From Octopus vulgaris (Eukaryota), in NCBI GenBank assembly GCA_951406725.2, contig OX597823.1:10974001-11038000 (forward strand): a stretch of 64,000 nucleotides of DNA, read 5' to 3'. Below, one piece after another: positions 1-64,000 of this stretch; within the stretch, counting starts at the first letter, position 1, and each line of letters begins with the position of its first letter. Both the position numbers and the translations under genes were made by a program. A model generated the notes under the pieces. That model worked only from the letters and a program-made list of their open reading frames with translations. It made no database searches and was not told where the DNA came from.

Positions 1-271
1 TTTGGATTTCCACTTATTCAGGTCTCTGCAGAATAGTCTTAATGGTAAAAATTTCAATTCTTTGGATGATGTAAAAAGATACCTTGATGAATTCTTTGCT
101 ATGAAACCACCTCAGTTCTGGGAAGAGGGTATTTTCAAGTTAAGGGAAAGATGGAGACGCATTGTGCAACAAAATGGTTCATATTTGGTTGATTAAAAAT
201 GTAATGTCAAGTATTTATTGACCTTTTTCTTTCCTTTAAAAATCGGCACGAACTTTCCGGACAACCCAATA
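1..271 (+). mobile_element. Mariner transposon 3' end (transposase C-terminus plus right TIR)
   Basis: ORF 2-196 reads DFHLFRSLQNSLNGK...FWEEGIFKLRERWRRIVQQNGSY, the canonical mariner C-terminus. The TIR-like AATCGGCACGAACTTTCCGGACAACCCAA ends in TA at about 270. Confidence 0.9.
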
Positions 272-280
272 TTTCATGTC

Positions 281-445
281 GAGCTGGCAGAATCGTTAGC
301 ACACCGGGCACAATGCTTAGCGGTGTTTCGTCTATCTTTACGTCGTGAGATCAAGTACCGCAGAGATCAACTTTGCCCTTCATCCTTTTGGGGTTGATAA
401 AATAAGAAACAGTTGAGCACTGGGGTCAAATCAAACGACTTAACT
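281..445 (+). mobile_element. tRNA-derived SINE, family C (degenerate)
   Basis: GAGCTGGCAGAATCGTTAGC head followed by ACTTTGCCCTTCATCCTTTTGGGGTTGATAAA core. Matches the copies at 42.0-42.6 kb and 54.6-55.0 kb. Confidence 0.8.
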
Positions 446-830
446 ACTCCAGCGTAAGAGTATAAAAGTTGCACCCTTCTGTCAAGTCATGTCGAACCGG
501 TATGATCTCAAGCTTAAATTTACGGCATTCACATTAGACTGTAGTTGGTGCAGGCAACATGCTGAGGCATAGGCAATCAAATCCATTTAGTTATCTCATG
601 ATGATTGGATAATGAAGCGATGAAAATATTGTTTAGATGAAAATTTTTTTTTTTTAATTAATCTCTAAATTTGAAATAAATAACCCAAAAGTAATAATTT
701 CATGGCAGACTGGATACAAATATTTTTCTAACAGTCACAGACTGGTAAATTCTCGCAAGATATCCCTATGTACTGAACACATTTTTCTTAATCACTTAAA
801 TTTTCCTTTCCTCTTTTTTTCATTTTTCCA

Positions 831-871
831 AGGAGAAAGAGAGAGAGAAAGACAGAGACAGAGACAGAGAC

Positions 872-902
<31 letters not shown>

Positions 903-958
903 AAGGGAGACAGAGAGACAGAGAGACAGAGACAGAGACAGAGACAGAGACAGAGAGA
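831..958. repeat. (GA)n/(GACA)n/(GAGACA)n microsatellite
   Basis: Seen directly. Confidence 0.95.
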
Positions 959-959
959 T

Positions 960-1350
960 TGCCTCTGGATCTCAAAGCTTGTATTTTCGTCGCATTCATC
1001 GGCCTGCAGAAGCTGAAGCTAATCTCAGACTTCATCGACTCAACAGTTGTGCGAGACCAGGCAAAGATCATTGACATGGCTTTTTCTGCTTCAGTACTTA
1101 CAGTACGCAATTTCAAATACATTATTGGCAAATTAGTTTGATAAACCATTTTATATCCTCCCAGAACAAAACCTTGATGTTCTTATCTGTGGTAAATTCA
1201 AATTAGATTCAACATGTGTTCTTCGATTAGCAATTTATGCAGATTTATGCATATTTTGACATGAATATTGTTTTCAATTTTCTTCTTCAACTCCGAACAA
1301 GCAAACTGTCTTGATTAAATAGCAATTAACGAAGTCATTGATTTCAGTAT
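960..1350 (-). mobile_element. Possible hAT transposase C-terminal remnant
   Basis: Minus frame VSTEAEKAMSMIFAWSRTTVESMKSEISFSF weakly resembles the hAT dimerisation region. Heavily decayed. Confidence 0.25.
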
Positions 1351-1363
1351 CACTTTGTGGTTC

Positions 1364-1397
<34 letters not shown>

Positions 1398-2379
1398 CTT
1401 TTCTCTTAAAGGGCAACGACAAAGCTTTAGCTATTATTGTATATTTGAGAATCTGTTCTTTTCAACAAATTTGAATTTTTGTAAAATTCTTTGAATATTT
1501 AATTAATTATGATAGTATACCGTTAATTGAGGGTAATTTTGAATTTTAATAACTGCCACCAACAATTTGCCTAAATTAAATGGTTAACTCAAGTCATAAA
1601 GGGATCAAAATATAATATATTCTGTGAGAGAGAAATACTGGTAAACATGTATATATACTCGTTAATGCATGGATTTAAATGTTTTTGTTGTTACGCTCGG
1701 ATATAAACATATTACTAACGTTTTTAAATATGAGCTTATACCAAGATTTGTCTAACGAATAAAGGTTGAACTTTATTAATTACTCATTACGGAGGTATGT
1801 TCTTGTTTAAATCTTTTCATATCGCTATTTGCTCTCGAAATATTTGTAAATAATATAAATGTTGTCATTTAGATTTTAGAGCTGTTTCTTTTTTCTTTCT
1901 TTCGTTCTTTTCCATTTTCAATAAATATTCAATGTATTTGAGGAAGAAAAAGACGAGAAAGATACTTGATATTGTTTGTAATTAATCAACGCCAACGGAG
2001 ATCATCTATTTGACAAGTAGTAATTTATCATTAGTTTAATTGAAAACAGTTTTGAAAATTGCTAAAACGAATAAACAATCTAAGTGAAGCAAAAAGAGAG
2101 ACATTAAAAAGCGATGCAGCGTGTAAGGAATAAGGGAATAATAATAATATTCGAAATAAATGGAAGTTCAAGGCGTCAGCATATATATCTTAAATAACAG
2201 AAAAGAGAACAGGATATGTGATATGTTATGTTTGAATGGGGAAAGAAATATGAAATAAAATACCAATTGTTAGATAAAATATCATCTAATAATAGTTGTC
2301 AGTTAATAACAACCTAATATTAATCATTTTAATATCTACAGTCGAAAATAAATGAATAAATACAATAATATATTTCGTA

Positions 2380-2682
<303 letters not shown>

Positions 2683-2849
2683 AAGTATGGTAATGAGCAG
2701 GTGATCTTACTGAAAGATGATTGTCCTTAGTTGTCAGAATTGTCTTTGAAAAAAAGTAACATTTGTGAACCAACTACTAAGTAACTATAATATTAACATG
2801 CTTTTAGAAAACTAGGTCACGGATACCTTCGAAATTTTGAGTATCCACT

Positions 2850-2990
2850 CTGGTATTTCAAGGTCTTTATGACCTTATTTTTTATTTTCCTCTCCAATCA
2901 TATTTGGACGCCTTGCTTTAATAGCATGATCAGTCTTTATGAAACGAGAGAACTTGTTTTCAACGTTGAAAGTTCCAAGTCCAAATAATT
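2850..2990 (-). mobile_element. Fragment of a restriction-like endonuclease (RLE) LINE, R4/Dong-like
   Basis: Minus frame IKTDHAIKARRPNMI resembles the IQTDxxIxARRPDI motif. Confidence 0.5.
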
Positions 2991-4139
2991 ACCCCGTAGC
3001 TATTGCAACAAACAACAGTAGCTGAAATGGCAACAACAACAGCAGCAGCGCGGCAGCAGCAATAATGTAAAGAAAATAGCATTCTGCTTATGGAAGAAGA
3101 GATTTCATCGTTGAAAGTAGAAAGGCATCCAAAAGTTGCACCACTAGTACAGTGGCAATCGAGAGTTGCAATAAAACATTAGCAAAAGTGATAACAGCGG
3201 CAGCAATGGTAACAAAAACAGCACCAGCAGTAGCAAAAGCAGCAATGATGGCAATAATGACAACAATAGCAATAAGCGCAGCAGCAGCAGCAATGATTGC
3301 AGCAGTAGTAATGCTACTAAAAGAATAAAAGAAATGACAGCAACAATAGCAATGTTTTATTCACTGGAATAATCTCAGCGTGGGAGTTATACATTCCCTT
3401 GTGGACGAAAGTAAAAAACGCCAAGCGATTTAGGAAAATTGAGGGGCAATGGGCAAAGCTTGCACCCATGCCTGAAATTCAAGCTGCAAATAATAAAATG
3501 ATTGTCTTCTCTTGCCGCAATTCACATTTGGCTGGATTGGAGCGCCTACTCTTCAACCTTTATGAAAGGGACGCATTTTACTTGTCAGACGCTTCATTTA
3601 CTGTCAATATCTGTTATGTAGAGGATTGTTCATGCTGTGGCGAAGCATGTGTTGAGGCTACGACGTCTCCAGCAATTATTTCCTTTACAGAACTGCAGTC
3701 TTTGGTCGACTCAAAGATTGAAACATAATATGTAGCACATGTATTGTTGTTAAACATCACTGATCTCAACCAGTCGGGTGAAATGACAGGTAACGTTTCC
3801 ATGTTGGCGTTCTATCATCGATTGTTGGTGAACAGAATCGATAGAGCGTTGGGTAAAATGCGTTGCAGTTTGCAGTATTTGTTTCCGCTCTTCATGTTCG
3901 AATCCCGCTGAAGTAACTTTGCCTTTCACACCCCGCACCGTTATCCTCAAAATAAAGAATTCATCAAGGACTGGGGACGATGATATTGAATAATCCTTCA
4001 CAACTACTGGAATTGTGACTATTCTAGAAATAATTACTATAAAGTTGTTTCGTGTTAATTTAGCCAGCAGTGACGTTAACTCGATGGACAATAAGTCACC
4101 TCAAATTTCCTGAATTTTTCTTATGGTTCTTGCAGAATG

Positions 4140-5050
4140 CAGGCTGACTCATTATGCAAATGCGTGTCATCCTGAACTGAAACAATGCGTGTCTCAGTTC
4201 CAGTGTCCTTTATCCTCTTAGGTATCAGTTTTGCTGTTTTGCCGCGTGCATCAAGTATCACAGGAACAAGTGTCATCTTAGGTTCCTACCACAATCTCTC
4301 CATCTCTCTGGCGAGGTCCTGATATTTCTCTTTCTTTTCAAACTTTTTGATATCCAATCTATTTGATATTGCAAAGTCTGTTACCTTACATTTTCTCCTC
4401 TACAATTATATTGGATCCCTTTGCTTTAATAGTATAGTGAGTCTTTATGGAGAAATCTCATAAAATCTTGTGATTATCATCCACTATCAATCTCTGGTTT
4501 GTATTCGTACCAGATTTCTGTCACTCTGAATCAGTACACTCGGCTGATATCCCACTGTACTCTTTTACGGAAACAGTCATGCCTACTCTTATATTATTTT
4601 TGTGCTAGCTTACTGCATTCACTTAAGCGATGGTCTATACTGTCACTCCTTTTTCTCCAGATCCTGCGTTTGCTCTCTGACTGCGTTTTATAAACTGCAA
4701 AGTTCGTTCTAATAGCTTGTTTCTGATACCCGCAATTAACTGGATTTCTTGTCAGCTGCAACCAGCATTCTTTACTTCCAGCATCTTCGTCTTCGGTTTG
4801 TTACGTGAATCTTTCTCTTTCAATTATTTTCACAGTCATTCTCCCTTCTGTTCCAGAATTCTCTTACTGTTTCAGAAACTTCTTGAATATTTCTAGCAAC
4901 TTACTGTATTTTTTTCTTTACTACGAACAACGTGGTTTTTAAAACCTCTACTCACAGTACGGATGATGTCTTCTGCGTTCAACTAACAACTACCTCCTTC
5001 CTTTAATCTTCCACTGATATTCACGTTTATCAACTTGTTATAAGCGGCTT
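4140..5050 (-). mobile_element. R4/Dong-like RLE LINE 3' remnant
   Basis: Minus frame KVTDFAISNRLDIKKFEKKEKYQDLAREMERLW*EPKMTLVPVILDARG matches the RLE C-terminal domain. Confidence 0.75.
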
Positions 5051-5349
5051 CAAAGTGAAGCTTTTATTTTTAAAAATGCTACGATAATAAAAGGAAAAAT
5101 AGATTATAACAGTTTTAACATGAGGTTCATAAAAAAGCAGTAAATCGAAGTTTAACAGTTGCCATTACATTAACGAAATCAAAGGTTAGCATTTATTATA
5201 ACATTTACCACCACCTTATTGAAATTGTATTATTCTAGTTAGTGTTATCATAACGATTGGGAGCCTTATGTAGATTGGCCTCCTTCCACGAATCACATTA
5301 GGTGACATCTCAGATTAATCCTTTCTAACTTCATAAAGCGTGTTTTACT

Positions 5350-8300
5350 TTATCATTCTCCAATGTTTAGCAAGCTTAATTACCTGTATTCTGTACAATT
5401 GATATTGTCGATACAGTATCGATTTATTTATCAGATTTTCGTATTGTTACTAAATAATGTTAATGCTCTCTTTAACTTCAAGATGAAACAATACATTATT
5501 TTCATTCGAACGAAATTCCGCATATGCGTTAAATTCCAGATGCATAGCTCGTGAGGGGACTTCTTTAACTTCCTTTTTTAAAAAATATTTCAATGGCATC
5601 TTATGTTGTCCTCATTGACAGCACTACAAGCTGCTACAAAATTTGCAAGCTCTCCATGAAGAACAACTTCCAACTGTTCATAAGTTTCAGGTATGTAAAA
5701 TATGCTTAATATATAAAACTGTAGTTGTGTGAGTGTCTGTCCCTTTCGATTTAGATTCCTAACTACTCCCACATTTTGCGGTGCAGTTTAACCAAATTCG
5801 GGTATCTTATAGTCGTGATTCATATCGAGCCCGTCTGAGTATTAACGCGCGTCTACGATGAGTCTACGATTTTAAAAATAATTTAACATCATTTTTTATT
5901 CCATTTTAATGCATAATTTTTTGTGTGTCGATGGCGGCGGAGTTGGCGTCCATGGTCACACCTGCACCTGTTTGCTTCTCCCCCTTCTTCCCTCCCTCGT
6001 GAAGCTGTGGGGAAGGGAGTGTAAGGAAATCAACGTCGTAAAGCGTTGTCAAGGAGACCAGCGTTCTTTTAGAACAACGACTTCATGGCTTGAAGACACC
6101 AAAACAGAAATCGCTAAGAAAGCCCGAATTGGCATCTATAAGGGAAGTAACTCTCTAAAAATGCTTATATAGTTATTTCCCTTACAAACCCGAGCAACGC
6201 CGGGCGATACTGCTAGTGCTTAATAAAATTCTATCCCTCGCGATTATATTTCTCTATTCACAAATTAGTTGAAGGACGGGATAATGTTGTTATGGAATGT
6301 GTTACACCATCTTGAAGACAAACTGAATAAAATTTTATCAATAAAATCGAAGACACTGATATCAGAGGGAAAAAAATTCAGGGCGCCGAAAATTAAAAAT
6401 CAATTATCATAAACAACGAACGAAATCTCATTCAGTAAAAATCAAAATTGAAATCTACCATATTGATCATCGATTGTTTGTAGAGAAGGGCTTCTGGTTA
6501 ATAATGCAGTATTCTTTAGTCTAAAAAATATATAAAAGGCTCTTAAAAGAACATAATCCTTTAGATCATGACTCTTTGGAAAATTTTGGTTTGTAAACTG
6601 TACACACATTGTGTAAGTGAAACATAACTGCACACTTGTACCAGTGAGAATAGTACATGGTGTTGTTGTATAAACTACGACAATATGGTCATACTTTAAT
6701 GAGTCAAGTAAAGATAGCAGGTGTACAAATTGTAATATCGAAATAGAGAATATTACTAAGACCTCATTGATAATTCTAGATTTTATATTCAGAGAAAAAT
6801 GTGCCAAAGCTTTTCGAGCGGTTTCTATATTGTATGAAAGGATTAAACTAACGTCTACATTTCTCACAATCTTTAAATATTGACAAAGCTTCCAGTTAAA
6901 CAGCATCTGATCCTCATTTAATGAGTAATAGTGTTCTTCATTGAAAACCAACTGGTCTATCTGATGAAGAAAATACCACACTCATGACTGCAGAAGCATC
7001 AGTCTCATGATAAAGCTTAGGATAATGTAACTATATCTGCTTTTAATATGAAAAGAAAGTTTAATGCCTCGATATGCAATGTAAATTACTTTTACCTGTG
7101 CAATTAATGGTAACTTTTAATCTGTTGAGTTTCGTAAGCAAGCAATTTTAATAAGTTTTCGGGATAAAATGTAGATAGTATAGAAAAATATAGCCAAAGC
7201 TTTAAATTCTTGGCGTCAGTATGCCTATTCCAATTTTCAATGATCTAACCAAAACAATTTCTTGACAAACAAATATATATGAATTAATGTGAAATTAATT
7301 TCTTTGCCAACATTTAAAAGAAGCAATGAGATGTGAATCATTTTCACACTAAAAATTCTTATATCAATATAAGTGAAAGTATTTATGAGATAATATTTCT
7401 CAATTATTGTGTCCTTATACTTGCGTATGTGACACAAACAGGCAATAGATAAAACTGATACAAATTCCCCATTAATTTCAAATACAGTAAGGCTTTTATC
7501 TTTATTCCGAATTTATCTTCAATGATAACCCGATTTTATATCTATTTTAGAGATAATTTCATTTTTAGCAACCCTATTCGCAATGTTGTCAAGATCGAAA
7601 GATTGATAGGCATCATGCTGAGAGTATCTATCGACAGTTTGCAAATAGTTTATTAACAATCGAGGGTTCTTACTTCTGATAAAACTTTGTACAAATCATA
7701 GTAAAGGTGAAGCCTTCTAACAGGTACTTAATTAATTTTTGAAGATGAATTCACAGTCTCCTGAAGATAACTTGCGTGATTTAGTACATTCGTTTTGAAG
7801 ACTTGATTAAAAAATAAACAGAAAATAGAGCAGCCAAGTCAATTTTCATTTATTTTTATCATTTCTTTGATGCAACCTCTGTGGTGATGTAAAAGCTTCC
7901 CACCTCTCAAAACATTTCTTTAAATTTTCAATGAAACATGTACGCTCTTTTAAGCTGCTGCAAATGGGAAGCAAAATGTAGACTAAATATTCCATAGCTG
8001 GTTTGATTTTTCATATAAACAGGCAGCCTTCCCAACCGGTAGCTTCATCTGATCAAACCAGTTGGTCAATAGTGGTAGATTTTATAATACTTGTGGAACC
8101 AACACTGTACTTCGATGTAAGCTGTTGACGCTGTTAACGCCTTTGTTTGTTCAAGACAACGAATGCCAATCATTCAGAAAGCTACAATGAAGTCTGTAAG
8201 CACCAAATCTTGTGTCATCTTCAAGATCTTTTTCAGGAAAAGGCTGTGTTCCACTGCGTTATGAGCAGTAGACGATCAAAAAAATACACCTGTTATCAGA

Positions 8301-8450
8301 CTATTCTGGGACTCATCCTCGATGTGATGAGACACAGAAATTGCTTGTTGTAGATTTGCCACAGTCAGAATCTGGCTAAAATACCAGAAGGTACTGACTA
8401 CTGCATTCAGTTATGTAGATTTATTACTTTCCTTGAAATTTAAAGCGAAT
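5350..8450 (-). mobile_element. Decayed Ty3/Gypsy pol (RT-RNase H-integrase), interrupted by a Helitron
   Basis: Manual minus-strand translation. RT at about 7.3-7.7 kb: KNPRLLINYLQTVDRYSQHDAY...IISKIDIKSGYH...TFTYID. RNase H at about 6.9-7.0 kb: ETDASAV...DRPVGFQ*RTL...LEALSI. Integrase at about 6.25-6.5 kb: LQTIDDQYGRFQF...FLIFGALNFFPSD, continuing below 5.7 kb. Many stops. Confidence 0.8.
5703..6216 (+). mobile_element. Non-autonomous Helitron, copy 1
   Basis: 3' hairpin CCCGAGCAACGCCGGG followed by terminal CTAG|T. Body shared with the copies at 11872, 31675 and 43079. Confidence 0.85.
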
Positions 8451-8454
8451 TTAG

Positions 8455-8855
8455 ATAATTCCCATTTGTCGATATACCACTCCCAAATTTGGTGTATGTC
8501 CAGTTTTGGAACGCATCCTGGAACACGCTCTCAAGAGTAGTGAGCTGTTCCGGGTTATTTCCAAATTCAGAGAGTAGGGTCCTAGGTAAACAGAGTCGTC
8601 TAATACTTTGCCAAAAGCCACAAGCAGGTAGTGAAGTGTGAGAAGGTACGCTATCGTATTGCAGTATCTAAGTTTGGCTTAAACATGCCTCTGACATCTT
8701 CCTTCATACTGCTTCTTTCCAAAATCTCGGGATATCCAAATAAAAGTCTTTATTTATCGTGTCGCCACGTGGAACAAATTCCCAGAGCAAGACAGTGTTC
8801 TTCCAATCAAAAAAGACAATCAACATCGCTTTCAGATTAAACGATTCTGACGTGA

Positions 8856-8919
<64 letters not shown>

Positions 8920-9028
8920 ACAGAAGGTCAAGGTCATCTATATACAGCGCTGCAGTCATGAGTACATTGATCTTGTTAGTTGGTGCTATATTTTAAAAGT
9001 CCAGATCCTTTTTGGACAGACTTTGTAT
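8455..9028 (-). mobile_element. Internally deleted mariner element with a (GT)n insertion
   Basis: KAMLIVFFDWK...EFVPRGDTINKDFYLDI matches the mariner catalytic domain. TIR-like end followed by TA at about 9027. Confidence 0.8.
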
Positions 9029-10987
9029 GTTCTAAGAAATGTTTTCATGTGGGTATCATTTGATTTTTCATTGATATTTAAATAGTCAGCACTGGTGCAA
9101 TAACACACTGGTCACAAATATGATTGATACGACATTCAGATGGTGTTAACTTTGATGTTCATAATGTGACGTTGATGAATAAAATCTTTGCTAGAAGCTT
9201 TTGTTCAACAAGCTATGATAATAATAGGACATATAAAAATAATATAATAGCAGCAGTAATACGAGATGTATAAACAATAAACCAAAGCTGGACATTGATT
9301 ATAGATCTGTCTTAGCCACAGTGTGAGGTTCGCACTACTGAAGAAACTTCAACGCACTCTCTCGATCTGTACCCAACTAGCAACCAAATATACTTCAAAT
9401 TAGATTATGCCGTCTTAAAGTAATGAAAATACTGGACAATTTATTCATACGTTTACAAAATGACGAGAAGGTCACGGTGGGAATGGCATTGATCTTATAC
9501 CTTTCCGACTAGAGATGGACCGGATTGAGCAATAACACTCAACTTTTGTCGTCGTTGAGCGCCTGGTCCAGCACAACTGCGATTAAGACATTCCAGTCAT
9601 TACCATTACTTTCTATTCGTCACAGGGTATCCAGAAAGAAACTATTCAAGGTGTCCCCTTTTGAGACGGATGAATGGGATCGAGGAGAGCTTTTATTGCT
9701 GTTTTAGCGTGGCAACATATTATTGGCAACATACTAAAAGCACTGAAAATATGTAATGAAAGATTTATTTCTGATAAATTACTTCCAGTTGTAATTTTCT
9801 AAGCTACTAACTCATTAAAGAAAGTGAGACATTGACTATTTTCTAATAACTTTGCTATTCGTCTTCTGATGATGGTCAACATATAAGGGGACAAATATAG
9901 CAAATTCTTTGTCGAGGGAACATTCACTTTATAAATCTCAAGGCAAACTACCATTGCTGCATTAGTTGGAGAGGGGATTCTCAAAATAAATACTGAAACA
10001 TTTTTAGCTGCGAATTAAAATCCAGATTATTATGCTTGTTATATAGATGTATAACACAAGCTTATGCCCTTCCTCAATGTCATAGAGTAGAGATCATATC
10101 TCTCATTTTACGTCAAAAGTTGTGTATTTTATAAAGCAAAGAGAGAGAGAGAGAGAGAGCGAGAGATTTTCAACTGATATGCCTCAGAGATTAAGAATAT
10201 TTCTTAGATCTTAATTCACAAACCATAAAAGGAACACAAATAAAGAAGAAAAAATAGCAAAATACTTCTATTTGGTAACGTTAAAAGAAATATTTAGCCA
10301 GTAAGACTGAAGAAAAAGTGAAGTAGCCTGAAAAAGTCATTAAGTTGTTTCTTTTTTAAATTTCGATAAGAGACCCATGGGGTTACAGAGAAAAATAAAG
10401 ATTATATCGTCAAAGAAAATTACAGTAAAATCTTTCTAAAGGAAAAAGAAGCTATTGTCATTAGATCTTGAAGAATATGAAATTTAAAATGAAAAATAAA
10501 GCTTATTCATTCTGGCGTTTTTCACTAAAATTACAAAAATATCAAATGCGAATTGTCACAGTATAAAATTTCAATTAAGAAGTCTTGAGAAAACATTTAG
10601 AATGGTTTCATGTTGTCCATAGAGTAAGATAAAAGAAAGCTTTACAAGCAATCTAAAACTAGTAACAAGTTGAGAATTAGCACAAATGTTCAATATTAGT
10701 ACGTGTACAATTGATTAGAAAAATAGTAAAGCGTAAATACCACAATAACCATGATGCCTCTGGGCTGATATTGTAAAAGTTCAACAAATTCTAGGAATTT
10801 CAAAATGGAACAGCTGAATGTGAGCAAACTAGTAATGGTCTGCGACCTCAGGTTCTATCATTAGAATGTGAGACTTCTTTTCTTCCTTATGGCAGAAGTA
10901 TTTTCTCTTAAATCATGAACGAACAATGAAAATGTTAACAGAGGTAAAATGCTTCAGTTACTTTTATATACGGTATTTGTTGCGTTT

Positions 10988-10989
<2 letters not shown>

Positions 10990-11052
<63 letters not shown>

Positions 11053-11141
11053 TGTGTGTGTATGTGTGTGTGCATGTGTGTGTGTGCATGTGTGTGTGGA
11101 TGTGTGTGTGTGTGGATGTGTGTGTGTGTGTGTGTGTGTGG

Positions 11142-11173
<32 letters not shown>

Positions 11174-11381
11174 ATGTGTGTGTGGATGTGTGTGTGTGTG
11201 CGCGTGTGTGGATGTGTGTGTGTGGATGTGTGTGTGGATGTGTGTGTCTGTGTGTGTGTGTGGATGATGCGTGTGTGTGTGTGTGTGTGATATGTGTGTG
11301 TGTGGATGTGTGTGTGTACGTGTGTGTGTGCATGTGTGTGTGTGTGTGTGTGGATGTGTGTGTGTGTGTGTTTGTGTGTGT
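10990..11381. repeat. (GT)n microsatellite with GGAT interruptions
   Basis: Seen directly. Confidence 0.97.
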
Positions 11382-11871
11382 TCGGAACTAGTGTCATAAA
11401 AGTTCTACATTAGAGAATGGGAAATAAAAAGTAATGTTTTGTAGCCGAAAACTCAGAGCTCAGTTTTGCTTGTGATACGAAGAAATGTGTTTAACTCTTG
11501 CAAACTATTAATGAGAAATGCAGATACGTCGAATTAAATGTAAACAACTTTATTGGGACACAGCGTTTTCAAAATACGTAGAAGATGATTATCCATCGTT
11601 ACAAAAGGATTTAGATAAGCAAATTACGTCATTCATAGTATCACATACTGAGGATACGAAAACTGATATCGTCTTCTGTAACAATGCGATAAAAGATGCC
11701 TTGCTCTTTGTTTGCGCCACACGGATTTCATGTAGAAGATTTGCACCCGTGTTTCTGTTATGGAAGAATCTTGAACACCCCACGTGACTTGAGGTGGACT
11801 ACGACCGTGTTAGTTTACCGTGTGTGTTGTGTGCGTGCGTGCATATATATACACACACACACACACATATA

Positions 11872-12256
11872 TCTTTATATATAAAAGAGAGGTTGTGTGT
11901 CTGTCTCCTACGATTTAGATTCCTAACTACTCCCACATTTTGCGGTGCAGTTTAACCAAAACCGGGTATCTTATAGTCGTGATTCATATCGAGCCCTTCT
12001 GGGTATTAGCGCGCGTCTAAGATTTAAAAAAAATTTACCATCATTTTTTTCCATTTTAATGCATTTTTTCGCTATTATATAAGGAAAGTAACTCTCTAAA
12101 AATGTCTACGATGAGTCAACGATTTGAAAAAAATTTACCATAATTTTTTTCCATTTTTAATGCATTTTTTTTGCTATCTTTTGGCTATAACTCTCTAAAA
12201 ATGCTTATATAGTTATTTCCCTTACAAACCTGAGCAACGCCGGGCGATACTGCTAG
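11872..12256 (+). mobile_element. Non-autonomous Helitron, copy 2
   Basis: 5' TCTTTATATATAAAAG, 3' hairpin plus CTAG, inserted between A and T, no TSD. Confidence 0.9.
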
Positions 12257-12271
12257 TATATATATATATAT

Positions 12272-12429
12272 ATAGTTAATCCAAACATGAAAACACAAAG
12301 AGAAAACACAACAACGCAAGGACGTGGAACAAATATAGTATTACAGAACGCTCAGGAAGGAAGGGAAGAAGGAGGGTTTAACGTTTCGAGCGGAGCTCTT
12401 CGTCGGAAGCATAGGAGAAGGAAAGATTC
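12272..12429 (-). mobile_element. Penelope-like terminal repeat with a degenerate hammerhead motif
   Basis: Minus strand CCGACGA-A-GAGC-TCC-GCTC-GAAAC-GTT at about 12378-12410 has the minimal PLE hammerhead layout. Confidence 0.65.
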
Positions 12430-12610
12430 AGAAGATTTGCACCCGTGTTTCTATTATGGAAGAATCTTGAACACCCCACGTGACTTGAGGTGGACTACGA
12501 CCGTGTTGGTTTACCGTGTTTGTTTGTTTGACAGTTGGTAGTTGAACAGTGAATACTGAGTATCGTACCCGCGTTCGAGTAGTACGGAATGCGTTCTTTG
12601 TTAACATATA

Positions 12611-12780
12611 GGCGTAGGAGTGGCTGTGTGGTAAGTAGCTTGCTTACGAACCACAAGGTTCCGGGTTCAGTCCCACTGCGTGGCACCTTGGGCAAGTGTC
12701 TTCTTCTATAGCCTCGGGCCGACCAAAGCCTTGTGAGTGGATTTGGTAGACGGAAACTGAAAGAAGCCCGTCGTATATAT
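12611..12780 (+). mobile_element. tRNA-derived SINE, family A (5' half)
   Basis: GGCGTAGGAGTGGCTGTGTGGTAAG (A box), GGTTCAGTCCC (B box), then GGCACCTTGGGCAAGTGTC core. Confidence 0.9.
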
Positions 12781-12829
12781 GCATATACATATGTATATAT
12801 ATGTTTATATATGTTATGATGTGAACATA

Positions 12830-13301
12830 AACTTTCTCACTCATAACCCCTGCATGTTCTGAAAATGTAAATTCTCAAAATATAATGCATTTCCTATTCA
12901 AGGCTCTGATGAAGTTAGTGGATGTTATCCTCGTACTCAACTAAGAGCCCGCTACACTTTAGAGCAGAAACAGCTGTAAGCTAATGAAGTTCATGACATC
13001 ACATTTGTTTTTTTCCAGTGTCATCTCTTTGTTTCTATTACCACTCTAAATTTATCTAACATTGTGTTCTGGACCACACACGTATTGAGTTCTACACAAG
13101 GTTATTAGTATCGCTATGCCTAAATAATATATATATTTATTTTCTCTCTCTGCTTATTTCTGTGTTCCTTTCTGTCGAAGAGCGTAGGCTCGAAACGTAA
13201 AAGACTTTCTCACTTCCCGAGCGTTAAACTAATACATCTCTTTGTCGTTTACACACCGGTCTTCGTCTTTTGTTTTGTTTTGTTTTTTCTTGTAAAATTC
13301 C

Positions 13302-13305
<4 letters not shown>
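12830..13305 (+). mobile_element. Two adjacent PLE-terminus remnants with hammerhead-like motifs
   Basis: 12902-12982: GGCT-CTGATGA...GAAAC-AGCT-GTA-AGCT. 13168-13203: CTTT-CTGTCGA-A-GAGC-GTAG-GCTC-GAAAC-GTA-AAAG. Confidence 0.6.
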
Positions 13306-13384
<79 letters not shown>

Positions 13385-13500
13385 AAGTATATTTGCTACA
13401 TAAATGTATTTGCAAATACTGATAGGGCATAGAAAAGTGTGTCAGTGTATACCTCGCTCAGAGATTTATTATTGCCTATATATATAGAGAAATAATATAG

Positions 13501-13555
<55 letters not shown>

Positions 13556-14392
13556 TAGAGTGACGCCAAAATAGAGGTGATTTTTAGCATGGTAGCTGAA
13601 GCAAGCAAGGAATATTGTAGCATCTACAGAGCACAATTTGTGACTCTATTATATCTGAGAGTGTTAATCTTCTCAGGCGTTACTAGAGTTAACGAGTTTA
13701 GAGAAAATTAATTGAAATTCAACACAAGTGGATCTAACAACCTTGTATTCGTTGACACGACAGTACTGATTGCAAATTTAATTATTTCGGTAATTTCATA
13801 ATTTCCGTGAAATCTAACTTTGATGGTCATCTAAATTCGATGGTTCCTTGCCTAGGGCAACTTGCTGCTTCAAGAAGGGCGCCATACTTAAGACACTTCA
13901 GCTACACAAGCGATACTTCAGAAAATGTAAAAGTTGAGATGTGCGTTTTATTACAGAATGCTTCAAAGAAGAAATAGGACAAGTCGAATTTGTTTGGCGA
14001 CCAAATTCCTTTGAATTATACTTGCCATCTTGCATTATGTAGTTTTAGATAGTATATATATATATATGAATAAAATATATTTAGGATCAAAGATACCCCG
14101 CTCGTGATAGATAGACTGGACTAGATTCTGCCTTACTTGTTGACCTAAAGGTCAACAAATCAAAATAGGAACAGAAATGTATTCAAATATTAGTATTAAC
14201 CATAAAACAGCAAATGGTGGTGAAAGATGTTCTTTATTTCTGCAGAGTTGAGATCACGCTACGGTACATTGAGTTTACATTTTTCTAATGACCATTTAAA
14301 TAACTGCAAGTAATATACGGAGACAATCTAGTTATTACATTATTTACATTATTTACAATTGACATATATTTGTCCTCATCTTGTTTGCTGTT

Positions 14393-14438
14393 AACACAAC
14401 GTTTCGGTTGATACACCCTTCAGCCTTCATCAGGTGTC
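14393..14438 (-). ncRNA. Minimal type I hammerhead ribozyme
   Basis: Minus strand GACAC-CTGATGA-A-GGCTGA...TCAACC-GAAAC-GTT-GTGTT. Confidence 0.7.
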
Positions 14439-14536
14439 TTAGGGAAATTTCTAACCTGGGTTCTCATTCCTAAGGTATTTTTCAATGTTTTTATTATTAT
14501 TGTTATTATTATTATTATTATTATTCATTATTATTA

Positions 14537-14605
<69 letters not shown>

Positions 14606-14644
14606 TCACTGCCTGGAATTGAACTCGGAATCTTGGGTTAGTGA

Positions 14645-14700
<56 letters not shown>

Positions 14701-14760
14701 GTAATAACATCGAAAAATACCTTAAGAATGAGAACCCAGATTCGAAATTCCCCCCCCCAA

Positions 14761-14806
14761 GACACCTGATGAAGGCCGGAGGGTATATCAGCCGAAACGT
14801 TGTGTT
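14761..14806 (+). ncRNA. Minimal type I hammerhead ribozyme
   Basis: GACAC-CTGATGA-A-GGCCGG...TCAGCC-GAAAC-GTT-GTGTT: stem I GACAC/GTGTT, full core, palindromic ACGT stem III. Confidence 0.7.
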
Positions 14807-15820
14807 AACAAAAATCAAGATGAGGAAAAATATCCGTCAAATGTAAATAATGTAAATAATGTACATAATTCCTCATCTCTTAAATAAGGAACTGTATTAT
14901 CTAATTATTACATTACAAAACTGTTGTCGTGTACCTGCCAATATGTAACATCATTATTGGTTCCTACCTAGTATAACAAAATCGGTTGGGCGTCGTTTAT
15001 AGCGTTTTCTGTTACAATTCAAGAAAGTAAGGATCTAAACGAAGGTGCATACGGCTGGCAATTGATACGCGGCATTATCCAGTTTAGAAGGGAACTTCTA
15101 AAATGGATAAAAATTTTATGAGTCTAATAGGGGTGCTAGATAAAATAAGTGCTGCTTGGGTGCAAATTGTGTATCTTCTAACAAATAGAGAATATGGGGT
15201 GTCAGATTAAAGAAAAAAAATGCTACCAGCTGTGAACTCAAACTATCAACTTTATGATGTTTAGTGCCTCATATAGAAAGAATTGTCGTGTAGTAGATAT
15301 CAAAAATGGACAACATCATGGATATTTTTACAAAGATAGCAAACTTCATTGGAGCAGGAGGTCTGAACGACAAGCAGTCAAGCTGCTTTTTGGAAGGAAG
15401 TCTTGATCATAAACTGCCGTATCACACCGGCATTTGATCGTTAAATCGGAGTTTTAAAAGGTGGTATACCTCATTTGGAGCATGCAGTTTTGAACTGCAG
15501 ACAGTTTCAATGCTTTTTGGAAGAAAATCATAACCATAGACTGCTGTATTTCATCGATATTCACTGGTTGGATCAGAGGTAGTTTTGAAGCAGTCTTTTA
15601 TGCACTTCAGTGTAAAATACACATATTCATGAAATACAAACGAAGGGTTGTGTAGGAACTGAAAGGCATTGGATAGGTTCAAGACTGAAATATTCTAGGG
15701 CTTGTGTATCTACACTATATTTGACCAGCCAAAGCTTATGCGTATGGCACCCTGCTGTAGGGACATGGCCAGTGCCTTATGTTATACAGCTAAGTTATTG
15801 TATATGTGTGTATACATATG

Positions 15821-15880
<60 letters not shown>

Positions 15881-16201
15881 CATACGCACACGCACACGCA
15901 TACACATATACCCACACACACATATATATATATACTTGTATAAAATAAAAAGGAAAAGAAAATGGCATTTGCCGCTCTACTCTTGAAGAGTGATGCCTAA
16001 CTTTAACAATTTCATCTGGGCTCGTCGTTAGTCGCACACGTATGAAGCCATACACACATTACCTATAAATAACGTTATTGCATAAGTTATAGCCATCTTG
16101 AAACAGCTGTCGAGATTAGACTTTAATATTCATTTATGTATTTATATATACATGCATACTAACATATATATATACATATACATGCAAACACATATACTTA
16201 C

Positions 16202-16242
<41 letters not shown>

Positions 16243-16699
16243 CTATAGAGAGACAGAGAGAGAATTATTGTGGATTACACAATACACTTCTAAGACGCAC
16301 ACACACATATTATTGAAGTAGTGCGCAATTCCTGATTATTCTCTTCTTAACTTTCGACATAGAAAAACGAAAATATGTATATATAAGGAAGCCAACTAAT
16401 TTTATGTATGACGTGTAAAACGTAAAGCAATACTCTACGCTGTATCTTACATTAAACGACTTCGCTGATCAATAGACGTTTAGGTATTCAGCTAGCAAAA
16501 AGCACTTACATGTAATTCACTTGGAATATGGATATTTCATGATATATTATACATTTACCGTTGGAAATAAGTATAAAAGACATTCCTTTTGAAATACGTA
16601 TCTCTTCTTAAACATATAAATGTTTGTGTATCTCCGGCTTTTATTCAACTCTGACTTTGTTATATTCAAATATGAATGCACTTCTAATATTACAATATC

Positions 16700-16716
16700 A
16701 TACATACATACATACA

Positions 16717-16750
<34 letters not shown>

Positions 16751-17133
16751 CCTACATACATACATACATACATACATACATACATACATACATACCTACA
16801 TACATACATAAATACATACACACAATCACATACATACATACATACACACAATCACATACATACATACACACAATCACATACATACATACATACATACATG
16901 CATACATACATACATACATACATACATACATACATACATACATACATACGTACGTACGTTCATACATACATATATACCTACATACCTACATACATACATA
17001 CATACATACGTACATACATACATACCTACATACATACATACATACGTACATACACACATACATACACACAATCACATACATACATACATACATACATATA
17101 CATACATACATATATACATAAATACATACATAC
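16700..17133. repeat. (CATA)n microsatellite
   Basis: Seen directly. Confidence 0.97.
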
Positions 17134-17583
17134 AGGCATATTTTATATAAACATAGCTATGTCTATATGTTGGTATGTATGTTCTTTGTCGAACATAAAC
17201 ATGAATATTCTATATTTGCTAATCAAAAACCTGTACTGAGTCTAATGTAGATATGCAATAATGTAAAACGAGCAATAATCAGTTTTGCAAACTCAATCCT
17301 AAAATTTTTCATACTCTTAGCTTAATATCAAATCCCTTCTTTATTGGTATTTATATGATTTCACGTCATCAACTGACGTTCATGGCTCGTTCCATTATCC
17401 GTCAACACGTTTCGCGTACTGTTGAATACATTCATCCGAACAAGACTAGCTGTTCGAAACGTTTTGATGTTTTCTTTCTTTCATTTTGTATTTTTAATGT
17501 GAATTACTACACGCATAATATATATATATACACATACACGCATACATGAATATATATCGACCGAACACACACACATGTACATA

Positions 17584-18107
17584 CAGTAATGCCTCGATAT
17601 ATGAGTTAATTTATTCCCGGAGAACGCTCGTAAAACGAAAACTCGTAAAGCTGAGCAATAATTTCCTATAGTAGCAATGTTCTAAGTCGTAATTATTTTA
17701 CCCAATTTATAATACTCGTAAATAAATGGCGGTAAAAAGTAGAATGTAAAGAACATTTTATGTAAAGTAAAAGAATGTCAAGATCATTTATAATAAAAAA
17801 AAATTATTATAATCGTTTTCTGAATCACTTTCACTCGCACTAGACTCGCACACACCATCACTTGTAGACGCGATTGCCGATTCACAAGCACTCGTGGACA
17901 GACTTGTAGATTTCTTTTTTAAAAATAAGTCTAGATTTGTTTGCTTAGAAGAGGCTGCTTTTCGCTCTGTATAGATTTCTCGGTAACAAACAGAAGCATT
18001 TGTTTTGGTAGTAGAAACTTTTGCACTTCGTTCAAAATTTGGATCTTGTACTTGAAAAGTTCATTATAAAATAAAACTCGGGGGTCTTGTAAAGTGAAGT
18101 ATTACTG
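17584..18107. mobile_element. Tigger/pogo-like non-autonomous DNA transposon
   Basis: TA|CAGTAATGCCTCGATATATGAG ... CTTGTAAAGTGAAGTATTACTG|TA: imperfect TIRs with TA TSD. Confidence 0.7.
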
Positions 18108-18369
18108 TATTTATATATATACACACACATATATATTAACGGTCTCTTAGTTAAGGTACAATGAAAAGAGAACATAGGCACCTTAATTGAAGGCAATCAA
18201 TAAACATGATAGATCGATAAACAATGAAATAAAAGAAATCCTATCCACATTCCTGTAGGCTCCCGGATTTGTGTTCACATGAGAAACCAGAACTACACTC
18301 AGAAAACAGGAATTGTAGGATAACAGTCACACACACCACCCTATGCATAAATAGTAATGATAACTATAA

Positions 18370-18678
18370 TATAATAATTAATTCGTTTATTGGCCACAAG
18401 GTCTTACATAAAGTTACTTTAAAACACATAAAGCAACATAAAAGACAAAAACAGGACGATACAATGGGTTCTGCAATGTGTAAACCGTCTAAAAACACTT
18501 AAAATTAAGCAATTTAAAACTCCCAATAAGGGAGGCCCATTAAGGACCTCGGGGAAAAAACCCACAAAAGTCACGGGTGCCTGAACAACAGGGCAGGAGC
18601 CCGTTTCCCTTTGTTAACAGGTGCACGCTCGGAATTGGTCCTTTCACACTGGCCCTTCTTCCAACATTCACCCACTGT
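18370..18678 (-). mobile_element. Tx1/L1-like LINE 3' end
   Basis: Minus frame WVNVGRRASVKGPIPSVHL*, then a T-rich 3' UTR ending CCAATAAACGAA-(TTA)n. Resembles the end at 30.4-30.7 kb. Confidence 0.55.
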
Positions 18679-19233
18679 TATATAATAATAATATAAAGAT
18701 ACTTATATCGTCACCTCATAATTGTGAAGGTATGCTACTTTCTGCTTAAGGTATAGGCACGTGTGTGTGTATTATATATTTACATATTTTGGCACATATA
18801 CACTTCTATATAGAGTCTATATCATAGACATACTAGTAGATATAAATACATATATATATGTGTGTGTGTATGGGTGTATAGGTGTGTGTGTCTGTGTGTG
18901 AGTATCCATTTATTCTTTTTTAGATTTATGTGTATATGTATGCATTTATACACATATATTTGTATCCTTTACTCACACATGAACACTATTTCGTGGCTTT
19001 TAGTGCTCCCTGGTTGACCTTTACCCCTTTATCAGTGTGTCCCAATAGTTTATGTAAATCAGCTGTCAACAACCTTTTCACTATCAGTTCTCTGGCTTCC
19101 ACTTTCCCTTCGACAACCTTGGGTAGAGGATTTTATTGCTAGTCCTATCCACTTCCATTTTCCCTCTACCTAGCAGCATTCATTTTCTTTTCGCTAAATG
19201 GCTATGGCTACAACTACACCCACTGTTTATCCA

Positions 19234-19782
19234 TTTACTCTTTTACTCTTTTACTTGTTTCAGTCATTTGACTGCGGCCATGCTGGAGCAAATCGACCCC
19301 GGGACTTATTCTTTGTAAGCCCAGTACTTATTCTATCGGTCTCTTTTGCCGAACCGCTAAGTTACGGGGACGTAAACACACCAGCATCGGTTGTCAAGCG
19401 ATGTTTGGGGAACAAACACAGACACACAAACATATACACACACATACATACATACATACATACATACATACATACATACATACATACATACATACATACA
19501 TACATGCATACATACATACAAAAATACATACATACATACATATATATATATATATGTATATATACATGGGGACAAACACAGACACACAAACACACACACA
19601 TATATATATACATATATACGACAGGCTTCTTTCAGTTTCCGTCTACCAAATGCACTCACAAGGCATTGGTCGGCCCGGGGCTATAGTAGAAGACACTTGC
19701 CCAAGATGCCACGCAGTGGGACTGAACCCGGAACCATATGGTTGGTTAGCAAGCTACTTACCACACAGCCACTCCTGCGCCT
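19234..19782 (-). mobile_element. tRNA-derived SINE, family A (full length, internal microsatellite)
   Basis: Complete head, core and GTAAAAGA tail repeats. Confidence 0.92.
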
Positions 19783-20245
19783 ATATATATATATTCTGAT
19801 TTGATTTTTTTTCCTTCTCTTTTTTACGACTGGCCATTCCCCCAAGCGCCATGTCAACTAAGAGACTAAGCAGAGACAACAGGAGCTGAAGATTAGCTTA
19901 TCTGCCTTGGCATCTGTTACAATTTATTTAACAAATATCATTTTGCTATGAAACGGTCATAGACCGAGCCTTACCGTTTGCATTCCTTACTTTTGGGATT
20001 CTTACTCATATTCTTAGTAGCTTTAGTTGCTAAAACCGTGATTTGAATGATGATCATCGGTTTATCGAAATTCCTTCTAATTCCGATATAAGAAGCATGT
20101 AACTTACGATGCGAAACATGTTTTATTGTGTATTGTCCAGTTATTGTCATTTGTATTACTTGAAGCTTACTACCATCGTACACTTGGATTACCTAGATCG
20201 TGTATATACATACATAGATGCATACATACATACATATAGATATAT

Positions 20246-20323
<78 letters not shown>

Positions 20324-20387
20324 GTATATATACTTATATATACATATATACATATATACATATATACCTATATACACACACACACAT

Positions 20388-20421
<34 letters not shown>

Positions 20422-20504
20422 TGTATGTATGTATGTATGTATGTATGTATGTATGTATGCATATATACGGTTGAAAAATAACACACGAGTTGATATACAT
20501 GGAA

Positions 20505-21520
20505 AAATAGTCAAGGTAGAAAATACTAAAATAATTTTATAAAAAACATTTCAGTACCGGTTTCAGTCATTGAGACTTTTTTCAACTGTAAGTATAGAAA
20601 ACAATTAAATTTTGGAAAGATTAAAAGAAAATTTTTTTTTAAAGAATATTTGCGTAGTATTCAAATACAAGGGGCATTTTCCTTGTTTCTGCCTGTCTCT
20701 GTCTCTCTTGTCTACGCTTGTGGGTTCGAGGTCGTTGTGAATTATTGGTAGGGAAGAAGAAGAAGAAGAAGAAGAAGAAGAAGAAGAAGAAGAAGAAGAA
20801 GAAGAAGAAGAAGAAGAAGAAGAAGAAGAAGAAGAAGAATGCGAGAGTGTCATGATAGTAGTGGGATGTAAAATGGTCAAGTGCCTTACAAGTGACTTGT
20901 TGTGGATGGTGGTAGTGATTGAATTCTTGAGACATCTCATTTGAATGTATTGTTTATAAAATTTGCGTAGGTGTTATTCTAAACAGAAATAGTAGTAAAG
21001 TTAGGAGGGATATGGCGGAGAGGAAGAAGACGGAGAAGAAAGAGAAAGAGAAGGAAGAATAATAAAAGAATGCAGGTGGTATGATAGTACTAGGATGTTA
21101 AATGGTCAAGTGACCTAAAAGTGACTCGTTATGGATTATAGCAGTGATTGGGACTGTCTTTTAATGAATTCTTGGTAATCTCTTGAGTGTATCATTTTCT
21201 ATATTTGCGTCTGTGCGTGTGTTATTCTAAGGCCGTGGTGGATATGTCGTTTGTTGTAGATGCGTTCAAAAGGAGTCTTCCTTGCCAAGAATTCACAACG
21301 ACCTCGAACCCACAAGAGTAAACAAGAGAGAAACAGGCAGAAGCAAGGAAAATGCCCCTTGTATTTGAATACTATGCAAATATTCTTTTAAAAATCTTTT
21401 CTTTTAATTTTTCCAAAATTTAATTATTTTCCATACAGTTGAAAAAGTCTCAATGACTGAAACCGGTACTGAAATGTTTTTTATAATATTATATTAGCAT
21501 TTTTTACCTTGACACTTTCC
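20505..21520. mobile_element. Penelope-like element with inverted terminal copies, each with a degenerate hammerhead
   Basis: 20505-20743 is the reverse complement of 21289-21520. Motif CAG-TTGAAAA-AGTC-TCAAT-GACT-GAAAC-CG-GTA-CTG at 21436-21471. The interior holds two diverged direct copies and (GAA)n. Confidence 0.65.
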
Positions 21521-21662
<142 letters not shown>

Positions 21663-21679
21663 GAAAGAGAGAGAGGGAG

Positions 21680-21719
<40 letters not shown>

Positions 21720-21751
21720 CATATATATATGTGTGTGTGTATGTATGTATG

Positions 21752-21784
<33 letters not shown>

Positions 21785-22089
21785 ATGTATGTATGTAGGA
21801 GAGAGAGGGAGTAACAATCTGAGAAAAAGAAATCCTTCAAATGGGTGTGTTAAACATCCAATTCACTGGTACGTCAGTTGGATACCATATAAATATTGGT
21901 ATAATTCAATTATAAACATAAAGTATAGATGTACTATTGACAATCCAATAATTTATTTATATTACAATATTACATTAAACACTATAAATATAATATAACA
22001 TAATATTATATTCATAGGGTTTAATGTAATATTGTAATATAAATAAATTATTGGATTGTCAATAGTATATCTCTATATTTTATCTCCAG

Positions 22090-22126
<37 letters not shown>

Positions 22127-22195
22127 TGTGTGTGTTTGTGTGTGTGTGTGTCTGTGTGTGTGTTTGTGTGTGTGTATATGCATGTGTATATATAT

Positions 22196-22250
<55 letters not shown>

Positions 22251-22305
22251 TAGATATAGATATAGATATATGTATATATATATATTTATATTTATATATA
22301 TATAT

Positions 22306-22480
22306 ATCGTAACTCCAACGTCATGGAGGCCTTCCGGACGGTGGAGTTACGATTTCAGGAGGTCGACTGGGATCACGTGGATGAGAAAAGCGCGATCCAG
22401 AGAGGAGTGGGCAGCCTGCTGTGACCAGCGGTGTCAAATGGACGCCTGACGGTCTGGTCGATCAAGGTGATCAAAAGACG
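22306..22480 (+). mobile_element. RTE-like LINE 3' end (5'-truncated)
   Basis: [28 protein letters not shown] matches the GRP..RW.D....G..W...A..R..W C-terminal motif. Confidence 0.75.
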
Positions 22481-22925
22481 ATATATATATATATATATAC
22501 ATTGGTCGTCACATATTACCGCATTCATTTCGCCTGCACCATGGAAAAAGCTGTGGTTCTATATTACACATTAGTTTCTAACATGTTTTCAAATATATAA
22601 ATGAATATTTTCGCACACGATAATTGTGTATTATATCGAGGCCAAGAACTGTTCTTACTTTTCATCTTAAACAGTTATTAAACATTTATTCAAATCTGCA
22701 AGCTTTCGGTCTTTTCCGAACTATATATTTTCATTACAAAGCCAAATTACACAATTTGAAAAGTAAAACAAATAATTACTAATTTACCTCGTATTCAACT
22801 CATAATCATGATGATAATATTCCGTTTGAACGAGTATTTCCACTTTACAGGTTTTGTTGGGACATTGTCAAAATTTAGAGTCGTATTCCTATAGTTATAG
22901 ATATCAATTGACCTGTCTTTCGTAT

Positions 22926-23087
22926 CTACAAATATACAAATCGAGTATAAAACTTTAAAATTGGAAATTGCACTGACGCGACCTATAATATTGAAGTATA
23001 TATGGAATTGGAATATGATTAAATATACAAGCGAGACACTAATTACAATTATTTTGTTGCTTAAGGTAACGTATTTCGTTGTAATGA
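22926..23087 (-). CDS. Candidate last two exons (V)ITTKYVTLSNKII / VASVQFPILKFYTRFVYL*
   Basis: Exon 23087-23047 (phase 1 to 0), a 64-nt GT-AG intron, then exon 22982-22926 ending in TAG. Confidence 0.5.
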
Positions 23088-23199
23088 CTGAAAATAATAT
23101 CCTCATTCAAATTTAAAAGGAAATAATGGACATGGTTGTGTATAAATGTCACGTGTGTTTCGTATAGGAATGTATGGGTGAATGGATGTACGAACATAA

Positions 23200-23227
23200 A
23201 TATACATGAATGCATATGTATACGAGA

Positions 23228-23260
<33 letters not shown>

Positions 23261-23401
23261 TGTGTACATACGCATATATTTTCTCATATACATATACATT
23301 CATGTACATTTATGTTTGTACATTTATATATATAAATATATATGCGTGTGTGTGTATATGTATGTATGTATGTACGTATGTATGTATGTATATATATATA
23401 T

Positions 23402-23486
<85 letters not shown>

Positions 23487-23568
23487 TATTTGTATGTACT
23501 TGTAAATGTATCTTTCTATATAGATCGATAGATAGGTATATAGGAAGAGACAAAGAGATGGACTGGGA

Positions 23569-23603
<35 letters not shown>

Positions 23604-23623
23604 AGATAGATAGACAGACAGAC

Positions 23624-23710
<87 letters not shown>

Positions 23711-24135
23711 TGCATGTTTGTATGTCTACTTTTATGTGGGCATATTCTTCACTCTTTATTCGTAACTGGTTTCAGCTTCAGAGTTGCGTCAACGATGGGG
23801 CACCGCCGTTTTCTTTTCTTTGTATACACCCAAGCATATACAATCATACACGTACACACACACACATGCATGTATGTACTTATAAATATGTGTAAGTATA
23901 TATGTAAATATATATATAAATATCCATGTATATGTGTATATATATGCATATATATACACGGTGCCCCAGCATGGCTGCAGCCTCAAAGCTCAGACTTTAA
24001 AAGAATAAATGAGTAAAAGAATATATATATACACATATGTATATATACGTATTTTCTTATAGAGGCATATCTACTTAAATATGAATAAATATAACTATAT
24101 ACGTGTAATATATGTGTTTGTGCGTGTAATTATAC

Positions 24136-24184
<49 letters not shown>

Positions 24185-24329
24185 ACATATATATACTATA
24201 TATATATATATACTATACATGTATATATATATATATATACTATATATTTATATATATATATATATATATACATGTATATATATATATATACTATACATAT
24301 ATATATACTATACATGTATATATATATAC

Positions 24330-24360
<31 letters not shown>

Positions 24361-24427
24361 CTATACATGTATATATATATACATATACATATATATATAT
24401 ATATTCTATACATGTATATATATATAC

Positions 24428-24485
<58 letters not shown>

Positions 24486-24723
24486 TATACATGTATATAT
24501 ATACATATATATATATACTATACATGTATATATGTATATACATATATATATATATATACATGTATATATATATATATGTGTGTGTGTGTTTAGTTACATT
24601 TATTCTTCATATATCATATATAATATATAGTACAATATGTATATTTATACATAAGTGCAAATGATTAAAGCAAATTTCAAATCTTCTTGTACAAATAATT
24701 GATGTATATTTGTACATTGTACA

Positions 24724-24816
<93 letters not shown>

Positions 24817-25180
24817 ATAAATATACCTGCGTATGCGTATACTCACGCACATACAATCAGGAACATACCAATATTGATTGATTTCGTTATTTTGCTGGTT
24901 TGGTTGTGTATTATATATTTTATCTCGTTTCGCTGCTGAAAAAAAAAATGCTTTTGTTTTAATAATATCTGCAAGTACACTGATAAAGCTTCGGCGACTG
25001 GCTATTACTCGCCCAACTTAACAACTCTTCACTTTATCAATATCTGCTTTATTCCACACAGCAACAAAGCTGGGCCAAGATTTCTTGAATAGGAGACATT
25101 ATAAAGTGATTGTATGATGGTGCAAATATGTGTATATGTGTGTATGTGTGTATGTATGTTTGTGTTGGTGTGTATTTGTA

Positions 25181-25241
<61 letters not shown>

Positions 25242-25373
25242 AACGCATGTATATGTGCATATATCTATATAGATACATACATACATGTTTATATATAAAT
25301 GTTTGTATGTACAATTTATATATGCATTTAGGTATATGTGTATACATATATGTATTATGCATAGGTGTATATG

Positions 25374-25425
<52 letters not shown>

Positions 25426-25440
25426 TATCTATATATATAT

Positions 25441-25485
<45 letters not shown>

Positions 25486-25489
25486 CTAG

Positions 25490-25524
<35 letters not shown>

Positions 25525-25532
25525 CATATATA
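23200..25532. repeat. Compound microsatellite field: (TA)n, (TATG)n, (GATA)n, (GT)n
   Basis: Seen directly; short unique islands remain at about 24.85-25.1 kb. Confidence 0.9.
24869..24935 (-). CDS. Candidate exon QRNEIKYIIHNQTSKITKSINI
   Basis: Poly-T-cag acceptor, donor G|gtatgt, phase 0 to 1. Confidence 0.5.
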
Positions 25533-26026
25533 CTCTTTTTACTCTTTACTCTTTTACTTGTTTCAGTCATTTGACTGCGGCCATGCTGGAGAACCGCCTT
25601 TAGTCAAGCATATCGACCCCAGGACTTAATCCTTGTAAGCATAGTACTTATTCTATCGGTCTCTTTTGCCGAACCGCTAAGTTACAGGGATGCAAACGCA
25701 CCACCACCGGTTGTCAAGCGATGTTGGGGGAACAAACACAGACACACAAACATATACACACACATACACATATATACCTATATACGACTGGCTTCTTTCA
25801 GTTTCCGTCTAACAAATCCACTCACAAGGCTTTGGTCGGCCCGAGTAGAAGTCACTTGCCCAAGGTGCCACGCAATGGGTTCCGGGCTCAGTCCCACTTT
25901 GTGGAACCTTAGGCAAGTGTCTTCTAGTATAGCCTCGGGCTAACCAAAGCCTTGTGAGTGGATTTGGTAGACGGAAACTGAAAGAAGCCCGTCGTATGTA
26001 TATATATACGTGTGTGTGTGATTGTG

Positions 26027-26063
<37 letters not shown>

Positions 26064-26274
26064 TGTGTGTTTTGTTTGTGTGTCTGTGTTTGTCCACCCA
26101 ACATCGCTTGACAATCGATGCTGATGTGTTTACGCCCCCGTAACTTAGCGGTTCAGCAAAAGAGAAAGATAGAATAAGTACTAGGCTTACAAGGAATAAG
26201 TCCTGGGGTCTATGTACTCGACTAAAGGCGGTGCTCCAGCATGGCCACAGTCAAATGACTGAAACAAGTAAAAT
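25532..26274. mobile_element. Two family-A SINEs fused head-to-head (minus copy 25532-25880, plus copy 25877-26274)
   Basis: Core and tail sequences are mutually reverse-complementary; both heads are truncated at the junction. Confidence 0.88.
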
Positions 26275-26295
26275 ATTATATGTATATGTGTGTGT

Positions 26296-26471
26296 GTTAC
26301 TAAAGTGACTAAGGGTACTATTTAGCACCAGTATTGCTAGAAATAAGAGTCAAAACAACTCATACTCACGAGAAAGCACTTATCTTATGACTGAGAAGGG
26401 AAGCAAGCTCCCTACAGCATCCGGGGTATAGCCAGATCATCAGTTAAATTACCCTTAGTCACTTTAGTAAC
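26296..26471. mobile_element. MITE-like element with a 22-bp perfect TIR (duplicated at 27058-27233)
   Basis: GTTACTAAAGTGACTAAGGGTA ... TACCCTTAGTCACTTTAGTAAC. Confidence 0.7.
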
Positions 26472-26569
26472 GTCTATGCTTCTGTCTTTAGGTTGCAAAT
26501 AGCGAATAATCCACCTTTATTGTGTGTGTGTGTTTATAAATACGTGTGGACAGAGAGATATATAGTAGG

Positions 26570-26953
26570 TAGGAGCACTCCGTCGGTTACGACGATGAGG
26601 GTCCCAGCTGATACGATCAACGGAACAGCTTGCTCGTGATATTAACGTGTAAGTGGCTGAGCACTCCACAGACACGTTTACCTTTAACGCAGTTCTCGGG
26701 GATATTCAGCGTGACACAGAATGTGACAAGGCTGGCCCTTTGAAATACAGGTACAACAGAAACAGGAAGAAAGAGCGAGAGAAAGTTGTGGTGAAAGAGT
26801 ACAGCAGGGATCACCACCATCCCCTGCCGGAGCCTCGTGGAGCTTTTAGGTGTTTTCGCTCAATAAACACTCACAACGCCCGGTCTGGGAATCGAAACCG
26901 CGATCCTCCGACCGCGAGTCCGCTGCCCTAACCACTGGGCCATTGCGCCTCCA
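26570..26953 (-). mobile_element. tRNA-derived SINE, family B
   Basis: Minus head TGGAGGCGCAATGGCCCAGTGGTTAGG...GGTTTCGATTCCC (A and B boxes). Near-identical to 35219-35602. Confidence 0.92.
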
Positions 26954-27280
26954 CTGAATAAGTCCTGGGGTCGATGTACTCGACTAAAGGCGGTTCTCCA
27001 GCATGGCCACAGTCAAATGACTGAAACAAGTAAAAGATTATATGTATATGTGTGTGTGTTACTAAAGTGACTAAGGGTACTATTTAGCACCAGTATTGCT
27101 AGAAATAAGAGTCAAAACAACTCATACTCACGAGAAAGCACTTATCTTATGACTGAGAAGGGAAGCAAGCTCCCTACAGCATCCGGGGTATAGCCAGATC
27201 ATCAGTTAAATTACCCTTGGTCACTTTAGTAACGTCTATGCTTCTGTCTTTAGGTTGCAAATTGCGAATAATCCACCTTT

Positions 27281-27373
<93 letters not shown>

Positions 27374-27535
27374 ATAAATACGTGTGAACAGAGATATATA
27401 TATATATATATATAGTAGGAGAAAATAACGGATAGAATATAATGTTGAAGGTTATGAATACCAACAATAAGGCTGAGCAAAAACACAAAAGGGGTCTGTT
27501 CTGCATTACTAAATACGAGTAACGTGGGGACTCAC

Positions 27536-27626
27536 AAATGTATTATTACACTGAATTGTAAAATGTCCATCAAGTGATACGATGGAATTTGTTCCGAGAT
27601 AAAAACTCACACTAGGGATGCTTAAT
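27536..27626 (-). CDS. Candidate exon LSIPSVSFYLGTNSIVSLDGHFTIQCNNTF
   Basis: Strong acceptor ttgctttttctttatag and donor TTT|gtgagt; only one frame is open. Confidence 0.55.
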
Positions 27627-27912
27627 CTATAAAGAAAAAGCAATGGAAATGACTTCAATAAATTAGTCGATCGACACTTTTTTGTGACTATAGAAAATAT
27701 CAATTATAGTAGTACAAGGAAGGGAGTGATTCTGATATTGAATAACAACGGCATGGCTTAGGGACGTATATTCTGTCTATATGTATTCATATACAGCTAA
27801 ATTTCCTTTTCAGTTGTCACTTCGTATTAGCTATATTATGAATCATTATGTATGTGTCTTGCTCTGTACCTGCATATCTATTCATGCCTGCATGTTTGAG
27901 TGTGTTTTATTC

Positions 27913-27914
<2 letters not shown>

Positions 27915-27947
<33 letters not shown>

Positions 27948-28126
27948 TGTACGTATGTACGTATGTATGTATGTATGTATGTATGTACGTATGTACGTAT
28001 GTATGTATGTATGTATGTATGTATGTATGTATGTATGAATATATGTATGTATGTATGTATGCATGTATGTATGTATGTATGTATGTATGTATGTATGTAT
28101 GTATTTATGTATGAATATATGTATGA

Positions 28127-28159
<33 letters not shown>

Positions 28160-28210
28160 TGTATGTATGTATGTATGTATGTATGTATTTATGTATGAAT
28201 ATATGTATGA

Positions 28211-28243
<33 letters not shown>

Positions 28244-28345
28244 TGTATGTATGTATGTATGTATGAATGTATGTATGTATGTATGTATGTATGTATGTAT
28301 GTATGTATGTATGTATGTATGTATTTATGTATGAATATATGTATG

Positions 28346-28404
<59 letters not shown>

Positions 28405-28491
28405 TGTATGTATGTATGTATGTATGTATGTATGTATGTATGTATGTATGTATGAATGTATGTATGTATTTATGTATGAATATATGTATGA

Positions 28492-28523
<32 letters not shown>

Positions 28524-28950
28524 GTGTATGTATGTATGTATGTATGTATGTATGTATGTATGTATGTATGTATGTATGTATGTATGTTACAACTACAGCC
28601 GGCTATTACCGGTAAAGGTTTTAGTTGCCAATTCTGCACAAGACATTGTAGATCTTTAGCTGGGCTAAAAAGTCACATTCGATCACAGCGCCAGTAACAG
28701 TTAAGCTTCGTGCAATGGCCATACTCGATAACGAGGGAGCAGCCATAATGTATGTATGTATGTATGTATGTATGTATGTATGTATGTATGTATGTATGTA
28801 TGTATGCATTTATGTATGTATTTATGTATATATGCATTTATGTATGTATACATTTATGTATGTATGTATGTATGTATGTATGCATTTATGTATGTATTTA
28901 TGTATATATGCATTTATGTATGTATACATTTATGTATGTATGTATGTATG
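27915..28950. repeat. Long (TATG)n microsatellite
   Basis: Seen directly; split by an RTE tail at 28588-28748. Confidence 0.95.
28588..28748 (+). mobile_element. RTE LINE 3' end with a C2H2-type finger
   Basis: FSCQFCTRHCRSLAGLKSHIRS*. The tail CTTCGTGCAATGGCCATACTCGATAACGAGGG is shared with 48590-48636. Confidence 0.75.
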
Positions 28951-29250
28951 TCAATATTCAGTTTTACTTCAAGATTTCTTGCCAATAGAGAAAGAGCCGG
29001 TTTCTGATCTAAATCCAAAGTTCCTTCATTGGAATTTCAACATCAACAGAGTATTTTTGCATGTATGTGTGTATATGTGCATACATCCCACCACCTTGAA
29101 GAAATCAACCACAGAATTTACAGTGTTGCTCTAGCATGACCGAAGTCGCTTGGTTGAAGCGTATAAGCGAATAAAAGATATATAACTTAAATAAGATGCA
29201 CACAAGAAAGTGTTGTGAAATAATCAAACTTTTGAATCAGTTCAGATATA

Positions 29251-29670
29251 GTGATAGCATGTTGTCAACTTAATGTGACAGTCCCATAAAAGGGAAGAAT
29301 GCTACTGTTATTTAACCCTTGAAGTCAAAAATCAGTGAATGCATTTCACTTGAAATATATATGTTTTCAAAGGCGGATAGGCATCGACAGCTAGCAAACC
29401 ATGCTACTCCAGACTGATGATGAGCAATGACTCAGAAACTAGTCTCTAGTTGCTGGCTTTGCTGGGTGGAGGTGCTTATCTCCCCGTTTGAAAACATAAG
29501 ACCACAGGAAATGTGTCAGGTCCAACAAGAAACGGTGTTTCCTAGGGCTAAATAACAGTAGCTTTCTTCCCTTTTATGGGACTGTAACATTAAGTTGGCA
29601 ACATGCTATCACTTTATCGTGCTGCTACTGAATAAATCTCTCTGAGAGATTTAGAAATATATTATTTCTA
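29251..29670 (+). mobile_element. Fold-back element with an apical hammerhead ribozyme and a 13-bp TSD
   Basis: TSD CAGTTCAGATATA at 29238-29250 and 29671-29683. Outer arms 29251-29320 and 29542-29612, inner arms about 29359-29400 and 29457-29498. Confidence 0.75.
29409..29456 (+). ncRNA. Type I hammerhead ribozyme
   Basis: CCAGA-CTGATGA-TGAG-CAATGA-CTCA-GAAA-CTAG-TCT-CTAG-TT-GCTGG: full core, paired stems II and III, GUU cleavage triplet, one A.G mismatch in stem I. Confidence 0.75.
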
Positions 29671-29789
29671 CAGTTCAGATATATAAAGGTTATTTTCACT
29701 GCGGTTTGCCTTCGAAAAAATTCTGTTTTTAGTAACAACTATTCTAGTAAACAATGCATTTCCAGGGTCTGGTTTAGTGAACTATTTAA

Positions 29790-30686
29790 GCGGCAGTTGA
29801 CAGGAGAAATCGTCAGCAACCGCTAGTAGGTCACCCTGAAGAGGGCGATTACAATAGAATCGATAGTTTTTAGCAAAGAGCTAACAATAGAAAGAAATAG
29901 ATTCGAGGAAGAACGAGTTGAAATCTAGAAGAGGCGATTAGTAAGGGCATCGCGACCGACATGCTAGTGGAAAGAAAGGCACTTTACTATTTCTTCGAGG
30001 CGAGACACGAAGGCTGTTTTCTTAGAGCTAAAGCTCGTGCGCTCAAACTCGAAGGTACTAAAGTCGTCCGATGGGCCGGGTGGGTGGAAACATGACATGG
30101 CAACAAAACCACGATCAGGTCTTTGACGTGCACGTGCTACTCAGTACTACTCAGTGCTACTCAGATTTGCGCGGCTTTCCGTTAGTATTTTGCGCGACTG
30201 CTGAAGAAGGATTTTGACCGGCAACAGTAGTGGACTTTAGTTTGAAAGTTGCGGGAACAGAGACAGTGCCTTTTGGTAGAGCCCTCATCGATCTGCTCGT
30301 TTAAGCTTTACTTGAAAAGATGAGTGAGGGTGGAGAGGGAGATGTTGTCCTCAAGTGTCCTAATTAAAGGTGTGTGAAAGTTGTAAAAATAGCAAGAATG
30401 GATGGTGTCGCTCTAAGTACAAATTTGTGATTTGGAGAAAAGGAATTGAAGAGGAGAGTTTCCCTAGGTGTTCAAGGAGATCTTGAATAGTGGAGTTCCT
30501 AAACTGGCTCAAGAGATCCACGTCTACCAGGAGGACCATATCACTATCACTTTTTTTTAATGATGTATACTTTTTTCTTTTGTTTATATCACATACCGTG
30601 TATGCTTATTTTCTTTTTCATCTTTTCATTCTTTGTTTCTTTTTGTAATGTCCCTTCACCATCTCTCGCCCAGGTGGAAATTAAAA
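29790..30686 (+). mobile_element. Tx1/L1-clade LINE remnant (ORF2 linker fused to the 3' end)
   Basis: EARHEGCFLRAKARALKLEG...HGNKTTIRSL, then KIARMDGVALSTNL* and a T-rich 3' UTR. Confidence 0.65.
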
Positions 30687-30789
30687 GAAATCGTCATCAT
30701 CATTACCATCGTTGTCGTCGTCATCATCATCATCATCGTTATTGTTGTTGCTGTTGTTGTTACTATTATTATTATTAATATTCCGCACT

Positions 30790-31670
30790 CACCGTATCGA
30801 AAGCGTTTTATGTAGGATGTGCGCGGTGCCTAGTAGTGCTATTTTCTTTATGTTATATATACTCGTAAGTCCTGGTGTTTTTGCCTGAATATTTTTTATC
30901 ATACCTAATGCGCCTACTATGATAGGAATTGTTTCTGTTTTTAGGCTCCACATTCGAGTTACCTCTATTTCCAGATCTTTGTATTTTGAAAGTTTCTCTG
31001 TTTCTTTTAGAGAAACATCGTCATCCGTTAGTATTGATATATCGATTAGATTTTTCTTTGATGATCTTTGACAACAATATCCGGCATATTGGCCTTAATT
31101 TCGCTATCTGTGTGTATTGACATTGCTTTCTCATTTTCTGTGACCTTTTCTGACATGAGCCTATACCATCTTTTTTTTTTTTTTTTTTTGTTATTCCATA
31201 ATATTGGCATAGCTTCCAGTGTATATGGGTCCCAACTCTTTCGTGTCTGTGAACATATTCCTTCTTAGCCAAGACTGGGAAGCCAGCGACAATATGATTT
31301 ATTGTTTCATCTCCTCCACATATTCTACAGTTACTTGCATTTCTTTTCATTATGTGTTTTTGGTAATTTCTGGTGGGAAGGCTTTGATCTTATGCTGCAA
31401 TTAAAAATCCCTCAGTCTGCTTTGAGTCCTGAGCTTCTCAGCCATTGTTGGGATTTTGCTTTGACTATTTCTTTTCTGCTTAGTGTAAACCCAGTTTTTG
31501 CCATGAAGGGGATTTTCTTGCTATCCATTTATCATGATCCGTTGCTGTTCCAGTTTTAGTTTGGATTTGAGTTGTTTTACAGCTTTTGTTGTTTATTCTT
31601 TTTCTTCGTAGTTGTTAGGTACTATGACGTTTTTGTATTTGTCAGCTTCCTTAAAGACTGAAAATTATTT
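30790..31670 (-). mobile_element. R4/Dong-like RLE LINE 3' portion
   Basis: CRICGGDETINHIVAGFPVLAKKEYVHRHERVGTHIHWKLC (zinc knuckle and RHN/D motif), then KYKDLE...TETIPIIVGALG. Confidence 0.85.
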
Positions 31671-31674
31671 ATTA

Positions 31675-32074
31675 CTAGCAGTATCGCCCGGCGTTGCTCG
31701 GGTTTGTAAGGGAAAAGCTATATAAGCATTTTTAGATAGTTACTTCCCTTATATAATAGCAAAAAATGCATTAAAAATGGGAAAAAATGATGGTAAATTT
31801 TTTTTTAAATCATAGACTCATCGTAGACAATTTAGAGAGTTACTTCCCTTATATAATAGCGAAAAAATGCATTAAAATGGGAAAAAATGATGGGAAATTA
31901 TTTTCAAAATCGTAGACTCATCGTAGACGCGCGCTAATACCCAGAAGGGCTCGATATGTATCACGACTATAAGATACCCGGTTTTGGTTAAACTGCACCG
32001 CAAAATGTGGGAGTAGTTAGGAATCTAAATCGTAGGAGACAGACAGCACACAACCTCACTTTTATATATAAAGA
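31675..32074 (-). mobile_element. Non-autonomous Helitron, copy 3
   Basis: TC...hairpin-CTAG termini on the minus strand, A|T target. Confidence 0.9.
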
Positions 32075-32189
32075 TTATCATAGACATCGCATAGTATCCA
32101 ATATCGTGATCTTGTTGACTGGAGATATTGCGTTTACCAGAGGTTCGTACTATTTGTAAAGTCACAACAAGGACTTCAGACAGACAGTA

Positions 32190-32655
32190 CTTTACGCAAT
32201 ATGCGTACAGTTCCAAGTAATACTGACTTTTGCAAAATACCTAGAGTGTAGGGCATTTCTAAGATTTTCAGATGTTTTTTTTTTTTGTTTCAGATTGGGT
32301 AGTATTGAATCCAATGCTCCAATGACAATAGGGATAACCTTTATGTTTGACTCCCGTAGCTGCCACATCTAAGCGATCTCAATTTTCAGGTTTCCATATT
32401 TATCAACCTTTTCTCTTCTTTCATGATGATATGTTGATCTCCTGGCACTGCAACGTCGATTATTAGGCACAGTTGTTTGTCCCTCCTAAAGGTGACTACA
32501 ACCGGCATGCAGTGCTCTAACACCTTGTCTGACTGGAAATCAAAGTCCCGGAGGATCTTTGTCTTCCCCTTTTCGTCCATTACCTTTTCCGGTGTATGTT
32601 AGTACCAAGCACCCGTAACATTATGTCCATACTTACGACATAGTAACCAGTGAAG
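32190..32655 (-). mobile_element. R4/Dong-like RLE LINE 3' end (second family)
   Basis: KILRDFDFQSDKVLEHCMPVVV...CLIIDVAVPGDQHIIMKEEK matches the RLE PD..D motif region. Confidence 0.8.
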
Positions 32656-33244
32656 TATTATTGTCATTATTGTTATTATTATTGTTGTTGTTGTTATTAT
32701 TATTATTTTATTGTCTTTGCACAGCTTCTAACACTGGAGATGTACTACGGTAAGACCCCGTACTTTTCGAGCACCATCCGGAGTATTCGAGCGGTTCCAA
32801 TTATTATCCTTATCATTATTATCAGTAATATTCTTACCGTTCTTTGTTTTAGTTGTCACAGTTAATTTTATTTCTTTTATATCTATCGTTAGTATTCTTA
32901 TTATGATTGACATTTGAAACCTTATTCCTGTTTACATTTATATTATGCTTATCACGAGGGTTACCCTCATTAGCGTTATGCTTAGACAATATACAATTGT
33001 AATCATCGTCATTATTTTCGTGACTCTACTAAAAAGTATTTACTTTCTTTAATTTACCCCCACTAGAGTTAACCTTAATCCTACACTTGATTGTTCTAAC
33101 ATTTACAACACAGTTTTTAGTATCCATGTTTTTACCATTTCCTACATCCTTATTTTTGTCATGAAGTGTAGTATTTGCATTAATCTTAGTAGAACAGTAT
33201 TTCGTCCCACATAATTAGTAGCTATAGGAAAATTATAACCGTTC

Positions 33245-34000
33245 AGAAGATATGTTGCAATACGTACAGAAGCGACGAGAGGGGGCCTCCTTGACCGACC
33301 GAACGCGTGATGCTAAATGGTCTGCATAGATAACCATTTACGCGAACTACCGAGCGGATGCCGCGGTATAGGGCAACCATCCAACCACGGAAGATGGGAC
33401 CAAAACCAGCCGCACTAAGGACAGACTCCAAGTAGCAATGGTCGACCCTACCGAAAGATTTCGATTGATCCAAATTGATCAGCGCCCCACCCATGCTAGG
33501 TTCCTTACTACCCTGTCAATGATGTAGCGCATCTGATGGAGGTTGTCATGGATACTCCTGCCCGGCACGGCGCATGTTTGCGCATGTCGACCAGTTTCTT
33601 GATGACAAGCGCCAACCTCTTGGCTAGCACTTTAGCCAAAATCTTGAAATCTGCGTTGAGCAGAGTAATGGGCCTGAGGTTATCTATGACGTTCCCCTTG
33701 TTTGGATCTTTCTTTAGCAGTGCCATTGCTCCTCGCTTTACAAAGACGGGGATACCCCCGTTTTGCTGCCAGTTGCAGTAGACAGCTGCCAAGACGCCTC
33801 CAAACAAGCGTGGCATATGTTCGTAGGGCAGACCTGGCATAAAGTTCGTAGGGCAGACCATTCGAGCCTAGTGACTTGTCTCTCGCGCAGCCTGCCATCG
33901 CATCCCGTACATCTGCGGCTGTGATGGTTCTTTCACAACACTCTACCTCTCTTGCTAAGAGTCGTGGCAGGCCATGCAGGTAGGCACTAAAGTCTGCCCT
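33245..34000 (-). mobile_element. Tx1/L1 reverse transcriptase fragment
   Basis: LLKKDPNKGNVIDNLRPITLLNADFKILAKVLAKRL; LINLDQSKSFGRVDH; RSVGQGGPLSSLLYVL; frameshifted. Confidence 0.9.
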
Positions 34001-34715
34001 ATGTGAAAGGCCTCTCCGAAAAGATACAAAAGATATGCGGCCCATATGACATCAGGACAGTATTCAAGAGTAATACAACACTTCGCAAATATCTCCTCTG
34101 AGTAAAACCACCAATAGAAGAGAATATGGCCAAAGACTACGTGTACTCCATCCCATGTAGCTGTGGTAGGTTATACAAAGGCGAAACATGCCGCCCCTTC
34201 AAAATAAGGGTAGAGGAACATCGCAAAGCTGTGACACGAGGAGACGTTGATAAATCGGGTACAACTGATCATGTATGGAAAAATGGAAACCACCTCCTCC
34301 TGTGGGATGAAGTTAAAGTAATAGACAGAGAACATCACTGGAAAATACGAAAACTAAAGGAAACAGCACATACGCTAGAACACAACAACCTCCTAAATAG
34401 ACAGAGCGCAGATATGAATAACATATGGGAACCGGTATTAAGGAGGGATAGGAAAATATTAGATTTATAAGCCCTAAAATACACTCCACAATTGCCCACG
34501 GGCATATGACGTAGTGGTTAAGAGCGCGGGCTCTTATTGCGTAGTGGTTAAGAGCGCGGGCTCTTATTGCGTAGTGGTTAAGAGCGCGGACTACTAACCC
34601 CAAGATTCCGAGTTCGATTCCAGGCAGTGACCTGAATAATAATAATAATAATAATAATAACAATAATAATAACAATAACAATAATAATAATAACAATAAT
34701 AATAATAATAATAAC

Positions 34716-34759
<44 letters not shown>

Positions 34760-34860
34760 TAATAATTATGATGATCATAATGATGAAGGCTAGAAAAGTT
34801 GTGTTAAAAAACAAGATGAGGACAAATATCCGCCAAATGTAAATAATGTAAATAACGATC
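34000..34860 (+). mobile_element. Penelope-like element 3' part: GIY-YIG endonuclease, tRNA-like segment, (TAA)n and a hammerhead remnant
   Basis: ORF 34126-34470 reads VYSIPCSCGRLYKGETCRPFKIRVEEH...RKLKE...LNR. The downstream terminus matches 14640-14865. Confidence 0.88.
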
Positions 34861-34935
34861 CTGGCATATTTCAGGCAATGACTATACACGAGAACGAAAG
34901 AGCAGTCATCATGTATATACATACATGCATGTAAA

Positions 34936-36219
34936 CGAGGTGGTATCAAAAAGTTCCCGGACTAGTTATGCTTAATAAAAATAACTTATTTATCTAAGTT
35001 TTAACATCATTCGAAATAGAGACCTTGCGCAGCAAAACATCGGTCCCAGTGTTCATGCCACTTTTGGAATCCGCTCTGGGAGTCGTTTTCCATAATCAAG
35101 TCGAGGATCTTCTGTGGTTCGCTCTGGAACTCAACAACGGTTTTAAAACGGCGATCTTTCAGCTGCATTTTCATCTTGAGGAAGAGATGGAAGTCCGCAA
35201 TAGCTAAATCTGGCGAATGGAAGCACTCCGTCGGTTACGACGACGAGGGTTCCAGTTGATCCGAATCAACGGAACAGCCTGCTCGTGAAATTAACGTGTA
35301 AGTGGCTGAGCACTCCACAGACACGTGTACCCTTAACGTAGTTCTCGGGGATATTCAGCGTGACACAGAGAGTGACAAGGCCGGCCCTTTGAAATACAGG
35401 TACAACAGAAACAGGAAGTAAGAGTGAGAGAAAGTTGTGGTGAAAGGGTACAGCAGGGATCACCACCATCCCCTGCCGGAGCCTCGTGGAGCTTTAGGTG
35501 TTTTCGCTCAATAAACACTCACAACGCCCGGTCTGGGAATCGAAACCGCGATCCTATGACCGCGAGTCCGCTGCCCTAACCACTGGGCCATTGCGCCTCC
35601 ACATCTGGCGAATAGGGAAGGTGCGGAAGCGATACCATGTTCTTTTTGGCGAGAAACTCACGACTGAGGAGAGCTCGGTGACGGGTTGCATTGTGGTCCT
35701 AAAAATCCAATTCTCCCCGCTCTACAGATCCGGTCCTCGCTCAAACGCTTCAAAATTTCGCAGGAGAACTCTCAATTGACAGTCAGGCCCTGGAGTATGA
35801 ATTCTCGATGCATAATATTACATTTCCGGGGGGTGACGCTCGTGGGAAGTCTTCCAGGGACGTTATTCCACTTATGAAGCGCCCGTGTCACTCAAAATAT
35901 TGCGTACGACTCATCGCCGCGTCGCCGTAAGCTTGCTGAAGCATGCTCAATCTTTCCGTAGCAGACTTCCCGAGTTTAGCGCATAATTTCACGCTGACAT
36001 TTTGTCCCTGTCCATGACTACATCGCAGACTACAACACACACGCGATTGCAAAAACACAGATTTCACAGCTTGTGAAGTAAAAGCAGCAATGTCACCCGG
36101 CACACTGCGTCACACTGCGTCATAAAGGTCACTCCTAGTTCTCACTGAGCGCGCACCCATGTGCTGCCATCTATTAGCGCGCTACAGAACTAGTCCGAGA
36201 GCTTTTTGATACAACCTCG
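34936..36219 (-). mobile_element. Mariner element with both TIRs, internally deleted, carrying a nested SINE
   Basis: TIRs CGAGGTGGTATCAAAAAGTTCCCGGACTAGT and ACTAGTCCGAGAGCTTTTTGATACAACCTCG|TA. HTH region VKLCAKLGKSATERLSMLQQAYGDAAMSRTQYFE. Confidence 0.88.
35219..35602 (-). mobile_element. tRNA-derived SINE, family B, with an 11-bp TSD
   Basis: TSD ATCTGGCGAAT at 35208-35218 and 35603-35613. Confidence 0.93.
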
Positions 36220-36239
36220 TACGTACTTATGTGTACAAT

Positions 36240-36690
<451 letters not shown>

Positions 36691-37373
36691 TATACAGTTA
36701 CATTCATACATATATCCACTCAAAATGTAGATATGAAATATATACTTAATTGGTTGTGGTTTCACTTTTGCTCGTTTCTTTCATTCTCCCATCCCTTTCT
36801 TTCTCCTCTTTTAAAAGCGAGCTGACGTTTTCACGAACTCTAGATTTAAGCCACGCATTTTGTGAGAAAAACAGGAAGAAACGGGTAAGTGAAATTTTAT
36901 TCACAATATCTGTTCTTAACTTTGTACATCGTTGTATGTAAATACATTATATTATATATATATTGGTACTCCGTCGATTACGACGACGTGGGTTTCAGTT
37001 GATCCGAACTTTATCCAAAAAAACCTGAAAGCCTAACCTGTGTTGTGTCTGTATGGAAAGATAGTCGCTCATCTGCTACTCATTGAAAAGTGAAAGAAAT
37101 TGGAATAATACGATGATTACTTAATGGATCTTATATATATATATATACACTTTATATCGTTATACACAATTTTATAGACTTAATACACACCACTCATAAA
37201 ATAAATATTCACTTTATTTTTCCATTTTCCCCTATAAACCAAAAAATCCGTACGTATGATACAACTGTTAGTTAAATTGCATATATCTGCCACATAAATA
37301 AGCGTGAATGATTCACGGAATTCCACTTAAGTGCATGCGTTAAATGATAGGTGATATAAAAAACCTTTTTTTT

Positions 37374-37732
37374 ATTTTACTTGTTTCAGTCATTTGACTG
37401 CGACCATGCTGGAGCACCGCCTTTAGTCGAGCAACTCGACCCCGGGACTTATTTTTTGTAAGCCCAGTACTTATTCTATCGTACTTATTTTGCCGAACCG
37501 CTAAGTGACGGGGACGTAAACACACCAGCATCGGTTGTCAAGCAATGCTAGGGGGACAAACACAGACACACAAACACACACACACATATATATATATACA
37601 TATATACGACAGGCTTCTTTCAGTTTCCGTCTACCAAATCCACTCACAAGGCATTGGTCGGCCCGGGGCTATAGTAGAAGACACTTGCCCAAGATGCCAC
37701 GCAGTGGGACTGAACCAGCCACTCCAGCGCCT
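37374..37732 (-). mobile_element. tRNA-derived SINE, family A (head partly deleted)
   Basis: Matches 19234-19782. Confidence 0.9.
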
Positions 37733-37744
37733 AGTTAAATTTTT

Positions 37745-38770
37745 TTTTAAATAATCTTTTCATTATCCAATTTTTTAATATTTTCAGATTTGTGTTCTAC
37801 AAACTCTACCTCGTATGATTAGGCAAAGAAATTTTGTTTTTTGTTTATATATTTTATTTTACTCCACCCCGAAATTATCAAAATTCGAAGGGTAGGTTGG
37901 GACAAACTCAAAAAGCAATGACTTGGAAAATACATATATAGGGTGTTATCCGGATAAACAAAATAATTATTTGGGACAAATTGAAAATAGAAAAGAAAGG
38001 AGTAATGATTAATTAGGATCAAACAAAATTAGAGCATCATTCGGATAAACAGAATAGGGTAATTTAGGACAAACTTAAAGTGAGGATAATGGGGGGATTT
38101 GGGACAAACTAAAACAACGATCATTTGGAAAGAGCATAAATTGGGTATTTTTCGGATAAACAACGTAATTATTTAGGATAAATTTCAAAACGAAGGGGCG
38201 GGTAATTAATTTGGAACAAATAAAATTAGGTATCGTTCAGATAAACAAAATGGGTTAGCTTAGGACAAATCGCTGTTTTTTGAGTTTTTCCCAAATTACC
38301 TCTCGATATTTGAGAATTTTATAGAAGGGTGGATGAAAAACTTGAATAATTTTTTAAAACTTTTTTGCTTAATCGTACGAGATAGAATATGTACAATACA
38401 AACTCGAAAAAATATTCTGAAACTACTAAACACTAAAAAGGAACCCGATTTGTGTTCTCCAAATGATCGCTGTTTTAAGTTTGTCCAAAATTACTTCATT
38501 GTCTTCTTTCTGAGTTTGTTCTAAATTACCCCATTTTATTTATCCGAATGTTACCCTAACTTTTATCTATTCCTAATTAATTATTAATCCTTTTGTTTAT
38601 CCGAATAACGCCTTATTTATGCATCTTCGAAGTCATCGCTTTTTAAGTTTGTCCCAAATTACCCTTCGAAATAAGAGAAGAATAAAAAGTTTAAATCCCC
38701 AAACTTTTGCTTAATCGCACACAATTCGAAAAAAGTTTCTGAAAATATCAAAAACTAAAAACGTTACGAC
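37745..38770. mobile_element. Palindromic non-autonomous DNA element with internal GGACAAA and CGGATAAAC sub-repeats
   Basis: The left half carries repeated TGGGACAAA and TCGGATAAAC motifs. The right half carries their reverse complements (TTTGTCC, TTTATCCGAA). Confidence 0.55.
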
Positions 38771-39000
38771 CCGTAGAACTATCTGAACTCTGAGACTGCT
38801 AGATCAACCAACTGGGTTTTTTTCTTTTGTTTTTGTTTTTCCATTGGCTACACATTACAGAAGGTAGTGATAACACAAGATCAAATAGATCTTGTATAAG
38901 ATATTTTCTTAATTTATCGATCATGAAAGGTTTTCAAAGTAAATTCGACTTTGCTGCTGCTATAACGTAAACCCACATAACTGAATAGTACAACACATTA

Positions 39001-39429
39001 TGGATCTTTTCGGTTTGAACGGCAGTTTTTTCTAGCGGTGTCATATGAAATTGTCACCCATAATTATGACCCTAGAATCGATCTATTGCATTTCAATCTC
39101 TTTTAGGGTTAGAGTTAGTTAGGTTAGGGGTAGGGGAAGGGTATCTTTTTTTCTTCACAAATGTAAATAAACCCAATCTGTTTCTTAAACGAGGGACATA
39201 TTCATACGGCACAGAATGTTTTTTTTTACCTCAATGGACGTCACTGATTGGTTGAAATTGCAGAAATTGAAGAAAAATCAACAAATATCTTACAAACTAT
39301 AGAATTTTCTCAATAAAGCCACGAGAAAAAGATGTTTTATAAACACATTCTACCAGTATACGAAGTTTAAAATTTTTTTGTTACCTAGAAATTATGTTAA
39401 AAAATTGCCGTTCAAACCGAAAAGATCCA
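39001..39429. mobile_element. MITE with ~30-bp TIRs and an internal telomere-like tract
   Basis: TGGATCTTTTCGGTTTGAACGGCAGTTTTT ... AAAAATTGCCGTTCAAACCGAAAAGATCCA, with ACATTA on both flanks. Confidence 0.85.
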
Positions 39430-41489
39430 ACATTATTAAGACACTCTACTGTTTCTGCGATTGCCTTAATAAATGATTAAAATAATTACCATATTTGTCA
39501 CGTACACAAACCAGAATTACATGATTAGAAATTTGGCGGGAAAGCGACACACGGAATGATGAAAAGTAAAGGTGTCTACTGAGGGACTTGAACTCAGAAT
39601 ATAAAGAGCCAGAATGCATATTGATAGGTATTTTATTTCTCGACACTTCTAATTCTGTCTTTATCATAATGATTTAATAAAGATTTCCGACATGTAGACA
39701 ATTAAAGCGATTCCAGTACTTGTAAGGTACTTTACTTTCGCTCGTAATGATGAAAAATAATGTGGAATTTGGCAGGATTTGAACTAAAACATAAATATTT
39801 GAACTAGACTCTACAAAGAATTTATGCCAAGTGTCAGCCGATTCTAAAGTGCAGTTTTAGTTACATCAGAATACACACAATGGCATGACCAAGATTTATT
39901 GGCGACATGCAAACACTACCTATTTAAAATAAACAAGTGATATGTATATACGTATAAAAACAGTCATTAGGTAAGCAATCAAGTCAAATAACCTCTGATA
40001 TTTCCGAGTAAATTGATCAAAAACTAAAAGAAAGTTAGCCAGACATCATAATTATATATTCAAATGGAATATCTTTCCGTCGATGTATAATGATGATACG
40101 TATAACATTACTTGGAAAGAGGTTGGAAATAATGTATAAGCAATCACAATTAAAATGTGAATGCTAGCAGCTGTTACAGCAAACATGAAACAAAAATCTT
40201 GTAAACTTCTTGGTATTGTTTATCAATACATACTACAGCACATATAAATTTGCACAGTACTTTTACTGCGTGGGGCCTCGTGGGTTTCAAAGTGGAGGCT
40301 AAAGGAATCTTAATCGATGCACAGATTCAGAGCAGTCTCGCCACAAAATAAACCCGAATGCTCAGTTTAAGCTAAAAAAAAAAAAAAAAGCGGGAAACAT
40401 TTATACATGATAAAACATAATTCTGCATTCAATCAAGGTTGACGTAGTTGAACCAAATGCTTCAGAAGCAAACGCATAAAAGAGATGAGTCAGAAAGACA
40501 AAAGGGCAGAGAACGTAAATATAGTTTACATGCAAGTCAAAAGTAAACAGCACAACCCTTTCTCTAGAGAGTTCATGAGATGCAAAAAGATTAGTGTTTT
40601 ACATCGCAAACTTCAGTGACGAAAGTGACGAATGAAATTTAATAAAAGTAAGACAACGCGAACTAAAATAACAAAGGCACTTCCGGAAAAATTGGGCGGA
40701 GAAAAAATATTTTCCTGGGAACAGATAAAGAAATATGAGACATAGACAATGAGACCGTATTGTTGACAAGTATGAGTTTCAAAATAGAGACAAGAAGTGC
40801 TGATAACTGAAGCTAAGACCAGTGTTTCGATATCAAATATTGCAAGAAAGCAATGCTATAAATGTCAAAAGAACTTAAATGTTTTATCTGCAGAGAAAAA
40901 TTTAATGATACAATTGATCGTATTCTTTTATGATATCTAATACCGAGAATGTTTGCATAGGCATAATTGAGTAACTGTGTAGGAAAATAGCAAAACCTGT
41001 TAACACTACAAGATTTTTAGCTCTATTTGAAATTAATGGTACGCAGTACTCTAAAAAGTCCTGTATTAAGAATACATTACCCAAAATTTGATTGTGTATA
41101 GGATTATATTTACAATAAATACAAAGATGTATACGCATAATTAACTAAAAAGAGCTACTTTAAAATATCTAATAATGGAAAACTAATGAAAATTACTACA
41201 AAAAAAATGTTAAATACAGAGACAAAGTCTGAGGTTGTGGGAAAACTGGAGAACCAATAACAGAAATAAAGAAAGGGTAAAAGCTCCAGTTAAAAATGGG
41301 GCTGCGGAATGCTCTGCGTTAAAGACGTTAAGAAAAGCAACATGACTAGTACTTGACAAAACTGAGGAGGACGGAAATATAAAGTAAAATCGCGAACTGA
41401 ATGAAAAGCGCGGTTCTCAAAGATGAGGTTGAAGGATTCTTGATCACTGCACAGAATAAAAGCCGGCGCGTAAAAAAAAAGAAAACTAT

Positions 41490-41880
41490 GGAGTGGCTGT
41501 GTGGTAAGAAGTTTGCTTCCCAACCACATGGTTCCGGATTCAGTCCCACTGCGTGGCACCTTGGGTAAGTGTCTTCTACTATAACCTCGGGCCGACTAAA
41601 GCCTTCCCAGCGGATTTGGTTGACGGAACCTGAAATAAGCCCGTTGTATATATATATATATATATGTGTGTTTGTGTGTCTGTGTTTGTACCCCCCTCAT
41701 CATTGCTCGACAACCGATGTTGGTGTGTTTACGTCCCCGTAACTTAGCGGCTCGGCGTAAAGAAACCGATAGAATAAGTACTAGGCTTACAGAAGATAAG
41801 TGCTGGGGTCCAATAGTTGGACTAAAGGCGGTGCTCCAGCATGGCCACAACCAAATGACTGAAACATGTAAAAGAGTAAA
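41490..41880 (+). mobile_element. tRNA-derived SINE, family A
   Basis: Head, core and tail match the other copies. Confidence 0.9.
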
Positions 41881-41991
41881 ATGCTCCGAAAGAGAATACA
41901 TCTTCAGGTATGACAACATGAAGAATTTATACGCCTTTGTGTAAACATTCACCAGAGAAGAATTTAGAGAGCGATAAAGCATGTAAAGACC

Positions 41992-42558
41992 AAGACAAGG
42001 CCCGAAATTTTGGGGAGGGGCTAGTCGATTAGATCGACCCCAGTACGCAACTGGTATTTAATTTATCGACCCCGAAAGGATGAATAACAAAGTCGACCTC
42101 GGTGGTATTTGAACTCAGGACGTAAAGACAGACGAAATACCTATCTCTTTACTACCCACAAGGGGCTAAACAAAGAAGGGACAAACAAGGACAGACAAAT
42201 GGATTAAGTCGATTACATCGACCTCAGTGTGTAACTGGTACTTAATTTATCGACCCCGAAAGGATGAAAGGCAAAGTCGACCTCGGTGGAATTTGAACTC
42301 AGAGCGTATAGACAGACGAAATACCTATTTCTTTACTACCCACAAGGGGCTAAACATAGAGGGGACAAACAAGGACAGACATAAGTATTAAGTCGATTAC
42401 ATCGACCCCAGTGCGTAACTAGTACTTAATTTATCGATCCCGAAAGGATGAAAGGCAAAGTCGACCTCGGCGGAAATTGAACTCAGAACGTAACGGCAGA
42501 CGAAATAAAGCAAAGCATTTCGCCCGGTATGCTAACGTTTCTGCCAGCTCACCGCCTT
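41992..42558 (-). mobile_element. Family-C SINE trimer (one head, three tandem ~180-bp bodies)
   Basis: TTTATCGA(C/T)CCCGAAAGGATGAA-GTCGACCTCGG-TGAACTCAG occurs three times. Head AAGGCGGTGAGCTGGCAGAAACGTTAGC ends at 42558. Confidence 0.88.
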
Positions 42559-43078
42559 AATAATATATCTATATTGACAAGGGGATCGAGGATATTTTTA
42601 TAAAAGCTGATCGAGAATGGAAGTGACTTCGAATCTAAGAATCAATACCAACAGACAAGATGTCTTTAGAGAAATTCTGGAAATATCTCAATCTGAGTAT
42701 CTGAAAATAGAGATAAACACAATGGGAGAAATATTTTGAATAAAATTAAATGTTTATATACAGTGCAGTGATAATTATTTAGCAACTCGTCAAATAAACG
42801 TTATTATTTTTCAACATAACAGGAATCTGTTGATTGAAAAATATAAACGGTGACGGAGAAATATTAATTTTAAAACGCGAGTCAAAATAGAATTAAATAT
42901 TGAATGATATAAATCGCATATATACGTGGAAATAGGTATAATAGTAATAGCGAAGAGAAGAAAAATACTCTTTTAGAAATCGAGAGTTAAGGACAAATAT
43001 GTCGTAAGAGATAAAATTAAAAGTCAGGGATGAATGAGTGTCAAGAAAAATAATTAAATAATAAATGCAATATATATA

Positions 43079-43475
43079 TCTTTATATATAAAAGTGAGGT
43101 TGTGTGCTGTCTGTCTCCTACGATTTAGATTCCTAACTACTCCCACATTTTGCGGTGCAGTTTAACCAAAACCGGGTATCTTATAGTCGTGATTCATATC
43201 GAGCCCTTCTGGGTATTAGCGCGCATCTACGATGAGTCTACGATTTTAAAAAAAATTACCATCAATTTTTCCCATTTTTTAATGCATTTTTGGCACATAT
43301 AAGGGAAGTAACTCTCTAAAAATTTATTATTAAATCTCAGAACGTAAAAAGCTACAGTAACACCCCCCCCCTTTGTGGTTAGCCATATTGAGATGGCTAT
43401 TATACTTTACATCTCTAAAAATGCTTATATAGTTATTTCCCTTACAAACCCGAGCAACGCCGGGCGATACAGCTA

Positions 43476-43476
<1 letters not shown>
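43079..43476 (+). mobile_element. Non-autonomous Helitron, copy 4
   Basis: TCTTTATATATAAAAG ... CCCGAGCAACGCCGGG ... CTAG|T. Confidence 0.9.
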
Positions 43477-43515
<39 letters not shown>

Positions 43516-44165
43516 CTTATTTTGAAGTAGGAGAGTTGCAGGCAAAAAGAGAAACACGTTTAAGGAAAAAAAGGAAGAGAGAAGAAAAAAGAAAAAGGGA
43601 GAAGGAAGAGAAGAAGAACAAAGAAAAAATAAAGAAGTGATAGGAGCTTAGTTAAAAGGTACTGGTAGTTGATAGTTACAAAGGACAACTTGTATCAAAT
43701 ATAGTTAGACAAGCAAAGTTCATAGAAGAGGCAGAAATGATTAGAAAGCATTTAATAGATATAGAAATTAAATAGGAACATAATAGTATTATTTGGAGTT
43801 GGTACTAAGGAGACAAAAAACCAAACAAAATATTTAAATGTCGGGTACTTGGTCACAGAAAAAAGATGTCGACAAAATCAAGATGAAGGAAATTCACGGA
43901 GATGGAACAAATATAAATGGAGATATGTAAAAAGTATCAAAATAATTTATTCAAGGCGAAATAATTCTTAAAGGAGTGATAAAATATATATAAATATGTA
44001 TGCAATGAGCATCCTGGTGGATAAAGTTCATCTCAAAAAATAAAAAAGATTTTTAAAAGAACACCCAGTTATAATGTTATATAGGTGGAATGTGGAGGTC
44101 GAAAGGAAACAACTCAAATACAAGATTAGAAAAATGCGAGAATACGTCTTACATATTCAAAGTTA

Positions 44166-44890
44166 CGAAGGCTGGCTGAAAAGTTTATAAACTGAGCGAG
44201 ATACTTTCTTAGATTGTAATCAAATGAGGTTTATTTTTCAGCTTCTTCCATCGGTGCTGCAATGCTTGCACCCCATTGGTGAAGAAGCTTACATCCTGTT
44301 GGTTAAAAAAGTGCTCAACAGCAGATATGTCAACATCATCACTGCAATACAGGCTCCCAGTCAAGTGGGGTTTTTTTCAATTTAAGGAACAGATGATAAT
44401 CAGATAGGGCCAAATGAGGAGAATTGTGAAGCCACAGTTCAAAGCCACAGTCACACACAGCAGCTATTGAAACCAAAGGCTTGTGTGCTGGAGCATTGTT
44501 CCTATGAAATAAGACCCCTTTCGTCAGTTTTCCTGGGTGTTTGGTCTTCATAGGCTTTCGTAACTTTTGAAGAGTCAATAAACACACTCAATGCCTTTGC
44601 ATTCTAAAAAAACTGAGGCCATTACCTTTCCGGCAGAAGAAGCGATCTTAGCCTTCTTTGGAGCAGGTGAAGAGGGTGTTTCCATTGTACGGATTGCCTC
44701 TTTGTCTCTGACTCAAACCCAACGTTCATTCTAGGTTGAATAACGATCAAAAAAACTAACTGGATCTGCTTCAGATAATGTCAGATTTGCCCATGGTATG
44801 ATCAGCCTGGTGAGCTTTTGATCAGGTCTCAAAAAATAGCCACCGAACAGAAACGTTCGTCATGTCAAGGCTTTAGCGAAACCGTTTCAG
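44166..44890 (-). mobile_element. Mariner transposase remnant with one TIR
   Basis: GVLFHRNNAPAHK...NSPHLALSDYHLFLKLKK (HDNAxxH and YSPDLAPSDYHLF motifs). End reads TA|CGAAGGCTGGCTGAAAAGTT. Confidence 0.85.
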
Positions 44891-44894
44891 ATTC

Positions 44895-45245
44895 TTTTCC
44901 AGAGGTCTTTGCAGTGGTTAATCTTCCTAAAAAGCTGAAAGGTGGCATCATATGCCTTGTCCATAAGGGTGGAAGCAGAGTAGAAGCTAAAAATTACAGG
45001 TTCAATGTTCTGCAAAAAAAAAAATTAAGAAACCTGCACAAAGTGAATATGGATGTTTTCAAAAGGAAATTGGACATTCTCCTCTCCACGATACCAGACG
45101 AACCTCCGTTCCGATATGAAATACAGGCGAGGGCGGTGTAGTTATACAGCAAATGAGCCAACCACCAGAAAAACAGCTCATGCAACAGTGGTGACATGAA
45201 ATCCTACCATGCAGAAGAAATCAATCACATAAGAGAGTTGTAGAA
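44895..45245 (+). mobile_element. CR1/Jockey-group LINE deletion derivative
   Basis: PKKLKGGIICLVHKGGSRVEAKNYR (RT start) joined directly to FNVL...FKRKLDILLSTIPDEP (ORF2 end). Confidence 0.75.
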
Positions 45246-45769
45246 AGGATACAAGGACGCGGTGGTGCTCCAGCATGACCGCAGCCGCATAGCTATATAC
45301 ACGTACATGTGTTTGTGTGTGCGTGTGTGTGTGTGTGTGTAGTTTTGGTGCTGTCGAGTCAACAAATATTCTGTGCTGGGATTTACTTCGCGCCACATTT
45401 TGACTTCATTCCCCCTATTGCTATATCAAATTTTACTTTAAGCGCATTGTTGGGCGTCGTAAGTGAAATTAGAACTCTTTTCTTTGGTATACTAAGATGT
45501 TATAACAAGTAAGATGTGTCAACTGCCTCAAACATCCCACAAAATCACAATCCAAATGCGATGCCGTTTTAAGTGTTAACTTAATCTGACAGAAATAATA
45601 GTTTAATCTTCCTCAGACAGACTAAAAGAAGAACAGCTGAAACAATGTAGACTTCTAAGTACATCATCTGAAACAAATGAATGAGCTGGTCATTGTGGAA
45701 TGGCAAGGCTGTTGATCAGACTCACCTTGGGCTAAACAACAATTTCAATAATAATCCTTTCTACTGTTG

Positions 45770-45976
45770 ACACAAGGCCTAAAATCTTGGAGGGGAAAGC
45801 CAGACGATTACATCGACTCAGTGCTCAACTGGTACTTATTATATTGACATAGAAAGGATGAAAGTCAAAGTCAACATTGACATCGGCAGAATGCGAACTC
45901 AGAACGTAAAGCCAGAAGAAATACCGGTTAAGCATTTTATCCGGCGTGCTAACGGTTCTGCCAGCTCGGCGCCTTG
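45770..45976 (-). mobile_element. Family-C SINE
   Basis: Head and core match 41992-42558. Confidence 0.8.
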
Positions 45977-46570
45977 AACAATAGTAGTGATGACAACAAC
46001 AACAACTGACATAATCTGTTTGATTTTATTAATTAATATTCCTGTAATAAAAGATTTCGAGAGAACGTGATCACCTTTCAGATATGCCTAAACCCTCCTA
46101 AAATTTCTCATCCTGTATTTCCAAACAACTTTTTAAGATTATTCTCAGTAATTTTGTAACCAACAAGGTAATGCTATAAAAATATGTGCTTTTTAGAGAT
46201 CTGCACTTAGAGCTGTCTGTGAATAAATTTCCAAATATTTTTATCGAATATAGCTGAATTAACGAACTCAACGTCAAGATTATGACTTCAAACATCAGTA
46301 GAAATATTTCTAAAGGAAATTGATTACAAGCCCGACAGAATAATTTATTCCAGAAACGCTGCTGCTTTTCCAGTTAAACTTTCATAATACTGATGAGAAA
46401 TTTCATTCTAAATGAATAATTTCAGTGTTCACGGAGTTGTACAACGGTCATTGGCTTGCTGAAATACATTAATACATTATAAAATTATTACGCTTCGGTC
46501 TACTTTGACTTCCGTTAATATGGCTGCCAAAATGTTACGTTGCAGTAACTTCCTCTGAAATGGCACTAAC

Positions 46571-46679
46571 CTCTAACATATGTCAATCTATCATATAACT
46601 AAATTCCAGATATTGCCTATTTTTAACAATTCTAAATTCTAATATACGATCATAAAATAATAATGATCGAATTTTTTCC
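46571..46679 (-). CDS. Candidate exon EKIRSLLFYDRILEFRIVKNRQYLEFSYMID*HMLE
   Basis: Acceptor ttgtatttag, donor GAG|gttagt, phase 2 to 0, matching the upstream exon 51178-51114. One in-frame TGA. Confidence 0.4.
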
Positions 46680-46871
46680 CTAAATACAAACATCGTCAAT
46701 TATATGTAGAAGACAGAGATATTCAATTGATTTGTCTTCATATGTACATACATATATACATATATACATACATACACACACACACACACACATACACATA
46801 TATATATATATTTATATATATATATACATAAATGTACATATATATGTGTGTATGTATATACATACATTATA

Positions 46872-46907
<36 letters not shown>

Positions 46908-47010
46908 CACATATATATATATACATACATATATATATATATATATACATACATATATACATATACATAAATATACATATATATGTATATATATATATAT
47001 ACATACATAC

Positions 47011-47045
<35 letters not shown>

Positions 47046-47299
47046 TACTAGAGTTTTAGGACAACAACTGGCGTCTTAAAGCTTAAAACATCAAAATTTG
47101 AAACTAGAAATTTAATCTGTTGCGCAGCCATTTCTGTTGACTGTGTCATACATCTACTGCGGGAAGAGTCAATCAAGGGACACTGAACTTAACCAGAAGA
47201 CACGAACGAAGGCATACCACTAACCCTTTCGAGTTGAAATAAAGTACTCAGATCTCCCACAATTTACATCATCATGCTTTGAAAATGTCATTTAGATAC

Positions 47300-47805
47300 T
47301 TAGATAGGTTTCGGTCTTATTGGCCCAGGCCATAGCTAACTTAATAGTAATGTACTTATTAATACATTTTTGTATAGTTATTTTTAGGCACAATTGCCCA
47401 TTCGATTAAAGAGTTCTTGTTTGCAGCAGTATATCTGGGTGTAGGTGGTTTATCTGGAATTTGTTGGAGATATTCATCCAGGAACTTTTTGAAGGTTATG
47501 AAATCTTTTTCCACGTTTATATGTTTTGGAATGATGTTAAAAAGAGCAGGTCCAGTTAAGAAGTAGTTCTGTCTCAGTGTTGTGAGTTGCCAAGAGCATG
47601 ATTTCTGTAGAGAACGCATGGCACGGGGACCAAGCCTTGGGTGGATTTTAAAAGTGATAGCAGTATACTTTGGGCCATACTGTCGGAACAATTTCCACAT
47701 CATACAAATAATAAAGCGCTCTCGGTGGCGCTAGAGAGAATACAGTTTGAGATTCGCGAGTCGATTCCAATAATTTAGACCAGACAAGCCATCAATTTTT
47801 TGCGA
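47300..47805 (-). mobile_element. CR1/Jockey-group LINE 3' end
   Basis: YWNRLANLKLYSL*RHRERFII...GPALFNIIPKHI...FKKFLDEYLQQIPDKP. Confidence 0.85.
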
Positions 47806-47899
47806 AATATGATCCTACATATATCATACTTGAAAAGAAAAATGGCATGTTGATAGTCAGTCTGTGCTAATTGAGAGGTTGACTAGACATTGACACCAA

Positions 47900-48065
47900 G
47901 AACAGCAACAACGACAAATGAGGGTTCAGTAAAATAAAGCAATAATCATGTTCTATGGACACTAATGTGTCTCTTGAGGCCTGCTGGTGCCTTGCAAACC
48001 TTTTGGCAAATGGAAAAATATTGAGGATTCTGTTTGAGTGCTTGTGGATCATTTACTACGTGTCT
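47900..48065 (-). mobile_element. RTE-like 3' end with a degenerate zinc finger
   Basis: FSICQKVCKAPAGLKRHISVH. Confidence 0.55.
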
Positions 48066-48082
48066 GTATATATATATATATG

Positions 48083-48636
48083 TCAGGTCGCTTTCGAGTG
48101 CTACTGGTAACATGTAACCCAGTACAACCTGTTGCATGGTCGGGTTGTCGGCGACTAAACCGGTAGCCCCACCAAGCTTGCTTAGTGAGGAAGGTGTTTA
48201 TTGGACATCCTGCCGGATGAAAAACAAAACCCGACAAAGGGCAGAGGAACTCTTGAGAGTCAACGGCCATCCAATAAATGTCTTAAGACTGTATCATGCG
48301 CGGGGACATAGAAATAATCGGACTGAATATCCGAACGCGCGATTAAACCATTGGGAGTGAAGGACTCCTAGCCTTTGTTAGGGCATCCTTCTAGGAGAAG
48401 GTAACTCAGGTAACTGGGATGACTCCGACATAAAACCTGCGGCTCAGTGGTTACCGATGATGTTGACTTGTTCTTCTTTTCGGATTATGGCTGCTGTTAC
48501 TTAGTGAGTGGGATTGACTCAGTGCACAGCCTTTCCTCACTTTCAAAAAAAATCTTCTTGCACAGGCATTGCACGATAACAACATTGATTAAGCTTCGTG
48601 CAATGGCCATACTCGATAACGAGGGGGCAGCCACCA
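48083..48636 (+). mobile_element. Non-autonomous RTE derivative (5' UTR joined to the 3' tail)
   Basis: RTE-type 5' UTR motif GGGCATCCTTCTAGGAGAAGGTAACTC. The 3' tail is nearly identical to 28701-28745. Confidence 0.7.
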
Positions 48637-49335
48637 TATATATATATATGAGGTGGTCCTCAAATAGAGTTTGGCAAATTAACTTAGAAGCATTTCTGTG
48701 CATCTTTGGTTACCAGATTGCATGGAAAAAGAGTATCGTAGATCATTCAGTTGGTCACCATGGCATCCATACTCACTTAAACAATTAAATTGATTCCAGA
48801 TACTCAGCACATCCGTGTACGTATCAAAAATATGACTGGTACATATTATGCATTGTAACATTTAGCAAACAAAAAGAATGGCTAACTCAAAACACCACTA
48901 TACACATTTCTATAGCTTGTTATTTAAGACAAATGCAAAATACGTTGCATAATACGTGACCTAACACTGTCACATCAATGCAGATTTTGTACATTAAACT
49001 TCCTATTATCCTTCAATTCACCGCTCATGCATATTTTTCCTTCATCTCACTCTCGACTCTGACTTGTTCTCTTATTCATTCTATTCGTCTTTTCTACTAC
49101 CTTCTCACACTGTTTCTCCTTACACTTCTTGTTCCCGTATGAAGCTCATGTGGTCCTGTGCTCCTGATTAGCAGCAGCCAGTTGTTTTTAACTAAAAATG
49201 TTTTTTAGGAAAAAAAACAAACAAAAATTGCTGTCTCGAACTAATTTCTTTCTATTTAACGTGTTCCCTGAAAATGACTATCAGAAACATTTGATTTTCT
49301 ACACCCACACCAGGTTCACTGTACTCTTTTCTATC

Positions 49336-49585
<250 letters not shown>

Positions 49586-49595
49586 ATATATATAT

Positions 49596-49886
49596 ATGGC
49601 CCAGTGGTTACGGCGCGGACTCGCGGTCGTAGGATCGCGGTTTCGATTCCCAGACCTGGCGTTGTGAGTGTTTATTGAGCGAAAACACCTAAAGCTCCAC
49701 GTGGCCCCGGCAGGTGGTGGTGGTGATCCCTGCTGTACTCTTTCGCCACAACTTTCTTCACACTTTCTTCTGTTGGCCTGCTCGCTTAGCCAGTGGGGTG
49801 GCGTCATTTGAAGGCTAAAACAATGCGAAGCGCATTGTGACCAGCGATGTGTAGCAACATCTGATAGCCTGGTCGGTCGCGGTGAT
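49596..49886 (+). mobile_element. SINE with a family-B head and an alternative tail
   Basis: ATGGCCCAGTGGTTA...GGTTTCGATTCCCAGACC head; diverges from the other copies after about 49765. Confidence 0.88.
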
Positions 49887-50378
49887 ATATATATATATAT
49901 ACATTCGATAAACCACTCTGCCAGAGATACGGTGAGGTTATGGGACTTCAACATGGCGGATTGTGAAGAGGTAGCGGAAGAGCCCAAATGAGCCAACGGT
50001 GCTTCTTACATTGATGCTGAGCAGAGTAATCCTCGAAGATCAACGGTAAGGATCATCAAGCTCTATTAAGGGAGGAACTGCGGCGTCCACGGTTGGGTAA
50101 TCAACTAATGAAAGATTCACCACGACTCATGATCTCAATTCAAATTCATAATAATGGAAATGGATGGCGTCAGAGTCATGGTAATCTGTGAAAACAGCAC
50201 GACCGAAGAAGTATAGATGCGTAGGTAAGAATCTGCTTCGCTACTGCGTGATTCTGGTTTCAAACGTAGACCTCAGCAACTTAGTCAAGTGAGTGTCTTC
50301 TACTATAGCCTTTTGTGGACCATATATATGAGTATGTATGTCTCTGTGTTTGAACCACTGAGCCATGCGTCTCGTGAA

Positions 50379-50636
50379 GGAGTACATGGCTCAGTGGTTA
50401 GAGCGTCGAGCTTACGATCGTGAGGTTGTGAGTTCGAATCCCGGGCCGGGCTGCGTGTTGCTCCAGTTCACTCAGTTGTAGAAGTGAGTTGCGACGTCAC
50501 AGGTGCCAAGCTGCATCGGCCTTTGCCTTTCCCTGGGATAACACTGGTGGCGTGGAGAGGGGAGGCCGGTATGCATGGGTGACTGCTGGTCTTCCATAAA
50601 CAACCTTGCCCGGACTTGTGCCTAGGAGGGTAACTA
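50379..50636 (+). mobile_element. tRNA-derived SINE, family D
   Basis: TGGCTCAGTGGTTAGAGC (A box) and GAGTTCGAATCCC (B box). The tail matches 59783-59963 (minus). Confidence 0.85.
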
Positions 50637-50817
50637 TGGTCTCCGCAAGTGTCTCTGTGTTTGAGTATATGTGCTAGTAGGCGTGTCAATATTTAAAGCA
50701 CTTTAAAATCAAGTGTCCCTTTATGTGCTATCAGTTCAACAAATAGAGCTTGATCATACATACATACATACATACATACATACATACATACATACATACA
50801 TACATACAAACACACAT

Positions 50818-50850
<33 letters not shown>

Positions 50851-50889
50851 CAAACATGCAAATAGATAGATAGACAGACAGACATGCAA

Positions 50890-50952
<63 letters not shown>

Positions 50953-51023
50953 CATAGATAGATAGATAGATAGATAGATAGACAGACAGAGACATGCAAA
51001 TAGATAGACAGACAGGCATACAA

Positions 51024-51101
<78 letters not shown>

Positions 51102-51288
51102 TGGCACATTCACCTACAGCTTAGGATTATTTCATCTTATTTTGTTAGTGTTACATCTATTTTTGAAGCAATAACAATCTACATAAATTGTTATTAGCGA
51201 ACAGAGTAAAGTTTCACTTAGTCTAAACCAACATGGTTGATGACTGTGAAGTTGTCTATTGCTGTTGTTGCCTTTATTGTCGTAGCTG

Positions 51289-51355
<67 letters not shown>

Positions 51356-51452
51356 CCTTCTTCGGTTTACTACTTTCGATAATGATAGTTTGTTAATTGA
51401 AGCTGACATGCAATGACAAGCTTAGTGAATTACAACAATTCTACTGCAATGG

Positions 51453-51459
51453 TAATAAC

Positions 51460-51553
<94 letters not shown>

Positions 51554-51555
51554 GC

Positions 51556-51593
<38 letters not shown>

Positions 51594-51615
51594 TAACAAT
51601 AGCAATAACAATAAC

Positions 51616-51653
<38 letters not shown>

Positions 51654-51663
51654 TAACAATAAC

Positions 51664-51698
<35 letters not shown>

Positions 51699-51708
51699 TA
51701 ACAATAAC

Positions 51709-51768
<60 letters not shown>

Positions 51769-51811
51769 GAGAAGAAGAAGAAGAAGAAGAAGAAGAAGAA
51801 GAAAAAGAAGG

Positions 51812-51843
<32 letters not shown>

Positions 51844-51931
51844 AAGAAGAAGAAGAAGAAGAAGAAGAAGAAGAAGAAGAGGAGGAAGAAGAAGAAGAAG
51901 AAGAAGAAGAAGAAGAAGAAGAAGAAGAAGA
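51453..51931. repeat. (AAT)n followed by (AAG)n
   Basis: Seen directly; source of the poly-N/K, poly-I/R and poly-L/F pseudo-ORFs. Confidence 0.97.
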
Positions 51932-51935
51932 GTAC

Positions 51936-52039
51936 TGTCAGTGACATTAACACATTTATAGTGTCAGCCACAACATATGGTTCTTTTGGTATTGGACTGT
52001 AACGTAGCAAACCTAGATTCCAAGCGTAATTCGAGAAAC
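51936..52039 (-). CDS. Candidate exon xFSNYAWNLGLLRYSPIPKEPYVVADTINVLMSLT (like the start of the BPI C-terminal domain)
   Basis: Acceptor ttatttttattag; phase 1 to 0; open frame; weak donor GTACTC next to (TTC)n. Confidence 0.45.
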
Positions 52040-54593
52040 CTAATAAAAATAACACCACGCACTGCATATAATATGCCTGACACCAACCGGCTGTGCATCT
52101 CTAGCAGAGAAGGTGGTTGGTGACTATTAAGCGTCGTGATGAAGTTTACAGAGGCAAACGTTAATTTTTGCCCTTCATAATGTATGTCCTTACATGCACA
52201 CAAGGTAGGAAATTGGTTCTATTAGCAGTTGTAAATTTCTCACACACACAAAGAAAAAAAGAAGAAAAAACTGGATTAAATTTTGAGCAAACGAAGTTTC
52301 AGTCTAAAGCATTAGCACAAAACAGACGTAATGACGTCACGTAAGCCGAATGTGCTGAACTATCACAATGGCATGCTTTTACATGCTTAAATACTTTTTT
52401 GTACTGAATTTCCCTTGTGAAAAAAAAAAAAAAAAAAACTACCTCTCAGCTGGAGGAACAACATGAATAATTCGCTCTTGCAGGAAACGCAAAAACATGC
52501 CAATAGGAATAAGCTATTACCACTAAATACACTTCAGTTCATATATATATATATAAACTGACTTCTGAAAATATCATTTACGTAACGCTACGCACTTATA
52601 TTTTTACCCATATATATATATATATATATATATATATTCGTGTCTGTCAAATGTAGACTGCATCAAGTTTTCTGAAGCATGGCATCTACTGTATCTGTAT
52701 ACCCTAAACTATGTAGACCCACGTCAGGTCAATGGTGACCTGCGTGTATCTGCACACGTATGTGCAGGCCTGGGCACTGTGTTTTGAGGAAGTCTAGCTG
52801 CAGCTGTTTATACCGGCAAGTTTCTATCTGCACACCACTGATATTTAATCACGGAAGTAAGGCCGCCGATTTGAATTAACACACCTGAGCACCACTGTTG
52901 TCTCAGGCGTTGCTGTTTGAATACAAAACTAAAATAGACACTGCTGGTATCTTGCCCGACTTTCAAATATTTCTGACAATGCACTGCCATGGCTTGGTAT
53001 TTCCTCGTCAACCGGAAAGGGTTGTAAAGCAAATTTGACTGCAGCGGAATTTGAACTCAGACTGCAGAGAATGGAAACAAATTCCGAGAGGCATTCCATG
53101 CAAACAGCCAGTTGGTTATATTCTCTTATATTACCTTCGATAAGATATTCTTGGGTGATACAAGAAGAAGCAAGGCGGTTCTACATATGCTTTGCCACCA
53201 ATAATTCTTTCTCTAATGGCCACAAAGGCCGCATAAAAATTTAGGCCAATACGAAGTAGTGAGGATTTACGTATACACGTAGATGTAATAAAAAACAAAA
53301 TAACAATTAACAGGAAGGTTGAAAAACAAAATGCCCAGATAGAGTAAAGTACCATCGAGGGTTAACCAAGAGACCATTTAAATCCTAAGTTCACCGCGAT
53401 CATCGAGGGATCTACCGGAATACACCTTCTTCCATCTTTTCTCTCCAAGCACCAGCTTATTCATTCGGTCGATCCACACCACATTCAACCACCTTTTAAA
53501 CAAATTTACTGGGAGGGGAGCAGCATTTCTCTCTCAACTCTTACTTTCTATTGGAACATTAAAAGGTTGATGAAGATTAGGTCGAAAAAAGATTTCCCTC
53601 GGTTTAAGAACTACTGAACTGCATTTTGTCATCTCAAAAAAAAATGCACAGTTAATCATGTAATCTGAGATACACAACGCCTTGGTCAAGATTTATTCTT
53701 AGACATAATCTGTTATCCAGTTTAATACCTCCACCGGGTCCTTGAGTATCTTTAGTGGAGTCCACTTTGTTGCAAGCATTTGGGTTAGATCTTCACTTTC
53801 AGGATAACTTCCTCTTTTTTTCTTACCAATCATGGCAGCCTGAAAAAGTAAAGTATCATACACTGCTTTTCCTTTAATGAATAAACGTTTAAATAAATGA
53901 ATGGAATTTTTGCTTGATCAGGACTGATGTAACTCCAAACAGCAACAACACCAACAATAACCAGGTGGACTAGGGGTAACTAGTGGTAAAAATTTTTGTA
54001 GAGATATCCATATGAAATTATGTGGAGAAAAATATGTAAAGATATATCTGAAGAAAAATTACTTTTCAATGCACGATATATTATCTATATGAAATTAAAA
54101 TTGTGTATCATTGTGCCGAGAAGTTTTCGACGTTTCGGACAACACTTATTCTTCGGGGAAGACAGGCGAGTAAGGATCACTCACTTAATTTTACTGTTAT
54201 ACCAATAAATACGATATTTGCTGGCGCAGATTACAACCAGTCTATTGATTTCAATATTTTTTTTAACCAATATGCGATTAGATAAACTATAATAACATTA
54301 CACTAATTACCATATTTTTTTCCTTATCTATGACATCTTCACTGTGATCAATATTGTTATCAGTATTATCTATCGTGCTATCTATACTGTCATCTTATTT
54401 TCAAAACGGTTTATCTGACCGTTTAAAATTCTAATCATACGAATATGTAGGAATGGTTTAACAGCATTCTAGAGTAAAAAAGAGAAAACGGGCAAGAGTT
54501 ACTATCAAAGCAATAGATTATAACATGGACAGCCAAGGAACTTCTGCGTGGTCGTTGCTCAACTTGGTTGAAAAAACAGCCAAATCTCCTACC

Positions 54594-55022
54594 TTTCATC
54601 TTTCATCAAGGGGTTAAACACAGAAGGGACAAACAAGGACAGACAAACGGATTAAGTCGACTATATCGACTCCAGTGCGTAACTGGTACTTAATTTATCG
54701 ACCCGAGTTTCAATTTGATCCCAAAGGATGAATAACAAAATCGATTTCGGCGGAATTTGAACTCAGAACGTAACGGCAGACAAAATACCTATTTCTTTAC
54801 TACCCACAAGGAGCTAAACACAGAGAGGACAAACAAGGACAGACAAACGGATTAAGTCGATTATATCGACCCCAGTCCGTAACTAGTACTTATTTAATCG
54901 ACCCCGAAAGGGTGAAAGGCAAAGTCGACCTCGGTGGAATTTGAACTCACAACGTAACAGCAGACGAAATACCGTTAAGCATTTCGTCCGGCGTGCTAAC
55001 GTTTCTACCAGCTCGCCGCCTT
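54594..55022 (-). mobile_element. Family-C SINE dimer with a 21-bp TSD
   Basis: TSD AAAACAGCCAAATCTCCTACC at 54573-54593 and 55023-55043. Confidence 0.9.
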
Positions 55023-55261
55023 AAAACAGCCAAATCTCCTACCATTTTATTATATATCATGTCGGGAGGGTTAAGCAACAGTGTAAGAATAACCGCAAAA
55101 CTTTAAGAATTAAGTGATTAACAGGTATACATTAGTCATGACACTTGTAAATGAAATAAATATGTAAGATAAACGGTCTGACGAAAAGAAAAGTAATAAT
55201 AGCGTCCAAAAGCAAATATTATCAAACATTTGTTAGTTCGTTTGTTGTTGCTGTTGCTGTT

Positions 55262-55625
55262 GAGCGAACGGTCTTCGTCCCAGAGCTCGCAAGATGGGAG
55301 CAGTCTGAAACGTGGTCCTTTGCTATTCGTAAAACCCGCAGAAGAGAAAGCAGGTCAACCCCCGATACCGAGAGCATCGACGGATGGATGAATGCACATC
55401 TAGGCTCAGCGGTTGCGTAGGAAGTCGGGGACAAGAAATAGGAAGAAAGTGAGAGAAAGTTGGAGCGAAAGAGTACAACAGGGGTCACTACCACACCCCG
55501 CCGGAGCCTCGTGGAGCTTTAGGTGTTTTCGCTCAATAAACACATACAACGCTCGGTCTGGGAATCGAAACCGCGATCCTCCGACCGCGAATCTTCTGCC
55601 CTAACCATTGGGCCATTGCGCCTCC
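55262..55625 (-). mobile_element. SINE with a family-B head and a third tail type
   Basis: Head matches 26760-26953; tail 55262-55430 is unrelated to the other copies. Confidence 0.85.
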
Positions 55626-57208
55626 CGTTGTTGCTATTACGGCTGTTATTACTGCTGCCTGAGCCTCAGTCATGTATGACTGAACAGACTCATGATAAAA
55701 TTGAAACTCGGATTGTGGTCCTCACTCTGTTTTATTCGGATATTCTATATTTAGTGTAACTACATTTCTCAATATTGCTTCCATTTTATTCTCTTTCTCT
55801 ATTTATATATATTTAAGATGTATGGTGTGATCTGAAATATATTTGGTTGTTATTTCTAACCAGGTGAAGGCTTCCTATATTTATCACCGGCAGAAAGTAG
55901 GAAAAGATTACTTCACTGAGAAATGTACTAGAAGACAGCTACAGTAGATTTACATAAATAGAGAGCAGAAAATGGCATGGGTGTAAGATAAATAGTTTTA
56001 AAAATTAAACAAAAACATAAGATAAGTACAACTCTATATTTTTAAGAAAGCTGGTAAATATAATAAAGAAAGAAGGCAGTATACGCTTGTTGTACGTGGA
56101 GAAGAGCCAGAAGATGTAACAGGTACGAGATATAGTTACAAATAAATAAATGATCAAAATAATTATAATTTAGGCACAAGGCCATCAAATTTGAGGGAAG
56201 GAGATTTTTTGATGCCATTGATTTCAGTATCAAACTGGTGCTTTATTTTCTTGATTTCGTACGGATAAGAGACAAAATCAATTTCGGAGGAATTCGAACT
56301 CAGAACTTCAGTCTAGAGAGAACGTATAGTAGAGAAGCACCTTTCTGTGGTACCTTTGGCGCTTGAAGTGATCTAAGTTCGATGAGGACTCCTTGGTTTT
56401 AATAAAGTGGTTGGTAATTTATAGGGGAATTATGCTGCTACCAAATTTTCTACTAGTCGTTCATTTAGTTTCTACATGTATATGTGACATCCTTCTGTCC
56501 TTTGCTTTTGTATTTTCCTGAATTTTATTTTTCGGTCCTTGGAAGACCAATAAAGAAAATATACGACTTTTGCCTTTCATCCTTTCGGAGCCAACAAAAA
56601 CAGCAGTTGAACATTGGGGTTAATATATTCAACAAGCCCCCTTTCACAGAATTTTAGTCTTTGTGTCTATAGAAGAAAGGATTATTATCATCGTCGTCAT
56701 CATCATCGTCATCATTATTATTATTTCTCATTCCAAACGCCCTACATATACGTCGTCTCAACTAACAATTAAACACACTCACATGTCTTTTATATATTGC
56801 AGACCATGTAGCAAACTTACTCATAATAAAAGAAAGCTTCAAGCAAAAACTAATTTCTTTTGGATGGTAAATTACAAAAGAAAATGTATCTAAGGAGACA
56901 AAACATTGCTAGAATACATGAATTAACAATATCGCCCAGAAAAGAAATAATGTACAAAAACGGCACAAAAATCAATAAACTAGGGGAAGAGAAAAAAATG
57001 ATTGCAGCAAGAAGCAGTGAAATCGCGAAAGATATGAAGACACCAGAAAAGAAAATAGAAACAAATCCTGGAGAATAAAATCTTCAAAGAGGACGAAAAA
57101 AAAAGAGAGAGAGAAAGATTTTGCCTAGAATTAACTGAAAAGTAGATAAAAACAGAAAAAAGATATTAAGAAGAAAGTTACAGATAGTCGGAAAACTTAT
57201 TCCAAATT

Positions 57209-57247
<39 letters not shown>

Positions 57248-57549
57248 GTTCTTTCTACGATTGGCACAAGGGGCCTGAAATTTGGGGAGAGTGGGTTACT
57301 CGATTGTATCGACTCCGGGGGTCAACTGGTGTGTATTTTATCGTCTTTAAAAGGATTAAAGGGAATGCAGTCCTCGGTGTGCCATTATAAGCACAAAGCC
57401 TGAAATTTGGGGGAAAAAGGTAATTCTATTACCTTGATCCCAGTGCTTGATTGGGTGTATATTTTTTCGACTCCGAAAGGATGAAAGCAAAGGTTGACCG
57501 AGGTGGATTCGAACTCTAAGCGTAAGGACGGACGAAATGCCGCTAAGAG

Positions 57550-57937
57550 AGTGAGGTTACTTACCCTGCTGGTGTTGTTGGCGGCCGGATGGCCTGGCCT
57601 CCAGATCTGGTGGGAGTTTCTCCTCCCGATGCTGTTGGCGGCCCTATGACCCAGGCTCCGCATATGGTTGTGGTTTCTCTGGGAAACCCTGCAAATTCTC
57701 TTCGTGACCGTGACATTAGGATTTCCCACGCCGTTAGGGAAAGCCTCTCTAATTTCTATGTAGGTCTTTAGTGGCATCTGTGCCAACATCAGGCTTTCCG
57801 GAACCCAAAGGGTGCTGATGTCATGTATTGCACCTTTTCTCTCAATTTTCTTACTTCCGGTTATGAGATCCATCAAATTTTTGCTGGATTTCCTCACCAG
57901 CACAAAATTAGGAGTTTCTGTGGTTGACTGTCGTGTA

Positions 57938-57995
<58 letters not shown>

Positions 57996-59120
57996 CTTTC
58001 TTTTTGGGGTGAGGTGGGGTTGCGACAGTGTTTGGTGTGGCCGGCGGGGCTGGTGTTATTTTAGATATGTCTGTTGCCTTTGAACTGGAACATTCTATTG
58101 TTGGTGTGGGGCCAGGTACTTTTCTTTTGCGTTGTCTTTTGGGTTTTTTGCTTTTTGTGGCTCCTCCTCGTCTTCGCTGCTCGATGTGGCGGCACCTGTA
58201 TCTGTGGAATTAGTCTTAGAGTATGCGACTCTGTGTTTGTATGAGTGTCGTTGTGTGAGTGTGAGCTTGAGAGAGGGGAAGACGTAGTACTGGTTTGGGA
58301 GACACCCTGGGTGGTTATCTCTATTGTCTTTGGGATTCACTTACTAATGAGGTTGCATGTGTGGCATATTATCTCAGATGTTGCTGTTGTTGAGGGTTTT
58401 GTTTATGTGGTTGGAGTAGCCTCGACACTCCTGTCTTTTGGAGGGGAACCATGAGGTGGCTTGTGACCCCACAAATGTCGCACATAGGCTTTCTGCCTTC
58501 TACTACAACACATAAGTCAACCCCGTTCGGCAGTTGTATAAGGTCCGGGATTTTTTCCGTGTTTTCTGGCTTTACAAGGAGCAGAATTTCAATAGTTATC
58601 TCGGACCAGTTTTCCCTGCTGCTTCGTTTCACCTCTAGAAATGACTCCGAATCCTCTACCACGTACGTTACGATCCACAAAACGATCACACCTGGCGGAA
58701 CGTCTGGTATTTTTATTGTGGCACTTCTTTTTGAGAGGTAGATTATGTACAGGACCCACTCTTCACTCCGTCGGGGCGTTACTGCTTGTTTAAATGCTAG
58801 TTCCTTACTTTTGGAGACGCGTTGCCTTGCTTTGCTTCCTCAACTCCTGTTAGAGTCGATGAAACACCGTAATGAAATACGGTACATTTGGTAAATTTCT
58901 TCGAGAAATAAATAAACGCCCATACCAGTATAGGTACTTTGTTTATCGTCTCCTAAAGGACGAAAGGCATAGTTTGACTTCGGCCCTAGTTGAATCCAAA
59001 GAGTAGATGGCATACTGTCGATACTGGCATACTGTCTGCCTCTTTGTAAGTGGGCCACGTCTTCTAAAATGTCTTTCACAACCTCCTCCACTTGATATAT
59101 AATTCTTTCTACTGGAAACA
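57550..59120 (-). mobile_element. L1/Tx1-like ORF1 (gag-like, zinc knuckle) remnant
   Basis: IKIPDVPPGV...KIPDLIQLPNGVDLCVVVEGRKPMCDICGVTSHL (CX2CX4H), followed by a low-complexity T/P/K tail. Confidence 0.7.
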
Positions 59121-59782
59121 CCAGGCCTTAAATTTGGGGAAAGAGGTTAAGTTGATTGCATCAACCCTAGTTGGGTAGTGAATTGAGTTATTAGAACACC
59201 TGGTAAAGGTTACTTCATTGGACTAGATTTCTTAAACTGCACTACCGCACTTTGTTGAGAGGGGATAGTAGCCGATTACATTAACTTCCGATTCTTGGTT
59301 AGTATTTTACCGGTCCCGGGAGGATGAATGCGAAGGCGATTTTGGCGGGATTTAAACATAGAGGCAGCTTAACAAAATATTGCAAAGCATTATTTCGTCG
59401 GACTAATGAGTCTGCCAAATCAGTGTTTTATAGTATTGATATAACATTGAAACTACATGAGATATGAATAAGTGACATTAAAACAAGGCTGGTTTATAGC
59501 AGACGCGTTGCCTTGCTTTGCTTCCTCAACTCCTGTTAGAGTCGATGAAACACCGTAATGAAATACGGTACATTTGGTAAATTTCTTCGAGAAATAAATA
59601 AACCGCTCATACCAGTATAGGTACTTTGTTTATCGTCTCCTAAAGGACGAAAGGCATAGTTTGACTTCGGCCCTAGTTGAACCCAAAGAGCAGAGGGTCG
59701 AAATGAATATTACAAGACAGTCTAACCGATGCTCAAACAACTCGGCCATTTCGTCTTATAGCAGGCTTATTATTTAAACTAA

Positions 59783-59963
59783 GGGTAAAGACCCCCTTCG
59801 GTCATGAATGACCATGGGATTGCACCTAGAAAGTTACCCTCCTAGACACAAGTCCGGGCAAGGTTGTTTATGGAAAACCAGCAGTCGCCTATGCATACCA
59901 GCCTCCCCTCACCACACCACCAGTGTTATCCAAGGAAAAGACAAAGGTCGATACAGCTTGGCA
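59783..59963 (-). mobile_element. SINE tail (family D type)
   Basis: Reverse complement of about 50503-50636 plus a terminal segment. Confidence 0.75.
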
Positions 59964-60504
59964 AAAACAACATAAATATATATATATACCTACTTCATAA
60001 ATAAGGTGCAATAAAAAGTTTTAAAGAACAGACACATTAACAGCAGACGTAACTACTACTACTGACACAACAATAATAAGAGATACAACAGCAATTTACT
60101 ATTCAAACTACTACAACAGTGGCAGGGATTATCAAGATAAATAGCAGGGAGAAAGTTCTTAACATATATTCTTGTAAAAGCAAATGTTTCTTAAATACCT
60201 AGGGGCTTTAAACAGATGGTGTTTAGCTCCAACATTTTCATTCCGTTGACTAGATGAAAGATATATTTATACCTGGATGAAACATATGTTTTTCTTGGGT
60301 AACAGTCCTGTATGACCTGGTGCTTACTTCAGACAACTGAGGGTAAAAATGTTTCACCCAGAAACTTAACCAGACGATAGCATAGGGTGCCTTTATATCA
60401 GCCATTTTATTTAGACAAACAGACATGGAGGTTTACGAAACCTAACAAAAATGAAATATGCTACCAGTTTTAACACCACAATCAACCCCTTAGACCGTTT
60501 ACAG

Positions 60505-60870
60505 CAGTGAATCTCAATCGGATTCCATATAACTTTTGTGGCTCCTCCTCGTCTTCGCTGCTCGATGTGGCGGCACCTGTATCTGTGGAATTAGTCTTAG
60601 AGTATGCGAGTCTGTGTTTGTATGAGTGTCGCTGTGTAAGTGTGAGCTTGAGAGAGAGGAAGATATAAGAATTTGTTGCTAAAATTTATGCGCAATAAAT
60701 TGCTTATACATCTACAATACACAAAATATTTTAAGATTTTTATACAATTCCTAATAATACTTAATTATAAAAAAAAAACAGTGGATTTTTTTTTTACGTA
60801 ATGGAGGTCCAGTAGAGTAAAAAAAAAAAATCAAAGAAACTCAATGGCAAAAAATGTTTGAGAACCACTG
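60505..60870. mobile_element. hAT (Charlie-like) MITE
   Basis: CAGTGAATCTCAA ... TTGAGAACCACTG TIRs; 8-bp flanks GTTTACAG and GTTTAGGG match at 6 of 8. Confidence 0.6.
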
Positions 60871-61903
60871 GTTTAGGGGAATTTCATACCAGATAAACAT
60901 TAGGACAACAACCGCGATTCCTTTTCTGTCGACATTGTTTTCTTCAAGGTCACTTCATTGGACTAGATTTCTTAAACTGCACTACCGCACTTTGTTGAGA
61001 GGGGACAATAGCCGATTACATTAACCTCCGATTCTTGGTTAGTATTTAACCGGTCCCGGGAGGATGAATCCGAAGGCGATATCGGATTCATCCTCCCAGA
61101 TGACTAACAGCTGTTCAGGCTGGACACCAACTACAATAGTTTCACCAACATAGGAAAACTTACAAGGCTAAGGGTACTTTGCTTTTCTTGACTAACTTAT
61201 AGACAGAGGGACATTCAGACACATAACCATTCTAGTTTAAGGTGTTGCTGTTAGATTGGAAAGTAGATCCAAGTGTTCCTTTAGCAAACATTCGAACTAG
61301 AACTACAATTTCCACCTCTGAATGTTTCCGTCTTTTTCTTGCATACATTTGACTGTAAATTTTCAGGCTGGATAACGATTGCGATAAATCTTACCAAGTT
61401 GCTTGGAAAGGCGGCACTATAAACATATGCACTACTATGTTTATATATTTCATAAATAAATCTTATATATTTAACATAAAATATATGAAGAAACCAAGCA
61501 AAAGTAAACCAGAAGGGAGAACAAGAGTAGACTAGAAACAGTGGTACAATTAATAACAACAGTTAAACGTTCAAGAAAGAATACAGAATTTAGTGGAAGG
61601 TATTAACTGACAAAAGAAAAATAACTTTCCGTTGTTAGCACCCGCAAAATATTCAAGTGTTCACATGTCATTTGATCATTACAATTTTAACATAATCTAA
61701 GTGGTACACATACATGACTGTACAATTAATAAGTTCGCTTCGTATCCACGAGGCTCCATGTTCGATCCCATTACGATGCGCCTTGGATAAACATCTATCA
61801 CGGCTTTGGGTTGACCAGTGTGCTATGAATGAAGTTTGGTAGAGAGAGATTTTGCGGAAGCCAGTCGAGTTATATATACATAGAGATAGATAGATAGATA
61901 GAC

Positions 61904-61958
<55 letters not shown>

Positions 61959-61968
61959 AAGAGAGAAA

Positions 61969-62001
<33 letters not shown>

Positions 62002-62251
62002 GGAGAGAGTGAAAGAAAGAGAGAGAAAGAAAGAGAGAAAGAGAGAGAAAGAAAGAAAGAGAGAGAAAGAGAGAGATGCAGATGACTATGGTACTTCGGT
62101 TGAGGCACCAGAATTTAGTACGGTATTATCCATTCAATTTCAACGTAAGGTGATTAAAATCAAAATAATGTAATGATTGCATTGTTCAATTAAATGGAGT
62201 TGCTTGAAACGATCGTAATGCATTACCTCTGGATATCCTTGTTGCTTATTA

Positions 62252-62299
<48 letters not shown>

Positions 62300-63059
62300 A
62301 CGCGCGCTCACACATGCACACACACATACACTCACACACACACACACACAAACACACGCACACACACACACACACACACACATACGCACACACACACGTC
62401 TGTTTATATAATGTAGCAGAGAATAGGTACGCATGTATGCATGGATGTGATTATGTTTATGTGACATTGTATCTGATTGACAGCCGATGTTGGATTGTTT
62501 TACCCCATTACTTGACCCAATGTATTGAGTTCTTCTTCGCTCTGTTCGTGTTTTACCGTATACATAATCTCACAAATCCTCTATTAACAAAACCTATGTG
62601 TGTGTGTGTATCCGGGCTTGTGTGTGTGGAGGGGCGTAATGCGTGCGTGTGGAGCATGAAAAAGATAGGAAAATTTGTGTATTCAAATAAAATATTTCCC
62701 TGTGTGATGTTTGTTTCGTCACAGTTGCACAGACAATCCCTTTTCATTCTTTTCAATGGACCTGCCAAATTACATCGCTACAGTTCACGATATATAACAT
62801 TAAACAAAAAAATTTCTAATTTTGCAACAAGAAAATCAATTTTGATGGGAGGAGGCCAGCCAATTACATTGAGCGCAGTGTTCAACTGGTGCTTATTCTA
62901 TCGAACCTCAAAAAGATGAAAGGTAGAGTCGACCACAGGGGAATTTGAGTTCAGAACGTATTTTTCTTGACGATTTAACAATTCTGCCAGCTCGCCATTC
63001 AGTGATGTTAACTAAAATAGATAATCCCACGCTTGCCGAACACCGACAGATTGCTGCTA

Positions 63060-63105
<46 letters not shown>

Positions 63106-63218
63106 AGCCATTGTTGCTGTCGTTGCTCCTGCTGTTTTTGCTGTTGTTGTTGTTTCTGCTGCTGTTGTTACAGTTATTTTTAAAAGTAAGGTGTGCGATG
63201 AGTTAAGGTGTTGAATTT

Positions 63219-63572
63219 GCGTGGCACCTTGGGCAAGTGTCTTCTGCTATAGCCCCGGGCCGACCAATGCCTTGTGAGTGGATTTGGTAGACGGAAACTG
63301 AAAGAAGCCTATTGTATATATATATATATATATATATAAGTGTGTGTGTATAAGTTTGTGTGTCTGTGTTTGTCCCCTGGCACTGCTTGACAACCGATGC
63401 TGGTGTGTTTACGTCCCCGTTACTTAGCGGTTCGGCAAAAAGAGACCGATAGAATAAGTACTGGGCTTACAAAAGAATAAGTCCCGGGGTCGATTTGCTC
63501 GACTAAAGGCGGTGCTCCAGCATGGCCGCAGTCAAATGACTGAAACAAGTAAAAGAGTAAAAAGAGAGTAAC
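63219..63572 (+). mobile_element. tRNA-derived SINE, family A (5'-truncated)
   Basis: Core and tail match the other copies. Confidence 0.9.
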
Positions 63573-64000
63573 TGTAATTGTAATTGTTGTTGATAACCCT
63601 AATCAACCAGACTTATGAGTAAAACAATTCCATGGCCATCCTACCTTTTTAGACCTCTCTAGGACTTAGCTTTCTTAAGACAACAGAGTGTTACGCGAGG
63701 AGAGTCGTTTTACCTAACGAGGGTCGCCACGAGACATTGATAACATTGACAATAGCTTAGTAACTTAACAACAGGGGCAACGTCTACACGCACGTCTGAT
63801 CTGCCGCACTTTGTCTAAATCACACCTCAGTATCTGAAAAGACGAATATACTGGATGATGTAGTCTTAGACACATTATCTAATATTTTTAGCATAGAATT
63901 ATCCTTTCTTTTCAGAAAGGGTGGCTAGATCGTGGCTGGAACGTCTTTGATTAAAGGAAAAGCAGTTAAATCTCCTCCAAAAAGCACCCTGTCCTAGAAT

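Follow-up and report, generated by a model that had tools for sequence, protein, structure and literature searches.

A tRNA-like head in the terminal repeats of an octopus Penelope-type element and its likely use as a Pol III promoter

In Octopus vulgaris, one Penelope-like element (PLE) family carries a tRNA-like head as a fixed part of its terminal repeats (pLTRs). The sequence evidence suggests that this head probably acts as a Pol III promoter, since insertions begin sharply at a 5′ position whose spacing to the A box is the one expected, and runs of four T residues (T4), the Pol III terminators, are scarce in the family. The window, that is, the whole 64,000-nt stretch of DNA that was analysed (contig OX597823.1, positions 10,974,001 to 11,038,000), contains at 33992–34856 one copy that is the broken, 5′-truncated 3′ end of a Penelope/Poseidon-type element. 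Its GIY-YIG-type frame closes with the stop codon TAA at 34468–34470 and is followed, as a first-pass annotation of the sequence had described, by a tRNA-like head, a (TAA)n array, a broken hammerhead and a tail (Table 1).

Table 1. Coordinates of PLE features in the window.
Feature	Position	Strand	Basis
Penelope/Poseidon-type ORF 3′ end, 5′-truncated: end of thumb region and GIY-YIG endonuclease	33992..34470	+	homology
Linker of 29 nt between stop and head	34471..34499	+	sequence
Hairpin TGCCC-AC-GGGCA; inferred RNA 5′ end; fold-back junction in many short copies	34493..34504	+	
tRNA-like head	34500..34632	+	colinear with the genome's own tRNAs
(TAA/CAA)n array, length variable, separating head from ORF start	34635..34766	+	sequence
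Minimal type I hammerhead remnant, broken	34781..34805	+	intact form: L032 and 14766
pLTR 3′ end, reaching the first of two 3′ end sites in the family	34806..~34856	+	
pLTR-only arm: B-box half of head, (TAA)n, ORF start, intact hammerhead core, short 3′ end	14339..14642	-	
Second arm of head-to-head insertion: hammerhead and long tail	14640..14894	+	

The ORF fragment of this copy is interrupted by one in-frame stop near 34100, and a TTTATAA at 34464–34470 lies about 30 nt 5′ of the head. The linker, identical in length and sequence among ORF-anchored copies, ends with the 5′ arm of a short hairpin. Within the head, a 30-nt A-box unit is triplicated in the window copy only, a feature absent from the first-pass annotation: A boxes lie at 34507, 34537 and 34567, with TAGTGG at 34512, 34542 and 34572. 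The B box, GTTCGATTC, spans 34612–34621, and GGCAGTGACC (34623–34632) ends the head. Missing from the hammerhead remnant are C3, the stem I 5′ arm and the greater part of stem II, and the segment with the family's ATG is also deleted from this region. The truncated PLE is adjoined head-to-head by a LINE reverse transcriptase fragment on the minus strand (33250–33990; weak RVT_1 match, E=0.006), which has a small internal duplication near 33826–33859. Two further tRNA-derived SINE-like repeats in the window, at 12612–12790 (+) and 35410–35602 (-), are unlike the PLE head.

The first-pass annotation had also drawn on a recurrence of the module at 14.33–14.86 kb, with intact ribozymes, for assigning the tRNA-like part to the family. 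The same module is indeed present there, as a pair of arms with intact hammerhead cores at 14433 (minus) and 14766 (plus), each with one mismatch in stem II, but the A box is missing: what remains of the head is its B-box half on the minus arm and, on the plus arm, a few bases. A 17-nt near-duplication (14326–14342 and 14899–14915, one mismatch) flanks the pair. Lacking an A box, this locus alone does not prove the linkage; genome-wide counts do so.

A search of the 2.8-Gb genome (227 contigs) with the window's endonuclease fragment gave 5,016 first-look candidates, 150 of which were scored, all at E<1e-57, and 30 retrieved. At least half of the head stood directly after the stop in 26 of the 29 other GIY-YIG copies retrieved, and both halves in 17; the downstream module was present in 25 of the 29 and a hammerhead match in 22. 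Starting from the head itself (the first 30 of 152 exact matches), the downstream module lay at most 1.1 kb away in 26/30 loci. Exact matches across the genome numbered 152 for a 54-nt head pattern and 5,559 for a 24-nt hammerhead pattern; these are not chance matches, because the reversed control patterns gave none. Four further runs were examined, and among the contigs listed for three of them (labels B, D and E) some bridge the ORF end and the head. The linkage counts, which the first-pass annotation had proposed, bear out its claim that the tRNA-like part is a fixed family component and not a chance SINE insertion, as does the absence of any duplication around the head and TAA run in the family majority sequence. 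The head is embedded in an autonomous element, and target duplications flank whole pLTR insertions rather than the head.

In six of 30 loci retrieved with the 5′ part of the ORF (L105, L109, L116, L117, L125 and L126), the module is found upstream of the ORF and shares its direction; that of L109 is present from the head onward, and L128 carries the module at both ends. Since full-length copies thus have the module upstream of the ORF as well, the head-containing module is the pLTR. We infer that an old tRNA-derived SINE probably supplied the head, which was captured together with its TAA tail in the space separating the ORF's stop from the following ATG. The family's (TAA)n arrays have themselves received insertions: in L008 (downstream of the ORF, oriented 1950–2450; seen in translation) the array is interrupted by a LINE that carries a restriction-like endonuclease sequence, and L046 and L047 contain DNA similar to this LINE at the same place. 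Dong/R4 elements target TAA repeats. Such a LINE insertion within the array accounts for some heads lacking the hammerhead module.

The unit is 2.65 kb long, and its pLTR comprises the head, (TAA)n, the ATG, a minimal hammerhead within the first codons and two 3′ end sites. A majority sequence built from copies, which diverge from it by 5.4% on average, holds one open frame of 835 codons that starts just past the TAA array and includes a YVDD motif. A natural protein of 847 aa from another source (P0001) is 56% identical to this frame over 829 aa, and because the alignment, beginning at residue 11, runs through the hammerhead-encoded residues, the ORF start is fixed independently. In Pfam, P0001 matched RVT_1 (5.7e-11) and, weakly, GIY-YIG (E=0.23); the window's 122-aa fragment and the L002 frame returned no Pfam match. 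All 30 loci retrieved with P0001 from the same genome belong to the head-bearing family, with no sister family among them. As in EN+ Penelope-like elements, a single ORF encodes a reverse transcriptase (RT) together with a GIY-YIG domain at the C-terminus, the pLTRs are direct repeats containing a minimal hammerhead motif, and copies are inverted and 5′-truncated, with an optional tail at one end. A Penelope/Poseidon-type assignment is suggested by the order of domains, by motifs and by a layout like that of the anole element Poseidon_Ac (PAc). In the first ORF codons of the majority sequence, a 9-nt repeat near the first 3′ end site expands and contracts with the reading frame preserved, and a second B-box-like word, GGTTCGAAATTTCC, stands directly past the ATG.

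The head is colinear with the genome's own tRNAs, the best being tRNA-Arg(TCG) with 49/76 columns (z 7.9 versus shuffles), in a comparison set of 35 distinct tRNA sequences that covers only 10 isotype/anticodon classes. In the family majority sequence the A box falls at +8 and the B box at +53, so that the head is tRNA-related with both boxes, as in tRNA-derived SINEs. It does not fold as a cloverleaf: ARAGORN called no tRNA in the window and only a mis-folded one in the majority head at the 70% threshold, and Rfam gave no tRNA or hammerhead match for the window or family sequences. Among copies, the A box is no better conserved than its neighbours (0.936 versus 0.938; B box, 0.962), which is expected under neutral decay and adds no support. 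An A/B-box pattern was found in none of 24 related PLE 3′ regions with at least 150 bases past the endonuclease, nine of which contained a hammerhead-like motif. A side observation concerning genuine tRNA genes is a cluster of several tRNA-Cys genes within 3 kb at L144.

To read insertion ends we used 87 insertions from the first 100 listed of the 5,559 hammerhead matches (27 of 30 returned loci, three being dropped as the second arm of an insertion already counted, plus 60 fetched), a sample that represents the first 53 Mb of one chromosome and requires the exact hammerhead 24-mer. Start positions, read from the longest arm in local alignments, carry an uncertainty of a few bases. Sixty of the 87 reach the head and 45 the head's 5′ zone. 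Relative to where the tRNA-like body starts, 14 insertions begin beyond -25, in the ORF or linker, four at -25 to -8, 27 at -7 to +5, 11 at +6 to +20, and four deeper in the head; the others begin at the TAA boundary (16) or past it (11). The 13-nt zone from -7 to +5 thus holds 27 of the 45 starts, at 0.061 starts per nt, against 0.0012 at +21 to +75 and 0.0015 at -125 to -26, an excess of about 40-fold over either side. Most insertions (73/87) stop short of the ORF and are pLTR-only; the 14 that do extend into the ORF or linker indicate that longer templates exist. A random 200-kb sample contributed five sites with eight arms, too few for a start histogram. Extrapolating from the 5,559 exact 24-mers at 5.4% divergence, we estimate roughly 20,000 hammerhead-bearing arms genome-wide.

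The insertions are of PLE type in other respects. Arms are arranged head-to-head in 54/87, and the 3′ ends of 134/142 arms fall at two sites ~25–30 nt apart. A single target duplication surrounds such a pair: among the two-armed insertions, 27/46 share at least eight flank bases, and the long tail is usually on one arm only; shared flanks with a one-arm tail are the signature reported for PLE insertions (PMC8557442). Unlike the tandem head-to-tail arrays of hammerhead monomers typical of non-LTR retrozymes and SM-alpha, the 87 loci are mostly single or head-to-head.

Many start-zone junctions are fold-backs on the short hairpin, and these allow the template end to be placed. An RT running along a longer RNA would have had a longer and more stable hairpin at its disposal, formed with the native arm (-5.3 versus -2.6 kcal/mol). 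Even so, the first 100 of 298 junction matches comprised 32 short-arm fold-backs and none on the long arm, alongside 67 native ORF-linked junctions and one ambiguous case. The lack of fold-backs on the more stable arm implies that the templates did not extend past about -7, and points to template ends at about -6/-7, that is, 13–14 nt before the A box. A tRNA-type Pol III start would be expected at a distance in this range. Cutting of the RNase P type at +1 was rejected as a source of the 5′ ends, as many copies retain native sequence upstream of that position.

In the 2.65-kb majority unit, no TTTT run at all occurs on the sense strand. Taken alone, this depletion of plain T4 is modest: its absence has P=0.003 under a base shuffle, 0.03 under a synonymous-codon shuffle and 0.07 and 0.22 under Markov models of order 1 and 2, and G4 is absent from the unit too. 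When near-T4 sites are included, none is observed against 3.8 expected under synonymous-codon shuffling (P=0.008), and the G/C analogues are not depleted. Real long copies (n=30) carry 23 T4 in 53.6 kb, or 0.43 per kb, compared with 185 in 56.0 kb, or 3.3 per kb, in 42 coding stretches of other PLEs, the latter being those of 80 related metagenome-contig loci with ~770 or more coding bases and representing single, possibly decayed copies. The density in the head-bearing family is hence about eight-fold lower, and about four-fold lower than in the controls of matched T content (T≤0.23; 48 T4 in 28.0 kb). Nine of ten control stretches of at least 1.5 kb have at least one T4 and one has none; a second PLE family of the same genome has six to seven per ORF in six copies. 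Judged from these comparisons, both the head and the terminator scarcity look specific to the head-bearing family.

The main rival to a Pol III promoter is a Pol II-like one: the head would be the relic of an old SINE insertion in the pLTR, its A and B boxes unused, with transcription supplied by read-through or by an internal Pol II promoter that coincidentally starts there. Any internal promoter, Pol II included, would yield a sharp 5′ end, the T4 statistics are modest by themselves, and an ORF has to be translated, which is hard from uncapped RNA. The known PLE promoter, that of Drosophila virilis Penelope, is moreover internal, TATA-less and of Pol II type in the available description (PMC2377424). 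Coincidence would then have to explain why a consensus A box follows the start zone at 13–14 nt, and a B box that also fits the consensus comes 45 nt later, and why the real copies are so much poorer in T4 than other PLEs; we consider this reading unlikely. Less probable still is that the 5′ end is an artefact of reverse transcription, in which the RNA is longer but the RT stalls at the hairpin and folds back, and no promoter is needed there. The hairpin does sit exactly at the start zone, fold-back junctions are common, and inverted 5′ arms are a general PLE trait (PMC8557442). Against this stand the junction counts, in which the long arm is used in none of the first 100 matches, the fact that most starts in the zone have no fold-back of 6 nt or more, and the scarcity of T4, which the artefact leaves unexplained.

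A further alternative concerns the origin of the short copies. They could form an independent SINE lineage with Pol III-driven sources that use the PLE protein in trans, the coding RNA having another origin. The Pol III step is common to this view and our best explanation, and the difference lies in where the short copies come from. The 73 insertions that do not reach the ORF agree with it, as do the presence of ORF sequence upstream in only two of 30 head-anchored loci and the retention of both boxes in many short copies. However, in two sets of copies that were picked differently and are not comparable, no variant setting short copies apart from ORF-linked ones was seen, and one non-CpG head variant was shared. 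Full-length RNA with internal RT initiation would also give the same product (PMC11167929, in the text available), and a T4-free ORF would find no explanation, so that we give an independent lineage little credence. The suggestion in the first-pass annotation that the PLE might spawn SINE-like derivatives holds insofar as most insertions are pLTR-only; a separate SINE lineage is not needed, since internal RT initiation on the element's own RNA yields such copies.

Our best explanation, which we consider likely, is that the head serves as a Pol III promoter. A bolder and less probable reading goes beyond the promoter itself: the family may be an autonomous protein-coding retrotransposon whose whole 2.65-kb unit, including the 835-codon ORF, is transcribed by Pol III from a captured tRNA-derived promoter, with Pol III terminators purged from the coding strand, an uncapped RNA translated, and pLTR-only copies serving as ready-made SINEs that need the Penelope enzyme. 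In our best explanation, Pol III would start ~6–7 nt before the tRNA-like body, 13–14 nt before the A box, and, without T4 on the sense strand, could read through the entire unit. The element's RT would then begin inside the RNA at the tail sites, for which anole Poseidon offers an in vitro precedent. Initiation at the 5′ pLTR would produce short copies, and at the 3′ pLTR ORF-bearing, mostly 5′-truncated copies like that of the window. On reaching the RNA 5′ end, the cDNA may fold back on the small hairpin or jump, and the second, inverted arm would result. Templates could come from Pol III and the mRNA from Pol II read-through.

RNA reads from three runs of one study (organism B, ~6% each) showed no start site at the head of L133. 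Depth on this locus was equal in both orientations and climbed towards the pLTR, as copy number does; the reads look unstranded and carried in host transcripts, and as such uninformative on Pol III. An excess of A>G and T>C changes was considered as a sign of RNA editing and rejected, the excess being found in contig runs as well.

Conventionally, autonomous retrotransposons are assigned Pol II promoters or read-through, and a Pol III promoter is the mark of a non-coding SINE. The closest described relative in layout is PAc of the green anole, which, in the accessible text of its report, shares the pLTR-ORF-pLTR order, an RT with a C-terminal GIY-YIG domain, a hammerhead at the ORF start, two RT start sites with the resulting optional tail, and AT-rich targets (PMC11167929). 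That text describes no tRNA-like head or Pol III promoter for PAc, whereas the octopus family has the head, and its ATG precedes the hammerhead, behind the (TAA)n array and the tRNA-like head. According to the same portion of the report, the RT of anole Poseidon starts internally in vitro at two sites that define the tail, and the hammerhead overlaps the ORF start. The D. virilis element likewise has an internal pLTR promoter with a defined start, but it is described there as TATA-less and LINE-like with Inr/DPE elements (PMC2377424, in part), where the octopus family has a tRNA-like sequence with A and B boxes.

The octopus hammerhead resembles the minimal forms of metazoan PLE pLTRs, which are of type I without loop 3, with a 5-bp helix I and an unpaired base before helix II, and of which many occur singly or as opposite-strand pairs 100–700 bp apart (PMC4209133, in the sections available). 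A term search of that study's text found no mention of tRNA or Pol III. Minimal-type hammerheads are described in the accessible parts of PMC4209133 and PMC11167929 as weak, dimer-dependent or protein-assisted. By analogy, the family's ribozyme would be expected to act weakly or with the help of a protein; in the window copy it is dead.

Known octopus tRNA-derived SINEs are OK, OR1 and OR2, and the SM-alpha repeats of schistosomes carry a Pol III promoter. With these the family shares a tRNA-related head with A and B boxes, a simple-repeat stretch and a high copy number; unlike them, it has its head fixed within the terminal repeat of an autonomous element, its 3′ part is PLE sequence, and its insertions show PLE-type tails and inversions. 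The parallel to SM-alpha that the first-pass annotation drew is a loose one; SM-alpha is described as a SINE-like family with a type I hammerhead (PMC8490949). Non-LTR retrozymes are likewise short, hammerhead-bearing and related to PLE pLTRs, but in the accessible portions of their descriptions they form tandem arrays (bioRxiv 10.64898/2026.07.22.740005; PMC7229834), whereas the octopus copies are dispersed, mostly single or head-to-head, and have the tRNA-like head. Searches of an open-access library yielded no PLE with a tRNA-derived or Pol III promoter; an entry for the family's repeat, as SINE or PLE, may already exist in the sources outside that scope, namely subscription papers, Repbase, Dfam, SINEBase and the supplements and repeat library of PMC13282606.

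If our best explanation is true, the swapping of a tRNA-derived promoter into a Penelope element would blur the divide between Pol II-driven autonomous elements and Pol III-driven SINEs, and would offer one route for the birth of a SINE from inside its partner element. It would also become possible to test how an RNA that lacks a cap and has a hammerhead in the first codons is translated. For annotation, tens of thousands of SINE-looking copies are the pLTRs of one PLE family.

The second PLE family of the same genome (L309–L316) is young, with 96–99% protein identity among copies and ~29% to the head-bearing family. It has open frames of up to ~900 codons, a long poly-T after the stop and a microsatellite-rich UTR, and is presumably Neptune-like, judging by a motif.
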